Source: Lytechinus pictus (Eukaryota). From it: a DNA stretch of 64,000 bases. A program made the position numbers and the translations under genes. Below are positions 1-64,000 of this stretch, one piece after another (the first letter of the stretch is position 1; every line of letters starts with the position of its first letter). The DNA is taken from the NCBI RefSeq assembly GCF_037042905.1, contig NC_087247.1, forward strand, positions 6,634,001 through 6,698,000, given 5' to 3'. The notes beneath the pieces were generated by a model. The model saw only the letters and a list, made by a program, of their open reading frames with translations. It searched no databases and was not told the origin of the DNA.

Positions 1-1120
1 TGGGCAACTGGAAATCCTAACTGGAACCAGTTGGGTAACTGGAAATGACTTCCAATTGGAAATGATTTCTAACTGGAACCAGTTGAGTAACTGGAAATCC
101 CAACTGGAACCAGTTGGGCAACTGGAAATCCTAACTGGAACCAGTTGGGTAACTGGAAATGACTTCCACTTGGAAATGATTTCTAACTGGAACCAGTTGA
201 GTAACTGGAAATCCCAACTGGAACCAGTTGGGCAACTGGAAATCCTAACTGGAACCAGTTGGGTAACTGGAAATGATTTCCAATTGGTTTCCAATTGGAA
301 ATTTTCCAGTTACCCAACTGGATCCAATTGAAACCAGTTAATTTGCATATTATCTGCCAGTGTGCACAGATTAATGTTTTATGAGATTCATCATCATTAA
401 CAATGTATCTATTTTTCTCTTTTCAATTACAAGTACCACACTTTTTAAAGATAAGTATTTAGAATACTTTGCAGAGAAAACCATGTCCATAAATGTTATA
501 GATTATGATTAAAACAGATTAAAGGATAATTAGTACACCACTAACTGTTACCAAATTACATCAAATGAAAATACATATATTTGAAGATCTTCCATATAAA
601 TATATGTACATATGAAAGTCTGTATTTTATCAATGCCCTTTACATTGGTATTAATAGACATATAACACTGCTTCTGTGTTGGCATGAGCAATAGTTAGTG
701 CAAATGCTAATTAATTTGTAACTAATTAAGTTCATTCCAACTGGAAGTTCCAATTGGATCCAGTTGGAAACCAATTGGTTTCAACTGGTTCCAGTTGAAA
801 CCAGTTGCCTCCAATTGGTTTCAACTGGAACCAATTGAAACCAGTTGCCTCCAATTGGATTCAACTGGTTTTAATAGGGAAATTGGAACAACTGGAACCA
901 ATTGACACAAATTGCCAACTGGTTCCAGTTGCTCAATTGGTTTTAACTGGAACCAATTGGCAACTGGTTTTCAATTGGAACCAATTGGTTTTAACTGGAA
1001 CCAATTGGCAACTGGTTTTCAATTGGAACCAGTTGTTCCAATTTCCCTATTGAAACCAGTTGGCCAACTGGTTTCAATTGGTTTTACCCTAATTGGTTTT
1101 AACTGGATTTTGGTCCTGGG
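1..1120. mobile_element. Repeat-rich non-autonomous DNA transposon (EnSpm/CMC-like), right part, inserted in the BEL/Pao gag
   Basis: 114-bp tandem units (TGGGCA at 1, 115, 229) built from AACTGGAACCAGTT-type subrepeats; AT-rich core; second subrepeat array ~740-1110; terminus ...GGTCCTGGG at 1120 (CCCAG on the other strand), after which the retrotransposon frame resumes. Left end is outside the window, so the TSD cannot be checked. Confidence 0.6.
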
Positions 1121-4100
1121 AAGGTAGCATGCTACCCTGTTACCTCCCTCCATGGCAAAATCGATGGACCATCTAACAAGACGAAGTCTACATCAGATGT
1201 CAGAACCCTCTCAACCAATGTGACGTATCCAAACTCAGGCAGCAGGGAAAGGGAGAAGAGAGTTAAACCACAATCATGTTCATGCTGCAAGAAAGACCAC
1301 TCCCTACAAGAATGTACTGAGTTTGCGTCAAAGAACATGGCAGATCGTAAAAGCCACATAAGAGAGAAAGGTCTATGTTACGGCTGCCTAAAGTATGGTC
1401 ACATGTCTAAGGCTTGTAGGCGACGAAGTACCTGTGACATCTGCAAAGGACGACATCCATCTCTACTACATGAAAACAGAAATAGACCAGAACCAAAGAA
1501 GGAACTAGAGGTAGATCCAAGACCCAATGAAACTCAGTCGTCATGGTCTCATGCTTCATTTAGCCAACACTCTGACGCTGGATTGACCATTACGAAGAGT
1601 ACAATGATAGTTCCTGTCTGGCTTTCTCACTCAACCACATCGGATGAGCGAATGATCTATGCATTACTTGACACTCAATCCGACACCACGTTCCTGCTAG
1701 AGAAAACCAAGAATGAGATGAATTTGCATGGAACTCCTGTAAGTCTCCTTCTTTCAACGATGTCAGCTATGGATGAAAGAGTACCAAGTGAACGCATTGA
1801 GGGTCTTTCTATCAGGTCATTTGATGGAGAACAGAGGATAGCTTTACCATCAACCTATACCAGACAGTTCATACCAGCAAATCATGATCACATACCCACT
1901 CCAGAGATGGCGACCAGTATCCCTCACCTTTCCAAGATTTCACATAACCTATTGCCCTTACAAGATTGTGAAATTGGTTTGTTAATTGGGTACGACTGTG
2001 CTAGAGCCCTCATACCAAGAGATGTCATTCCTCCTGATCATGATAGGCCTAATGGTCCATATGGCCTAAAGACAGACTTAGGATGGAGCATTGTGGGTAC
2101 TGTGAAAGAAATTGAACACAACTTTGAGGATGATCCAGTTGGTGTAAGTCATCGATTGACAGCCTGTGAGATTCCTGCTGAGCTAAAAACAGGAAACAAG
2201 GATGTGTTGTTTGCTCATAACACATCAGTCAAGGAAGAGATCACCCCTGCAAGAGTGACAAGATTGATGGAAGCTGATTTCCTTGATACCAAGGCTGAAG
2301 GAGTGGCATACTCACAAAATGACGTCAAGTTTATGAACATTATGAGAGATGAGCTTCACAAATTAGACGATGGGCATTATGAAATGCCTTTGCCATTCAA
2401 GGATGAGAAGCCAAAGTTGCCGAATAACAGAGTTCTTGCGAAGGGACGACTTGATCATCTTGGAAGAAAGTTCAAGCAAAATGATGAGTATCGCAAGAAG
2501 TACACCAAGGTAATGGAAACTCTTCTGGAGAAGGGTTATGCGGAACCAGCACCAGATCATAACACAGATGGTAAAGTGTGGTATATCCCACACCATGGGG
2601 TAGTTCAACCAAATAAACTGAGAGTTGTATTCGACTGCAGTGCGAAATGCAAAGGAGAGTCGTTAAATTCGCACCTACTCACAGGACCAGACTTGACGAA
2701 TAAATTAGTCGGAGTACTCTGTCGCTTCAGACTGGATCACATCGCATTCATGTGTGACATTCAAGAAATGTTCCACCAGTTCAGAGTCAACTTGGAAGAC
2801 AGAGATTATCTCAGATTCCTCTGGTGGAAGGATGGTAATTACGACGAAGTACCAAATGAATTCAGGATGAAAGTACATCTATTTGGAGCAGCCTCCTCAC
2901 CGGGATGTGCCAACTTTGGTCTCCGACAAACTGCTTCAGACCATGCTGCTGAGTTCGGTGAAGATGTAAGAGACTTCATTCATCAAGAATTTTACGTGGA
3001 CGATGGTTTGAAGTCCTTGCCTACAGTACACCAAGCTGTAGATCTGATATCCAGAACCAAGAAACTATGTGAGAAGGGAGGTCTCCATCTCCATAAGCTT
3101 GTATCTAATTCAAGAGAGGTACTGCAAACGGTTCCAGAAGAAGATAGAGCAAAGACCGTCAGAGAGATTAATCTGCTTCATGACGACCTACCACTAGAGC
3201 GAGCTCTTGGAGTCCAGTGGTGTGTTGAATCTGACTCGTTTAACTTCAGAATCACACTTCAGGACAAGCCACTAACCAGACGAGGGATACTTTCTACAGT
3301 TATGTCTATTTACGATCCCTTAGGATTGTTAGCACCAATAGTGCTTACAGGAAAGAAGATTCTCCAGGCACTCTGCAAGCTGTCCACAGACTGGGACGAT
3401 CCTCTTCCAGACGATCTTCGAGTAAAGTGGGAAAATTGGAGAAAGGACATACTACAACTTGAATCCATCTCAATCCCTAGGTGCTACAAACCTACTAACT
3501 TCAAGTCAATAAAGTCAATACAATTTCACTACTTTACTGATGCAAGTACCTCGGGATATGGTCAATGTACTTACATGAGACTAACTGATGTAAACGATAA
3601 AGTACATTGTACATTAGTAATTGGAAAAAGCAGGGTGGCACCCTCGAAGTCTGTAACAGTACCTCGCCTGGAATTGACTGCTGCTGTTGTCGCCGCTAAG
3701 GTTAAGAAATTTCTGGAAGCAGAGCTTAAATTTGATGATGCAGAACATGTGTTCTGGACTGACAGCAGAGTCGTGCTTGGCTACATAAATAACACTGACA
3801 AACGCTTTCACGTATTTGTAGCCAACAGGATTCAACAGATCCGGGACTTTTCCAGACCTTCAGAGTGGAAGTACATTGAGTCAAAAAATAACCCTGCTGA
3901 TGAAGCATCCAGAGGTCTAACAGTTAATCAGCTAAATGACTCAAAATGGCTACATGGACCAAAAATGCTATGGGAACAGTCAATTCCCACATATGAAGTT
4001 AAAGAGACATTCGATGTTCTTCCCAATGACCCAGAGGTGAAAAGGTCTCAAGTACATGTCTCTCAATCCAGAGAAGATGGGTTCGACTTGCACAGACTTC

Positions 4101-5689
4101 AACGTTTCTCTAGTTGGCTTGTAGCAAGGAAGGCTGTTGCATATTGCCTGATATTCATCTCACGTTTGAAACAACGCTGCAGAGAGAGACATGCCAAGAA
4201 AGCAAAGGACGATCCATTAACCAAGGCTAATGTTGCAGTGCTGGATCTCCATCAAGCAGAGATTGAAATTCTGAAGCATGTTCAAAGAGAAGCATTTGGA
4301 GATGAAATCCAGATTCTGAAATCTATCCAAAATGATCAGGGTCTTACTGAAAGAAAGAGGAAGCGTCAGATAAAGAAAGCTAGCCGTCTCCATGGTCTAG
4401 ATGCCTTCCTAGATAAATATGATATCCTGAGGGTAGGAGGACGGATTCGAAGAGGTGATGATTCGTACATAAGGAAGCATCCCGCAATCCTTCCTCAAAG
4501 CCACCATATCACAGAAATAATTCTTCGTCATTGCCATGCATTGACAGCACATCAGGGTAGAGGCATGACGCTAAATCAAATCAGAGAGAATGGATTCTGG
4601 GTTCTTGGAGGCAGTAATCGAGTATCAAAACTCATACGGAAATGTGTCATATGCCAGAAACTACGAAGTCCAACTCAAATCCAAAAAATGTCAGATCTTC
4701 CTTCCGACAGAGTAACAGAGGCTCCACCATTCACATATTGTGGGATGGACTGTTTTGGACCTTGGATGATTAAGGAAGGTAGAAAGGATTTGAAGAGATA
4801 CGGTCTTATCTTCACATGTATGGCCTCTCGGGCGGTACACATCGAGACACTCAACAGCTTGACTACTGACTCATTCATTCAAGCATTTCGTCATTTCACA
4901 GCTCTCCGAGGACCAGTTCAACAACTAAGATGTGATAGAGGGACAAACTTCGTCGGAGCGGAGGCAGAACTAAAAAGGGCCTGGCATGAAATGGATCATC
5001 AGAAGGTAAAGGACTGCCTTCTCAGTGACGGATGTGATTATGTTCACTTTATCTTCAACGTTCCCTCTGCCAGCCACATGGGAGGAGTATGGGAGCGGCA
5101 GATACGCTCTATTCGCAGTGTTCTAGATACTCTCCTGTACCAATCTGGAAGGCAGCTGGATGATGAATCACTACGAACCTTGATGTGTGAGGCTTCAGCT
5201 ATCATCAACAGCAGACCATTGACAGTAACTCATCTCAATGATCCAACGTATCCAGCACCTCTGACGCCAAACCACCTCATAACAATGAAGTCTAAAGTGT
5301 TCCTTCCTCCCCCAGGAAACTTCCAGAATGCAGATATCTACTCGAGAAAGCGATGGAGGAGAGTACAACACCTCATTAATGAATTCTGGAGTAGATGGAG
5401 AAAGGAGTTCCTTCAGAACCTTCAGGTCCGCCAGAAGTGGACACGCCCACAACGCGAAACTTGTGTTGGAGACATTGTCATTCTGAAGGACAACAATACT
5501 CCAAGAAATCAGTGGCCCCTAGCGCGTGTTGCCAAACTCCTGCCATCTGAAGATGGACACATTCGCAAAGTGAAACTTACCTTGGGAGACCCCGGAATAG
5601 GTAATAGTGGTAAGCGTAAAGGTCCTCTTCAAGAATTAGAGCGTCCTATTCATAAACTGGTGTTACTGTTACCGCAAGAAGACCAATAG
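1121..5689 (+). CDS. BEL/Pao LTR retrotransposon gag-pol polyprotein (5' part cut off by insertion)
   Basis: ORF 1220..5689 extends in frame to 1121 (KVACYPVTSL). Cys/His knuckles CSCCKKDHSLQEC, CYGCLKYGHMSKAC, CDICKGRHPSLLH; protease ALLDTQS; RT (YIPHHGV, LRVVFDCSA, HLFGAASSP, FYVDD); RNase H (FTDAS, PRLEL, WTDS, NPAD); integrase (H..H..C..C, DCFGP, CDRGTNF, GGVWER). PR-RT-RH-IN order. Confidence 0.96.
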   Translation, partial: KVACYPVTSLHGKIDGPSNKTKSTSDVRTLSTNVTYPNSGSREREKRVKPQSCSCCKKDHSLQECTEFASKNMADRKSHIREKGLCYGCLKYGHMSKACRRRSTCDICKGRHPSLLHENRNRPEPKKELEVDPRPNETQSSWSHASFSQHSDAGLTITKSTMIVPVWLSHSTTSDERMIYALLDTQSDTTFLLEKTKNEMNLHGTPVSLLLSTMSAMDERVPSERIEGLSIRSFDGEQRIALPSTYTRQFIPANHDHIPTPEMATSIPHLSKISHNLLPLQDCEIGLLIGYDCARALIPRDVIPPDHDRPNGPYGLKTDLGWSIVGTVKEIEHNFEDDPVGVSHRLTACEIPAELKTGNKDVLFAHNTSVKEEITPARVTRLMEADFLDTKAEGVAYSQNDVKFMNIMRDELHKLDDGHYEMPLPFKDEKPKLPNNRVLAKGRLDHLGRKFKQNDEYRKKYTKVMETLLEKGYAEPAPDHNTDGKVWYIPHHGVVQPNKLRVVFDCSAKCKGESLNSHLLTGPDLTNKLVGVLCRFRLDHIAFMCDIQEMFHQFRVNLEDRDYLRFLWWKDGNYDEVPNEFRMKVHLFGAASSPGCANFGLRQTASDHAAEFGEDVRDFIHQEFYVDDGLKSLPTVHQAVDLISRTKKLCEKGGLHLHKLVSNSREVLQTVPEEDRAKTVREINLLHDDLPLERALGVQWCVESDSFNFRITLQDKPLTRRGILSTVMSIYDPLGLLAPIVLTGKKILQALCKLSTDWDDPLPDDLRVKWENWRKDILQLESISIPRCYKPTNFKSIKSIQFHYFTDASTSGYGQCTYMRLTDVNDKVHCTLVIGKSRVAPSKSVTVPRLELTAAVVAAKVKKFLEAELKFDDAEHVFWTDSRVVLGYINNTDKRFHVFVANRIQQIRDFSRPSEWKYIESKNNPADEASRGLTVNQLNDSKWLHGPKMLWEQSIPTYEVKETFDVLPNDPEVKRSQVHVSQSREDGFDLHRLQRFSSWLVARKAVAYCLIFISRLKQRCRERHAKKAKDDPLTKANVAVLDLHQAEIEILKHVQREAFGDEIQILKSIQNDQGLTERKRKRQIKKASRLHGLDAFLDKYDILRVGGRIRRGDDSYIRKHPAILPQSHHITEIILRHCHALTAHQGRGMTLNQIRENGFWVLGGSNRVSKLIRKCVICQKLRSPTQIQKMSDLPSDRVTEAPPFTYCGMDCFGPWMIKEGRKDLKRYGLIFTCMASRAVHIETLNSLTTDSFIQAFRHFTALRGPVQQLRCDRGTNFVGAEAELKRAWHEMDHQKVKDCLLSDGCDYVHFIFNVPSASHMGGVWERQIRSIRSVLDTLLYQSGRQLDDESLRTLMCEASAIINSRPLTVTHLNDPTYPAPLTPNHLITMKSKVFLPPPGNFQNADIYSRKRWRRVQHLINEFWSRWRKEFLQNLQVRQKWTRPQRETCVGDIVILKDNNTPRNQWPLARVAKLLPSEDGHIRKVKLTLGDPGIGNSGKRKGPLQELERPIHKLVLLLPQEDQ

Positions 5690-7190
5690 GAATTCCCGGC
5701 CAAGGAACCTGACATCTAACATTTACGTAGGGAATCCATTTAATTAGGATTAAAATGTTGAGAAGGCCTAGAAAGTATGAGCCTTATTAAAGCTAGATTT
5801 ATTGAAAAAAGTATGTGAGTGAGACTAATTGATATGAATATTTCCAGAAGCATTAATTTTCAATAATATATCAGCATGTTCCATTGATTAAGTCTGAGAA
5901 GGAGGCCACAACATTCATCAGGAGCAAAATAATAATTTTGAAGTCTAGAGTCAAGACTATTCATATCTTCAAGGTCTGCATGAAAGACTATACAAACTCA
6001 TTTATTACAGACCTTATTAGTGCCTGAACTGAGACTGATTGAACTTATATATTGCATTTGTCTATGTAATAACCATTTATCTCTTTACAGGTCATTTCTG
6101 ATGTTTCAACTATTTCAGAATTAACAAGTCAATGCTCTGGAATTCACACGTTAATGTAATACAGCAGCCAAAATTTTCCAAATTGGGAATGTGTTTATTT
6201 GATTTGTTTAAAAAAAAAAAAGGAATGTAAAAGGCAAATCACATTCATTTTTATAGCTAAATTCCCAAAGCGGTTGAATTCCAGAAATTATGGACTGAAA
6301 TGTGTACTATAGTGTCAATGGGCATATGTGTGATTCACTATGAAACCTTTGTTTACATATGAATATTAATTAAGAGCATTGTTTTTTGTGTTTTTTTTTT
6401 ACATACAATTTACAAAGATTTATGCTTATCAGTATGAAATTGTTAATTGAGATAAGCAAGAGGATAGTGAATTTATTCGCACTTGAATTAAGACACAAAC
6501 TCATGTGATGTCAACATATATTGTTTATTCAAAGTAGATAGGATATTACACAAACATTAATTGGATTGTGCTAGTTGCATTTGGTTTAATTGTTGGTGAA
6601 AGACCTCAACAAATTCACCTTTTGGAGCTAAGTTTGAATTTGGTTGCAAACCTATATGATCATTTAAAAGGCAGTCAATGTCAGTAAATTTTAATAGGAA
6701 ACAAAAATTTTCATAAGATTGTGCTGCATATCATTGAGAGTAAGCAACTTGGGATTGATTACCTGGTTATATACAGTGTTGATTTGATAACATGTTTAAT
6801 TAATCTTAAGACTGTTCGACATGCATAGTATGTAAATTAGTTTCATATTGTTGTTGATAATGCACGAGCAATTTTTTGGAGGGGTTATTGAAATAGAAAA
6901 AAAAAGTATATTTAGGTTATCGACGATCTGTGATAGTTCGATCAATCATTATTTGGTAAATTATATTAATAATTTAAAGGAGCCATGTTTCAGTGATTGA
7001 TCTTTTTTAACGATTATTTGGATTGGTTGAAGTTAAATAGCGCCATCTTCAGGCTACTAATTTTGCTATCAGGAAATGGCACCATTTTCGAATTCCAGTC
7101 GACTTAGTTGACGAAATCTGTCTATTTTGGAGACATCGACGTGTATTATGAAAATACACACATAAGAAGGCAGAAAGGAGTTTTTACTGT
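1121..7190 (+). mobile_element. BEL/Pao LTR retrotransposon (internal region plus truncated 3' LTR)
   Basis: Pol ORF, then ~1.3 kb AT-rich non-coding tail, purine-rich AAAGGAGCCA, and TGT at 6986 as probable 3' LTR start. The LTR appears cut near 7190 by a palindrome/MITE junction. LTR limits are inferred because the 5' LTR is not in the window. Confidence 0.75.
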
Positions 7191-7249
7191 AGCTGAAGCA
7201 TCTCTAAAAAGGACAATTGTCCTTTTTAGAGATGCTTCAGCTACAAACT

Positions 7250-7816
7250 TGATAAAAAGATAAAAATTCAACAAGCATAACACTGAAAATTTCATCAAAA
7301 TCGGATGTAAAATAAGAAAGTTATGACATTTTAAAGTTTCTCTTTATTTCACAAAAGAGTTATATGCACATCCCGGTCGGTATGCAAATGAGGGAACTGA
7401 TGACATCACTCACTCACTATTTCTTTTGTATTTTATTATATGAATTATTAAATATTTTGATTTTCTCGTCATTGTCATGTGAAATGAAATCCTACCTGAT
7501 TCCGTGGAATTCCATTATTTTATTGTTGTGGTTCAGGCAAGGACTAGGTCCTAATCGTCAAATTCATAAAGAATTAAAATATTGTATAATTCAAACAATA
7601 AAAAACAAAAGAAATTGTGAGTGAGTGAAATCATCGACTCTCTAATTTGGATGTAACTGGCTCGTTCATATAACTATTTTGTTAAAAATAAACGAAACTT
7701 TAAAATGTCAGAACTTTTTTATTTTACATCCAATTTTGATGAAATTTTTAGCATTGTGCTTGTCTGATTTTTCTCTATTGATTCAAATCAACATTTTGTT
7801 GGGGTGGACTTGACCT
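7250..7816. mobile_element. TTAA-target MITE (Kolobok-like family A), left end missing
   Basis: Ends GGGGTGGACTTGACCT|TTAA; internal inverted arms TTCATCAAAATCGGATGTAAAATAAGAAAGTTATGAC shared with copies at 15364, 24872 and 43885. Confidence 0.8.
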
Positions 7817-8689
7817 TTAAACAGACAATGCGACCCATGCGAGCACCAGAACGATGACACATATGATATAGCTATATAGCCATAGGCCCATGCTGACCAA
7901 ATTATATTTCATTAAGTTATGAAAAAAATATTTCTTTAATATAATAAACATAAGATATGCAGTAGGCGTATATAATATATTCCCGAATATATTATATCAT
8001 AATGTACAATAATTTCTTCTTTCCCACTACGTTTCTCTTCCTTTCTCCCTCTTTCTCCTCCCCGGCCCATTTTTATTGCCAGACGATGGGAGGGGGGGCC
8101 GGGCCGGGGCACATGCCCACGTATATAGAGGGAGGGGAGAAGAACTTGATCGAGGAGAGGGAATTAAGAGGACTCGAGATGATCGAGGAATAGGAGAAGC
8201 TTAAAGATTATAAAATAAGTTTATGATGAAAATTCTATTCTCATATTATGATAGGATTATTTTCCAGTCGTATAAGCTCATGATACGAATCCCGTTTTGA
8301 TCATAATCATTCTCAGTTGGAGCTGGGGGAAGGGGGTGGGTCGGAGGTGGTGAATATTCTGGTCTAAGGTAAAAAAACATCAAACACTTAATAATCATAG
8401 CAAGGATCAATTGTATCAATTTTCTTACAAAGTATAAAACTTATTATTTAATAAGTTTTCTCATAAACAAATACAACTGATAAACATCACAAAAACACAG
8501 AAAGATTTTTTTTTATTGACACAGCCATTATAGCCCTTGCCCTGATGTTTTACTCAATCAGATTTGTCGTCGATTTTTTTCTTCAAAATGTTACAGTAAA
8601 ATGTAAAATAGGATTAGCTTTATTTGTTTTTTCTTTTTGTTTTGATCATTTTGCAGACTTTTAAATGTCAAGGATTCCTTGGTAACAAA

Positions 8690-8833
8690 AGCCACCATAG
8701 CAACTTCTCAGACAGTCGCAACCTTCACGGCAGCTGTTGAAGACCACCTTCTCCGGTAATGCTAATCTCCATAAGACATCTTTCACCTGGTGCGCTATAC
8801 CAAAATGGTCCTGCACTGTACACATCCAGATCC
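8690..8833 (+). mobile_element. Extreme 3' remnant of a LINE
   Basis: Translates ..IATSQTVATFTAAVEDHLLR*, resembling LINE ORF2 C-termini; short UTR ending CATCCAGATCC, a tail also seen at the 57480 LINE and the 50200 SINE end. Confidence 0.45.
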
Positions 8834-10410
8834 TTTTGCATTTAACCAATCTTGAGTGTGTTAAATTTCAATTTAAACATCAACAATATGTGATCTGAAT
8901 ATGATTTAAGGCAAATATCTTATAAGTTTCCATCGCGAATTCGATATCATCATTTGGGTGCTTATGCAGTATCAACTGTTTGTCCATCATTACTTTTTTA
9001 GCATATATGTTCTGAGTATGTAAGGCAAATATAATTTTTACAAAGTGACAACTCACTATTTGTGCTTGTATTCTATGTAAGTGCAAATTCATGCAATCAA
9101 ATTGCATAATGATGATACTAACTTCAAACATACCCATTATAAGAATAAGGTAACAAAAGTATATTTGCCCTTTTAACCGCTATATTTATATATAAATTTT
9201 TCAACTTGCTATACTGTACAATAACCAGGTCATAAGATAGGTAAGTCATACAACAGAAGCCTGTAATGTTTCAATTATGCATTAGATATGAAGCAATTGA
9301 AGCGATCAATATTGTACATGGTCAAACATAGAAAAAAGCCTCTCTTGAAGAAAATAAAATGTGTTGACTCAGTTTCATTGAATACTTAAATATTATCATA
9401 ATATCGTCATTTTTTTTTTACTACACAACACTCAAACAATAGAGAATCAGGAGTACATTTAATTCTCGTAAGAAAATAGCACTTATATCTAAAAATCATT
9501 CATCACATATTATCATGGCATGAGAAGTATGTGTTGAAGATTAGTTGACCTGCTTGTCAATCAATAATACATGTCATTGTACACGCATCAGTTTTTATTC
9601 ATGATATAATGTATTTGTGCATGGTCAGCACTCTTGCATTTTTTATATTGACTGGGTTTCTTCCAAGAGTACATCAGGAAATATTGGTCATGATTAGACT
9701 GTCATTGCACTCACCTACATTATGACTCGTACAATATGATCTTACGTTGGCCAATATATCTAAAAAGTACCTTTAAGAGCCAAGTCAATACATGTATTAC
9801 AACATATTGCACTCCTCACATTTGCAAGCTAAAGTACTGTATCTGACCTACCACTTGAGGGGCAGTCAACAATATGCAAATATTCATGACAGTTTAGGGG
9901 AATTTTCCAGCATTTTACCCTGAGCAACCTACATTGGAATTTGCATCTCAGTTCCTTTCAAAAGGTTTGAGAAGACAACGGGCAGACTCATTGCTAGGCT
10001 TAAGTTCATTTACATGCAAAGAAGGAACAATTTCCCTACAAATTGAAAAATTAAGGATTGCATTTGTTCCAAGACCTCTTTCAAAATATTAATCAAGTCT
10101 TTAATACACAGGAAAAAAAACTCTGATACTATTCATTCCATTATCATCGTATATGAGCCCTACTACATGAAGAGAGGCAATTAATGTTACAATCAAAAGA
10201 AAGAGCCACTAACCTTTGATATAAATTGTAACATTGATTGTATCCTTCACCAATTCAGCTTGGGTGCTATTTCTTAGACCTATCAAAATAAAGTTTGTAC
10301 ACTGAAATTGCAACAAACCTGGCTCACTGCATAACTCAATGAAATTGCTTTAGTTCTTGTTTGGAAGCCCCCAGTTATGACTGTTATAAGTGACAGTGCG
10401 CGAAGGTCTG

Positions 10411-10676
10411 GGGCCAGTCTTACAAAGAGTTGCGATTGATCCGATCAATTGCATGGAAAGCCAGCAAAGTCAACATAGAAAATGCATGTTTGTTCAAAAA
10501 CCTTTCTCATGTGAATTTATTACCATAAATTCATTGATCTCTTGACAATTTGGTGTGTTCTCCTTTCTTTACAAAGGATATTTGCAAATTTCCTGTATAA
10601 AAAAATTATGACATTGATGGATTTCCACAGAGTTACATTTGAGTGGACCAATCGTAACTCTTTGTAAGACAGGGCC
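10411..10676. mobile_element. Harbinger-like MITE family B
   Basis: TIR GGGCC.GTCTTACAAAGAGTT / AACTCTTTGTAAGAC.GGGCC with CWG flanks; lies just downstream of the PNGase stop codon. Confidence 0.8.
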
Positions 10677-10756
10677 CAGATTCATCTACATGAATAAGGC
10701 GATGGATTTAGACACTCCCCTCAGAATGGAATTGATTATATTATATAGTCCAGTTT

Positions 10757-13700
10757 CTAGTTATACATCACAAGGTAGGAGTACATGATGATGACGCCGG
10801 GATTGGCCGTAGGATCAGGGTCGGTTCCGTTGAACCAACCAAAGTACTTGATGGAGTTGGATCCCTCCATGTTGACTTGAGAAGTGACGTCAACCACCCA
10901 AGGATCCACCTCTCTTCCGTCGCACCAACCGTCCCGTCCGTACAGCCAAGTCCCGTGCTCGTTGGGTTCAACACCTGTAATGCTCCTTTCCGCACATCCA
11001 TTTGGGGTACCTTCAAAAGAAAAATGAGAAAGGTTAAATCAGTCTCTCGGGAATTGAATCGTTTATGATTACAATTAAACCTGCTTTAGCCACCCAGGCG
11101 CATTTGTAGGGGGGAGGGGGTGGTTGCAGGGGTTCAACCCCCAAGGCTTCAAATTTTTTAGAAAACCCTTTTTTTTTTGTTACGAAAAGACATAATTTTC
11201 ATAATTTTTTTTTTTTTTTGGTGGGGGAGGGGGTCAAATTTTCATTCAACTCAACCCCCCCTTTTAAATATCCTGCGTACGCTACTGTAGCCACCAATTT
11301 TACAGAACGACAACCTGTCTACTCAGACCCCGATTTTCAATAGAAAATGGAAATTATATTGCAGTTTCTTCAAAGATTTTATAATTAGAGACTAAAAGGG
11401 GAGAGCACAAATAAAAATTAAAAACGTAAGGCAATCTTATTTAATTAATTTACTAACTTTTTGTCATGAATCAAGTTGAAATATTAGGCCTATAGGTTAT
11501 TTGTATTCCTCTATAAGATTTGTTAAATAGTACAGCTTACCAGCATTAGTAAATGTGTTGACATTTGGATGACCATTAACAATGAAATGATGAGATGTCA
11601 CACAAAACTCTCCACAGCCATTGTTGTCACTTCCATGACCAGTGATCACGGCATACAAGATGACCTGAAATAAAATATTAATACACATTATTAGCACCAT
11701 ACTTTTCCCCATATGACCAAAAGTGCAATGAAATGAATGAAATTGTTAGAATTGTGCACATGTAGAACTAAATTATATTGTATTATATCATCTATATAAC
11801 TTTAACCTACACTGGTGCTAAAAAGTTGGTGAACCCCGCCAGAAAATCAACATATTTTAAAGTGGTCATGTTCTGCCATGTTTTAGATATTTAATTGTGA
11901 AGTCAGGTGATATAATATTACATTCAATAAAGTGTTACTTTTGTTCCTCTTGGCTTGCTGGACATGAAGGAGTGCATTTTCTTTTGGGATTCACTAACTT
12001 TTTATCACCACTGTATACATGTTGTATACAGCCAAAAAAAATAATAGACAACAGCTTTGCATGCCTTTTGAACTAGTTCTTACGACAAACTGACTGGAAA
12101 TATAATGTAGTTCTAATTTCAGGCATGCATTATACGTTTCCAAGGAGAAACAATAACGAATAATAAATTACCTCAAGTGGAATAAATGCATAAGAATAAA
12201 TTTGGTCAATCTTCTTTGGTCTATCTTTCTTTCTTCTTTCTTTCACATTCTTATTTTCTATACATTATCCCTTCTCTTGGGATTAAACATAGGAGATGAG
12301 AAATCAGGGAAAGATTTTTTTTCACTATTACTGAAAGATGGGATGGATTGCTGTATTCTTTTTTCTCTCTCTCCTAGCTTGGAAGTTCATTATCCTGTGT
12401 GTTATTCTCTTTAAAAATCAAATGTTTCAGGTATTTCATCAGTTCCAATTAATCATTTTAATGTATAAGGTAATCTGTGAATGACGTTTTGATACCTTTT
12501 TAGCTGTCTGGGGGACTGTGAAGTTGATTGGGTGATACTGTGTGTTGTAGGACTGGTTGAATGTACCTCCTCGGAAGAGCGGAAGGATTTGACGCGGATG
12601 TCCTTCAGACAAGACCTTAGCTGTATCAAAGAATTGTAAAGATACCAAAACAAATAGCTAAACAACTTTCAGACAACTAAATTAACTCATTCATCACAAC
12701 TTCATGAGATATACAACTGCTTACACAAGAAAGAAAATATGAGTGAAAGGAAATGATGAATAAAAATGATGAAAGAAACTTTCAGTGCAAGCGAGCGTCT
12801 AATTCTTTGTGTTGAATGCAAATTGCATCCCCCTCCCCCTCCATCCGGGAGCTTGCATCTCCAAAGCACACAAATATTGACGAAGTCACAATTTGGTACT
12901 CATTGATTGACATTTTGTTACTGAAAATATCTTTTGTGAAACAGGGCCCCATCTTACGAAGAGTTACGATTGATCTTATCGACCTCAACTCTATGGAAAT
13001 CCATCAATGTGACAATTTTTTGTACAGAAATTTCCACGATGTCATTTGAAAACAAAGAGGACACTGAATTTTTGAGAAAAATATGCTGCATGTATGAATC
13101 ATACATCATATCTAGAAAATATTTTGAACACAAAATGCATTTCTGGGCCCTGTCTTACAAAGAGTTACGATTGATCCAATCAAACGTAACTCTACAGAAA
13201 TCCATCAGTGTCATAATTTTTTCTACAGGAAATTTGCAAAATGTCCTTTGTAAACAAAGGAGAACACACCAAATTGTCAAGAAATCAATGAATTTTTGGA
13301 TATGCATTCATCTCTATAAAAATCTTTGAACAAACATGCATTTTATATGTTGACTTTGCTGGCTTTCCATAGTTGTGATTGATCGGATCAATCGCATCTC
13401 TTTTGTAAGACGGGGCCCGGTAATTGTTTATACCTGATTTATGAAGTCTGAGACTGAGGGAAGGTTTCCATGGTTGGGCCCACCAGGCAGTTTTCATTGT
13501 GAATGTGCACTGAGAAGACGTAAAGAGTGGAGTTAATGGTGTCACATCGGTCAGCCATCGTCCAATACGTCTGAAAAGAACAAAATTTGTGCACCCTTTA
13601 GACTCTAGATACATCAGTCCAAAGTAATGAATGATAAATTCAACTCATTAAAACAATACCCAGAATACAGAAGAAAAAAAAATTACTTGTGTTTTGGCAA

Positions 13701-16700
13701 ACACCTTGAAAAAATAATACCAAATACATCTGAGAAATACAAAACAAGCATTGAAGTTTTGATTGGTTGAAAACAATCAAGATTGATGTCATCAACTCCT
13801 ATATAGGCCACAAGAATTGCAAATCTCTGGGATTTTTATGTAATATTTGGTGCCAATCAACGACAGAAGCATGTGTTAAATAATGAAGATTTGGCAAGAA
13901 AAAAAAAGTCGGAATATTCACTGACTCTCACCTATCCACCCCCATCTTCCCCCCAGCCCAAAGTTTTTATCGACACACTTTTTTCATCAAGGTGAACTCC
14001 CCTTTAAGAGTTAAAGGGATGGTCCGGGCTGAAAGTATGTATAGCTTAATAGATAGAGTAAAATTCACTGAGCAAAATGCCGAAAATTTCATCAAAATCG
14101 GATAACAAATAACAAAGTTATTGAATTTTACAATTTAGCAATATTTTGTGGAAACAGTTGTCATGAATATTCATTAGGTGGGCTGATGATGTCACATCTC
14201 CACTTGTTCTTATGTATTTTATTATATGAAATTAGGTTTATTCAATTTTTTTCCTCCAAGAACTAGAAAAATAGGATTGACAAATGATTTAGTGCATTTG
14301 ATATTTATTGCTGCAACTTATTTCAGTATAAGGGAGACATATTATTCACACAAGCATAAAATAATGAAAATATTATGATTTTATGTAATAACATAAGAAA
14401 ACGGAAAGTGGAGATGTGACATCATCAGCCCACCTAATGAATATTCATGAAGACTGTTTTCACAAAATATTGCTGAACTTTAAACTTCAATAACTTTATT
14501 TTTTGTTATCCGATTTTGATGAATTTTTTGGCATTTAGCTCAGTGAATTCTACTCTATGTATTAAGATATAAATATTTTCAGCCCGGACCATCCCTTTAA
14601 GCAACAGGCATTTTGAACCTAGCTATTTCCAACAGATCTAGAGCACAAAAACACATCTTCAGACTGGCCTCTGTTTGGGGGCAGAAAATCCAAAGTAAGC
14701 ATCAAGTTGGCTTACCTTCTAAATGCTGTGATCCATCGGCCCAGCTCCATGCCACATAGTGGAGATGTCTGGTCACAGCACAGATATAACTGCACTGTAT
14801 GGTCCCATGGTGGACACGACTCATCTCGAGTCCCAGGACACGATAATGAAGTATCTAGCTCAATCTTGGAGACATCTTATTGAAAAAAAAACAAATACAA
14901 AGAAAAATAATAGAAATTATTTGATTTAAGGCTATAACATTACACTGAAGTAGTATTAGCACAACTAGTAATGTAGTTGAGTTCTACACAGTTGCAACCA
15001 TTCCATTATTGTTCAGTACAGCTACCCTGTGTACACTAATTCCAATTTCCAGCTGTGGCAAAATCTCAAAATGAGTAGAATCCAATAAATTGACTACCCA
15101 AGTGTCTGTATGTAAAAATGGAAAACATGTATCATGATTTTGGTAGATAATTTGCTGAAATATGAGCAAAATAAGCACGAAATTGTAGCCGAGTGATAGG
15201 TTGCTTTCCAAGCAATTGTAATACAAGTTCCCTCCTTCCACATAAATGCTTGTCTGTTTTGGCGAATTTCAGTGTACAGCTTTTTAACATAGATTTAATT
15301 ATTTTACAATGTAAAATTTACATGAATTTTCTACTTGACCTTGATTTAATAGGGTACATTTAGAGGTCAAGTCCACCCCAGAAAAATGTTGATTTGAATA
15401 AATTGAGAAACCAAACAAGCATAATGCTGAAAATTTCATCAAAATCGGATGTAAAATAAGAAAGTCATGAAATTTTGAAATTTCGCCTATTTTGCTCAAA
15501 ACAGTTATATGTACAACTCAGGGATATGCAAATAAGAGTCAGTCATGTCCCTCACTCACCATTTCTTTTGTTGTTTATTGTTTGAATGATACAATATTTG
15601 AATTTCTACAGATTTGACAATAATGGCAAACTTGACTGTAATGTAATCCCATATTTTCAGGGAGAAATTAAACTTTGTTTTACACGACAATGAGGAGAAA
15701 ATTGAAATATTTCATATCATCAAATATGATGTAATCAGTCTCCTCATTTGCATACTGACCAGGATGTACATATAATTGTTTTGTAAAATAGAGCAAAACT
15801 CATAATGTCATAACTTTCTTATGTTACATCCAATTTTGATGATATTTTCAGTGTTATGCTTGTTGGATTTTTCTCTTTGTATTCAAATCAATTTTTTTTG
15901 TGGTGGATTTGTCCTTTAAATCACAATAGTCCTAAATCATTACATGTGCAGAGTTTTGTTTGACAGTTTTATTCAGCATTAGATGAATGAATGATGAAAA
16001 GTCACCTTGGATAGCCAATTGAATCACAGAGAAGACTGTGTTCATTTCAGATTATAATTTGCATACAAGGACCATAACTAATGTTTGAGCACTGTGATCA
16101 ATTTATCACAGAATTGCCCTGGGGCCTGTTGCATGACGAGATGAGCGATACGTAGGAACATCCTAGGACCATTCTTCCGAGATAGGAAGATTGGCGACAA
16201 ATCAGCGCTTTCCGTTTCACGAAGGCAATTTTGTCTTTCAAGTCCGCGACATCGTTTGATATCGATAGTATCGGAAAAATATTTAGTCTTCATCGTCACC
16301 TGAACCTTTTATTTCGGAATGACGACTTTTCATAAAATCATATATTTCAATAAAAGGGGATCAAATAATGTTTTATTTATATCTGATTGTAGAATTGATG
16401 TATGGAGCGTACTTTATGAGGTAAAAAGAGCAAAAACTTTCAAGATTCACAAACATAACTGGATATAAAATCGAAATTTTCATTATTTCCTTTATTTAGA
16501 ACACGGTGTCCTTTTAGAGACACCTTTCATTGATATTTCAACGAAAGAGACCCTTGTCCGACATAAAAATTGATTTAACTAAGTAGTTTCGACATTTTAT
16601 TAGTTCAATATACTGATTTTTTATACATATATATATATATATAATGATGATTTTGCAAATTATGCGTTAATATGTTATCTGTTGAGGTAAAAATAGGGTT

Positions 16701-19700
16701 TGAATGGAGTAAACAAAATCAACAGTGTCTGATTGTATGAGACTAAAATGGAAAATATGAGAGGCTGCCTGTGAAAAATCTAATTTATTTATTTTATTTG
16801 TCAGATATAACGCAAGAAATACAAATGTGAGTGTTTAGAGTATAAAAATACCTCAGTTGCATGATGAGTAACCGAAGACAAGAAAAATATGAAAATTGCT
16901 GCAAACATGTCCAAGTGGATAAAGTAGTGCTTTGAAATAACAATTAAAACATAGAAAAAGGTGTGCAATCCGCAATGGAAAAAATACTATTTACAGAAAT
17001 AATGCTAAATATTACAATGATCATAAACGTTGGTCATCTTTAAAGTTGATCACTTAATTTATGGACGCTTATATAAGAATATAGTTTAAGAATATAAAAA
17101 TAAGATATGTTCAACATTTCAAAGTTGAGGAGTAGAGACTACATTATTGCTTTATAACATTACATAGGGGCCGAAAGGGGCCTACACTACGATTTAAAAT
17201 GCGCCTGTCCGTATGGACTTTCCATAATCTTTTCTTTAATGAACTAGCTTATCTTCATTTGTAATAATTGTGATGGATTCGTAAGCTATAGGCCAAATCT
17301 GTATCTTAAATTCAATTAGCTATTTTGTTAATGCAGACTCTTTTTTGTTTTGTTTCACTGTTTCACATCTCAATTAGTTAGCCCAAATCCGACAATTAAT
17401 TTTCATTGATTAAAATTAATCTCAGCAAAAAATAATGAAAATGAAATAAAAATAAATGAATGATTTACCATGTTTAACATTTTAGTTTTGTATCGTGTTT
17501 TGTTTTAGCTGAAGGTTATAAACATGTTTTTTACCTTACATCATTTCTTTTAAAGAAATTTGTTTTCATGTTGTTTAATTATCTATGAGAAAGCATGAGG
17601 GGTCAGAGAGATAGTGCCGCCCATTTCGATATTTCAAATAAAAATTAATGGAAATGGTGTGGGGATAGGACGGAGAATAAAAGAAAACATATTAAAAAAA
17701 ATATTTGGGCCTACATTACCCCCGGACATAATGCCCGGAGAAGTTAAAATGACATGTTTTTGGTCGTCTTGCCGTGCAAAAAGACGACCTGAAATTGATG
17801 ACAACTAGCCCCCATATAAAAAATAACTTGGCGCCATCCCAGATAAAATGCATCAGTGTGCAACCCCCAAAAAATGTTTAAAGGTGATATGTCAGTGTGG
17901 CTTGCCGTAAACGCATTTTCTCTCAATGCCGACGGTGGCGGGCGGTGTGCAAAGAAGATCATGCCTACGTAGGACATGTCTGGAGGTGTCTTTCCAAGGA
18001 CCATTCTTAGTATCTTCCAAATCGGCTTTGTGAAACAGTTGAGCGATATCTCGTTCTCATGTAGAATGGTTCTACGAAAGACCCTTTCATGCAACAGGCC
18101 CCTGGGTGAGCAAGAAAAAATTACAGGCAAAGGCAAGCCTGAATTTTCCATATTTTTAGAGTGAGGCCACTTTTCTATAGGACACATTACATTTTTTTTA
18201 AATCACAAATTGGAAAAGCTAAAACGGCACAATTACAAAGCCAATGAGAGGTGCAATGAGGCAAATCAATGGGTCAACAAAGGCCAAGTCCATGGCCTTG
18301 GACTAAATCTGGGGCATGTTTCACAAAGATTTAAGCATGACTTGGAGTCGTACTTAGATGCCTATTTGCTATTTGAGTGCGTTACAAAAGGCATGACCAC
18401 ATTCGTCAGATCATGTCAAGAGGATGCACACTACTGCGTATTGATCAATAAGATTGTGCGTTACATATCATGTACGCATCAGCATATAAGTGCGAATCTT
18501 AAGTCATTCTTAAATCTTTGTGAAACACCCCCAGGCCCTGCAACGGGTTAGGAATACAACCAGGGGGTAGAAATTTCATATTGAAAAACTACCTTGTAAA
18601 GATGGAATGTCAACTGTCTGGACTACACCGGCATGCCCTTGCATGATAGTGTCGTTGATCACTGGTACGACTGTTACTTCTTGAGATAGGTTCTTCTTGA
18701 GCTCAGTCTTGTAGTCAAACCTTAATTTGATAGAATCAGAAAAAAGGGATAAAAATACATGAAATATATATGAGAAATATCGTTATATAAATATTACATT
18801 AAGGAATACTCACTGTGTAACTGTTACAAAAGAATTGTGGGCCATATAGAGAAACTTGCTTGGAACACTCACTATGGGTTCAAAGAAGTCATAGGTCGCC
18901 AGTGAAATCTGACCTTTTAGTGACCTCTAGCTCCATGTGAGAAATCTAACACCCCCATTAGGTCTCAATTGGGCAAACCCGATAAGGTCTCAATTAGGCA
19001 AATACAGGCAAAGTTATTGGTCACAATAAAACTCAACATGTTTTGCTCTGTTGGTAACCTTTGACCTTGTAGTGACCTTCATATGCTTTAAATAGAAGAT
19101 TCTGTATGATCGATCTTTCATCCAAGTTTGATTAATTTAAAATTGGAGCTTTAAATAGAGTTATTCAATTGTTTAAAAGCATAATGGGCAGGAATAGTGG
19201 ATGGACTAACAGCGGATGGACAACAGAGGGACAGACGCTAGAGCAAAATCTTAGTCTCTGTCCACCTTTGACGTCAACTGCAAAATATTATGGTTTACAT
19301 TACAAAAATACACAAATACTCACCATTGTGCTTGCCAAACAAAGAATTGGAAAGATGGGTAGAGCAACCAACCCAATTCAGCTAGCTTTCCCTGCTGATC
19401 AATGGCAAAGTAGAAGTTCTCACTTGGGGATGTCTGAAAGCTCACATTCATGGAGTCCTTTTGCACACTGTAAACATAAAATGGGGAAAAACAGGAGGAT
19501 TAATGCCTCCACACTTCCAGATCTGAAACATGGTCAACTTGAGTATTCACATTGCTTTAGAAATCATAAACTTTATACTTGAGATTGAGAATATTGCATG
19601 AATTTTACATAACTCATACAAAATAGTTAAGACCTTTAGACTTAAAAAAATCTCTTATACTTGATAGCCATATTCTTCCAAAAATGTTATGTTTAGGTAG

Positions 19701-22700
19701 ACAATGCTTACTAACTTTATGCCAAAGGTGGTAGAGACAGAAGTCCCTCCTAAGACTATATACAAGAACAAAAATGGGAGTTGATCCATCTACAAAAACA
19801 GAGAGAGGAATGACGATACCCCCTGAAACATAGTGCCTTCAACATCTGTCTTTGATATGGCAGAAGACACAACAATATTCTAAATAATTTAATATTTTGG
19901 AAACCCTTGCTAAAATTGAAGCAAATACATACCTTTGGAGAAGGGCTTGGTTGTATGGAATCATTGTGGCAGGAATACTAGGAGGATCATCACATTCAGC
20001 GCCCTCACAGTTCATATCTTGCACAGGATAGCCTGGTTGACTGTACACTATTACACCGACTGCAGACGAGGCTTCCATTTCTTTCACCTTAATATAATAA
20101 AATGATGCACAGAATAAAATAAATAATTTAATGGCATCATGGTGGTTTTATGTTACCCCTGCAAGAACCAAAACTCGGTTTCACTTGACTTTATGACCTT
20201 GTTCAATTAAACTCTACCTGTGCACTCTTGTAATGCTATCAGAAACAGTTTGTGGTTGAAAGTATGGTATTCTTTGTTTTTGGATTAAAGCATACTTAGA
20301 GAGATGGGGCTATGGACCACAAATAAAATTCATATTGCTTACGCCAAATATTCATCTGTAGGGGCAGACCCATCAGCAGTTTTTGCTTAATCCATTGACG
20401 ACTGAATTCTGTAATTCACAGATACAAAGGACCATTCGGCTCCAGTAGGCACTGGACTAACCCATCCACTACTGAATTTTGTAATTCACAGATGATCTGT
20501 ACAGGAACCATCCAGATCCAGTAGGAAACAGGTTTAGAAAGCTCTGCTGTATTTAATACCTTGTCTGCGAAGCTACAGTCCCCATCAACAACCAGAGCAA
20601 TACGACCTGCAACATATTCACTGGTAGAGCATCCATTTCCAGCAAGCACTACAGATTGTGGTGAAGAGAAAACTTGGGCGGGGGATGGCAGCCAATCGTA
20701 TCGAGCATCCAACCTTTTAAGAATGACTTCAGAGGAGCTTCCTGCAGTTTGAAAAATATATATATGTATTAAGTTAGAAGATGATAATGTGAATTTGACT
20801 GATACATTGATATAGACCCAACAGCAATGTAATATATCTTCTTGCATTAAACCTTTATAAACAAAAAACAAATGTACTGGTATAAACTTCATGCAAGTGA
20901 GGTTTACTATATAGAAAATTTATAATGCACAGTAGGGCCTATATGTTCAGATAATCTATTTCATTTCAACAAACTATATTGCAGTTTTTTAATATAACTT
21001 TATATCACATACATAAAATGGAATAAACTTTTGCCTTTCTCAAGATTAATTTTTCTTGTAATACTAGATCACCCCTGAATTTGTTATCAAGTCACATGTT
21101 GACTTCAAATGTAGGCTATACAAATTAAAATCAAGTATAGGCAACTTGCTCTTCAAAATACAAATAATTTCTGTCATAGAATTATAAACTGGTGACTGGA
21201 AAAACATTGAACCTACTGTTTTTATACTACTTATAAAATTATAAAAATATTTTTTTATCAATATTGAATACTACATTATTCATGTGATGTCAAATAATGT
21301 TAATTTTATTGCAATTTTCGAATATGAATTTTTGAAGTTTTGAATTTGATTGATTGATGGACTGATATACATATAATGCATGCAGCCGAGTGCCTTAGTG
21401 GAAATGCAGAGCACGCGAGGTTTCTTTAGATAGGTGCCGCACTGTGCACGAGCCGCTGGCGGCGAGTGCCCAGTGTGCACCATCTGAAGAAACCGAGCTT
21501 TCTCTGCATTTACTTTTACGCACGACAGAGCAAGTGCATTATTTGTTTTATAAAATAGCAACACAGAAACAAATTCTTAAAAAGTTACAGTACAGTTTTG
21601 TTGGACTTCTCCCGGGACTTCTACCGCATTGGTTTGCTTGAGCGTGCAATGTCAATTTTCATTGCGCACCTTTTGCACTGCCGTGCAGTGCACCAAAAAA
21701 GTTGGATGTCATGTGACGCGTATTGGCCAATCGCGATGCTTGAAATAATGCACCTATTTTATAATAGATTTTATTTCTCATGAAAAAAACAATACAAAAT
21801 ATGTACATTAAAAGAAACCCATAATAATTGAATCAATAATATAGTGAATAGGTATATATGAATTTGAAATTATAAAACTTATGTTGTGAGAGAAATATGG
21901 GAAAAACCAAAAAGCTGCAAGGAGCTTGAACGCTTGATTGCAATTGTGTAAATTGTCATATAATTCAGCTGATGCAATATGACAATAAAACAAACTGTAC
22001 TACTGAAAAAAAAGAATAATTCACTAGCCTGTAATTGATTTGAAGACTGCTTGTGAAAATCCACATCCGTGATCCTGGCAAGCCCATTCCATTAGTACAG
22101 CAGGAAGCCAATTACCCAGCTCATATGTGGGTTGAGTTACAAAGTGAAGTCTGGCTTGAAGATTACAAACTGCCTTTTGCCTGTAATATCAACATATGTA
22201 GGTAATGTATACCCGGTATATGATTTGAATTTGTCTCAGAAAATGTTGAAGTGCAGAAAATCTCCAAAAGTTTGGAGTATCCTGATTTTGAAGGACTATC
22301 AATTTAAAAATTGCTGCATATAATTGATTGTGACTGTAAAATCTTCACAATCAAACCCCTATTAGATCAACATTTCAATATATTTGAAATGTGAAAATAC
22401 ATAACAAAACTTGTTGTGAATTGTGATATCATAATTACTGAAATCTTGGACTAGGAAAATAATATAGAATACCCCTCCCCCTGTAACACACAGAGGAGAC
22501 AAAGAGAAAATTATAACAAAAACTTAGAATAGTAGAAAATATTAGGAAACGGTAAGCAGATAGGTGAACTGAGGTTTTGAAAAAAATCTGACTAAAAATT
22601 ATGAATCAACATGTATAAACCTGAAATTGGCTGAATTGGCATTTCTTTAGTTGTAGTGCACTGAATAGCCAATCAAACTGATCATTGATTCGACACCATC

Positions 22701-24018
22701 CTTTTTTTGAATGAAAGAGTGATAAACTCAAATGCTTGACTTTGGACTTGACAGGTAATCCTACTGAGAGAAGTCAAAGAACCTTAACAGTTTTGTTTCA
22801 TTGTCCCTAGTCAATTTTACCATCTGTTCTGGAGGGGAAGGGGGCAAAAAAAAAACATGAAAATGTCAGTATCTATTCAACAATTCCCAAGCACCAGGCA
22901 GAGTAGATGGCTATTGCTGTCAAAATGACCCGAATTAAATAGTCTTTATTTATTAAAGCAAACATGCTTTAAAAAAAATGCTTAAGACCTGAAAAGAACA
23001 TACAGTCATAAATCTGGAAAAAATATAAACTCGAGTCTAGGTTTGAAGTGATTGTTATAGGGGAACAAAAATTGAAACTGAATGCTAATTGCTTAAACAT
23101 ATTACAAAATGCCTTCCCCTCCAAAAAGGCTTGATTGCAGAATATACCCCTCTACAAAGTACATAAATGCTTTGTTCTATTATGCAAATATATAAATGAT
23201 TGGTTTTTCTGCAATTGAGCTTTTTAGGAGGGGGCAACTTAACATCTTTTAAATGCCAATATTTTTTAGTACCTTAATTCACCTTCCGAAGTCATTTTCT
23301 GTAAAATATTCATTATTTGGTTCTGCATCCACAATGCATCCTGCTTAGCATGGGAGCTTGCAGACATAAATACATAATGCAGGCTTTCAGGACTGGAGGA
23401 TATCGACTTGAGGGATGCCTCAGAAGTCCAAAAACATTCTAGGAATCCGGATCTATTGTCAAATACGTGGAAGATGATGGACTTGTTCAGCAGAACTGCA
23501 CTGGGAAACTGAAGTGTTCCATTGAGTGTCTCGACACTGAAAGACTTTGCATTTTGGCCTGGGATGAAATCTTTGCTAGTCCTGGTTGAACTTGAACTTC
23601 GATCCATATCATCATGATCAAAAACATCTTTCTTGCCAAGTCGAGCATCATGTTCATGAAAAAAGTTTCCATCCTGTCCCTGATTTTCCTGTGTTTTGTG
23701 ATCATTCGCCTTCCAGGGAAATTTATTGGAATGTTCACTATTAAGATTTGCAGTACCGACTTGGATCTTCCTGCTCAAAATTTTCCATTGTAAGTGGGCG
23801 TGGCGGTTCAGAAAGTTATCTTGACGGGAAGCACCACTGCCATTGCCATTGGAAGAGTCGGAGTCACTTGCATCATCTGATTCTGGGGAAATGAATTGCG
23901 AATTGTCTCTTTCTTTATAACCGGTTCCTCTTTGATGCTGTCTCCTCATCATCGGGTCGCTACCTGATACACATGATGAAGCTAATATTAACAAAGTGAC
24001 ACAAACTACCCTGGCCAT
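10757..24018 (-). CDS. PNGase F-type peptide:N-glycanase with signal peptide and PA domain (acid PNGase / Ngly2-like), 11 exons, ~768 aa
   Basis: Exons (minus): 24018-23273, 22180-22029, 20741-20560, 20087-19933, 19467-19324, 18720-18593, 14875-14716, 13570-13434, 12620-12496, 11664-11541, 11010-10757; total 2307 nt, phases consistent (intron 2 needs a GC donor). Signal peptide MARVVCVTLLILASSCVSG; PA domain (GRIALVVDGDCSFADKVKEMEASSAVGVIVY); PNGase F motifs CPPWDHT, ELGRWITAF, ITGHGSDNNGCGEFC, GTWLYGRDGWCDG. Confidence 0.9.
11095..11287. mobile_element. hAT-like MITE with poly-G/poly-C arms
   Basis: CAG...CTG termini flanked by a perfect 8-bp TSD TAGCCACC (11087-11094, 11288-11295). Confidence 0.75.
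11810..12013. mobile_element. Tc1/mariner-like MITE
   Basis: TA|CACTGGTGCTAAAAAGTTGGTGAA ... TTCACTAACTTTTTATCACCACTG|TA imperfect TIRs. Confidence 0.65.
12944..13418. mobile_element. Two tandem/nested Harbinger-like MITE family B copies
   Basis: Truncated copy 12944-~13142 followed by a complete copy ~13145-13418 with both TIRs. Confidence 0.75.
14015..14596. mobile_element. TTAA-target MITE (Kolobok-like, related family) with ~200-bp inverted arms
   Basis: TTAA|AGGGATGGTCCGGGCTGAAA ... TTTCAGCCCGGACCATCCCT|TTAA. Confidence 0.88.
15364..15915. mobile_element. TTAA-target MITE family A
   Basis: AGGTCAAGTCCACCCC ... GGTGGATTTGTCCT|TTAA. Confidence 0.82.
16122..18101. mobile_element. ~2-kb non-autonomous PIF/Harbinger-like transposon
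   Basis: CTG|GGGCCTGTTGCATGA ... TCATGCAACAGGCCC|CTG: perfect 15-bp TIR and 3-bp TSD; no transposase ORF inside. Confidence 0.85.
18312..18531. mobile_element. Harbinger-like MITE family C
   Basis: TIR TGTTTCACAAAGATTTAAG / CTTAAATCTTTGTGAAACA; related copies at ~34207, 54503 and 59789. Confidence 0.75.
21365..21764. mobile_element. Hairpin-headed non-autonomous element (Crypton-like, tentative)
   Basis: GC-rich ~170-bp imperfect hairpin, then IR pair TTATAAAATAG (21548-21558) / CTATTTTATAA (21754-21764). Confidence 0.45.
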
Positions 24019-24172
24019 GTTTCGCGCGAAAATCTAAACTTTATTGGCTCTTTTCGGAGTTGAAATCAGAGATGGGAGAGACTAGAAAGAACTGTGAATA
24101 TGCCGACAGCATTGTTGGTCAGGTGATCTTCAGGTCACGTGACGACGAATGCATTTATGGAAATGAATGGAA
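24019..24172. promoter_or_regulatory. Compact bidirectional promoter with CLEAR-type E-box, E2F-like palindrome and CCAAT box
   Basis: Divergent ATGs at 24018 and 24173; GTCACGTGAC at 24134-24143; TTTCGCGCGAAA at 24020-24031; ATTGG at ~24043. Confidence 0.65.
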
Positions 24173-27100
24173 ATGGCGTCTGCTGCCCAAGTCCAAGATC
24201 ATGAAGATTATGACAAATCACTGGTTGACGAGCTTAGAGATGTTGTTGTGAAATGTAGATGGCAATGTCTAGGACACAGACGGGAATTCCAGGGAAAGAG
24301 ATGTACCAGGTAACTCGAGATATTTGGGAAAATCTAGTCTGGTGCATGCGCATGCATTCAACGACAACGTCGATCAGCGGGATCTGGACCGCAGCCACCA
24401 CAGTCATCATAGATCGCATCCCACCGGCACCGGGCGCGCATTGCAGGTAGCCATCCCGTGCTCGTGAGCATGCACCAGCCATTGCCATTGGCATGGCATT
24501 AGCCGCTGCAGAAAATGCTGCTGCATGAATATGAAAGAGCGGCGGACAGTTATAAATTGACATTGTCAAGATTTCTGTCCATGGTCCATCGAATGAATTT
24601 TCTTTCAATTTTCAAGAAAATTTTCAGTTGGTATTTAATTATATTATAATTTATATTGTTCATGTTATGAGTAAGTCAGTGTGCGCATGTGTGTTTCGTG
24701 GTTATAAAAATTTTGATTTTGAGATGAACATATGGATATGGTTTTCTTGGAAAATGACCAGTCATTTTCAGATTGAGCAAAACAAAAGTGCCCATGTCTG
24801 AGCTGCGCACCCATTCACTTTACACACGATTCAGGGATCTGTTTTTACATTTTTAGTTTTCATTGTCTTAAAGGACAAGTCCACCCCAACAAAAAGTTGG
24901 TTTGAATAAAAAAAGAAAAATCCAACAATTAAGCATAACACTGAAAATTTCATCAAAATCAGATGAAAAATAAGAAAGTTATGACATTTTAAAGTTTTGC
25001 TTAATTTCACAAAACAGTTATATGCACATCCTGGCTGGTATGCAAATGAGGAGACTATGATGTCATCCACTTGCTATTTCTTTTGTATTTTATTATATGA
25101 AATATGAAATATTCTAATTTTCTCCTCATTGTCAAGTGATAGACAATTAATTCCTCCCTGAACATGTGGATTTAGCATAGTTTAATACTATATGGTTCAG
25201 TCAAGTTGGTCCTTATTGTCAAATATATGAAAAATGAAATATTGTATAATTCAAACAATAAAAAACAAAAGAAATAGTGAGTGATGGACATCATCGACTT
25301 AGTCACCTAGTTGTCCATATCACTGTTTTGTGAAAAATAAGCGAAACTTTAAAATTTCATAACTTTCTTATTTTTCATCCGATTTTGATGAAATTTTCAG
25401 CACTATGCTAGTTTAATTTTTCTCTATTCATTCCAGTCAGCATTTTTCTGGGGTGGACTTGACCTTTAAATAATGCTAAAGCTAGCCATGCCAATGGTGT
25501 GATAAAAGCTTTATTTTGTTTTGTTTCAATAAATCATTCCAATTTTTGGAAAATAGATCACATATAGAAAAAAGTCATTTTATCAATGACCATGGCAATT
25601 GACAATGACAATTATGGTTTATTATTGATATTTTATTTGCCTTGTATTTCAATCATTTGTATTGTATTTTATGCATTTTTGATTTATATTGAATCATATT
25701 TTCATTCCAATCTGGTAAATACGTACGCCTATTAATTATGTTGATTTATTTTAATAAAACATTTAAAAAGTTTAAAACAGTTATTATTTTTATGACATTT
25801 CAAACACAAGATGATGAAGTTATGAAGCAGACTTTCAATATGGAAAGAATTTCAATAAAACTAATCAATTTGTTGTTCTTTTATCATCTTCACTAGGATA
25901 TTCTCCAAAGATGGTGAAGATGTTGTTTTGGTGTATCTTCCTCCTGATCGATTCTATGCCATGGATGTTAGCTGTCCCCATGCAGGTATTAGAGTTATTA
26001 CATTTACTTGTTGTAGTAACCCCCTCTCCCCCCCCCCCCCTCAAAAAAAAATCTTAAAAAATTTAGCTCCCTGAAAGCTGTACCAAAGCTATACCAGTAT
26101 ACCAGTCCTGTCATGTTCCAATGTAGGTGAAAAGTTGCAAGATTTGAGTCATGTATATATATATATATATATATATATAAATCAAAGAGTTCTGCATCGG
26201 CATCATAATGTAGAAACATTATATGACCATGAAATGGGTGCAAGTAGAACATGTGTTGATCTATTAAACAGGAAGGTGCATAATGCTGATGATGAGGAGT
26301 GCACACTCTATGAAAGTAGCTGGATTCCCATGGAAGTGACATTCAAATTTCACATTTTTTACATTATTGATGATATTCTGCTTTGACCAAGTGCATTTAC
26401 ATCAAGGATGTTTCTGACTCTGTACTATTATAATCTCTTATTTATATTGGATGAATGACCTCTGAACCAATTTACATTATTACCCGAGCTATCAGAGGAA
26501 TTACAAGTCAACACAGTGCTGCTTTAATGTTTTTGCTACAAGACGATTATAAACACAGTGGAAAACTTAATATAAAAAGATATCTTGAATAAATGTATTC
26601 ACTGCTTTTATAACATATATTTTTCAACATTAAAAAAAGATTAAAAGCAGTAATTCAATTGTTCAACCTTATTTATAAATGTGATTAATGTTATTAACTG
26701 TAACTCTGCAATACTGAAAGGAAATCAAGGCTGTTTTCAAAATTCACTTCAGTCCTCTTCCATTAAAGGTATTTTAGAGCACTAAAATGAAGTTAATGGT
26801 TTGAATGGGAGAGATGCTATGACCAAGGAGATATGATATCCCCTTGCTATGACTGCATTCATTTATTATTAGGTGGAATCTATACAGATTTTTTTCTAGT
26901 TCAAAATTCTGTTGGGGGTAGATGGTAACAATGCTGCACTGCCCCTCCCCCATCCAATGATTGCCACCCCTGATGTTGAATAATGTAAATTTCATTTTGT
27001 ACCGTTCTATTTCATGGGTAAATTGATTTATTGATTTGATGCATGTTGTTTAATGTTTGCACAACTTATTCAATACCATGTAGGAGGACCACTCGATATG

Positions 27101-30100
27101 GGAGATATTGAAGAGATAGGAGGCCACACTTGCCTAGTTTGCCCTTGGCATGATTATGACTTCAGACTGGACAATGGTGAATCCACCTCTGGGCTTAAGG
27201 TGAATCCAGATAATTTATTCAATCTTGTTTATAAAAACAAACCGTACTAGGCTGGGGTATTTTTTAAGGGATCCCCCAGTCTAGTTCTGATTAAACTTGG
27301 CTGTGAGATTTGACAAACCTCATTTTAATTTGTACTTTCCATCCTGTATGAATGTAAAGTTAGCATGAGCTATTTGATGGATATCAGGGGAGTGTTTCAC
27401 GAATATGTGCAACATTGACAAATTTGCTCTGAGCCAATCAGTAGCAAGGATTTTGTTTCATGAATGCTTCCCTGGTGAATATTTCATATCAGATTGGACC
27501 TAAATGTATGACATTCAGTCAATTTTTAATCATCACTGACATGGTCATAAACCTACAGAAATCTCTAGAATTGGTGGTTTTTATTATTGATCATTTAAAA
27601 ACATTTATCTGGAAACTGATTGAAGGAGCAACCAATGAATTTTATAAAATATCAGGGTTTTTTTTGTTGTTGAAAAGTCAGTATATAATCATGTATTGTC
27701 AGTAAAGTCAACAATCTGATATTGTTCCCACTTGGTTTTGAGAGAGCTGAGTTATTTTGTAAGTGTTAATTGTTCTTTGTTCAATTTTTATTATAAAGTA
27801 ATGTGCCAAATTTTTCTCCACTTTATATTGATATGGTGGTAATCCTTACTTTCATTTCCTCTTTTTTAGCTTCTTTTTTTATTAATTTTGAATATATCAG
27901 AGTGAGACATAGAATATTTACTCATTACAGGTAAGATTTAGGTTATATTTATGATTTTTTGAAACAAAAAGTACATTAGAAACTGTTTTGAGGGCAGAAT
28001 GCTTGATATGAATTCTTGATTGTTATACCTGTTATTTTTCTGCATTCAACTCTTTGTAGTAACATTGCTACTCTTCAATTTCTTTTAGCAACCAGTACAT
28101 AGTGTGAAGGTAGTCGATGACCTTGTATACATCAATTGCAGAGCAGAACTGATCCCTTTGGATGAAAGTGATAGTTCTACGAAAGATTGTGAACAGCCAA
28201 CAAGCCAAGGTTCGAAAGACAAATAAGAATTTTTTTTTTAATGCCTTAAAAAGTTTTGTTTACGGGGGGGGGGGGGTTACTTTTTCAAAACATCGATCAA
28301 ATATTTCAACTTATATATGTAGTGGTTGGCGCCACAACAGAACCAAAAACACACTTTGGCAATTTCACAAATTAATCAATATCTGACCCCCAGTTTTCTC
28401 CATTCTTACATTTTATGATAGTATTTTTGTATTTGTCATTATACATGTAATCATTATATGTTAATTATTATTCATATCATTGTATGTAATTCAAATTCAT
28501 GAAATTAATTTGTATTATATTTTATGTTCTGTTGGAAATGAAATGAAATTCAAATTATATTAGTTATTTTATAAAAGTCATTTTATATATTAGTCATTTT
28601 AGTAGTCATATATAATAGTCTTTTTATATATTACTTATTATATTAGTCATTTTGTTTTTAATTATATTCGTCATACCGTATATTAAACATAATATTAGAA
28701 ATAATATTAATAATATAGACAATGTGTAATGATCATCATGATATTAGCTGTGCAGTGTCTGTGTGACTGCACCTCGCATTAGCAATAACCGTGATAAAAG
28801 TTGCAAACAAACTTCTGTCGATACACATTTCTGTCTTGCACCTAGAGCTTCTAGAATCTTCTTTGCTTGATTATTTTGTGGGTTTTGATCTGGCAGTTCA
28901 TATTTGATTCGTAACTTCATATTTAAGTATTAATGAAATTGATTAATCAGTTTAATTTCATTCATTACATTCTTCACTTGTAGAGTCTAGGGAAGCCAGC
29001 ATGGTCGAAGAGACAGAGTTTAATGGGGCTAGTCTGTGTGAGTTTGCTGTGAGAATCCTCAATGAACCTGATGCCAAACAAAAGGTGAGTATCATTGTCT
29101 CATGTCTTAATTTGTTCATGTTATTTCCAAAAAGCTTGCAGGCACATGCACAAAACTACGCACGATTGTCTTTTTCCAGGAGGGGATTGATCCAGCCTGG
29201 TTAATGAGACACAATACCATTTCACAGACAGTATTGTTGAAAAGTGGTTGGCAAATCCAGAGGATTGTGTCTATAAATGTAGCTTGATCTGACTCTGAGT
29301 TGAGCATTTGACGACACAAATAGCAATTGCCTTTCAGAGCCAATCAGATGTAAGAATTACAGTAGCATAGATTTATATTTTAAATCCACAATATGAATTT
29401 AACAATTGTGGATTTAAATTTTTAAGTCCACAATTCTAACCATATTTCCCACTTTCTTCATGCATGGAGACCTGTAGGTGTTATGCGTCTATTAAGAACG
29501 GTACTATTATTAGTTAGAGAAAATCACTGATATTATTTAATATTTTGCTCCTCAGAAGTACAAAAATACCCCTCCTGTAGATCCCCCTCCTCCCCCCCCC
29601 CACTTCTGGGGTTTGTATGACTAGTAGGAATGTTTTATTCATCATTTTAAATCAAACAAGGGGCAGGGGGCAACCGCCTCTTATGATTTTTTTTTAAAGT
29701 GAAGAAAGAAAAACTGAAAAAAGATGGAAAAGAGTAAAAAAGGAAACAAAGAGGAGTAATGGAAAGAGACGGTTTTGTCATGTATCGAAGCAATACTCCT
29801 ATTTTTTTTATTTAAAAAATAAATAGAAAGATAGACTGTCAATTGGAAGAAAATTAATTTCTACTTGTATTTAATTGTCAATTCTTTTGAATCAGGTTCA
29901 TCTTACAAGAGAGACGCATCAAAGATGGAAAGGAGGAGACATAGCAGAGGTCGGCTCCTGTAAACCACCTCCGATGCCGCTAAGGGATAAATCACTTAAC
30001 ATCCTTCAGCCAGGAAAAATCAAGAGAGGAAAAGGGGGCACTTTGGTAAGGACTAAACTCGTTGATCTTTGAAGACTTGCATGGTGGTACAGATGACATG

Positions 30101-33100
30101 GAAGGGGTTTACTGATCATCATGTGGTTAGTCAATAAAGGGACTGTTGGGTGTTGGAGAGATAGAGATGAAAATGAAAGTTGAGAAAGAACAAGAAGAGA
30201 TTGAGAAGTATCTATAAGGTGTAGTCCTTAAAAGGACTCAATTCAGATGAGATTGATGACTTGATTGAGATGAGAAGTACTGGTGGGGTTGATTGGAAAA
30301 AGAGCAGATGAAAAAGATGAGTTGTGAAGTTCTTGCATCAATGAAAAGTTGAGCGGCACCAAGTAGTTGAGCAGTAGAGAGTAGAAGTGATGAGGCGTCT
30401 TGACGTTCCGGGCAGCTTGACTGTCCATCATCCTTTTCAGGTCTAACCTCATGGTGAACTGTAAACCCCTTCCACGTTACTACAATGGTGTATTCATAGC
30501 CAATGGTGCCCTCTTGCAATGATTCCGTGTACACACTGCGCAATGCACCATGGGAGAAAGAGAGAAAATACAAAATTATCAGATGTGACAAGAATGGGGC
30601 ATTGCAAAACAAAATCAATTTTATGATTGCAAGTTCATTTGGGGGTCTCAAAATCAATCATTAGTCATTGCAATTAATTGCAAATGTACAGGTTTATACT
30701 GGTCTGTTTCTTACAATAGAAAGTATAAATTGATTTGTTGTAAATTACAAGTAATCTATCAATTGTAAATCTATAATTGATATATATTACAATTGATTGC
30801 AAAAAAGTCTCTTGCAACACCCCAGAACTAGGGCGTAAATACATGATGTCATACTATTCAAGTTCGGGGGGGGGGGTTGTATTGCTTGTTTCGCATCACT
30901 CTATTTGTTCAACCCAATATGATGAAATGTTAGACTTCTTTCATATTAAATCATAAAATTATTTGATGAATATAACTTGTATTATGATTTCCTACCTTCT
31001 CACTCTCTTTCAGGCAAGTAGGATAGCAGTCCTTCATTCGTTAGCTAACATTGAGCAGTGGGCTATAGATCTCTCTTGGGACATCATTGCTCGCTTCTCC
31101 GATGCAGAACTTGGCGATGGATCAAGGTTACCAAGGGAGTTTTTCACCGACTTTGCCAAAGTTGCTGATGATGAAGCTAAGGTACCAAGACAGACAACTT
31201 TGATGATGATATTTTTTTACTATCATGTGTAAATGTATTCATGGTGCATCTGAGAGTAGTGAATTTTATATTTTCAATCCTCACATTTCATCAAAGATAA
31301 AATGACGGACATTGCCGGAAAGCTGCAATGAAGGAGATGCATAGCGCCTTTAATTATAGCGCGATTCCTGCTGAGAAAATATACATTTCTATGAAGAAAA
31401 AACAAAAACTAATCATGGAGATACAAAATACTAATTTTCTCTTCCATAGGTTGGTTACTCTGCTAAAGACTGATTTGCGGGATCAAATTAGTTATAGTAA
31501 ACATGTGTTGTCATAGCAACTCATTTTCTGCAAGTCTTATAGATGATAAGTACCATGAGCATCACGTAACAGATTCAAGTGCTAAACATGTGGTTATGAT
31601 CATCATTTTTCAAAATGTTTTCCTTCTTTTTTTTTTACAAATACAGCACTTTACTCTCTTAGAAAGTCGACTTGAGAGCTTAGGAAGCAAATTTGGTGCA
31701 CTGCCGGTACATAATGGTAAGTACATTTCTTCAGTTACAGTTTTGTTTTATTAGTTTGTTCTTAGGGACTATTGCCTTTGCTAGAAAAGACATTGCAATG
31801 GTTACTGAAGTCAGTACCTCAGATAGCCCGACTCGCCTATGGGTGGTCTTAATTTCAGTATACAGGGGCTATTGGGATAGTCACATCCTTTGCCTGACAT
31901 GGCATTATCTTAGTTTAAGAGGATTGGCAAGGCACCTCAAGCAAAACTCTAGTGGGAATCCTGCACAGTGTCATTGTACCTCCGATCCTCCCATTTCATC
32001 AAGAATCTATGGAAAATGCTGGAATGATGTTGCTGTGGAAGATGCTGAGTCGAATTGATCTTGCTAAAAGTTGAGGGTCAGCAAGTGATCTGGTCAGCTG
32101 TTTGGATCATAAGGTCAATATTCCAAGGTCACAGGTCATTTTCAAATTCATTCTGTAGATTAGGAATAAAGGTTGAATTTTCATGAAACATTATGACAAG
32201 GTACAAAATTAAGGTAAGCCAGCAATCTTAATGAGTGTCGGGCTCATGAGGTCAAAGGTCACAGGACTTTTTCCGATTCACTCTGCAGGTTTATGGCAGT
32301 CTGCTGAGGAGACTAATGACAGTTTACTTGGGCGGCTAGCAGTTGTACATATGGTACATGAAGCCCGGTAAGTATATCCCTAAATTTCATGACATGAATA
32401 TTTTCCAAAAGGATAGGGAGAGTGAAAAGAGATTATATGGTTTATGTGACGAGTGCTGCTGTGTCATTGCTAAAATCATTTTTTGTCAAGCATTCTTGTG
32501 AAGTTTCCATTATTAGAGATTTATCTATACATAAGCACCCAAATTAAATGAAATCGAAATTTCGAAGTTCATATAAATGTAAAATGAAGGAAAATTATAT
32601 CAGTACAAACTTCCAAAACTATATTGATGCTGTATAAGTCTTTTTTGTATAAACCTAAAAAAATATTATCTTTAGTTTTTATGTCATATTAAGTCATATT
32701 ATACATGTATAGATAAAGTATTGTTGTATATTCAAGGTATTTACCTGTACATTTATTTGGTAAAATTTGTTATTGTCTACCGTTTCAATCTTTCTGTATA
32801 TATATATTCATTCATATTTGTTAACATTCATTATTGATTATTGTATGTTATTTCCATTCTCTTTATTGTTTATGATCTCTCATTTTGGAATGCCCTCCAG
32901 TGGTCTTGATGTCCATCCCAAAACCCAGGAGAGATTTAGACGGCAGTCTGACGCAGAGTCTGTTGAGATCTTGGATACAATCTATAACGATGAGATCACT
33001 CATGTGGCTGCTGGTCTGAAATGGTTTACATACGTATGCAGACATAGCGATCCTCCAGTTGACTGTATACCAAAGTTCCATGAACTGGTTCGGGCTCATT

Positions 33101-35017
33101 TCAGGTATGAATTACATATCGGGGGAATTCTGTAAAATGATCAACTTTTTTTTGTACATTCTGGCCCCCCCCCCCTATTTTTTCCATGGTCACTTCATAT
33201 TATGTACTGCTCAAGCCTTAATAATTTGAGAACAATATAACTTTTCGTATGAAAGAGAAGACATAGACAAATAATTTTGGGGGAATTCACACCAATAGGG
33301 GGTTGAACATACAAACTTTTATGAAATTGCCTCTTAAGGGCCCTATTGCATAAAACTTTTTCCATCGACACTTACACATTCACAGTTCTTCTTTTATGCA
33401 ACAGGCCCAAGATGTTCATGAATGTTATAGAGGCTTCTACTTTAGTCTAGTACACCAGTTTGATAGCTAATGATAGAGTTATTGTTAAAAATATCTATGT
33501 GTATATATATATATATATATAAAACGTATTTCACTAATCTACGTAAATATGTCCATAAAAAAGCATGCTGATTACGGGTAAACTTGCATAAGTTGACCTT
33601 CTCTAAGTCAAATATTCGCCCAAAGTCAAAGCATTGGTAGACAAGTTTATGCAAAGCAGGTGTTCTATGCCTTTTCTAAGTAGAATTTCTCTTAAGTCGA
33701 AAACATGTCTGTGGTCCCAAAAGATTTTACTAACCCCCCTTTCACACGGTAAAACAAAAATCGTAATTTGAATGATGATTCCAGTGAAAAATAAGGCTAA
33801 TGACGAATTTTTAGCACATGTGAAACCAAACTAGAATCACGAACGCTAGTCACAATCATGAATTTAAATTCTACTCCGAAGGTGAATTCCAGTTAAGTTT
33901 CACTCAGATTACAGTATGAATTTTCAGTGTGAAAGGTCCGATGATTCTAAAGACGAATTGCAATCGTCATTACAATAATGATTCAAGATTCACGTGTAAA
34001 AAGTCCCTCAGGCAAAGTGACTTATAGTATATTTCTTTTGTAAAACAGAGCTTTAAAGAAGCCAGTCTGGTTCAATGGGAAGTCATCTTTCATTAATCAA
34101 TGGGGTTGGTCATTACTTCATGCCTGTTCTTCTTGTAATGTTGTTCAGTTAGCTAAATGAAATAAACTTGTCTGCAGAGAAAGTAATGAATGTTGTAATA
34201 ATTCAGGGACCATGTTTCACAGAGAGTCAAGTCTGACTGATATGTACCGCGCACCTGATAATGCACAATACTATTTATTACTATGCAGTAGAGTGCTTGG
34301 AACAAGCATGATCTGACTTGCTATGATTGGTTATAAATTAAAACAAATAAAACCTCAAGTCTGATTATTTTAAGTCAGACTGAAAATCTTTGTGAAACAT
34401 CCCCTGTTTATGCCCTTCAGTTATTTTACAATCGGCAAATGAACTTTGTTCTTCATTCATCAGGGGTCATTTGAAGCCTCCGTTTAATGAAGAGGGCCGA
34501 GAAACTGCAGGAATGTCAAAAGAGGTAATACCTTTGTCCTTTGTATGGAAGCACAACTTCAATCATTTTGATATATTGCAAAATTATCTGCTACAAATAA
34601 AGCAGAAAGAAAAAAAAATCTATAATGAAGCACGAATAATGGTATGTATTTACATAGGAATGATACAATGGTTTATCTGTTGAACCTGAGGAAAATTAAT
34701 GAATATGGAATTTGATTTAAGAATTATTTGAATCTTATCACTGCTCTTGAAATTCTTATTTACATGCTTTTGACAATGATATTTATATAATATAAATTTC
34801 ATATATTTCTGTATTGGCAATGTTGTTTAGGTATTGATATACAATTAATATTGCTTTCACAAAACAGATTAGATGTTTTCTAGATGATTTTGTTCAACAG
34901 TCTTCAATAGAATACTTTTCTTTCTGCTTTCCAGAATACCCATCTCCTATTTTTCCAACCACTTAATCTTTATGATTTACTTTCTTTCAGTGGTACTTGC
35001 CGTTGGTGAAGACGTGA
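24173..35017 (+). CDS. Rieske [2Fe-2S] domain / DUF455-type ferritin-like di-iron domain fusion protein, 12 exons, ~440 aa
   Basis: Exons: 24173-24309, 25897-25985, 27084-27199, 28089-28209, 28984-29084, 29896-30045, 31014-31181, 31647-31716, 32289-32367, 32901-33104, 34464-34524, 34991-35017; 1323 nt, all GT-AG, phases consistent (alternative ATG 24167). Rieske CPHAGG...CPWH; di-iron ligands [33 protein letters not shown]; C-terminal LKPPFN..GR..AGM..EWY. Confidence 0.9.
24872..25465. mobile_element. TTAA-target MITE family A (complete)
   Basis: TTAA|AGGACAAGTCCACCCC ... GGGGTGGACTTGACCT|TTAA. Confidence 0.88.
30099..30474 (-). repeat. Old interspersed repeat bracketed by 14-bp inverted repeats
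   Basis: TGGAAGGGGTTTAC (30099) / GTAAACCCCTTCCA (30461); interior resembles 35150-35460 in opposite orientation. Confidence 0.4.
33338..33408. mobile_element. Minimal Harbinger-like MITE (termini resemble the 16122 element)
   Basis: GGGCCCTATTGCATAAAA ... TTTTATGCAACAGGCCC. Confidence 0.55.
34207..34405. mobile_element. Degenerate MITE family C
   Basis: TGTTTCACAGAGA ... ATCTTTGTGAAACATCCCC. Confidence 0.55.
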
Positions 35018-37094
35018 CCTATCTTCATATCATTCCAATGGACTACACCATATTTGGGACATTTTAGACATCTCACCTGAGCATTACGTAGAGGTTTCCA
35101 TCAGCCCTGGTAAGAGCTCTGCCAGTTGGGCTTTGGAAAGATGTAGCACTTCTTGTCTCAACCGCTTAATCCCTGATGATGGACACTCCAGCAACCCAGA
35201 ACATGAAGCATCACCATTTCATCTTCTCTTCAGCTGCTTCAAGCCGTTGCATCTAATCTGGTTTATGGTCCTTTTACAGACTTCTCCCGAACTTAGAGAT
35301 GAAAGAATATTCTCTTTTCTCTCATCTTCCACTTCCCTGCCTGTCAGTAATCACCTAAGCTCTTATATCATTCCTTGTCAATCTCTCATCATTACACTGT
35401 CATGTTCAGGAGAGTCCATATACAGATAACCTCTACCACCATGTAAACCTTCAAAGAACATCCACTTAAGAATTACTGTTTGTCATTGCAAAGCTAGTCT
35501 TGTGTATTGGTGATAGTTTGATGGTGATGACCCTTGCAATAACACTTTCAAATGAAGATGTTGCATAAGCCTTCCTGACATACATGAAGCCTCCTGTGGC
35601 ATTAAAATCCCAAGACAGAAAGACATGACCAGACATAGAAAAGTATGTCAGTGATCAGGTTTGGAAATTGTTGTATTGTCCACTTTTGGCACATTGACTG
35701 TTATTTGGGCTACTGTCAGATAGTGATTATGTGATGAAAAGAATACATTGAAAGGAATATATCAGTAATCATCAAATAACAAATGCCTATGTCAGTGAAT
35801 TTGAAAACCACCTCGTTAGTTTATCTCTAATGATTTTTACTGCTCATACACAGTTACAACTGGGCAATTCCATAAAATATGTACGTCCGACCCCCTATAT
35901 GTGGGGACTTCATGAAACTTTCTGTCTCTGATTTCTTGTTCGTTTGACAGTCAGTAATGTTCTCAAGGGTCCATGACTTGGTCAGTTAATAAAGTGAAGA
36001 CTTGAGAAAAATAGGAGTCGGACGTACAAAAAGGTTGAGTATTTTATGGAATTGCCCAACTGCGAAAAGGCTTATTGGGTCGATTGAGTCAGTTGCAGGG
36101 TAAAGATCTTACATCACCAACATCTTGGTAACATATTTCACACAATGGTGACAAGAAGTCTTGGATTTGTCCTAGATCTGTTATTTGTGTGTGTTTATTG
36201 TTTGGAAATTGGAAGAGTTAGAGTAATGACACCACCTGTGTGTCTATAAATGTGCATTCTTTTCTAAATCTCCTATTCTCCTAATCTGATCGCATCTACT
36301 AGGACCATGCACTTATAGAATATGGAATCGCTGAACCAATTGTGCAATAAGATGTATCCATCACTGGATCCTAACAACCTATTTAAATAGTAATTATTCA
36401 TGTGTAGTGACCAAAGAAGTCTCTCGGCATGAAATTCACCATGAATGTCTGTCAATATTCAGAAAATTTGTCATGATTTGTTGTAATTGTCAACAGACAA
36501 TTGCCCATTCATTATTTTTTTGATTGATATCGATATTTCAAAAAATATATGTTCATAATATTTTTTATACATAGAAAAGCCTTTGGTTCACCGTGAGATG
36601 ATTCCTAAAAAGGAATGTTGGGATAGTGAAATGAAGAGCAGTTTGATGACACATGAAAATGAAAGAAATTGAGTTGAGATCAATAGGCGAAAAAGATTGT
36701 GAGTCCATCTCTTTTTAGTTTCTCATCAAATTTTCTTCTTCCATTCCATACAGTCCCTTTCAAGACTAATCCAATAAAAAAAACATAGGAAGCCTTTTCT
36801 ACATTATCTGTATACCATCATGCAAATTTTTAAAGGTCATTAAATTTGTTATTATCCTAGTCGAATCTTAATTTGTTTATTCCTCCAGCACCTATCCAAA
36901 GTAACTTCAAATCAAGCTGTGTAGTTATAGTGACAGTGAACACTTCATTGTTCAGATTTCATTTTATTACATAAAAAATTATTCTTGTATTTTTCTGATT
37001 TTGTCTAGATAAAAATGACTGTGGCTTCTGGTATCATCATTGGTTTTAATATTTGTAATTGTGGTTTAGTAGTAGATTTGTAATTATTTCATCT

Positions 37095-37364
37095 GGGCCC
37101 TGTCTTACAAAGAATTCCAATTGATCCAATCAATCATAACTCTATGGAAATCCATCAGTGTCATAATTTTTCATACAGGAAATTTGTAAAATGTCCTTTG
37201 TATACAAAAGAGAAAACATCAAATTGTCAAGAAATAAATGAATTTATGGATATACATTCATATCTCAATTTTTTTTTACAAACATGCATTTTATATGTTG
37301 ACTTTGCTGGCTTTCCATAGTTGCGATTGATTGGATCAATTGCAACTCTTTGTAAGTTGGGCCC
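37095..37364. mobile_element. Harbinger-like MITE family B
   Basis: GGGCCCTGTCTTACAAAGA ... TCTTTGTAAGTTGGGCCC. Confidence 0.78.
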
Positions 37365-37466
37365 CTGGGCTCAGTTTCTGGAGTTTGTCACCATTAAAAA
37401 TTGAAGTGAAATCCTTACTTTGGCTGAGAAGAACCAGTCAATGATATTTACTTCTGTAATAGATCA

Positions 37467-38340
37467 GGGCCCCGTCTTACAAAGGGTTACGATTGATCCA
37501 ATCCCTCTCAACTGTATGGAAATCCATCCATACCATAATTTTTTCTACAGGAAATTTACACAATCTCCTTAGTAAACATAGAGAATCACACTGAATCTTC
37601 AAGAGAATGATGAATGTATGAATATACATCATATCTAGAAAATATTCAATGGCAGAAAAAAGCTGCTGAAAACTGCTTATCTAATAAAAGAGAGCCAATG
37701 GATTCATTAGAGAGTCAAAAGGGGCCTAAGCTTTCGATCCTAGCAGAATCTTTGTCGGAGGCAAAATGACAAACATATAAAGTGGAACAAACATAATATA
37801 GACCATAGACATGCAACAGCAACACTAGAAACAAGGAGACAAAAGGGGCATTAGTGAGTAGAGAAGACCAATCAGGTTAGTGAAGGGGATGAAAGAAAAG
37901 GAGTAGGCAGACACAAAGGGAAGTCAGTGTAAGTAAGGCCAGTAAAAGGGATTAAGACAATTGGGCAGGCAACATCAAACAGGATCTGGAACAAAACAGT
38001 GATAGGGGGTGTGAGGAAGAGATGAATAACAAGAGAATTAGTGAGAGGTGGGTCAAACAGGTTACAAAGAAAGGCATAATAAACTGGTGCATAAGAGTGG
38101 GGGAAAAAAGGGAAAGAAAGGGGAACAACTGATAATGTGCAAAAGACATATAAGTATAAATGAAAAAGCAAAAAAAAAATATATATATAAATATATAGTG
38201 TAACTAGTATTGTAAATCCGCTAGGGGTGAGGGGAAAAAACCATAATGCTATACAAATTCGAGTTTTAGAAGCTGACGTTGATGGCCAGCCATAGTTGTG
38301 ATTGATCGGATCAATCGCAACTCTTCGTAAGACAGGGCCC
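37467..38340. mobile_element. MITE family B copy interrupted by a ~600-bp insertion
   Basis: Left TIR at 37467, right TIR ends 38340; family sequence breaks at ~37648 and resumes at ~38245. Confidence 0.72.
37648..38245 (-). mobile_element. Penelope-like retroelement 3' fragment with degenerate minimal hammerhead
   Basis: Minus strand: LTPSG-like coding end, pyrimidine-rich UTR, then GCCT-CCGACAA-A-GATTCT-GCT-AGGATC-GAAA-GC-TT-AGGC (37724-37762). Confidence 0.5.
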
Positions 38341-38590
38341 TGTAGACTTCCTATTTTTATGCTTTCTTTTCAAACTTAGTTTGTTCTTGACAGACTGAAA
38401 GAAAGCTAGAGTCTTGCCAAATATTGCAACAAATAATGTATACCTATGTCTGATAGGTTCAGGGAATCGGTACTTCATTCCCAGTTAATTAAATTCCATA
38501 AATCTGAATAACTAAGCAGACCTACTGTGAATGAATAACAGTTTCCAGTGACAACTCTAAATGCTCCAGTGAACTTGAATATTCTTTGTA

Positions 38591-38780
38591 AACAAATTTT
38601 TTGGCATTACTCCTATGTGTTTAAGATCGCATGCTCGATCTTTAATGAAAATCATAAGTCAGAAAAAATTGGAACCAGTGGGATTAGAACCTCTGGTTCA
38701 AATTTTTTCTGACTTATGATTTTCATTACAGATCGAGCATGCGATCTTAAACACATAGGAGTAATGCCGAAAAATTTGTT
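38591..38780. repeat. Near-perfect foldback hairpin (88-bp arms, 14-nt loop)
   Basis: 38591-38678 is the reverse complement of 38693-38780 with about 3 mismatches. Confidence 0.9.
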
Positions 38781-39113
38781 GGCAAATTATGATTTCCTCC
38801 TATTAAAGCCTCTTTATTTATTATTGAATATTCTTGTACTACTTGTTTAGAAATGAGCTGTATGAATCAAGTTGTTGCCTGTTATGGCCCAGTCTTGAAA
38901 ACTTCTTGTTTAGATGCAATAAAAAAACAGTAATAGAAGCTGAATTGTCAAAGCATTTATTAGAGTGTTGGATTTTTGTGAAATTAATCTGATTTGTCAT
39001 TTCTTTAAATAGAGTACATGCAGCTGTTGGGTATGTTGGGTTGACTTAGTCACTGCTGAGCGTGAAAATAATAAATTTTTAATGTGCTGAATGGCATTTA
39101 AATATAAAATATA

Positions 39114-39729
39114 CAGTGCGTATCAAAAAAAAGTTAACACTTAGAAAAAAATCCTGTAGAATTATACATTTGTAATATCCTGAACATTTTTCCACATTTT
39201 AACATTGGTACAGATCCATTTAACTGTCGAAAAATATTTCCGCTTGAGTGAGCACCACTTACTTTTGAAAAGTTAGTGAAAAATGATTTGCTCAGAACTT
39301 GGAAACAGTTATGCGAATAAAGTAGACCTTAATCATGAAGAACACGTTGAATTTAGTTAAGGTTGTGCCTACTAAGTGTTGAAATTTCAATTTGGGTGGC
39401 AAAATTGTTACAAAATGCTTGAATGTATCTGTTTTATTTCAATTGACCAAAAGAGCAAGGGAAATGTATGAGAAATGTTTCGCAGGGTAAGTTTGATTTC
39501 GCCCTTTCCCCTTGACACAACATGAAAACGAGCATTTCTGCGCAAACAGATTTCTGCGAGCTTTACAAAAATGGACAGTGCTCACTCAAGTGTTACATTC
39601 TGTCTAAACTTTTACTTTCATTGGATAGATGAGACCAAACCCAAGATTATATGTGAAAAAATTACCCACATGTATATTTTTTAATTCCCAGGGCTTTTTC
39701 AAAGTGTAAACTTTTTTTGATACGCACTG
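39114..39729. mobile_element. Tc1/mariner-like MITE
   Basis: TA|CAGTGCGTATCAAAAAAA ... TTTTTTGATACGCACTG|TA. Confidence 0.88.
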
Positions 39730-39862
39730 TATAATGCACTTCACAAAAATATAAAAACAAGATTCCTGGCAGTAATTTTTTTTCCAACATAAGCAAATTA
39801 TTTATGGTTTTTCAATTGTCATAAAATTAATTTCTTCATTTTTATACCTAATATGATATGAA

Positions 39863-40069
39863 CAGGGGCGGATCCAGGACTTTCCAAGGGGGGACACAAT
39901 TTCCCGAGGAAAAATTTGACAAGCAAAAAAAAAAAAGGTCTTCACTTTCAAAAGGGGGGGGCACACTTCAGTTTTAATGGCATTTTTACTTTACCAATTT
40001 TAATTGTGCCTCTCAAAGGGGGGGGGGGGCATGGGCCAGCTTTGCCCCCCCCCCCTGGATCCACCAGTG
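39863..40069. mobile_element. hAT-like poly-G/C MITE
   Basis: CAGGGGCGGATCCAGG ... CCTGGATCCACCAGTG; imperfect 8-bp TSD GATATGAA/CATATGAC. Confidence 0.65.
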
Positions 40070-41266
40070 CATATGACGAAGAAATTAAGCTATGAAATTT
40101 CAATTTAAAAACCAAGTCACATATCTTTTATTCCGTTTGTTAATTAGGAATTTAACCTTGGTCATTATGGTGGAGAAAAGTAAGATAAACAGAAATGGTG
40201 AAAGTTTTAATTAAGCTAGGTGAACTGATTTTTAATTTCATTTGAATTACAGGGGTAATACAGAGTTTTATGACATATGCCTCTATTTCTATGCTCCTCT
40301 TTCTTCCTCTTAGTTTTTTTCTTATTTTTCCTCTTATTCTTTTTTTATTAACTTGACAAAAAAATTGTAAGGGGGGCAGGCAGTTGAATCGTCGCCCCTG
40401 TGGTTCTTATATTGTAAGTAACATGGTATACCCACTGATGTGCTTGACCTGCATAGTTTTATAATTGTTTTTCTGCATAACAAGAACCATGGCCCTCTTC
40501 CTAAAAAAATATATATATGAATGTAAAAAATAGAATGAACGTACTATAAGTGCATGGAATAAGAAATATGAGTGAAAAACTTTTGTTGAGGATCAAGATA
40601 CTGGTAATAATTTATATAATGCAAGATAGCCTGATAAAAGGTATTCAAAGATTAAACAATACACAAATAAAATCATATATACTAGGCAAGATGTATATGA
40701 TTTTTGTGTACTGTGACGTGTGTGTGTTGTTTTAAAAGGAGAATGCATACATGGTGATCATAAGGTTTGTTGGGGTAGATTTTCCTTTTAAAGTGGGGGG
40801 GGGGGGGCGGCAATTAGTTGAGGGCTTAAGGGCGGACAAGGAAAATGTGGGTGCAGCAAAATGACTCTCCCCATAACTTTTTTCTCCATTTTTCAATATC
40901 AAGGAGGTATAATCCTCTCCTGCACTCCCACACAACCCCTGCCTGGTCAGCTGGTACTGACATTGCCTTTGGAAAAAAGAAGATTTTTCTTTTACATTTG
41001 TGATAACAAATTAAGTTGTGGACCAATTTTTTTTTTTTGGGGGGGGTCATAAACGTAATTACAGATGATGCTAACCCCAACCCCCCATTCCCCCCCCCCC
41101 TAGGGTTGGGGTTGGGGCACAACCCCAACCCCGATTCCAACGCCATTTTTTCTAGGGTTGGAGTTGGGGCACAACCCTAGAAAAATAAATGAATAAATAA
41201 TAATAATAAAAAAAAAGTCCGAGCCTGGAAAAAAAAATGATTGCGTAACTTCCAACAATTGGCAAC

Positions 41267-44200
41267 ATGGCTGCGCTCTTGCATCGGATAGCTGCTCGTC
41301 GGCTGGGAAATAAATTTCAGTTTTGGAATGAAATTTATCAAGCTAACAGAATTTTCGGGGAAAGCAAACCACTGAGCTGTTCTGCTTTACAGTTAAACTC
41401 TTATAATTGCCAGGAATGGGTGAGTAGTTGTGATTTAATTGAGTCGAAATGTAGAAGAACGTGCGAGATTACCTTCCTTCAATTCATGTCTCATGATGCC
41501 TTGCCTGGCTACGCGGTACCGGTACTAATCCACCGCTAGCCACTCCGCGAGTGGTGGAGGATCGAGCTCGAGGACCCGGCCCGGGCGCGGGCGGCCTTAG
41601 CCTGGAGGCGTCTGGGGAGTGAAAATCATATGAATTTCAACTTAGACAGCTGGCAGCCGTCTGTTTCGTGGAGTTTTTTAACACTTAATTTTTGTCTCAC
41701 CTGCATAGCAGAGTGAGACTATAGGCGCCGCTTTTCCGACGGCGACGGCGGCGGCGGCGGCGTCAACACCAAATCTTAACCTGAGGTTAAGTTTTTGAAA
41801 TGACAGCATAACTTAGAAAGTATATGGACCTAGTTCATGAAACTTGGCCATAAGGTTAATCAATATACAAATAATGAATGTGTATGCGTGCAATGGGAAG
41901 AATATTTTCATGAGATGAAAGATGTAAAGTTCCATTCAACGAGGCGTTAGCCGAGTTGAATGGAACTTTTAATCTTTCATCGAATGTAAATATTCTTTCC
42001 ATTGCACAAATATTTGCATTCATTATTTGTTTTATATAACTCATATAAGTTACAAAGTTTTTTAAAATGTAAAAAAAGGAATAACAAGATAAAGATTAGG
42101 TTGGCCTATTTCCAGCAACTAATTTTTCTCTGATAATTGCTAGTCGGTGGATAACACCATGTATCGACAGCTCATCAGCCCTTTGCTTTCATGTTTGTGA
42201 CGCGCATTGCTTCATGGATCTGAGTCGAGTGCGCACAGTCAGTTTGATCTGCGCTAACTTCATGCGCGCGAACACACACACACACACATACACAATAAGT
42301 AGACATACACATGATTATACTGAGGGAGCGCTAGCGCGCGTACCGTGCAATGGAAAAATAAAAAATGCACGGTCACCGTGCAATGGAAAATTACAAAATG
42401 CACGCAGTAAAAAATGGACCAAATATTGAACACCTTTCAACCAATCAGATGGCAAGAATCTTCGTTTGAGTTATATAAGTATTACTGAACATCCTGCATG
42501 AGTTTCACATCACATGACCAAGGTCAAAGGTCATTTAGGGTCAATGAACTTTGGCCGAATTGGGGGTATCTGTTGAATTACCATCATAACTTTGAAAGTT
42601 TATGGATCTGATTCATGAAACTTGGACATAATAGTAATCAAGTATTACTGAACATCCTGTGCAAGTTTCAGGTCACATGATCAAGGTCAAAGGTCATTTA
42701 GGGTCAATGAACTTTGGCCAAATTGGGGTATTTGTTGAATTACAGCCATAAATTTGAAAGTGTGTTGGTCTAGTTCATAAAACTTGGACATAATAGTAAT
42801 CAAGTATCACTGAACATCCTGTGCGAGTTTCAGGTCACATGATCAAGGTCAAAGGTCATGTAAGGTCAAAGAACTTTGGCCACGTTGGGGGTATTTGTTG
42901 AATTGCTATCATATCTCTATAAGTGTATTGGTCTAGTTCATAAAACGTGGAAATAAGAGTAACCAAGTATCACTGAACATCTTGTGCGAGTTATAGTAGT
43001 TTTCAAAATCAGCACTGCTGCTATATTGAATCGCGTGATGCAGGTGAGACGGCCAGAGGCATTCCACTTGTTTTTAATTTCTCCTCGTACACAGACGGCT
43101 CGTGATCATGCAGCCGCCATTTACCTAACTTAGGCAGTGCGCGACACTGGCACTGGTCCGATGATCTAAGACCGGTAAAAATTGCTGTCTGGCCAGTAAC
43201 TTTTCAGAAAAAGCCAGATTTACTGGTCCGACATGACCAGTAACTTACTGGTCATGTCGGACCAGTAAATCTGGCTTTAGATTATATGATTGATATATCT
43301 ATCTGATACAAAATATATTTTCTTCTCTTTTGTAAATTATAAAAATGGCTCTCATGAATTATGTTGTGAGTGTGTACTTTTCTTTGGGGGGGGGGGGTAA
43401 TAAGCAATAAAAGACAGCAAAATAAACTCAAGTTTTTTAAATATTTTTTGGGGACCAGTCAATTTTAGGTTAGGTCCAGTAAAAAATGGAATAACTGGGT
43501 ATGAACTGATCCGACATGATCTGGGTCCCGTAACACAAACGTTAGCGATTAATCGTACGCTTGATTTCTACGATTAATACATATTAGCCAAGGGAATCAA
43601 TCGTAGAATAATGTTCTACAATTATTGCTAACCTTTGTGTTACGGGCCCCAGGTCGGACCAGTAGAAAAAGAGGGTTAGTGTGGAGCCCTGGCCTAGGGG
43701 GTTAACAATGCATCACCCCCCCCCCCTGACGCGACAGGGCTCATCGATTTTTGTCTTTATTTCATAAAAATATATAAGAACTGGACCAAAGTAAAGATTA
43801 AAAAATAAACTTAATAAAGGACAAATACAGTGATTTACTTTGGCTGTCGCGCAACTCCCACTTCCTTGGTTTGTCTGAACTTAAATGTCAAGTCCACCAC
43901 AGAAAAATGTTGATTTGAATTAAAAGAGAAAAATCAAATTGGCATAACGCTGAAAATTACATCAAAATCGGATGGAAAATAAGAAAGTTATGACATTTTA
44001 AAGTTTTGCTTATTTTTCACAAAACAGTGATCTGTACAACTCAGTGACATGCAATTGAGACAGTCCATGATGTCCCTCACTCACTGTTTCTTTTGTTTGT
44101 TATTGTTTGAATTAACAATATTTCTTTTTTTATAAATTTGAAAATAGGGACCAACTTGACTGAACCATATAGTATTAAACAATGCTAATTCAACATGTTC

Positions 44201-47200
44201 AGGGAGGAATTAATCATTATTTCACTTGACAATGAGGAGAATATCAGAATATTTTATATTTCATGCAATAAAATTCAAAAGAAATAGTGAGTGGATGACG
44301 TCATCAGTCTCCTCACTTGCATACCGACCAGGATGTGCATAGAACAGTTTTGTGAAAAAAAGCGAAACTTTGAAATGTCTCAACTTTCTGATTTTATTTT
44401 ATTTTCTTATTCAAATGCGCTCTGGACTGTAGTATTATAAAGCACTTTCTGAAGGACTTCTTTGCGTTGATGCGGTCTTCATTGGCCTGGTCCTTGTTGG
44501 TGGTTTCAGTCAGTAGCCATGTCTTCCGAGACTCCTTAGCCAGCTATAAGCCTGACTAACCTCAGCATTCCATTCTGCCTTCCCTTCTTCCTATTTGGGA
44601 GGGTGTGTGGCAGATTCACAGAGTAAGAGACCATGAAATCAGAAAATGAAGACAGCAAGTTCTCAGCCTCTGAGAGAGGAATATGATCTATGTTACTGAG
44701 ACTGCGGAACAGATTCAGAGATATCTTCTCCATTGGGACTGTATACATCTCCTCAATGGTAGCCTGGTCTACGTCCTGCCACTTAACTTTGAGCCGTTGG
44801 ATCGAGGAGGGGATTTGGGAGTGTGAAGTGCGGCGATCAGAGTAGCAGACTTCATACGAACAGGATGCAATGATCAGAAGATGGTCAGAGGTATTGGTTG
44901 GGTCATCTTTCACAGTTGAGATGTTATCATGTTGCTAAAAAGATGTTCGTCTCTGGAAGGAGCAAGGATAGTATCAATACACGACTTGTGTCTCCCATCG
45001 TCGGACTGAAAGGTGTAGGTGTAGGTGTCGGGGCTAAAATGACTAGAGGTGAGACAACAGAGGTTCTCTCGAGTCAGGAAATCCTGAGGATAGCAAGAGT
45101 CTTCTTGGTGTTAGGGTGAATTATATCCACGTTGATGTCTCCCACAATGATGGCAGAAGTGTTCTTAGTGCTCTCAAGTAGGTATGAGATGTGAGAAAGG
45201 CAGGAATGGTATTCATTTTGATCTGCGTTGGACACTCCACAGGGTAGGTAGCAACTCACAAAGGTGAAAGTTTCTGTGGTTTCCTTAACCTTGACGTGAG
45301 CAGCAAGTAATCTAGGCGACCGGCATTTGATTTCCCAGCAGTCCATAACCAGAGATTTCCTGATAAAAATGGCTAAGCCACCTTTCCCACGTTGGTTGCG
45401 GAGATCAAGTGAGCCATTGATTCTCTCGGCGGGCTTGTGGAGAATGAGATGCTCATTAGAAACACTGTTCAACTTGGGGCAGTTTTGAGCAAGGAGCCAA
45501 TGTTCTTGAATAGCCAAGATGTCGAGATGGAGAAGTTGCTCTTTAACGAACGCAACAATGGTGTTAAACCCCCTTACGTTCATTGTACAGAGGGAGCGAT
45601 TTCTGCAGATGAGTGTTCTCTTTGGATGGGAGTACAAGTTTATTGGTCTGGGAGGAGAGCGGTCATTTCTGGTGTGGGGGGACCGACTTGACTGAACCAT
45701 ATAGTATTGAACAATGCTTATTTCACATGTTCAGGGGGGAATAAATCGTTGTTTCACCTGACAATCAGGAGAAAATTAGAATATTTCATATTTTATACAA
45801 TAAAATACAAAAGAAATAGTGAGTGGATGACATCATCGGTCTCCTCATTTGCATACCGATCAGGATGTGCATAACTGTTTTGTGAAATTAAGCAAAACTT
45901 TATAATGTCATAACTTTCTTATTTTACATCCGATTTTGTCCGGTAATGTTGAACATCTTTTACCACAAAGGATCACAGTCGTTCTGAAAGTCACTCTTAA
46001 CTTACAAATTTTCAGCTTTATGAAACGGCCCCTAGATCTACATGTATGCCATGGTTATGGTTAATAAACATTTCTCAATGCTATTCCAGAACCATCAAAG
46101 TTTAAGGCTTGGTCCCACTGCACTTACGGATGCAGAGAGGATGTAAAACAGAAAAGAAGCTTGCCATCTGTTGGAAAACTTTATGTATCCATTTTGTACT
46201 CTTTGCTTACGTGTTTCGTATGCTCTATATCCATCGAGCATCCGTCCACTGTGATTTCACTGTTTGCCCATTTTGTCCATTGTCTGGAGCGGATGAAAAT
46301 GGATGGAGCCATCCCGAAATTTTGCTTGTCTGATGTATCCGTTATGAATTCGTTTTGTGTCCGTCGCCCAGTGGGACTAGGCCTTTACATGTGTCTTTAT
46401 TCATTCTTAGTGTTTATTCATTAAATTTGTTTAGAATGTATTCTAGAATTTAAAGTCTCATTCCTCTAACATTTTTAGGCCAACTTGAAAGGACGTAGTT
46501 TCCCTTTGAGTTTGGAGCATGCATTTCTTGTAGTAATGAAGCAAAACTTTGATTGTTTTTCAGACTCGCCAAAGCCCCATTCTGAAGTCACGGACCAGCA
46601 CAGCTAAAAGGTAATGTTTTGCCCCAAAAATGGGTATGCATGTTTAAAGTTGTAGTTTATGACAAAATTTAAAGTATGTGCATGGCTAGATTTAATAATG
46701 TTTAATGACTTAAGAAGCAGCTGCAGCTTCAAAAAGCCTATTATTGTAAGGATGGCATTTGTATTATTTCAGCTATGTTTTACATCATAGCTATAGTTTT
46801 TTGCCAATTCATTTTTCTATTAGAAGATATTGATTTGTAAAATAAGAAATTTAGTAAATGAACAGAGTAGACTACAATTCTGTTAAAACCTGCAGAGAAA
46901 GGTCCCGACACCCCCACTCTCCCCTTTTGAGGAAGTGCTTTGTGAGTACTCTTGGGAAGTGAATAAAAATTGAAAGGTAAAGCCATGTCCATGATTTAAA
47001 TTGAAATTTTCCTTCAGGTCCTGTGTTACAGGCAGTTTGTTATTTTATATGTGTATACATAGGAAAAGAAAGTTTTTTAATTCTTTCAATTATTGTTGAT
47101 TATTTGGAAACTAGGAAAGTACATGTATAAGCCAATTTTCATTGTATAATGATGGTAACATCAAGTCCAAAGATCAAATTAAAGAAAAAGAATAATATTG

Positions 47201-50200
47201 ACTATTGACCCTGTAACATAAAAGCAATTATTGCTTACACATTTAATTATCAAGCATGCAGTATCTAGTTATGTTACCCTACCAGTGATGATAATTGATC
47301 AATCTTTTCATTATCTATTGGTTTTTCCCCATCTGAGCAGGCAGTGGAGAGAGTCGAGAAGAAACTACAGCACAGGTTCTGAGGCAGAACCATTCCCCAA
47401 AGAACCAATCCAGCCGTACAAGCTTATAGAAAGGGATCTACAATCTCTCCATCCTAGTATACGACAGGTGTGTATGTACCAACAAGCAAAGAATCTTCTG
47501 GCTTGCTTGGTATTCTGAAATAGACATTGTTGAATTGAATTAGTTTTATTGCTGATTTTTGTTTTGGTCTTCTATTCTAAAATGGACATTGTTTTATAAA
47601 TTTATTTTTGTTGTTGTTTCAATTTATATTTGTTTTCAAAGGAAATTATGAAGTCCAGCTTCATCATGATGGCTCCTTAATTATGCCATGTAGAGTTAAC
47701 TTTCAGCTTGCAAGCCTAAAACTTCAAAGCAGTAGATTGTAGCAAAACAAGCCATAATCATAATGTCAACTAAAATTACACCAAAACTTTTCAAACTCTG
47801 TCAGAATCATTTTAAAGCGACCTTACATTGACAAATCATGGGGAAATCAAGGCTAATCTCAGAACAGAGAAGGGATTCCAGTCTTTCACTCGGCTGCATG
47901 TCTGGGGGTGTTATGTAATAGACGCCTGCATGTCTGGGAGAGCATTAGTTGGTAGACTAACCAACCAGAATTAAACTGCGCATTTTCACTTTGAAACGTC
48001 ACTTCACAGAGGTTATTTATTTTGGTTTAGCAATCAAGAGACCTGCTAAGAGTCTAGGAATTGGGATTGTTGGAAACTAGAACTGTGACAACCCAAAGTA
48101 AATGACCATCACGAGTTCGGTCAAATTCGTGCTTTCCAAACTTTTATTGTATTAGTCAAATGGGTGCTCATGACGGAAGGATTATATTATGCAAGTCAAT
48201 TGGCCTTGTGCAAATTTCGTATTGATTCAATTTCCCCATGAGTTGTCAATTGCAGGGCGCTTCAAATTTGCACCATCATTTTACCACCTCAGTCTTCCAC
48301 ATCAAAAATAAAAATCTCACTCACTACAATAGATGAACATAATGATACCTGTGTATTTTAATACCCCAAGAAAATAAAGATGAGAGTATGTTAAGTGAGG
48401 CAGGTTGTTTCCAGACAGATTTCACATAGAACATGCCTTGCTTGTTAAGAAATCATATTCAAGGAAAGTGGAAAATGGAGCATTAGCAGACCAGGAGATA
48501 TCACCTACTATGGCGGCTCAAGCATAATATGACAATGGTATAATAATTTTTCCTATTTCCCACTGGAGTTATATATTCTGACAGATTATATATCCCTGTG
48601 AGATAAAAAATGCCATCCAACAGCACTGCATGCTTCATATTCACTCCCCTGAGAAAAACATATACAAGACCATCACAGGTCTATATAATGATATGTCAAT
48701 TTATACAGTGCATCCCCCCAAAAAACTATACTTTTGAAATGGCTGCCAAATAAAAAAAATATATCAATTTTGGGGAAAACACTTGCATATATGGAAGCCA
48801 ATAAAGTCAACTTTCAAATGACACCAAAAAGTTGGAAAACTATTCATGCTTGAGCGAGCACTGCCAAGTGAAACAAAGGGTATGAAAATTAGGCTGGGCC
48901 GGAATTAGCCTTCCAATTTCTGTCAGTTTTGTTTAAAGGCAAATCCTTTAGAACTTGCAAAGTTAAGGGTGTTGTGATAAATTAATGATCAACCGTGACC
49001 AGTTTTGGTTGTTAAAGCCAATATAATAAATTATTAAATTGAACTTTAATGCATGAGTGAACACAAATTACACTTTTTTGGGAAGCATTTCAACTTTATC
49101 ATGTGGATCTCAGCAATGTTCGTGGGAGTTGGGAGAATAGGGGGTGAGATAGGGCTTAATGGGAGAAGTAGGTTGGTTGCAGTTACTATGTGCATATACT
49201 CAATTGCGCTTTGATACTTGGTATCATATTATAACCCCGGCTGTAGCTGAGCCGCCATATTAATAGGCGCTAAAGCGTTCAGGGAATAAATCCTTCCTGG
49301 TACCCATTCACCTCACCTGGGTCGAGTGCAGCACAATGTGGATAAATTTCTTGCAGAAGAAATTTAAGCCATGGCTGGGATTTGAACCCACGACCCTCTG
49401 TTTCAAAGTCCGGATACTAATCCACTGGGCCTATGCAACTTGTCCTTTAAATACACGTTTCTGATTGGTCGAAAATCAAGATGCATTTGATTGTGTTGAT
49501 TTGTGTGACGGGCCTCTCAAGATGTGCGGGCAGTCAATGCCAGAATTGTATTCTTTTTTTTTTGTTTCAGGAGCTGTGTGGAAGTTGTCCAGAGCTGACA
49601 GAAGCAGCCCAGTATTATTTTGATGGAAAGGGCAAGTCTTTCAGGCCGATGATAGTACTACTCATGTCTAAAGTGTGCAATCTTCATAATTCTTCAAATG
49701 ATAGGTATGTATGCAGTCATTATTAGTGCTCTCTTATGATGATTCTTTATGACCTGGAATGGGGCATGTTGCACGAAAGCTATTTTATGGTAACATTCCT
49801 AATTTTCCTATCCAATCCAGAGGAGGCAGCGTAGCTCAGTCCGTTAGAGCGCATGTTTTGGAGAAGATCGTAGATCTCAACATGAGGGGTTCGAGTCCCG
49901 CTCATGCCGAAATGCATCTAACAAAAAAGTCTGATGCTATAACATTGTGTGTTAGCGTGCCTCACCACTGTATTCAGTGCAGGATTGAATGCAGTTGGAA
50001 AACACTCCGTCCCTCGGAAAGGACGCAAATGTTGGTCCTGTGTATAGGAGACTCACAACCCATGCACGTTACGCACTATTCGTCAAAGAGAAGGGTGTTC
50101 ACCCGGTGTATTACACCTGCCGGTCCCGGCAAACTTCAGGTGAAGTACCCAGTGCGTTTATGCCCAGGAGGGCCCTGCATCGTGTACATCTAGATCCAGA

Positions 50201-53200
50201 ATAGTACTTTCAAGTGAATCCTAGATATTGATTGACTGTTTAGCATTGATACCATGGTCCTAGCTATATCCTGCAAGAGTAACTTATGTAACAGAACCCA
50301 GGCCTTAAATATGGATGGAGTTTTTTTTTTTAAGGGCAAGGTCATATTTGTGTAGGGTACATATCTACAGGTATATTAAAGCACAAATAAGGAGAAAAGG
50401 GGAAACAGCACAACTAAACTCCAAGGTCATTGAATAGGTTATTAAGTCAATAAAAAAAGGCATACACTTAACCAGGACACTACTGGAGGTCAGGAAAATG
50501 AAATTCTAGCCTCTAGCCTTAATTTCAACTTCTTGCCTTGGGAACATTCACATATGCAAATAACTGCATCTTCTGTTTTATGAGAGCTGAATTTTATTGC
50601 CATAGTGATAACATATGATGGTGCTAGGATACCTGCTTTGTTAATGTACATGTATTGAATGGCATGTTTACGGGAGAACTTTGTACAGTGGCAGTAACCC
50701 ATTTTTGGTTATGATATTATAAACATGAACAAATATGATCTGTATTTTGAGTACAAAGTGGCTTCCGGTATGATATGTTTTTTATTCAAAAGGTAGGTTT
50801 ACATTATAGCCAATATATTACAATAAAATATTTTATATTGTCATTGATTTATTGATTAATGTAGAGTGAAACCAAATAATGAAAGGTTCAAGGCTGAATG
50901 AAAAAAGCCATCCAATTGTTGAAAAGAAACCTAAGCAAGTTTGTGTAAATATTTCCTGTAGTTTTCATGATAGGTGTTTATGTATTGCAAATATATGAAA
51001 TATGATCTTTATGCTTCTATGTGCTTATGTGATTAAGCCTTCATATAGTCGGTAAACCATAAAAAAAAAAACTACCGACTGGTACCCGCCTGCCGTGTGG
51101 CAAATGTAAATGTCTTTCCGAAAAGGCATTGGTGGCTTCAACTTTTTACCTTGGCATTTAGACTTCCATGACATATGAATATACTGTCCCTAAATTACAC
51201 CATGCAGGTTTATCTTTATATATTCAGCCTGCCCCTGTGGTATATTCTATATTTAATATAAGACATAACATTTTGTATATCATATTCTTATTCTCTATAT
51301 AATAGAGAACTAAACATGTTCTATTTGTCTCTCTCTCTCTCTCTCTCTCCACTGCCTTTTCCCACATGAGACTCGATTGTAATTCATGATTTATAGAAAA
51401 AATCATGATCATAATATTAGTAATTATTTTTGTTATGATTTTGTTTTGTTCCTGGAGCATTCTTTCGGGGTCGAGATTAGCTTATTTATAAGGTAATTTT
51501 TCATATGAAGCTTTCATTGTAAGTAATGAGTTTTGAATAATATTTTTCTTTTGACTGTTCCTTCTCTCTTTTTTATATCTTCAGGATAACTGATTCTCAG
51601 AGGCAGATAGCGATGATAACAGAGATGATTCACACTGCCAGTCTGATGCACGATGATGTGATCGATGCAGCAGATACTAGGAGAGGAAAAACATCAATCA
51701 ATGAACAATTTGGGCAGAGAAAAGTAAGATATCCCTTCTTGCATCTTACACTCCCTGATTGATCAGATATGATAAAACCTAAGTAGTTAATACTGGATTT
51801 TACTTCACACTCCCCAGCAAATGCTGTGAAATTGCACCACACATTCTAAGGGGGGGGGGGATCATCGCAATGTATTTTTGGTACCACATTTTTTTGATAT
51901 TTGACATTTTATTAGTTCAAACGCAAGAGTTACAGAACTATTTGACGGATGTAATAGTAATCATAACATTAACAATGGTAATGATACTGATGATAAAACA
52001 ATAACAAAATTGGTGATATGCAACTCTTATATTTTGCTTTAATAATACAATGTTTCTATCCACCATTGCATACTATTAACCTAGCTATAACACAGCTACC
52101 CTTTTCACATGCTCGAGCATTCAAGAAATTTTGTCGTAAAAGGTGCCAATTTGCTTCTGTAAACCTGGGTAGAGAGTGGCAGATGTAGAGAAATATCTTT
52201 CCAGCGGATGCAAGTGCTGCTGTGGCATTTGTACCCCTGAACTTGTGGTTCAAAGTTTTTAGGACATATATTTATGTGTCTCTCTTGCTATAATAACCTA
52301 ACTTTCAGCCAGAACATGAGCACATGAGGTGATTTTTCATGCCTTCCTTTGTTTTTGTTAGTCTATACTTGCAGGTGACTTTGTGCTTTCTATATCATCA
52401 CAAGCCCTTGCTAGGATAGGTGATCCAGACATTGTCATTGTTCTTTCAACTGTTATAGAGGATTTAGTCAAAGGTAAGAGACTGAATTAAAATGCTCTTT
52501 ATGTCGAACTAGAATGGATATGTTAAGTTGTAGTGGTAACAGGGCTGCAAAGTAGTGCAGGTTTTCAGTTATTATTACTGAAATATGAGAAAGAATACTG
52601 GTGGTTTCATGCAAATTACTGATTTCTAAAGTTTCAGTTTTATGTGTTGTCCTATGGTATTTCTGTGAAAATACTGATTTCTTCACCAAAATACTGATTT
52701 TCTGCCTTTAACATACCGAAGTGTTCTTGATCAGACTGGCATCTCTGTGGTAGTATTATCATTGGCAGCAGCAATACCACCACCATAATCATCACCATCA
52801 TTATCATCATCATCATTATCAGCACCATCATCATCATCAGCGCCATCATTGTTGTCATTTGTCTTAATCTTCATCATCATTATCATCAATGTCATCATCA
52901 TTTAAATCTTTGAACACGATAGATTGGACTTCTAAGCAGCCTTCTCATAAGAAATTTTAATACTACTACACTACTATGAAAATGTATCTGCTCTTTCACA
53001 TGAATTCCCATTCAAATAACTTTCCACTTGCATTCATATCTCATCTAACTATGGTAGCATCATGACCAGAAAAGTTGAATCGATTTCACAGAACAAAAAC
53101 GCATTTTAGAATCAGACATTTATCAAACAGCACTGACTAATGAGAATATTTCTGTCTGTCGGAGCTTCATTGAATCCAATGATTTGCATATGCAGGAATA

Positions 53201-56200
53201 TCAATATGGTCATGTTTTGTCATGAAATCAAAGAGTTTAATTGTTTTTCTCATTTGTGAATTGTCCTTTTACAACATCATATGATATTCTCGAAATTTTA
53301 ATCTTATTTCTTTTTTTTCTCTCACTGTAATAAAATAATCATTTAAAAAAAAAACAGAGTTTTTGTTTTGGCTGAATTATTTTTTGGTTGATTCAATATT
53401 TTATAAAGGACTCTAATGTGGGGATTTCAGGTGTCGAGTTTCATACCATGCTAGGGCCATGGTTTGTGTAGCATGATTTGTATAGCATTGAATTATACGT
53501 ATGAGTGCATGTGAGGATGGTAGAAAGGTTGTGAGTGGTATGGTCAATTTTATTTGGGTTGAATTGTAACAAGGAACATATTTCAGTTCGCTTTGATCAC
53601 TTGTATGCATGTGTGTATCCATGAGGTCAGAATTGATTTATAAAACATAACTTTGAACTTTCTTTGAAAGAAATCTTGTGGAGGATGACAGTTTTAGATC
53701 TATATGTGTTCTATTTTCAAAATGTGTTATATTTCAGGATAGAAAGACACAATTTTTCACCCTTTTTTTTTGGGGGGGGGGGTAAGCAGTACCTGAACCC
53801 CCAACTTTTGTAGATTTTGTTGTTGTTGCTCACTTATTATGCTTTGTTTGTTGTTTTTAATAGGTGAATTCATGCAACTTGGATCTAAAGATAACGAGAA
53901 TGAGAGATTTTCCCACTACCTCACAAAAACATACAAGAAGACTGCCAGCCTCATGGCTCACAGCTGTAAAGCAGTAAGTAGGAAGTTTTCATTAAAAATG
54001 GTAATGACGGGTCGGTTAAAAACAATGCAATTCTGTGTAAACATACCCTCAACCATGAGGGAAGATATTGTCACTGGTTTCATTGGGCACAAAAGGCACA
54101 TATGTCTTTTATGCGCAAGGTTTGAAAAATATATTTGGAAATAATCGGCTTCATTTTTTTAATACATTTTTAAACTCCTCATTTATGCGCAGTGATATAT
54201 AGGCATTCTTTTATGGAATTCTGGGGAGGAAATTAATTAATTTAATTGACTGGCAAGTTATAAGTATATGAAAATGTGCAGAAAGGCTTGCTTTGTGGAA
54301 AAGAAAATGCATCGATTTGTATTGGTGTGCTTATGTTTTGTACCATAAAATACCACATGTCCTGTATCGCTTTTAGTGCGTAGGGTGTTTTGTTTTCAGG
54401 AAGTATAACTTTTAGGATAATGTTGGGCACCACACAATTTTTTTTAAAGTGGCCAATTTATGAGAATTCATGGGGAAAGCAAGTATTGCTATATGAGACC
54501 TGGGGAGTGTTTCACAAAGATTTCAGTATGACTTAGGTCGCACTCAAATTCTGACTCGTACATGATATGCAACGCGCAATCTTATTGATCAATACGCAGT
54601 AGTGCGCGTCCTCTTGCCATGATCTGACCAATGCGGTGACGTCTTTTATACCACGAGCAACTAGACATTTAAGTGTGACTCTAAGCCATACTTAAATCTT
54701 TGTGAAACACCCCCCTGGGGGTGTAAATGTAACTTAAATAGATATACTTTATATATATGATTTATTGTAACTACTTGTTCACAGATTGCCATAGACTTAC
54801 AATTACTCTATGCTTAAGTGAACAATTGATTTTTATCTTGTTTATGTTAGAGGGCACTAGACTCATTTGATTTGCTTCCTTTCTGCTTTGCAGGTAGCAA
54901 TGTTAGCAGGCAGCAGCCAAGACGTGTGTGAGATTGCTTATCAGTATGGGCGTAACATCGGCATGGCATTCCAACTTGTTGACGATATCTTAGATTTTGT
55001 ATCCTGCGATGATACGATGGGCAAACCTACCTCGGCAGACCTCAAGCTAGGTCTCGCAACAGCTCCCGTCCTATTTGCAGCTGAAAAGGTCAGTGTCAAT
55101 ATCAAGATTTGTTTACATTGTCACAATTCAGTAGCGCCGCTGTAAACAGTGACATTCAGTGAGTTGCATTCAAATATGCCTGGTATATGCAGAAAAGGCA
55201 TAGACAAATAATTATTGAAGTGAACCTTCAGAATAATAAGATATTTTCTATTCACTTTGTTACACTAGATATGCTTATTACAAATAATGTATAAACAGAA
55301 ACATATCTGTGAGGACTGAAGCGAACAGTTGGTATAACTCTATAATAAGCTATAATTCATTGAGTAACATTAAATATCGTTAGGAAATTTGAATAAACAA
55401 AAAAATATGTAAAGTTTGAATTGAAAGTGTGGCATAATTAAAATACAACTCTACGGTATACCATGTTTATTGTGCTATAAGAACATTGCATACATGTATG
55501 TATAGAAAACTTTTAGAAGCAATCCTTTTTTATAACTTGATATTTGAATTTCCCTGAAATTTTATACTCTCCCAAAATTTTGTGCATTGTTTTCATATTC
55601 AGTAGCATGGAAACCAGAGGACTTTATCATACTTTTTGTAACTATGCACAAAAACATATTTTGTAGAAATAATGCATGGACTATGGTACTTAATTTCTTG
55701 GTCCCATTGGTTTGATAGAAGCGCTGTGGTGTAGCGGTTCTGACTCTCGCCTTGTAATCAGTGGGTCGTGTGTTCGAATCCCACCATGGCCTAGCGTCCT
55801 TTGGCAAGGCGTCAATCCACACTTTGCCACTCTCACCCAGGTGCTGATTGGGTACCGATAGGAAACAACTCTCATTGTGGTTGGTTTAGCAAGTGTGCGC
55901 CCAACAGGCTGCTTAAAATGCTATGAATCCAGTGACTGGGTATAATGATTGTGAAGTGCTTTGAGCAGTTGTAAATTGATAAAGCGCTATATAAATCCCA
56001 ATTATTATTTGATGCACAGTTTCTACATCAAACCATTGGAAGAAAAAAAAACCGGTATAGGTGCGTTGTGTTACTCTGTTTTCATTTCTTCTTCCAGTAT
56101 CCTGAGCTAAATGATATGATCATGAGGAGGTTCAGCCGTACTGGGGATGTAGAGATGGCCAGAAAAGCAGTAGCAAACGTGAGTATCATAGAAAGACATC

Positions 56201-58510
56201 ACTTTCAATCAAGGGAGCATTTCAATAGTCAGTTAGTTTCATAGACAACTGTTATAATCTACTGAAATCCTTGCATTTGATTGGCTGAGAACAAATAAGT
56301 CGGTGAAAATCACACAGACTGTTTGCTTCATGAACGACTCCCCAGTTCATTAATGATGAAATATTTGTTATTCTCCGATCCGAAGTGTACCTGCGAGGGT
56401 CCATTTTCTATTATACCTTCTTGTACTGACTTCACATTATCTGTTCAGAGCAAAAAGGGTGCTTGCAGATTATTAAGGAGGGGGGATGCCAGGGGAGAAG
56501 GTAACAACGGTAAATTGCCAATTCGTCTACTGCCAACTCGTCCACTCACCACATGGTCTACCCCCATTTAGTCTAATGCCATTCCGTCCATCAACATTTC
56601 GTCTAACAACCATTTGGTCCAATCATCACTTCTAGTCTAGTCACCATTTCGTCTCGTAACCAGTTGGTCTAATATCCATTTTATTTTCATTTATTTTGCA
56701 CAACTAACACTTAGTCCAATTAGACCAAATGGTATATGGACTCATTGGCTATTGGACCAACTGGTTATTAGACGAAATGGTGAGTGGATGAATGGGCAAT
56801 TAGACCATGTGGATACTTAGTGGACAAACTGATGGTAGACCAAATGATAGTAGACGAGTTGGCGATTGGACGAATTTGCATGAGACAAAGTAGAAATAAA
56901 CCGGTAGTAACTGCCCCACCCTTCCCCCTCCCCCAACACGTAAAATGATTATCCAAGTGATAACAAAAAAATATATAATAGAGGAGAGAGAAAAGGGAAA
57001 GGAAAGGAGAGTACTGAAAGGAGAGGGCTTGGTTTGTAGAATTATAATACCCTTTCATTCAAGAAAAATAATGTGGTATCACCTTAGATCCTTTCCCCTT
57101 TCTATATGAATATATATGTGTTTACTGTCCTTCTTGCAATCAAATGGTCAATATGTAGGTGCTGAGATGAAGACTTCACTTCACTCCAATGACTTCCCAT
57201 ACCTCTCTTAAATGCTCGGGTGATCAAGCGGAAAACTGAAACTTAATTACTTTTTAATTCATGCATGTCTGAGATGGATAATCTGGGTAGCGTCATGTGG
57301 CACATTACCCTTGGTTATCTGTGGAGGAGGAATAGTGAGGAGTCTGATCACTTCACAAATGCATTTTTATTGTGTGTGTGCCTTGCCATGAATTATTTTA
57401 AGCTGAATTCCAGTTTTAAAATTTTTTAACAGAGTCCAATGAAATGACTATCCAAAGTTTGAATTTGTATGAGTAGATAATGTGGATCTGGATGGTTGAT
57501 GTACAAACGCCTGGTGTGGCTATCCCGTACATTTTTGGCAACATTGCATGAAGTCGGATGTGTGCTTAATTTATTTGGATCTTTTCAAGGAGTTCTTTGA
57601 ATTTGGGGATTGGTGTAGCCTCCCTTGCAGTATCTGGGAGTTTATTCCATTTGGGGATTGTTCTTGGGTATAGAGACTGCCGGTAGCATCTCTTATTTGC
57701 CCTTATGTGGTTGTAAACAAACATCTTTGAAGAGTGCCTTGTTATACTCTGAGCCATGTTGATTCTCAAGAGATGTTTGATGTTACTGGGGATTATACCC
57801 TGAGTTTCCTTATAGATGATCAATAGGCTGGCTTTGGATCTTCTTTCTTCAAGGCTTTCCCATCCCAGGGTCTTTTTTAATGTGTGCCCAATCATTTTGT
57901 CTTGAAAGTGTGTAATTGATCAATCTGTCAATTAGACAGGTCTTTTTTTTCCCCAATGTTTTAACCCTAATAGAGCTGGGTTATGTTGACCCATCTTTCA
58001 GCCAGCGGGTGTGGATTCTGCCCCCATCCTAAGATCTGTGCCGTCCACTACACGTTCGCAGCAAAAATTACCCATGATGTATAATCAACAAAAATTGTAC
58101 AGTCATTTTCTCTGAAAAAAATTCCTAATTCATTTTGCTAGTTCATGCATAAATCAAAGGTATGCACATATTGATTAAATAAAGCCTCAAAATTTTTCTT
58201 CAGAGATTTTTTATTTTATTTTTATCTTAAAACAAATATAAATTTCATAGTCTCTACTCCATGTATTTTATTTTCTTATTATTTATTTCTTTGTTGTCAC
58301 CAAAGCAAACAATATGGAAACAATATTAATATTGAATTCTTCCTATTTCTTCACTTATTCCTTTCCCAGACGGATAGTATCCAACAGTCGCGTTTCTTGG
58401 CTGAGCAGCACAGCAGAGAAGCAGTGAAACAGATCGAGAAGCTGACAAACTGTGCCGAGAGACAAGCACTTATCTACTTAACTCAGGAAGTCTTATCCAG
58501 GCATAAATAA
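41267..58510 (+). CDS. PDSS1: Decaprenyl/all-trans-polyprenyl diphosphate synthase subunit 1, 10 exons, ~412 aa
   Basis: Exons: 41267-41419, 46564-46610, 47341-47467, 49571-49704, 51585-51723, 52362-52473, 53864-53973, 54894-55088, 56098-56178, 58370-58510; 1239 nt, phases consistent. Arg-rich mitochondrial presequence; YYFDGKGKSFRP; EMIHTASLMHDDVID..RRG (FARM); ILAGDF; GEFMQL; YKKTASL; AFQLVDDILDF (SARM); GKP..ADLKLGLATAPVL. Exons 1-2 are less certain. Confidence 0.93.
41694..43070 (+). mobile_element. Helentron-associated non-autonomous element (HINE/DINE-like) with internal ~163-bp tandem repeats
   Basis: Inserted in a T-run; 12-bp IR GTCTCACCTGCA (41694) / TGCAGGTGAGAC (43039, subterminal); (GGC)n near the 5' end; tandem units start 42479, 42642, 42804, 42967; ends CACTTG|TT. 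Confidence 0.72.
41864..42478. mobile_element. Hairpin-headed element nested in the HINE (Crypton-like, tentative)
   Basis: Splits the host motif TAATCAA|GTATTACTG with no clear TSD; ~165-bp hairpin centred on TTCCATTCAAC..GTTGAATGGAA; IR TTATATAACTCA (42032) / TGAGTTATATAA (42467). Confidence 0.6.
43150..43691. mobile_element. hAT-like remnant with GGACCAGTA subrepeats, carrying a nested small Harbinger-like MITE (43524-43649)
   Basis: Right end TTAGTGTGGAGCCCTG; nested GGTCCCGTAACACAAA ... TTTGTGTTACGGGCCC with CWG flanks. Confidence 0.55.
43885..45938. mobile_element. Composite of two family A MITE segments flanking a LINE fragment
   Basis: MITE 43885-~44395 and a second partial MITE 45681-45938 on either side of the endonuclease fragment. 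Confidence 0.65.
44410..45680 (-). pseudogene. LINE ORF2 N-terminal fragment (APE-type endonuclease), disrupted
   Basis: Motifs TMNVRG, DILAIQEHWL, GKGGLAI, CYLP, IIVGDIN, IDTI, SDH spread over broken frames 45074-45700 and 44536-44913; no RT. Confidence 0.85.
46105..46384. mobile_element. Harbinger/Tourist-like MITE
   Basis: TTA|AGGCTTGGTCCCACTG ... CAGTGGGACTAGGCCT|TTA. Confidence 0.8.
49215..49432 (-). mobile_element. tRNA-derived SINE
   Basis: Minus strand GGCCCAGTGGATTAG...GGTTCAAATCCC (A/B boxes), then CACTCGACCCAGGTG..ATGGGTACC core, as in the 55720 copy. Confidence 0.75.
49822..50200 (+). mobile_element. tRNA-derived SINE with Deu-like central domain and LINE-derived tail
   Basis: TAGCTCAGTCCG A box, GGTTCGAGTCCC B box, central TGCACGTTA..GCACTATTCG..AAGAGAAGGGTGTTCACCCGGTGT; ATCCAGA on both sides. 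Confidence 0.72.
52760..52902. repeat. Degenerate (CAT)n microsatellite
   Basis: Runs of CAT/CAC/TAT triplets in PDSS1 intron 6. Confidence 0.8.
54503..54714. mobile_element. Harbinger-like MITE family C
   Basis: CTG|GGGAGTGTTTCACAAAGATTT ... AAATCTTTGTGAAACACCCCC|CTG. Confidence 0.8.
55720..56010 (+). mobile_element. tRNA-derived SINE (complete)
   Basis: TGGTGTAGCGG A box, GTTCGAATCCC B box, CACTCTCACCCAGGTG..GGGTACC core, tail AAGCGCTATATAAAT..ATTATTATT. Confidence 0.82.
56508..56903. mobile_element. Foldback MITE built of ~17-bp CCA..(C/G)GTCTA subrepeats in inverted arrays
   Basis: Left array CCAATTCGTCTAC / CCAACTCGTCCAC..., right array GTAGACGAGTTGG / TGGACGAATT; CGGT...ACCG ends. 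Confidence 0.7.
57480..57895 (-). mobile_element. 5'-truncated LINE 3' end
   Basis: LGWESLEERR ... YRQSLYPRTIPKWNKLP ... FK, typical of ORF2 C-termini; UTR ends CATCCAGATCC. Confidence 0.82.
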
Positions 58511-59116
58511 TGTCGTCCTTTAATCTTTTGAAGTTTTGAGAGGCTAACCGTGCATAAGCACAAAATGTGTTCAGAGATGGGCCTTTCGCAATGTAGGTTG
58601 TCAGAAATTGAAGTTCTAACACTGTGAACGTCCCTATAAGGTACAGTGCTTTCACAAGCAATAGCGCCATCTAGTGTTCAGTCAGTTTTGCATCATGCAT
58701 TATTGCACAGAGACAAGCATATCTGCCAGAGCAGTGTATTACATTCCCTATAATATCAGGGGGTTTGTATAGTGAGAAATTCTGCTGGCGAAGGTTTGGA
58801 AAGTTGACCTGAGGCTATGGTTGCGCTGATGTTAGAAAGAGATCAAGGCTTGCTGGCCTTGCTTTTAATGTTTTGGTATTTTCAATCAGTTGCTAGCTGT
58901 TTGATGTGCTGAACCGATTGAATGAGTCTGTGAGGAAAAAAATGTCCTGCGTGTGCTGGCCATGTTAATTCTGATTTAATAATTTTGACAAAATTAGCAG
59001 AGAAATGACTGAATTATGACTCCATAAAACAAAACTCATTTAACGATTGTACATAATGGTCGGTGTAATCATCCGTGTACTTCTGCAATCAATTGCTAGA
59101 CTTTGTGTTGGTCCTG

Positions 59117-59261
59117 GGGCCCGTTGCAGAAAGATTTGCAATCAAACACAACTTCAAAAATCATGCGCAACTTGATTTTCAATCAATCAACAGCGCGCAT
59201 TTGGGACTTGCGATTGATATTTTGACTTGCGTTTAAACGCAACTCTTTCTGCAACGGACCC
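59117..59261. mobile_element. Small Harbinger-like MITE
   Basis: CTG|GGGCCCGTTGCAGAAAGA ... TCTTTCTGCAACGGACCC|CTG. Confidence 0.8.
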
Positions 59262-59788
59262 CTGGTGTCTCTTTTGTTCTATCTCGAGAAAGTCCTGTTG
59301 GATATTTAGATCTGAAGACTTATTCAGTTATTCATTAGGGGGAAAAAAGAGAGAGTAGAGACAAGAATCAATGTGTATGGGATGTAGCCAGTGAATCACT
59401 GCATGATGTTGCTTCTGTGAAGCTTGTATGAATTCTAAATGATTCTCCTTTCTGCTGTGAAACTTGATGATGCAGTTATGAAGTGCAGTTATAAAGTATT
59501 GTTGTATCCACTCTTCACAGTGCGAAAGGTGCTAATCGTCATCATTACCCTGGCTGTTGCCTGGGGGCTAACGTGGCTCATGAGCATTTCAAGAAATGAA
59601 TATTCCTGCCAAGTATCCATGTACTAAACCTGGGTCAGATGCAGCTCATTTTGGATAAATTAACTATGCCTTACAATGTCTTGGAACCATGAAAATGTCT
59701 TTTTTGTAAGAAGAATACTCTTGTGTCCCAAGAAATAAAAGAAAAAAAAACACAAAACACTGAATAAATCATCAACAATTGGGACCTT

Positions 59789-60087
59789 GGGGTGTTTCAC
59801 AAAGATTTAAGTATGACTTAGAGTCGCACTTAAAATGTCTAGTTGCGTGCGGTATAAATGATAATAATAATAATAATGGTATATTTACCCAGGGTAGCCA
59901 CTTATTATTATAAATAATAACGGTATATTTACCCAGGGTAGCCACATAAAAGGCATGACCGCATTGGTCAGATAATGCCAAGAGGATGCGCACTACTGCC
60001 TATTAATTAGTAAGATTGCACGTTTCATATCGTGTACACGTTGACATTTAAGTGTGACTCATACTTAAATCTTTGTGAAACACCCCC
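59789..60087. mobile_element. MITE family C with an internal ~90-bp duplicated insert
   Basis: Family C TIRs; insert carries two copies of ATAATAA.GGTATATTTACCCAGGGTAGCCAC (~59870-59945). Confidence 0.72.
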
Positions 60088-62799
60088 CGGGAAATATCCC
60101 TTGTTGAATCAGGAACATTGTTTCAATCAGGTTTCTTTACTGTACTGAGCTTTCGTTGTATCACATGTCATTTCCTATAAAGAGGAAACTGATTTTAAAA
60201 TAAAAGGTGAATTATATTTATAAAGCATATTTATGGTATTCCTCTGCCATGTTACTATACCTCGTTTTATACCATTGGCTGTATAAAGCTTGGAGGCTGA
60301 AAGTGTGACTGAGAGTGAGCCATATAACAAATTGTGATGAACTTTGACCTCTTATCTTAGTGTTTCTCAGTGATTCCATGTACTTGTTACCTCCTCGCCA
60401 GTTTAAAAGTGATAGCTCTTGATATATTGTTGGTGCTTAAATGCCGTTCACATCATTCTCTGGTGAATACTGGATATACTTTTGCAATAAAGCATCACCA
60501 AAATGCACAATAGCTCTTGATGTATTTCTGCAATAAAGCAATACCAAAATACACACTGGTCTGGTAAGAAAGGCAGCATATCTACTTATTCATTGTACTT
60601 TGTTCAGTATAATGTAAAATATTATGCATTTGAATCTCATCAGTGCATGGGAAAATGCCTGCCAACTTATCTGGTTTAATTGATTTATATTTATTCCCTC
60701 AATGTAATAATTCTCACAGCTCCAGATTCAGTTATTCGATAGGTAAACAAAATCGTTCAACATTATTGCCAAAACGATGTCCTCTATCTCTCTCTCTATA
60801 TATATATATACATGTACGTCCGATGATAACTGTGCCCATAATCCAGTGAATTGATGGAGCTGACCAAGAATGATCCAGCCTTGAATCATGTTGCTCGAAC
60901 GGTGACATTAAATGCTATTTCCCAGGCATTAGTAGTCATATGATTAATTCAATCATCAAAACTCAATTATGCAATAACATAAGAATCAGCACTCTTTCCT
61001 ATCATTATGAATAGTGTTGATGAGAAATGTTCCATACACTGATAGTAATGCACTCGAAGCAATGCATACTTCATCCCATTATCACGTTGCATTGCAAGTT
61101 AGTGCTTTGATAGCATGTTATTGCATACAATAAGTTGCTATGCTAGGCAAGGTTTATGTTTGTTAACTTTTCCAACATGTATCACATATTCATGAGTGAA
61201 ATGCAGTTATTTGAAATGGGCTAATGTGATTATTCATACGTAAGCACTTCTTCCTATTAATCCAGGAACTCGACAAGAACTCTTTCTCAGTCATCATCAT
61301 TCTTTTCTATCTTTGTTGATAACAAAATATGTTGTTCATTTTATACAGGGGATATGTAGAAGCATTTTCACTGAAGATATTACCATTCCCTTAGACCGAA
61401 TATTTTCTCAAGGAAAAACATGTGAATTATTTATTTTATTGGAGTAACAATATGAAAAGTGTCAAGGGCTCATTTCATGATAATGGTGTTTCAACTTGAT
61501 GCTTTTATTTCATTCTTTATTTGATTTGTTTATGTATTTCAAAACAAATTTGAATATGTTATAGACAAACACAAACAAAATAATGTGGTTGGATGAAACG
61601 AAAAGGATATTGGTTTTTGCCCTCCCACAAGTTTGTGGTTTACACACATAGCAAGCTTACATGAATTGTTGATCATTTTGCAATAGTTATGATTCGTAAC
61701 TTCCTTATTTAGAGACCAAGATTTTCAATGACCCATTACCTGCATTTCTTACATATTTTTTTTTGTCTAGGCCAACTTCTAGTCAGTCTGGCAGTAGTCC
61801 AGAATTTTAAATCTTGTTTTGTCCTCTTTGGACGGGGATTGACAGACTCCCCTCACACTCACAACAACTACCCTTACCCCCTACCTGATCCTATCTGCAC
61901 GATTCCTTCAACTACCATTGAATTGGGAGTCCACAGTATTGGATATGAAAAGGAAACGTTTGAACATGGAGCTATTAATAGCTCCATGGTTTGAACATTT
62001 TTTTAATTTTTCAATCGAATTTGAGACTAAATTCAACCAATCATTTCCTCCTGATTTAATTTTCATTTTGGACCCATAAGAAAAACAAAAAAGAAACATT
62101 AAAGAAATGTGAACATTTTGAATGCTCTAGCAAATGGCAACACTACAAACTAGATAAAAGCAGTGAATGTATCCGTTACATTGAGAATAGCAGTTGTAAT
62201 TCCCACAATTTCGAGATTCATCAACCGTATAGAAACTTCTGTAAAAAATAAGAGTCAGCCCTGCATTTAACAGCTTCAGAAATTTTCATGCGACCGCTAT
62301 TTAGTTCAGAGGCGATGGTTATTTAAGCAATGTCTGATACTCCGAAATGGAATCCACTTCTGCAAAATCCCTGCTATTTTAACATACATGGAGCATTATT
62401 GGGAATTCAAGTATATTCTCAGAATGAGTAATTGTGATACTGAAGATGGGTGGAGTGGTGTATCCTTTTTACATTGAAGAAAAATGAAATTTGAGAGTGG
62501 TGATTTCATATCGAAGATGAATATGTAACGAAAACTGTGTTTTGATGCATGTTATATGTTATGTTAAAGAAGTATGAAATTTGAGATTGTTGATACAAGA
62601 TCGTATTGTAGTGAAAACTGTGTTCCGGAAATGTAGTCTTGATTACTGGTCAAGGAGGCAAGTCCGGCAGATTAAGAACGAAATGTTTTGTTAGTGCAAT
62701 GTGTGTATATCTAACGCTAATGCCTCGATAAATTGAATTCATTCACCAATTCCAAGTAATTGTATTTCAATAGTTTGAACATCAGCGGCATGGGTTGGT

Positions 62800-63042
62800 G
62801 TGTTGGCTCAGTTGGTAGAGCATCCGTCTCACAACCGGGAGGTTGGGAATTCAAATCCCGGCCACGTCAGACCAAAAGACGTAAAAAGATGGGAGTTGAT
62901 GCTACCCTGTTTGGCATTCAACAATTACGGGATAGAACCTTGTCAATCTGGTCCTGCACAGTGGCTGCCGAAGAAGAATAAGAATTTTCGGAATATTTCA
63001 ATTCTCAGATTATTTCGAACAATTAAACATGGATTTATAATT
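62800..63042 (+). mobile_element. tRNA-derived SINE (Meta-domain-like)
   Basis: TGGCTCAGTTGGTAGAGC A box, ATTCAAATCCC B box, followed by GTCAGACCAAAAGACGTAAAAAGATGG..TGCTACCCTG..TGGC. Confidence 0.68.
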
Positions 63043-64000
63043 TTTTAGTTTTTTTTTTAAGGATGATCTGTAATATTGATCACAGCAAGCTACAACTTGG
63101 TGATGTTTGAAGGTTTGCATGGTGGTTGCGAAAGTGATGCGCCGTAAGCCACTTCTGCGATCGGAAGCTACAACTTCTACTTGCGATTCATCATTTAAAC
63201 ATGATATGGTGGTGTTGATTATTTTACTGACTATGAAATCATAATTGCTTGGTAATAAGCAACCAGAGTTCCGACTGCTTGAATTCCTCTGCAAGGGACC
63301 TGGTAATGAGGACTAATGCCTGTCAAAGGCAAACTCGGTTGATGTGATTTGATATGATTGAAATCCCCACATGGCTTGCCATATTCAAGCTATGTATGAA
63401 GCAAGGGTTATTAGTATATATCTCTATGGGGTTAACTTACAAATAGCACTATGAAACACCACTTGAAGCATCTCGGGGGGATTGAAAATAAATAATATCT
63501 AATGCTGTAGGCTTGCTATTATATTTATAATGTGTAGTAAAAAAGATATTAATCTGTTATCATGGTGTGATGTTTCTTGAGTCCATAGCACACTACATGC
63601 CTAAGCAGTATAGTTCTTTTCTTTGATGAAGAAAAAAATAATATAAATAAAAACAATTTCATCTCCTTGATTAACCTTCATGATAAGGATTAGAGTACTA
63701 ACAACCAGAAGTAAAGTGTCTTGCACTTTTTAAATTCAAAATCAAGTGCAGGAATATGCCTAAGTTGAATCTCTTGGACCACAGAATGCTGTTTGACTGA
63801 CGCAAGCTTGCATGGGAACCGGGGGTGCTGTGTCTGCTGCATATATTATACAATAGACAGCACCCTCTGAAAATCATAATTTCATGCCAAAATGTAGACA
63901 TTTGACCTAATCATCTTCATTTTGGAATGATAACTCTTTTTTGGTTCTTGTCAATTTTTTTTTCTAAACCGCACCCCCTTTTAAAAAAAACATCACCAGG

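What the first reader, a model, noticed from the sequence alone, without database searches (positions are those of the whole stretch)
24173..35017. Animal Rieske + di-iron ferritin-like (DUF455) fusion: candidate oxygenase with a built-in electron-transfer domain and unknown substrate
Seen: after splicing, one polypeptide has a complete Rieske ligand set (CPH...CPWH), an acidic linker, and a full E/ExxH/E/ExxH di-iron set (NIE, DEAKH, VHE, DEITH). Known: ferritin-like di-iron carboxylate hydroxylases such as COQ7 and MiaE need an external electron donor; DUF455 proteins are functionally uncharacterised to my knowledge. Inference: the Rieske cluster feeds electrons to the di-iron site, giving an uncharacterised hydroxylase/oxidase. 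No signal peptide is evident.
Basis: partly seen in the sequence, partly recalled or inferred. Interest (0 to 1): 0.75.

Follow-up and report, generated by a model that had tools for sequence, protein, structure and literature searches.

The report
Sea urchin Rieske–di-iron (DUF455) fusion gene
This is a real, expressed 12-exon sea-urchin gene that joins a small iron-sulfur electron-carrier domain to an uncharacterised two-iron enzyme domain; the same fusion is already catalogued, unnamed and unstudied, from fungi to frogs, so it is a conserved "known unknown", not a new discovery.

Summary
Twelve GT..AG exons (window 24167-35017, + strand) encode a 442-aa protein. It has an RFESD-like Rieske ferredoxin domain (C74, H76, C97, H100), a disordered acidic linker, and a complete DUF455 ferritin-like domain (E254, E294, H297, E344, E377, H380).

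Stranded RNA-seq from three runs crosses the critical Rieske-to-DUF455 junction (28209>28984) with 14, 12 and 14 reads. No reads lie in that intron, and one 2387-nt transcript contig carries both halves.

The protein is 97.7% identical to a Lytechinus variegatus RefSeq model. The same architecture occurs across opisthokonts (echinoderms, fish, amphibians, lamprey, molluscs, cnidarians, a sponge, chytrids, basidiomycetes, ichthyosporeans). No amniote appeared in the hit lists.

No paper, solved structure or reviewed entry assigns a function. One microbial eukaryote carries cytochrome b5 in place of the Rieske domain, which supports an electron-donor role.

In alphaproteobacteria the unfused gene often sits directly downstream of a Bcp-type peroxiredoxin gene. 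This keeps a peroxide-reductase reading alive.

Best reading (about 0.55): a self-contained di-iron oxygenase or oxidase with a built-in ferredoxin and an unknown substrate. The architecture is already in public databases; the function remains open. Interest is moderate.

The parts
24167..24309 (+). Exon 1: start codon and N-terminal acidic segment, beginning of the Rieske domain
   Evidence: ORF and donor CAG|GTAACT; junction 24309>25897 seen in 7/12/9 stranded reads and in the X1 contig; identical start in P0001
25897..25985 (+). Exon 2: Rieske box 1, C74-P-H76
   Evidence: junction 25985>27084 in 15/20/18 reads
27084..27199 (+). Exon 3: Rieske box 2, C97-P-W-H100
   Evidence: Pfam Rieske_4 2.2e-9, 38 bits, above the 28.4 cut-off; junction 27199>28089 in 19/14/15 reads
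28089..28209 (+). Exon 4: end of the Rieske fold and first half of the acidic linker; donor AAG|GTTCGA, with an in-frame TAA 12 nt into the intron
   Evidence: fusion junction 28209>28984 in 14/12/14 reads; zero depth across 28350-28949
28984..29084 (+). Exon 5: rest of the linker and first DUF455 helix
   Evidence: junction 29084>29896 in 18/28/25 reads
29896..30045 (+). Exon 6: DUF455 positions 9-59, conserved PPxxPxR and basic PGKxKRGKGGT loop
31014..31181 (+). Exon 7: helix 1 with E254 (NIE) and helix 2 with E294 (DEAK)
   Evidence: Pfam DUF455 1.2e-18, 68 bits; the genome search own 5.8e-15
31647..31716 (+). Exon 8: begins with H297, completing ExxH
   Evidence: Pfam DUF455 positions 109-131
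32289..32367 (+). Exon 9: helix 3 with H340, H343, E344
   Evidence: Pfam DUF455 positions 133-157
32901..33104 (+). Exon 10: helix 4 with D376-E377-x-x-H380
   Evidence: Pfam DUF455 1.9e-21, 77 bits; 96% identical to P0001 residues 347-413
34464..34524 (+). Exon 11: C-terminal DUF455 helices
   Evidence: Pfam DUF455 positions 226-244; matches the family consensus
34991..35017 (+). Exon 12: last 8 codons (WYLPLVKT) and TGA stop
   Evidence: identical C-terminus in P0001

Best explanation
This is a single expressed gene for a soluble, probably cytosolic 50-kDa enzyme. An N-terminal RFESD-type Rieske [2Fe-2S] ferredoxin domain is tethered by a roughly 30-residue acidic, disordered linker to a DUF455 ferritin-like four-helix-bundle domain with a six-ligand (E, ExxH, E, ExxH) di-iron site. 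Proposed mechanism (inferred, not shown): an external NAD(P)H-dependent reductase reduces the Rieske cluster. The Rieske domain docks on the bundle, within one chain or across a dimer, and passes single electrons to the di-iron centre. The reduced centre activates O2 to oxidise or hydroxylate a specific substrate. The substrate is unknown. A conserved basic loop (PGKxKRGKGGT; a KR-containing version in bacteria) and many invariant polar residues around the site suggest a polar or anionic molecule, for example a phosphorylated, CoA-linked or nucleic-acid substrate. Shown here: gene structure, fusion transcript, both domain assignments, ligand conservation, fold, phyletic spread. Inferred: metal content, direction of electron flow, O2 chemistry, substrate class.
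For: Fusion transcript: junction 28209>28984 in 14/12/14 stranded reads, an empty intron, and one 2387-nt contig spanning E1-E6 and beyond. Domains: DUF455 5.7e-96 and Rieske_4 4.8e-17 on the 97.7%-identical P0001; exon-wise matches in the window itself. Ligands: C74 58/59 and H76 55/56 among rows with a residue in those columns; E254 65/67, E294 65/67, H297 67/67, E344 67/67, E377 66/67, H380 67/67. Fold: domain model pLDDT 96, pTM 0.93, with ferritin-like di-iron neighbours at Z 13-15. The Rieske domain is closest to mouse RFESD 3D89 (4.2e-16 by sequence; Foldseek 1.5e-7) and to oxygenase ferredoxins, including T4moC in complex with its di-iron hydroxylase (4p1c_H). Electron-donor logic: among 59 full-length representatives the only extra domains are Rieske (23) or cytochrome b5 (1), and the b5 fusion is eukaryotic. 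Long purifying selection: 50-63% identity from urchin to sponge, cnidarians, fish and amphibians. The ligand pattern is the six-ligand oxygenase type and lacks the ExxE on helix C that rubrerythrins carry (read from the sequence; the rubrerythrin pattern is from my own knowledge).
Against: There is no biochemical data for any DUF455 protein. No specific structural relative exists beyond the generic ferritin-like fold (Foldseek PDB best E 0.04; only uncharacterised HI_0077 in Swiss-Prot models). The relative position of the two domains is not confidently predicted (pTM 0.71 against pLDDT 90), and the cluster-to-cluster distance could not be measured. In alphaproteobacteria the unfused gene is often co-oriented and translationally coupled with a Bcp-type peroxiredoxin gene, which points towards peroxide chemistry at least as much as towards substrate hydroxylation. 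Most bacterial and plant members carry no fused donor.
Confidence: 0.55

Rival explanations
1. Rubrerythrin-like peroxide (or O2) reductase. The fused Rieske domain, or cytochrome b5, feeds electrons to a di-iron site that reduces H2O2 or organic hydroperoxides. This would be an antioxidant enzyme and not a substrate hydroxylase.
For: The architecture is analogous to rubrerythrin, which is an electron-transfer domain fused to a ferritin-like di-iron domain (my knowledge). A Bcp/PrxQ-type peroxiredoxin gene (AhpC-TSA, 1e-39 to 2e-42) lies directly upstream on the same strand in 13 of 40 sampled proteobacterial loci and in 12 of 21 alphaproteobacterial loci, with a 4-nt start/stop overlap in three. 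The gene is single-copy and widespread in about 36% of sampled Pseudomonadota, including 1.4-2 Mb genomes. Structural neighbours include bacterioferritin, Dps-like proteins and symerythrin.
Against: There is no Pfam Rubrerythrin match. Helix 3 carries a single Glu ligand and not the rubrerythrin ExxE (plus my knowledge). The domain is about 280 aa, with extra conserved loops and many invariant polar residues, which is more typical of a substrate-specific enzyme. The bcp linkage was seen only in one synteny-rich group (probably one class) and may be partly inherited gene order.
Confidence: 0.2
2. RNA or tRNA nucleoside hydroxylase of the MiaE type: the di-iron domain hydroxylates a modified base, with the basic loop gripping the phosphate backbone.
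For: MiaE is a ferritin-like di-iron tRNA hydroxylase that needs an external donor (my knowledge). The conserved Lys/Arg/Gly loop lies before helix 1. Housekeeping-type neighbours (tyrS, cysS, prfB, guaA) and presence in small genomes are consistent with a housekeeping role.
Against: There is no Pfam MiaE match and no closer fold match to MiaE than to any other ferritin-like protein. The neighbours look like inherited synteny and not an operon.
Confidence: 0.1
3. Two adjacent genes (an RFESD-like Rieske gene ending at the TAA 12 nt past exon 4, and a DUF455 gene starting at the ATG in exon 5) that the reader wrongly joined.
For: There is an in-frame stop just inside intron 4, the donor GTTCGA is weak, and an ATG codon (M163) lies in exon 5.
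Against: 40 spliced reads in three stranded runs join exon 4 to exon 5, intron 4 has no coverage, and one contig carries both halves. M163 is Leu in L. variegatus. The fusion is conserved in hundreds of species.
Confidence: 0.01
4. Iron handling and not catalysis: a ferritin-like ferroxidase or iron-mobilising module with an attached reductant, by analogy with bacterioferritin and its ferredoxin Bfd.
For: The top VIA matches include Dps-like proteins and bacterioferritins (Z 14-15).
Against: These Z values are at the level the tool calls common for helical bundles. The matches cover only the 140-150-residue core. The extra conserved N- and C-terminal elements and the single-copy, low-level expression do not suggest a storage cage.
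Confidence: 0.05

Closest known systems
Orthologues: Lytechinus variegatus LOC121411775; zebrafish-type si:ch73-314g15.3; 'uncharacterized protein HI_0077-like' / 'Rieske domain-containing protein' of fish, amphibians, molluscs, cnidarians, chytrids
   Same: Same two-domain architecture, length (about 420-450 aa) and ligand sets. 97.7% identity to the L. variegatus protein and 50-63% to other animal phyla.
   Different: Nothing of substance: this is the same gene in another sea urchin. None of these orthologues has a known function.
Haemophilus influenzae HI_0077 (P43935) and bacterial DUF455 / COG2833 proteins
   Same: Same DUF455 domain. Predicted structures superpose with TM 0.86 and 28% identity. 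Alphaproteobacterial members are 40-52% identical to the urchin domain.
   Different: The bacterial proteins lack the fused Rieske domain. In alphaproteobacteria the gene is often paired with a Bcp peroxiredoxin gene. Their function is also unknown.
RFESD, the soluble Rieske ferredoxin of mammals (mouse structure 3D89)
   Same: Closest solved relative of the N-terminal domain: 4.2e-16 by sequence, 32-33% identity, same Pfam family Rieske_4, same CxH...CxxH ligands.
   Different: RFESD is a stand-alone 157-aa protein with no known partner. Here the domain is covalently linked to DUF455. The urchin genome has a second, separate RFESD-like exon on another contig.
Toluene-4-monooxygenase type systems (Rieske ferredoxin T4moC plus di-iron hydroxylase T4moH)
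   Same: A Rieske ferredoxin delivers electrons to a carboxylate-bridged di-iron four-helix-bundle enzyme. T4moC appears among the fold matches of the Rieske domain (4p1c_H, 1vm9).
   Different: In those systems the components are separate proteins, and the hydroxylase is a large multi-subunit complex with an effector protein. Here a single chain has a 280-aa di-iron domain that belongs to none of those Pfam families.
Rubrerythrin
   Same: An electron-transfer metal domain is fused to a ferritin-like di-iron domain in one chain (my knowledge).
   Different: Rubrerythrin uses rubredoxin and not Rieske, has a seven-ligand site with ExxE on helix C, and acts as a peroxidase in anaerobes. There is no Pfam Rubrerythrin match here.
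COQ7, MiaE, aldehyde-deformylating oxygenase
   Same: Small soluble or peripheral ferritin-like di-iron oxygenases with the E/ExxH/E/ExxH ligand set that need external electrons. ADO-like structures give the longest structural alignments (183 residues, Z 14.6). COQ7 models are the next Swiss-Prot hits (E 0.04).
   Different: Similarity is only at superfamily level (12-18% identity). None of these Pfam families is matched.

Membership tests
Pfam DUF455 (PF04305) | HMM match above the gathering score (34.3 bits) over the full model | tested here: met
   Window exons 7 and 10 alone score 68 and 77 bits. Exons 6-11 tile positions 9-244 of 247 in order. P0001 scores 321 bits over positions 2-246.
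Pfam DUF455 (PF04305) | Conserved E / ExxH / E / ExxH motif set of the family | tested here: met
   E254, E294, H297, E344, E377 and H380 are present in the window protein and conserved in 65-67 of 67 homologues.
Rieske [2Fe-2S] ferredoxin, RFESD-type (Pfam Rieske_4, PF22543) | CxH ... CxxH cluster ligands | tested here: met
   C74-P-H76 and C97-P-W-H100; conserved in nearly all fused homologues.
Rieske [2Fe-2S] ferredoxin, RFESD-type (Pfam Rieske_4, PF22543) | HMM match above cut-off and Rieske fold | tested here: met
   Exon 3 alone scores 38 bits against a 28.4 cut-off. P0001 scores 62.8 bits. 3D89: E 4.2e-16, Foldseek 1.5e-7 with rmsd 2.0 over 114 columns, VIA Z 14.5.
Rieske [2Fe-2S] ferredoxin, RFESD-type (Pfam Rieske_4, PF22543) | Actually binds a [2Fe-2S] cluster and shuttles electrons | not testable with these tools
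   Needs UV-vis or EPR measurements on recombinant protein.
Ferritin-like di-iron carboxylate oxygenases (superfamily level) | Four-helix bundle carrying the ligands on helices 1-4 | tested here: met
   The AF2 domain model (pLDDT 96) has helices at 240-267, 281-307, 332-360 and 364-393, each carrying its ligand(s). VIA gives Z 13-15 to ADO-like, bacterioferritin, R2 and BMM chains.
Ferritin-like di-iron carboxylate oxygenases (superfamily level) | O2 activation and substrate oxidation | not testable with these tools
Specific characterised families (COQ7, MiaE, ADO, AurF, R2, BMM hydroxylases, PaaA) | Sequence-profile or clear fold match to that family | tested here: not met
   Pfam reports only DUF455 and Rieske families. 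Foldseek PDB best E is 0.04. Swiss-Prot models of COQ7 and ADO score E 0.04-0.1 with TM about 0.4.
Rubrerythrin | Rubrerythrin-type di-iron domain (extra Glu, ExxE on helix C) plus a rubredoxin domain | tested here: not met
   There is no Pfam Rubrerythrin or rubredoxin match. Helix 3 reads H-x-x-H-E with a single Glu. The rubrerythrin ligand pattern is recalled from my own knowledge.
Single-chain Rieske-DUF455 fusion (opisthokont orthogroup) | Both domains on one mRNA in this genome | tested here: met
   Junction 28209>28984 appears in 14/12/14 reads of three stranded RNA runs, with no reads in the intron, and one contig carries both halves.

The most novel reading that the evidence does not exclude
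DUF455 is an unstudied class of di-iron enzyme that works with a dedicated RFESD-type Rieske ferredoxin. In opisthokonts the two were fused. Its substrate is a housekeeping metabolite or oxidative-damage product linked to peroxiredoxin function, as suggested by the bcp-DUF455 operon in alphaproteobacteria, the closest bacterial relatives found in the one collection scan run (whose pattern-based search was biased toward sequences resembling the eukaryotic query). Amniotes lost the enzyme while keeping the stand-alone paralogue RFESD. Solving it would assign a function both to a family present in roughly a third of the Pseudomonadota genomes sampled and to the orphan mammalian ferredoxin family.
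Probability: 0.3. Interest if true: 0.75.

Novelty: new variant of a known kind. Interest (0 to 1): 0.5.

Why it matters
Di-iron carboxylate enzymes carry out difficult oxidations, including methane and toluene hydroxylation, ubiquinone and tRNA hydroxylation, and alkane formation, and they normally need a separate electron carrier. This family, found from bacteria to frogs, has no known reaction. In animals and fungi it comes pre-assembled with its probable donor, which makes it an easy single-protein target for biochemistry. It also offers the first concrete clue to what RFESD-type soluble Rieske ferredoxins are for. Its apparent loss in amniotes, and its pairing with a peroxiredoxin gene in alphaproteobacteria, give testable hypotheses. 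The sequence itself is not new: orthologues are already in RefSeq and UniProt with both Pfam domains marked.

Tried and rejected
This gives no verdict, and the job was counted.

(2) The cluster-to-cluster distance could not be measured, because model coordinates are not exposed (one search shows no structure files).

(3) The search for homologous proteins with the Rieske domain alone found only one 125-aa S. purpuratus fragment. The RFESD relationship therefore rests on the PDB and Pfam matches only.

(4) Literature: 'DUF455' mostly returns DUF4553/4557/4559 (LCORL and others). The real mentions are list entries only: a coral domain table, an H. influenzae annotation as 'ferritin-like', and a Methylobacillus proteomics hit that decreased with lanthanum. 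PF04305, COG2833, At1g06240 and the zebrafish gene name gave nothing useful. RFESD papers gave no function. Two further text searches found nothing.

(5) Protein atlas by language-model features: only generic di-iron oxygenase clusters at scores of 0.78 or below, which are leads only.

(6) Bacterial neighbourhoods: YhdP, M23 peptidase, bactofilin, AnmK, TyrRS, RF, DUF489, GMP synthase, CNNM, a radical-SAM protein, MetZ-like, LpxH-like, PpiB and CysS look like inherited synteny, and I rejected them as functional clues. One locus has tesB directly upstream.

(7) A second phylum-level search started from a MAG labelled Flavobacteriaceae resampled the same phylum and added nothing.

(8) The look-up of encoding contigs on P0087, P0097 and P0066 gave a fungal locus or contigs too short to use.


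Full report
**Gene structure**

I joined them at canonical GT..AG sites. This gives 12 exons: 24167-24309, 25897-25985, 27084-27199, 28089-28209, 28984-29084, 29896-30045, 31014-31181, 31647-31716, 32289-32367, 32901-33104, 34464-34524 and 34991-35017. Together they form one frame of 442 codons ending in TGA. The calculated protein is 49.9 kDa with pI 5.4. Its N-terminus is acidic, with no hydrophobic signal-like segment (read from the sequence, no predictor run).

**Domain content**

Translated exon by exon, exon 3 matches Pfam Rieske_4 ('soluble Rieske-type ferredoxin') at 2.2e-9. Exons 6 to 11 match DUF455 in strict order, covering model positions 9-59, 62-108, 109-131, 133-157, 159-223 and 226-244 of 247. 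Exons 7 and 10 each exceed the family cut-off on their own. A six-frame scan of the whole 812-Mb assembly finds DUF455 only at this locus.

**Is it one gene?**

The exon 4 donor is weak (AAG|GTTCGA), an in-frame TAA lies 12 nt into intron 4, and exon 5 contains an ATG.

Three stranded rRNA-depleted RNA-seq runs of the same species label, plus one assembled run, were laid on 24150-30149.
- All five junctions in that stretch are confirmed at exactly the predicted bases.
- The exon 4 to exon 5 junction (28209>28984) has 14, 12 and 14 reads from 11-14 distinct starts.
- Depth is zero across 28350-28949.
- All reads are in the orientation expected for a + strand transcript.
- A single 2387-nt contig runs colinearly through exons 1-6 and continues. 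Its length fits a roughly 360-nt 5' UTR, the 1329-nt CDS and a roughly 700-nt 3' UTR.

The two-gene reading is therefore refuted for the samples available. They rest on the identical exon-by-exon match to an independent protein model and on HMM collinearity.

**Identity of the gene**

A full HMMER scan of 1.84 billion representatives with exon 10 found P0001 as best hit. P0001 is the RefSeq protein LOC121411775 of Lytechinus variegatus. It has 442 aa and differs from my spliced model at 10 positions with no gaps. The window is therefore from a sea urchin close to L. variegatus.

I used P0001 as a proxy identifier wherever a tool needed a whole protein. On P0001, Pfam gives DUF455 at 5.7e-96 (residues 184-436) and Rieske_4 at 4.8e-17. 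Met163, the possible internal start, is Leu in L. variegatus.

**Distribution**

Searches with P0001 and with the Xenopus orthologue return the same architecture (PF04305 plus Rieske families, 420-450 aa) from:
- all echinoderm classes;
- lampreys, a chimaera, ray-finned fishes (zebrafish-type name si:ch73-314g15.3), coelacanth, lungfish, and all three amphibian orders;
- bivalves, a bryozoan, sea anemones and a calcareous sponge.

The Xenopus list runs down to invertebrates at 50% identity without one mammal, bird or reptile. The gene was therefore most likely lost in the amniote stem. This is inferred from absence in a top-120 list, not from a genome search.

Look-up of more distant representatives shows the fusion also in chytrids (Blyttiomyces, Irineochytrium, Polyrhizophydium), basidiomycetes (Mixia, Malassezia) and unicellular relatives of animals (Chromosphaera, Corallochytrium). 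The fusion is therefore as old as opisthokonts.

Among 59 full-length cluster representatives, all carry DUF455, 23 carry a Rieske domain, one carries cytochrome b5 instead, and no other domain occurs. The b5 fusion lies beside a CDC48 gene on its contig, so it belongs to a microbial eukaryote.

In bacteria the domain stands alone. 107 of 301 evenly sampled Pseudomonadota genomes have a match above the family cut-off (nearly all a single copy), including genomes of 1.4-2 Mb. The closest bacterial relatives found were alphaproteobacterial (40-52% identity); that scan used patterns derived from the mainly eukaryotic alignment.

**Conservation and fold**

In a 67-sequence alignment:
- the Rieske ligands C74 and H76 are conserved in nearly every row that has the domain (58/59 and 55/56), and P98 of the CPWH box is equally conserved;
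- the six di-iron ligands E254, E294, H297, E344, E377 and H380 are conserved in 65-67 of 67;
- H248, D259, D263, H318, H340, H343, R346, D349 and D363 are conserved at the same level.

A basic glycine-rich loop (PGKxKRGKGGT) precedes helix 1 in eukaryotes, with a KR-containing counterpart in bacteria.

AlphaFold2 gives a confident full-length model (pLDDT 90) with a disordered linker at 143-163 but only pTM 0.71, so the relative placement of the domains is uncertain. The DUF455 domain alone gives pLDDT 96 and pTM 0.93. It is a four-helix bundle with extra N- and C-terminal helices.

The Rieske domain matches:
- mouse RFESD (3D89) best: sequence E 4.2e-16, Foldseek 1.5e-7, VIA Z 14.5;
- then the ferredoxins of carbazole, naphthalene, toluene and biphenyl oxygenases, including T4moC bound to its di-iron hydroxylase.

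The DUF455 domain has no specific solved relative:
- Foldseek finds nothing better than E 0.04.
- VIA-align gives Z 13-15 to Dps-like proteins, bacterioferritins, ADO-like proteins, R2, R2lox and BMM subunits. The tool's own notes call this level common for helical bundles.
- Among reviewed-protein models only the uncharacterised H. influenzae HI_0077 matches (1.1e-14, TM 0.86). COQ7, bacterioferritin and ADO follow at E 0.04-0.1.
- AlphaFold cluster representatives that match are all unnamed or DUF455 proteins.

**What is known**

Full-text searches found no paper that characterises a DUF455 protein. They found none that gives RFESD a biochemical partner either.

**Bacterial context**

I pulled 21 loci from the species-genome collection and 40 more from an even sample of Pseudomonadota. 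I called ORFs, clustered them, and scanned the recurrent neighbours.

Most recurrent neighbours are housekeeping genes that travel with lineage-specific synteny: YhdP, an M23 peptidase, bactofilin, TyrRS/AnmK, RF, HflD-like DUF489, GMP synthase, and purF/metZ-like/lpxH-like/ppiB/cysS.

One neighbour stands out. A 150-175-aa AhpC/TSA peroxiredoxin of the Bcp/PrxQ size class (1e-39 to 2e-42) lies immediately upstream on the same strand:
- in 13 of the 40 sampled loci;
- in 12 of the 21 first-set loci, with three more within 2 kb;
- with a 4-nt start/stop overlap in three loci;
- in three further genomes among the short-flank loci.

The pair persists where the outer neighbours differ, although all cases probably belong to one class. 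One locus has an acyl-CoA thioesterase II gene 11 nt upstream. This is suggestive but not decisive evidence for a link to peroxide or lipid-hydroperoxide metabolism.

**Interpretation**

The safest mechanistic statement is that the N-terminal domain is an electron-input module for a redox-active di-iron site. Three observations support it:
- the domain is of the ferredoxin type and is not a catalytic Rieske oxygenase;
- evolution has independently attached a different one-electron carrier (cytochrome b5) at the same position;
- Rieske ferredoxins are the natural donors of di-iron hydroxylases in the toluene monooxygenase class.

What the di-iron site then does is open. I favour substrate oxidation or hydroxylation (0.55). 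The ligand set is the six-ligand oxygenase type and not the seven-ligand rubrerythrin type. The domain is also large, with many invariant polar residues and a conserved basic loop, which suggests a defined polar or anionic substrate.

Because of the fused-donor analogy and the bcp operon, I give the rubrerythrin-like peroxide/O2 reductase reading 0.2. A MiaE-like RNA hydroxylase gets 0.1, an iron-handling role 0.05, and the two-gene artefact 0.01.

**Novelty and score**

The sequence, the fusion and both Pfam assignments are already in RefSeq and UniProt for hundreds of species, so the finding is not a discovery of a new architecture. What remains open is the function of a family conserved from alphaproteobacteria to amphibians, and its relation to the orphan mammalian ferredoxin RFESD. 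As a mechanism it would be a new variant of a known kind: a di-iron carboxylate enzyme with its Rieske ferredoxin fused in cis. The 'animal' novelty dissolves, while the open biochemical question is real and now has two concrete leads, the b5 alternative and the bcp linkage.

Noticed in passing
window 24750-25550 (intron 1): A repeat with very high coverage on both strands in all RNA runs and in assembled contigs (summed word depth up to about 1e5). It has many variant positions and loose ends at 24867/24868 and 25468-25470. It is probably an abundant, transcribed interspersed repeat or transposon fragment.
   Followed up: no
window 24629/24630 > 25896/25897: A minor alternative donor in intron 1 (3+1+1 reads, against 28 for the main junction) would extend exon 1 by about 320 nt through stop codons. 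It is probably a non-productive isoform.
   Followed up: no
window 29070: All RNA reads (22/22, 33/33, 28/28) read A where the assembly has G. This changes D186 to N, which is the residue in the L. variegatus protein. It is a fixed difference or polymorphism between the assembled individual and the RNA donors.
   Followed up: partly
window 23266-24018 (- strand) and 24019-24166: A divergent neighbour whose first coding exon starts with a signal-peptide-like MARVVCVTLLILASSCVSG lies about 150 bp from the start codon of this gene. The X1 transcript contig extends 342 nt upstream of 24150, so the 5' UTR may overlap that exon on the opposite strand, or be spliced from further upstream.
   Followed up: no
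G000:C9:25034771-25034881 (L005:1525-1743): A second Rieske_4 exon elsewhere in the genome contains the box-2 motif CPWHKW and resembles mouse RFESD around that motif (E 0.003). It is probably a stand-alone RFESD-like paralogue, which would mean the duplication predates the echinoderm-vertebrate split.
   Followed up: partly
L062, L069, L073 and 10 further Pseudomonadota loci; L008-L027: A conserved bcp (AhpC/TSA peroxiredoxin)-DUF455 gene pair in alphaproteobacteria, overlapping by 4 nt in three loci. To my knowledge and in the papers searched, it has not been described.
   Followed up: yes
P0106 (Blyttiomyces, 723 aa): A chytrid representative carries two Rieske domains ahead of DUF455. This could be a gene-model artefact or a tandem-donor variant.
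   Followed up: no
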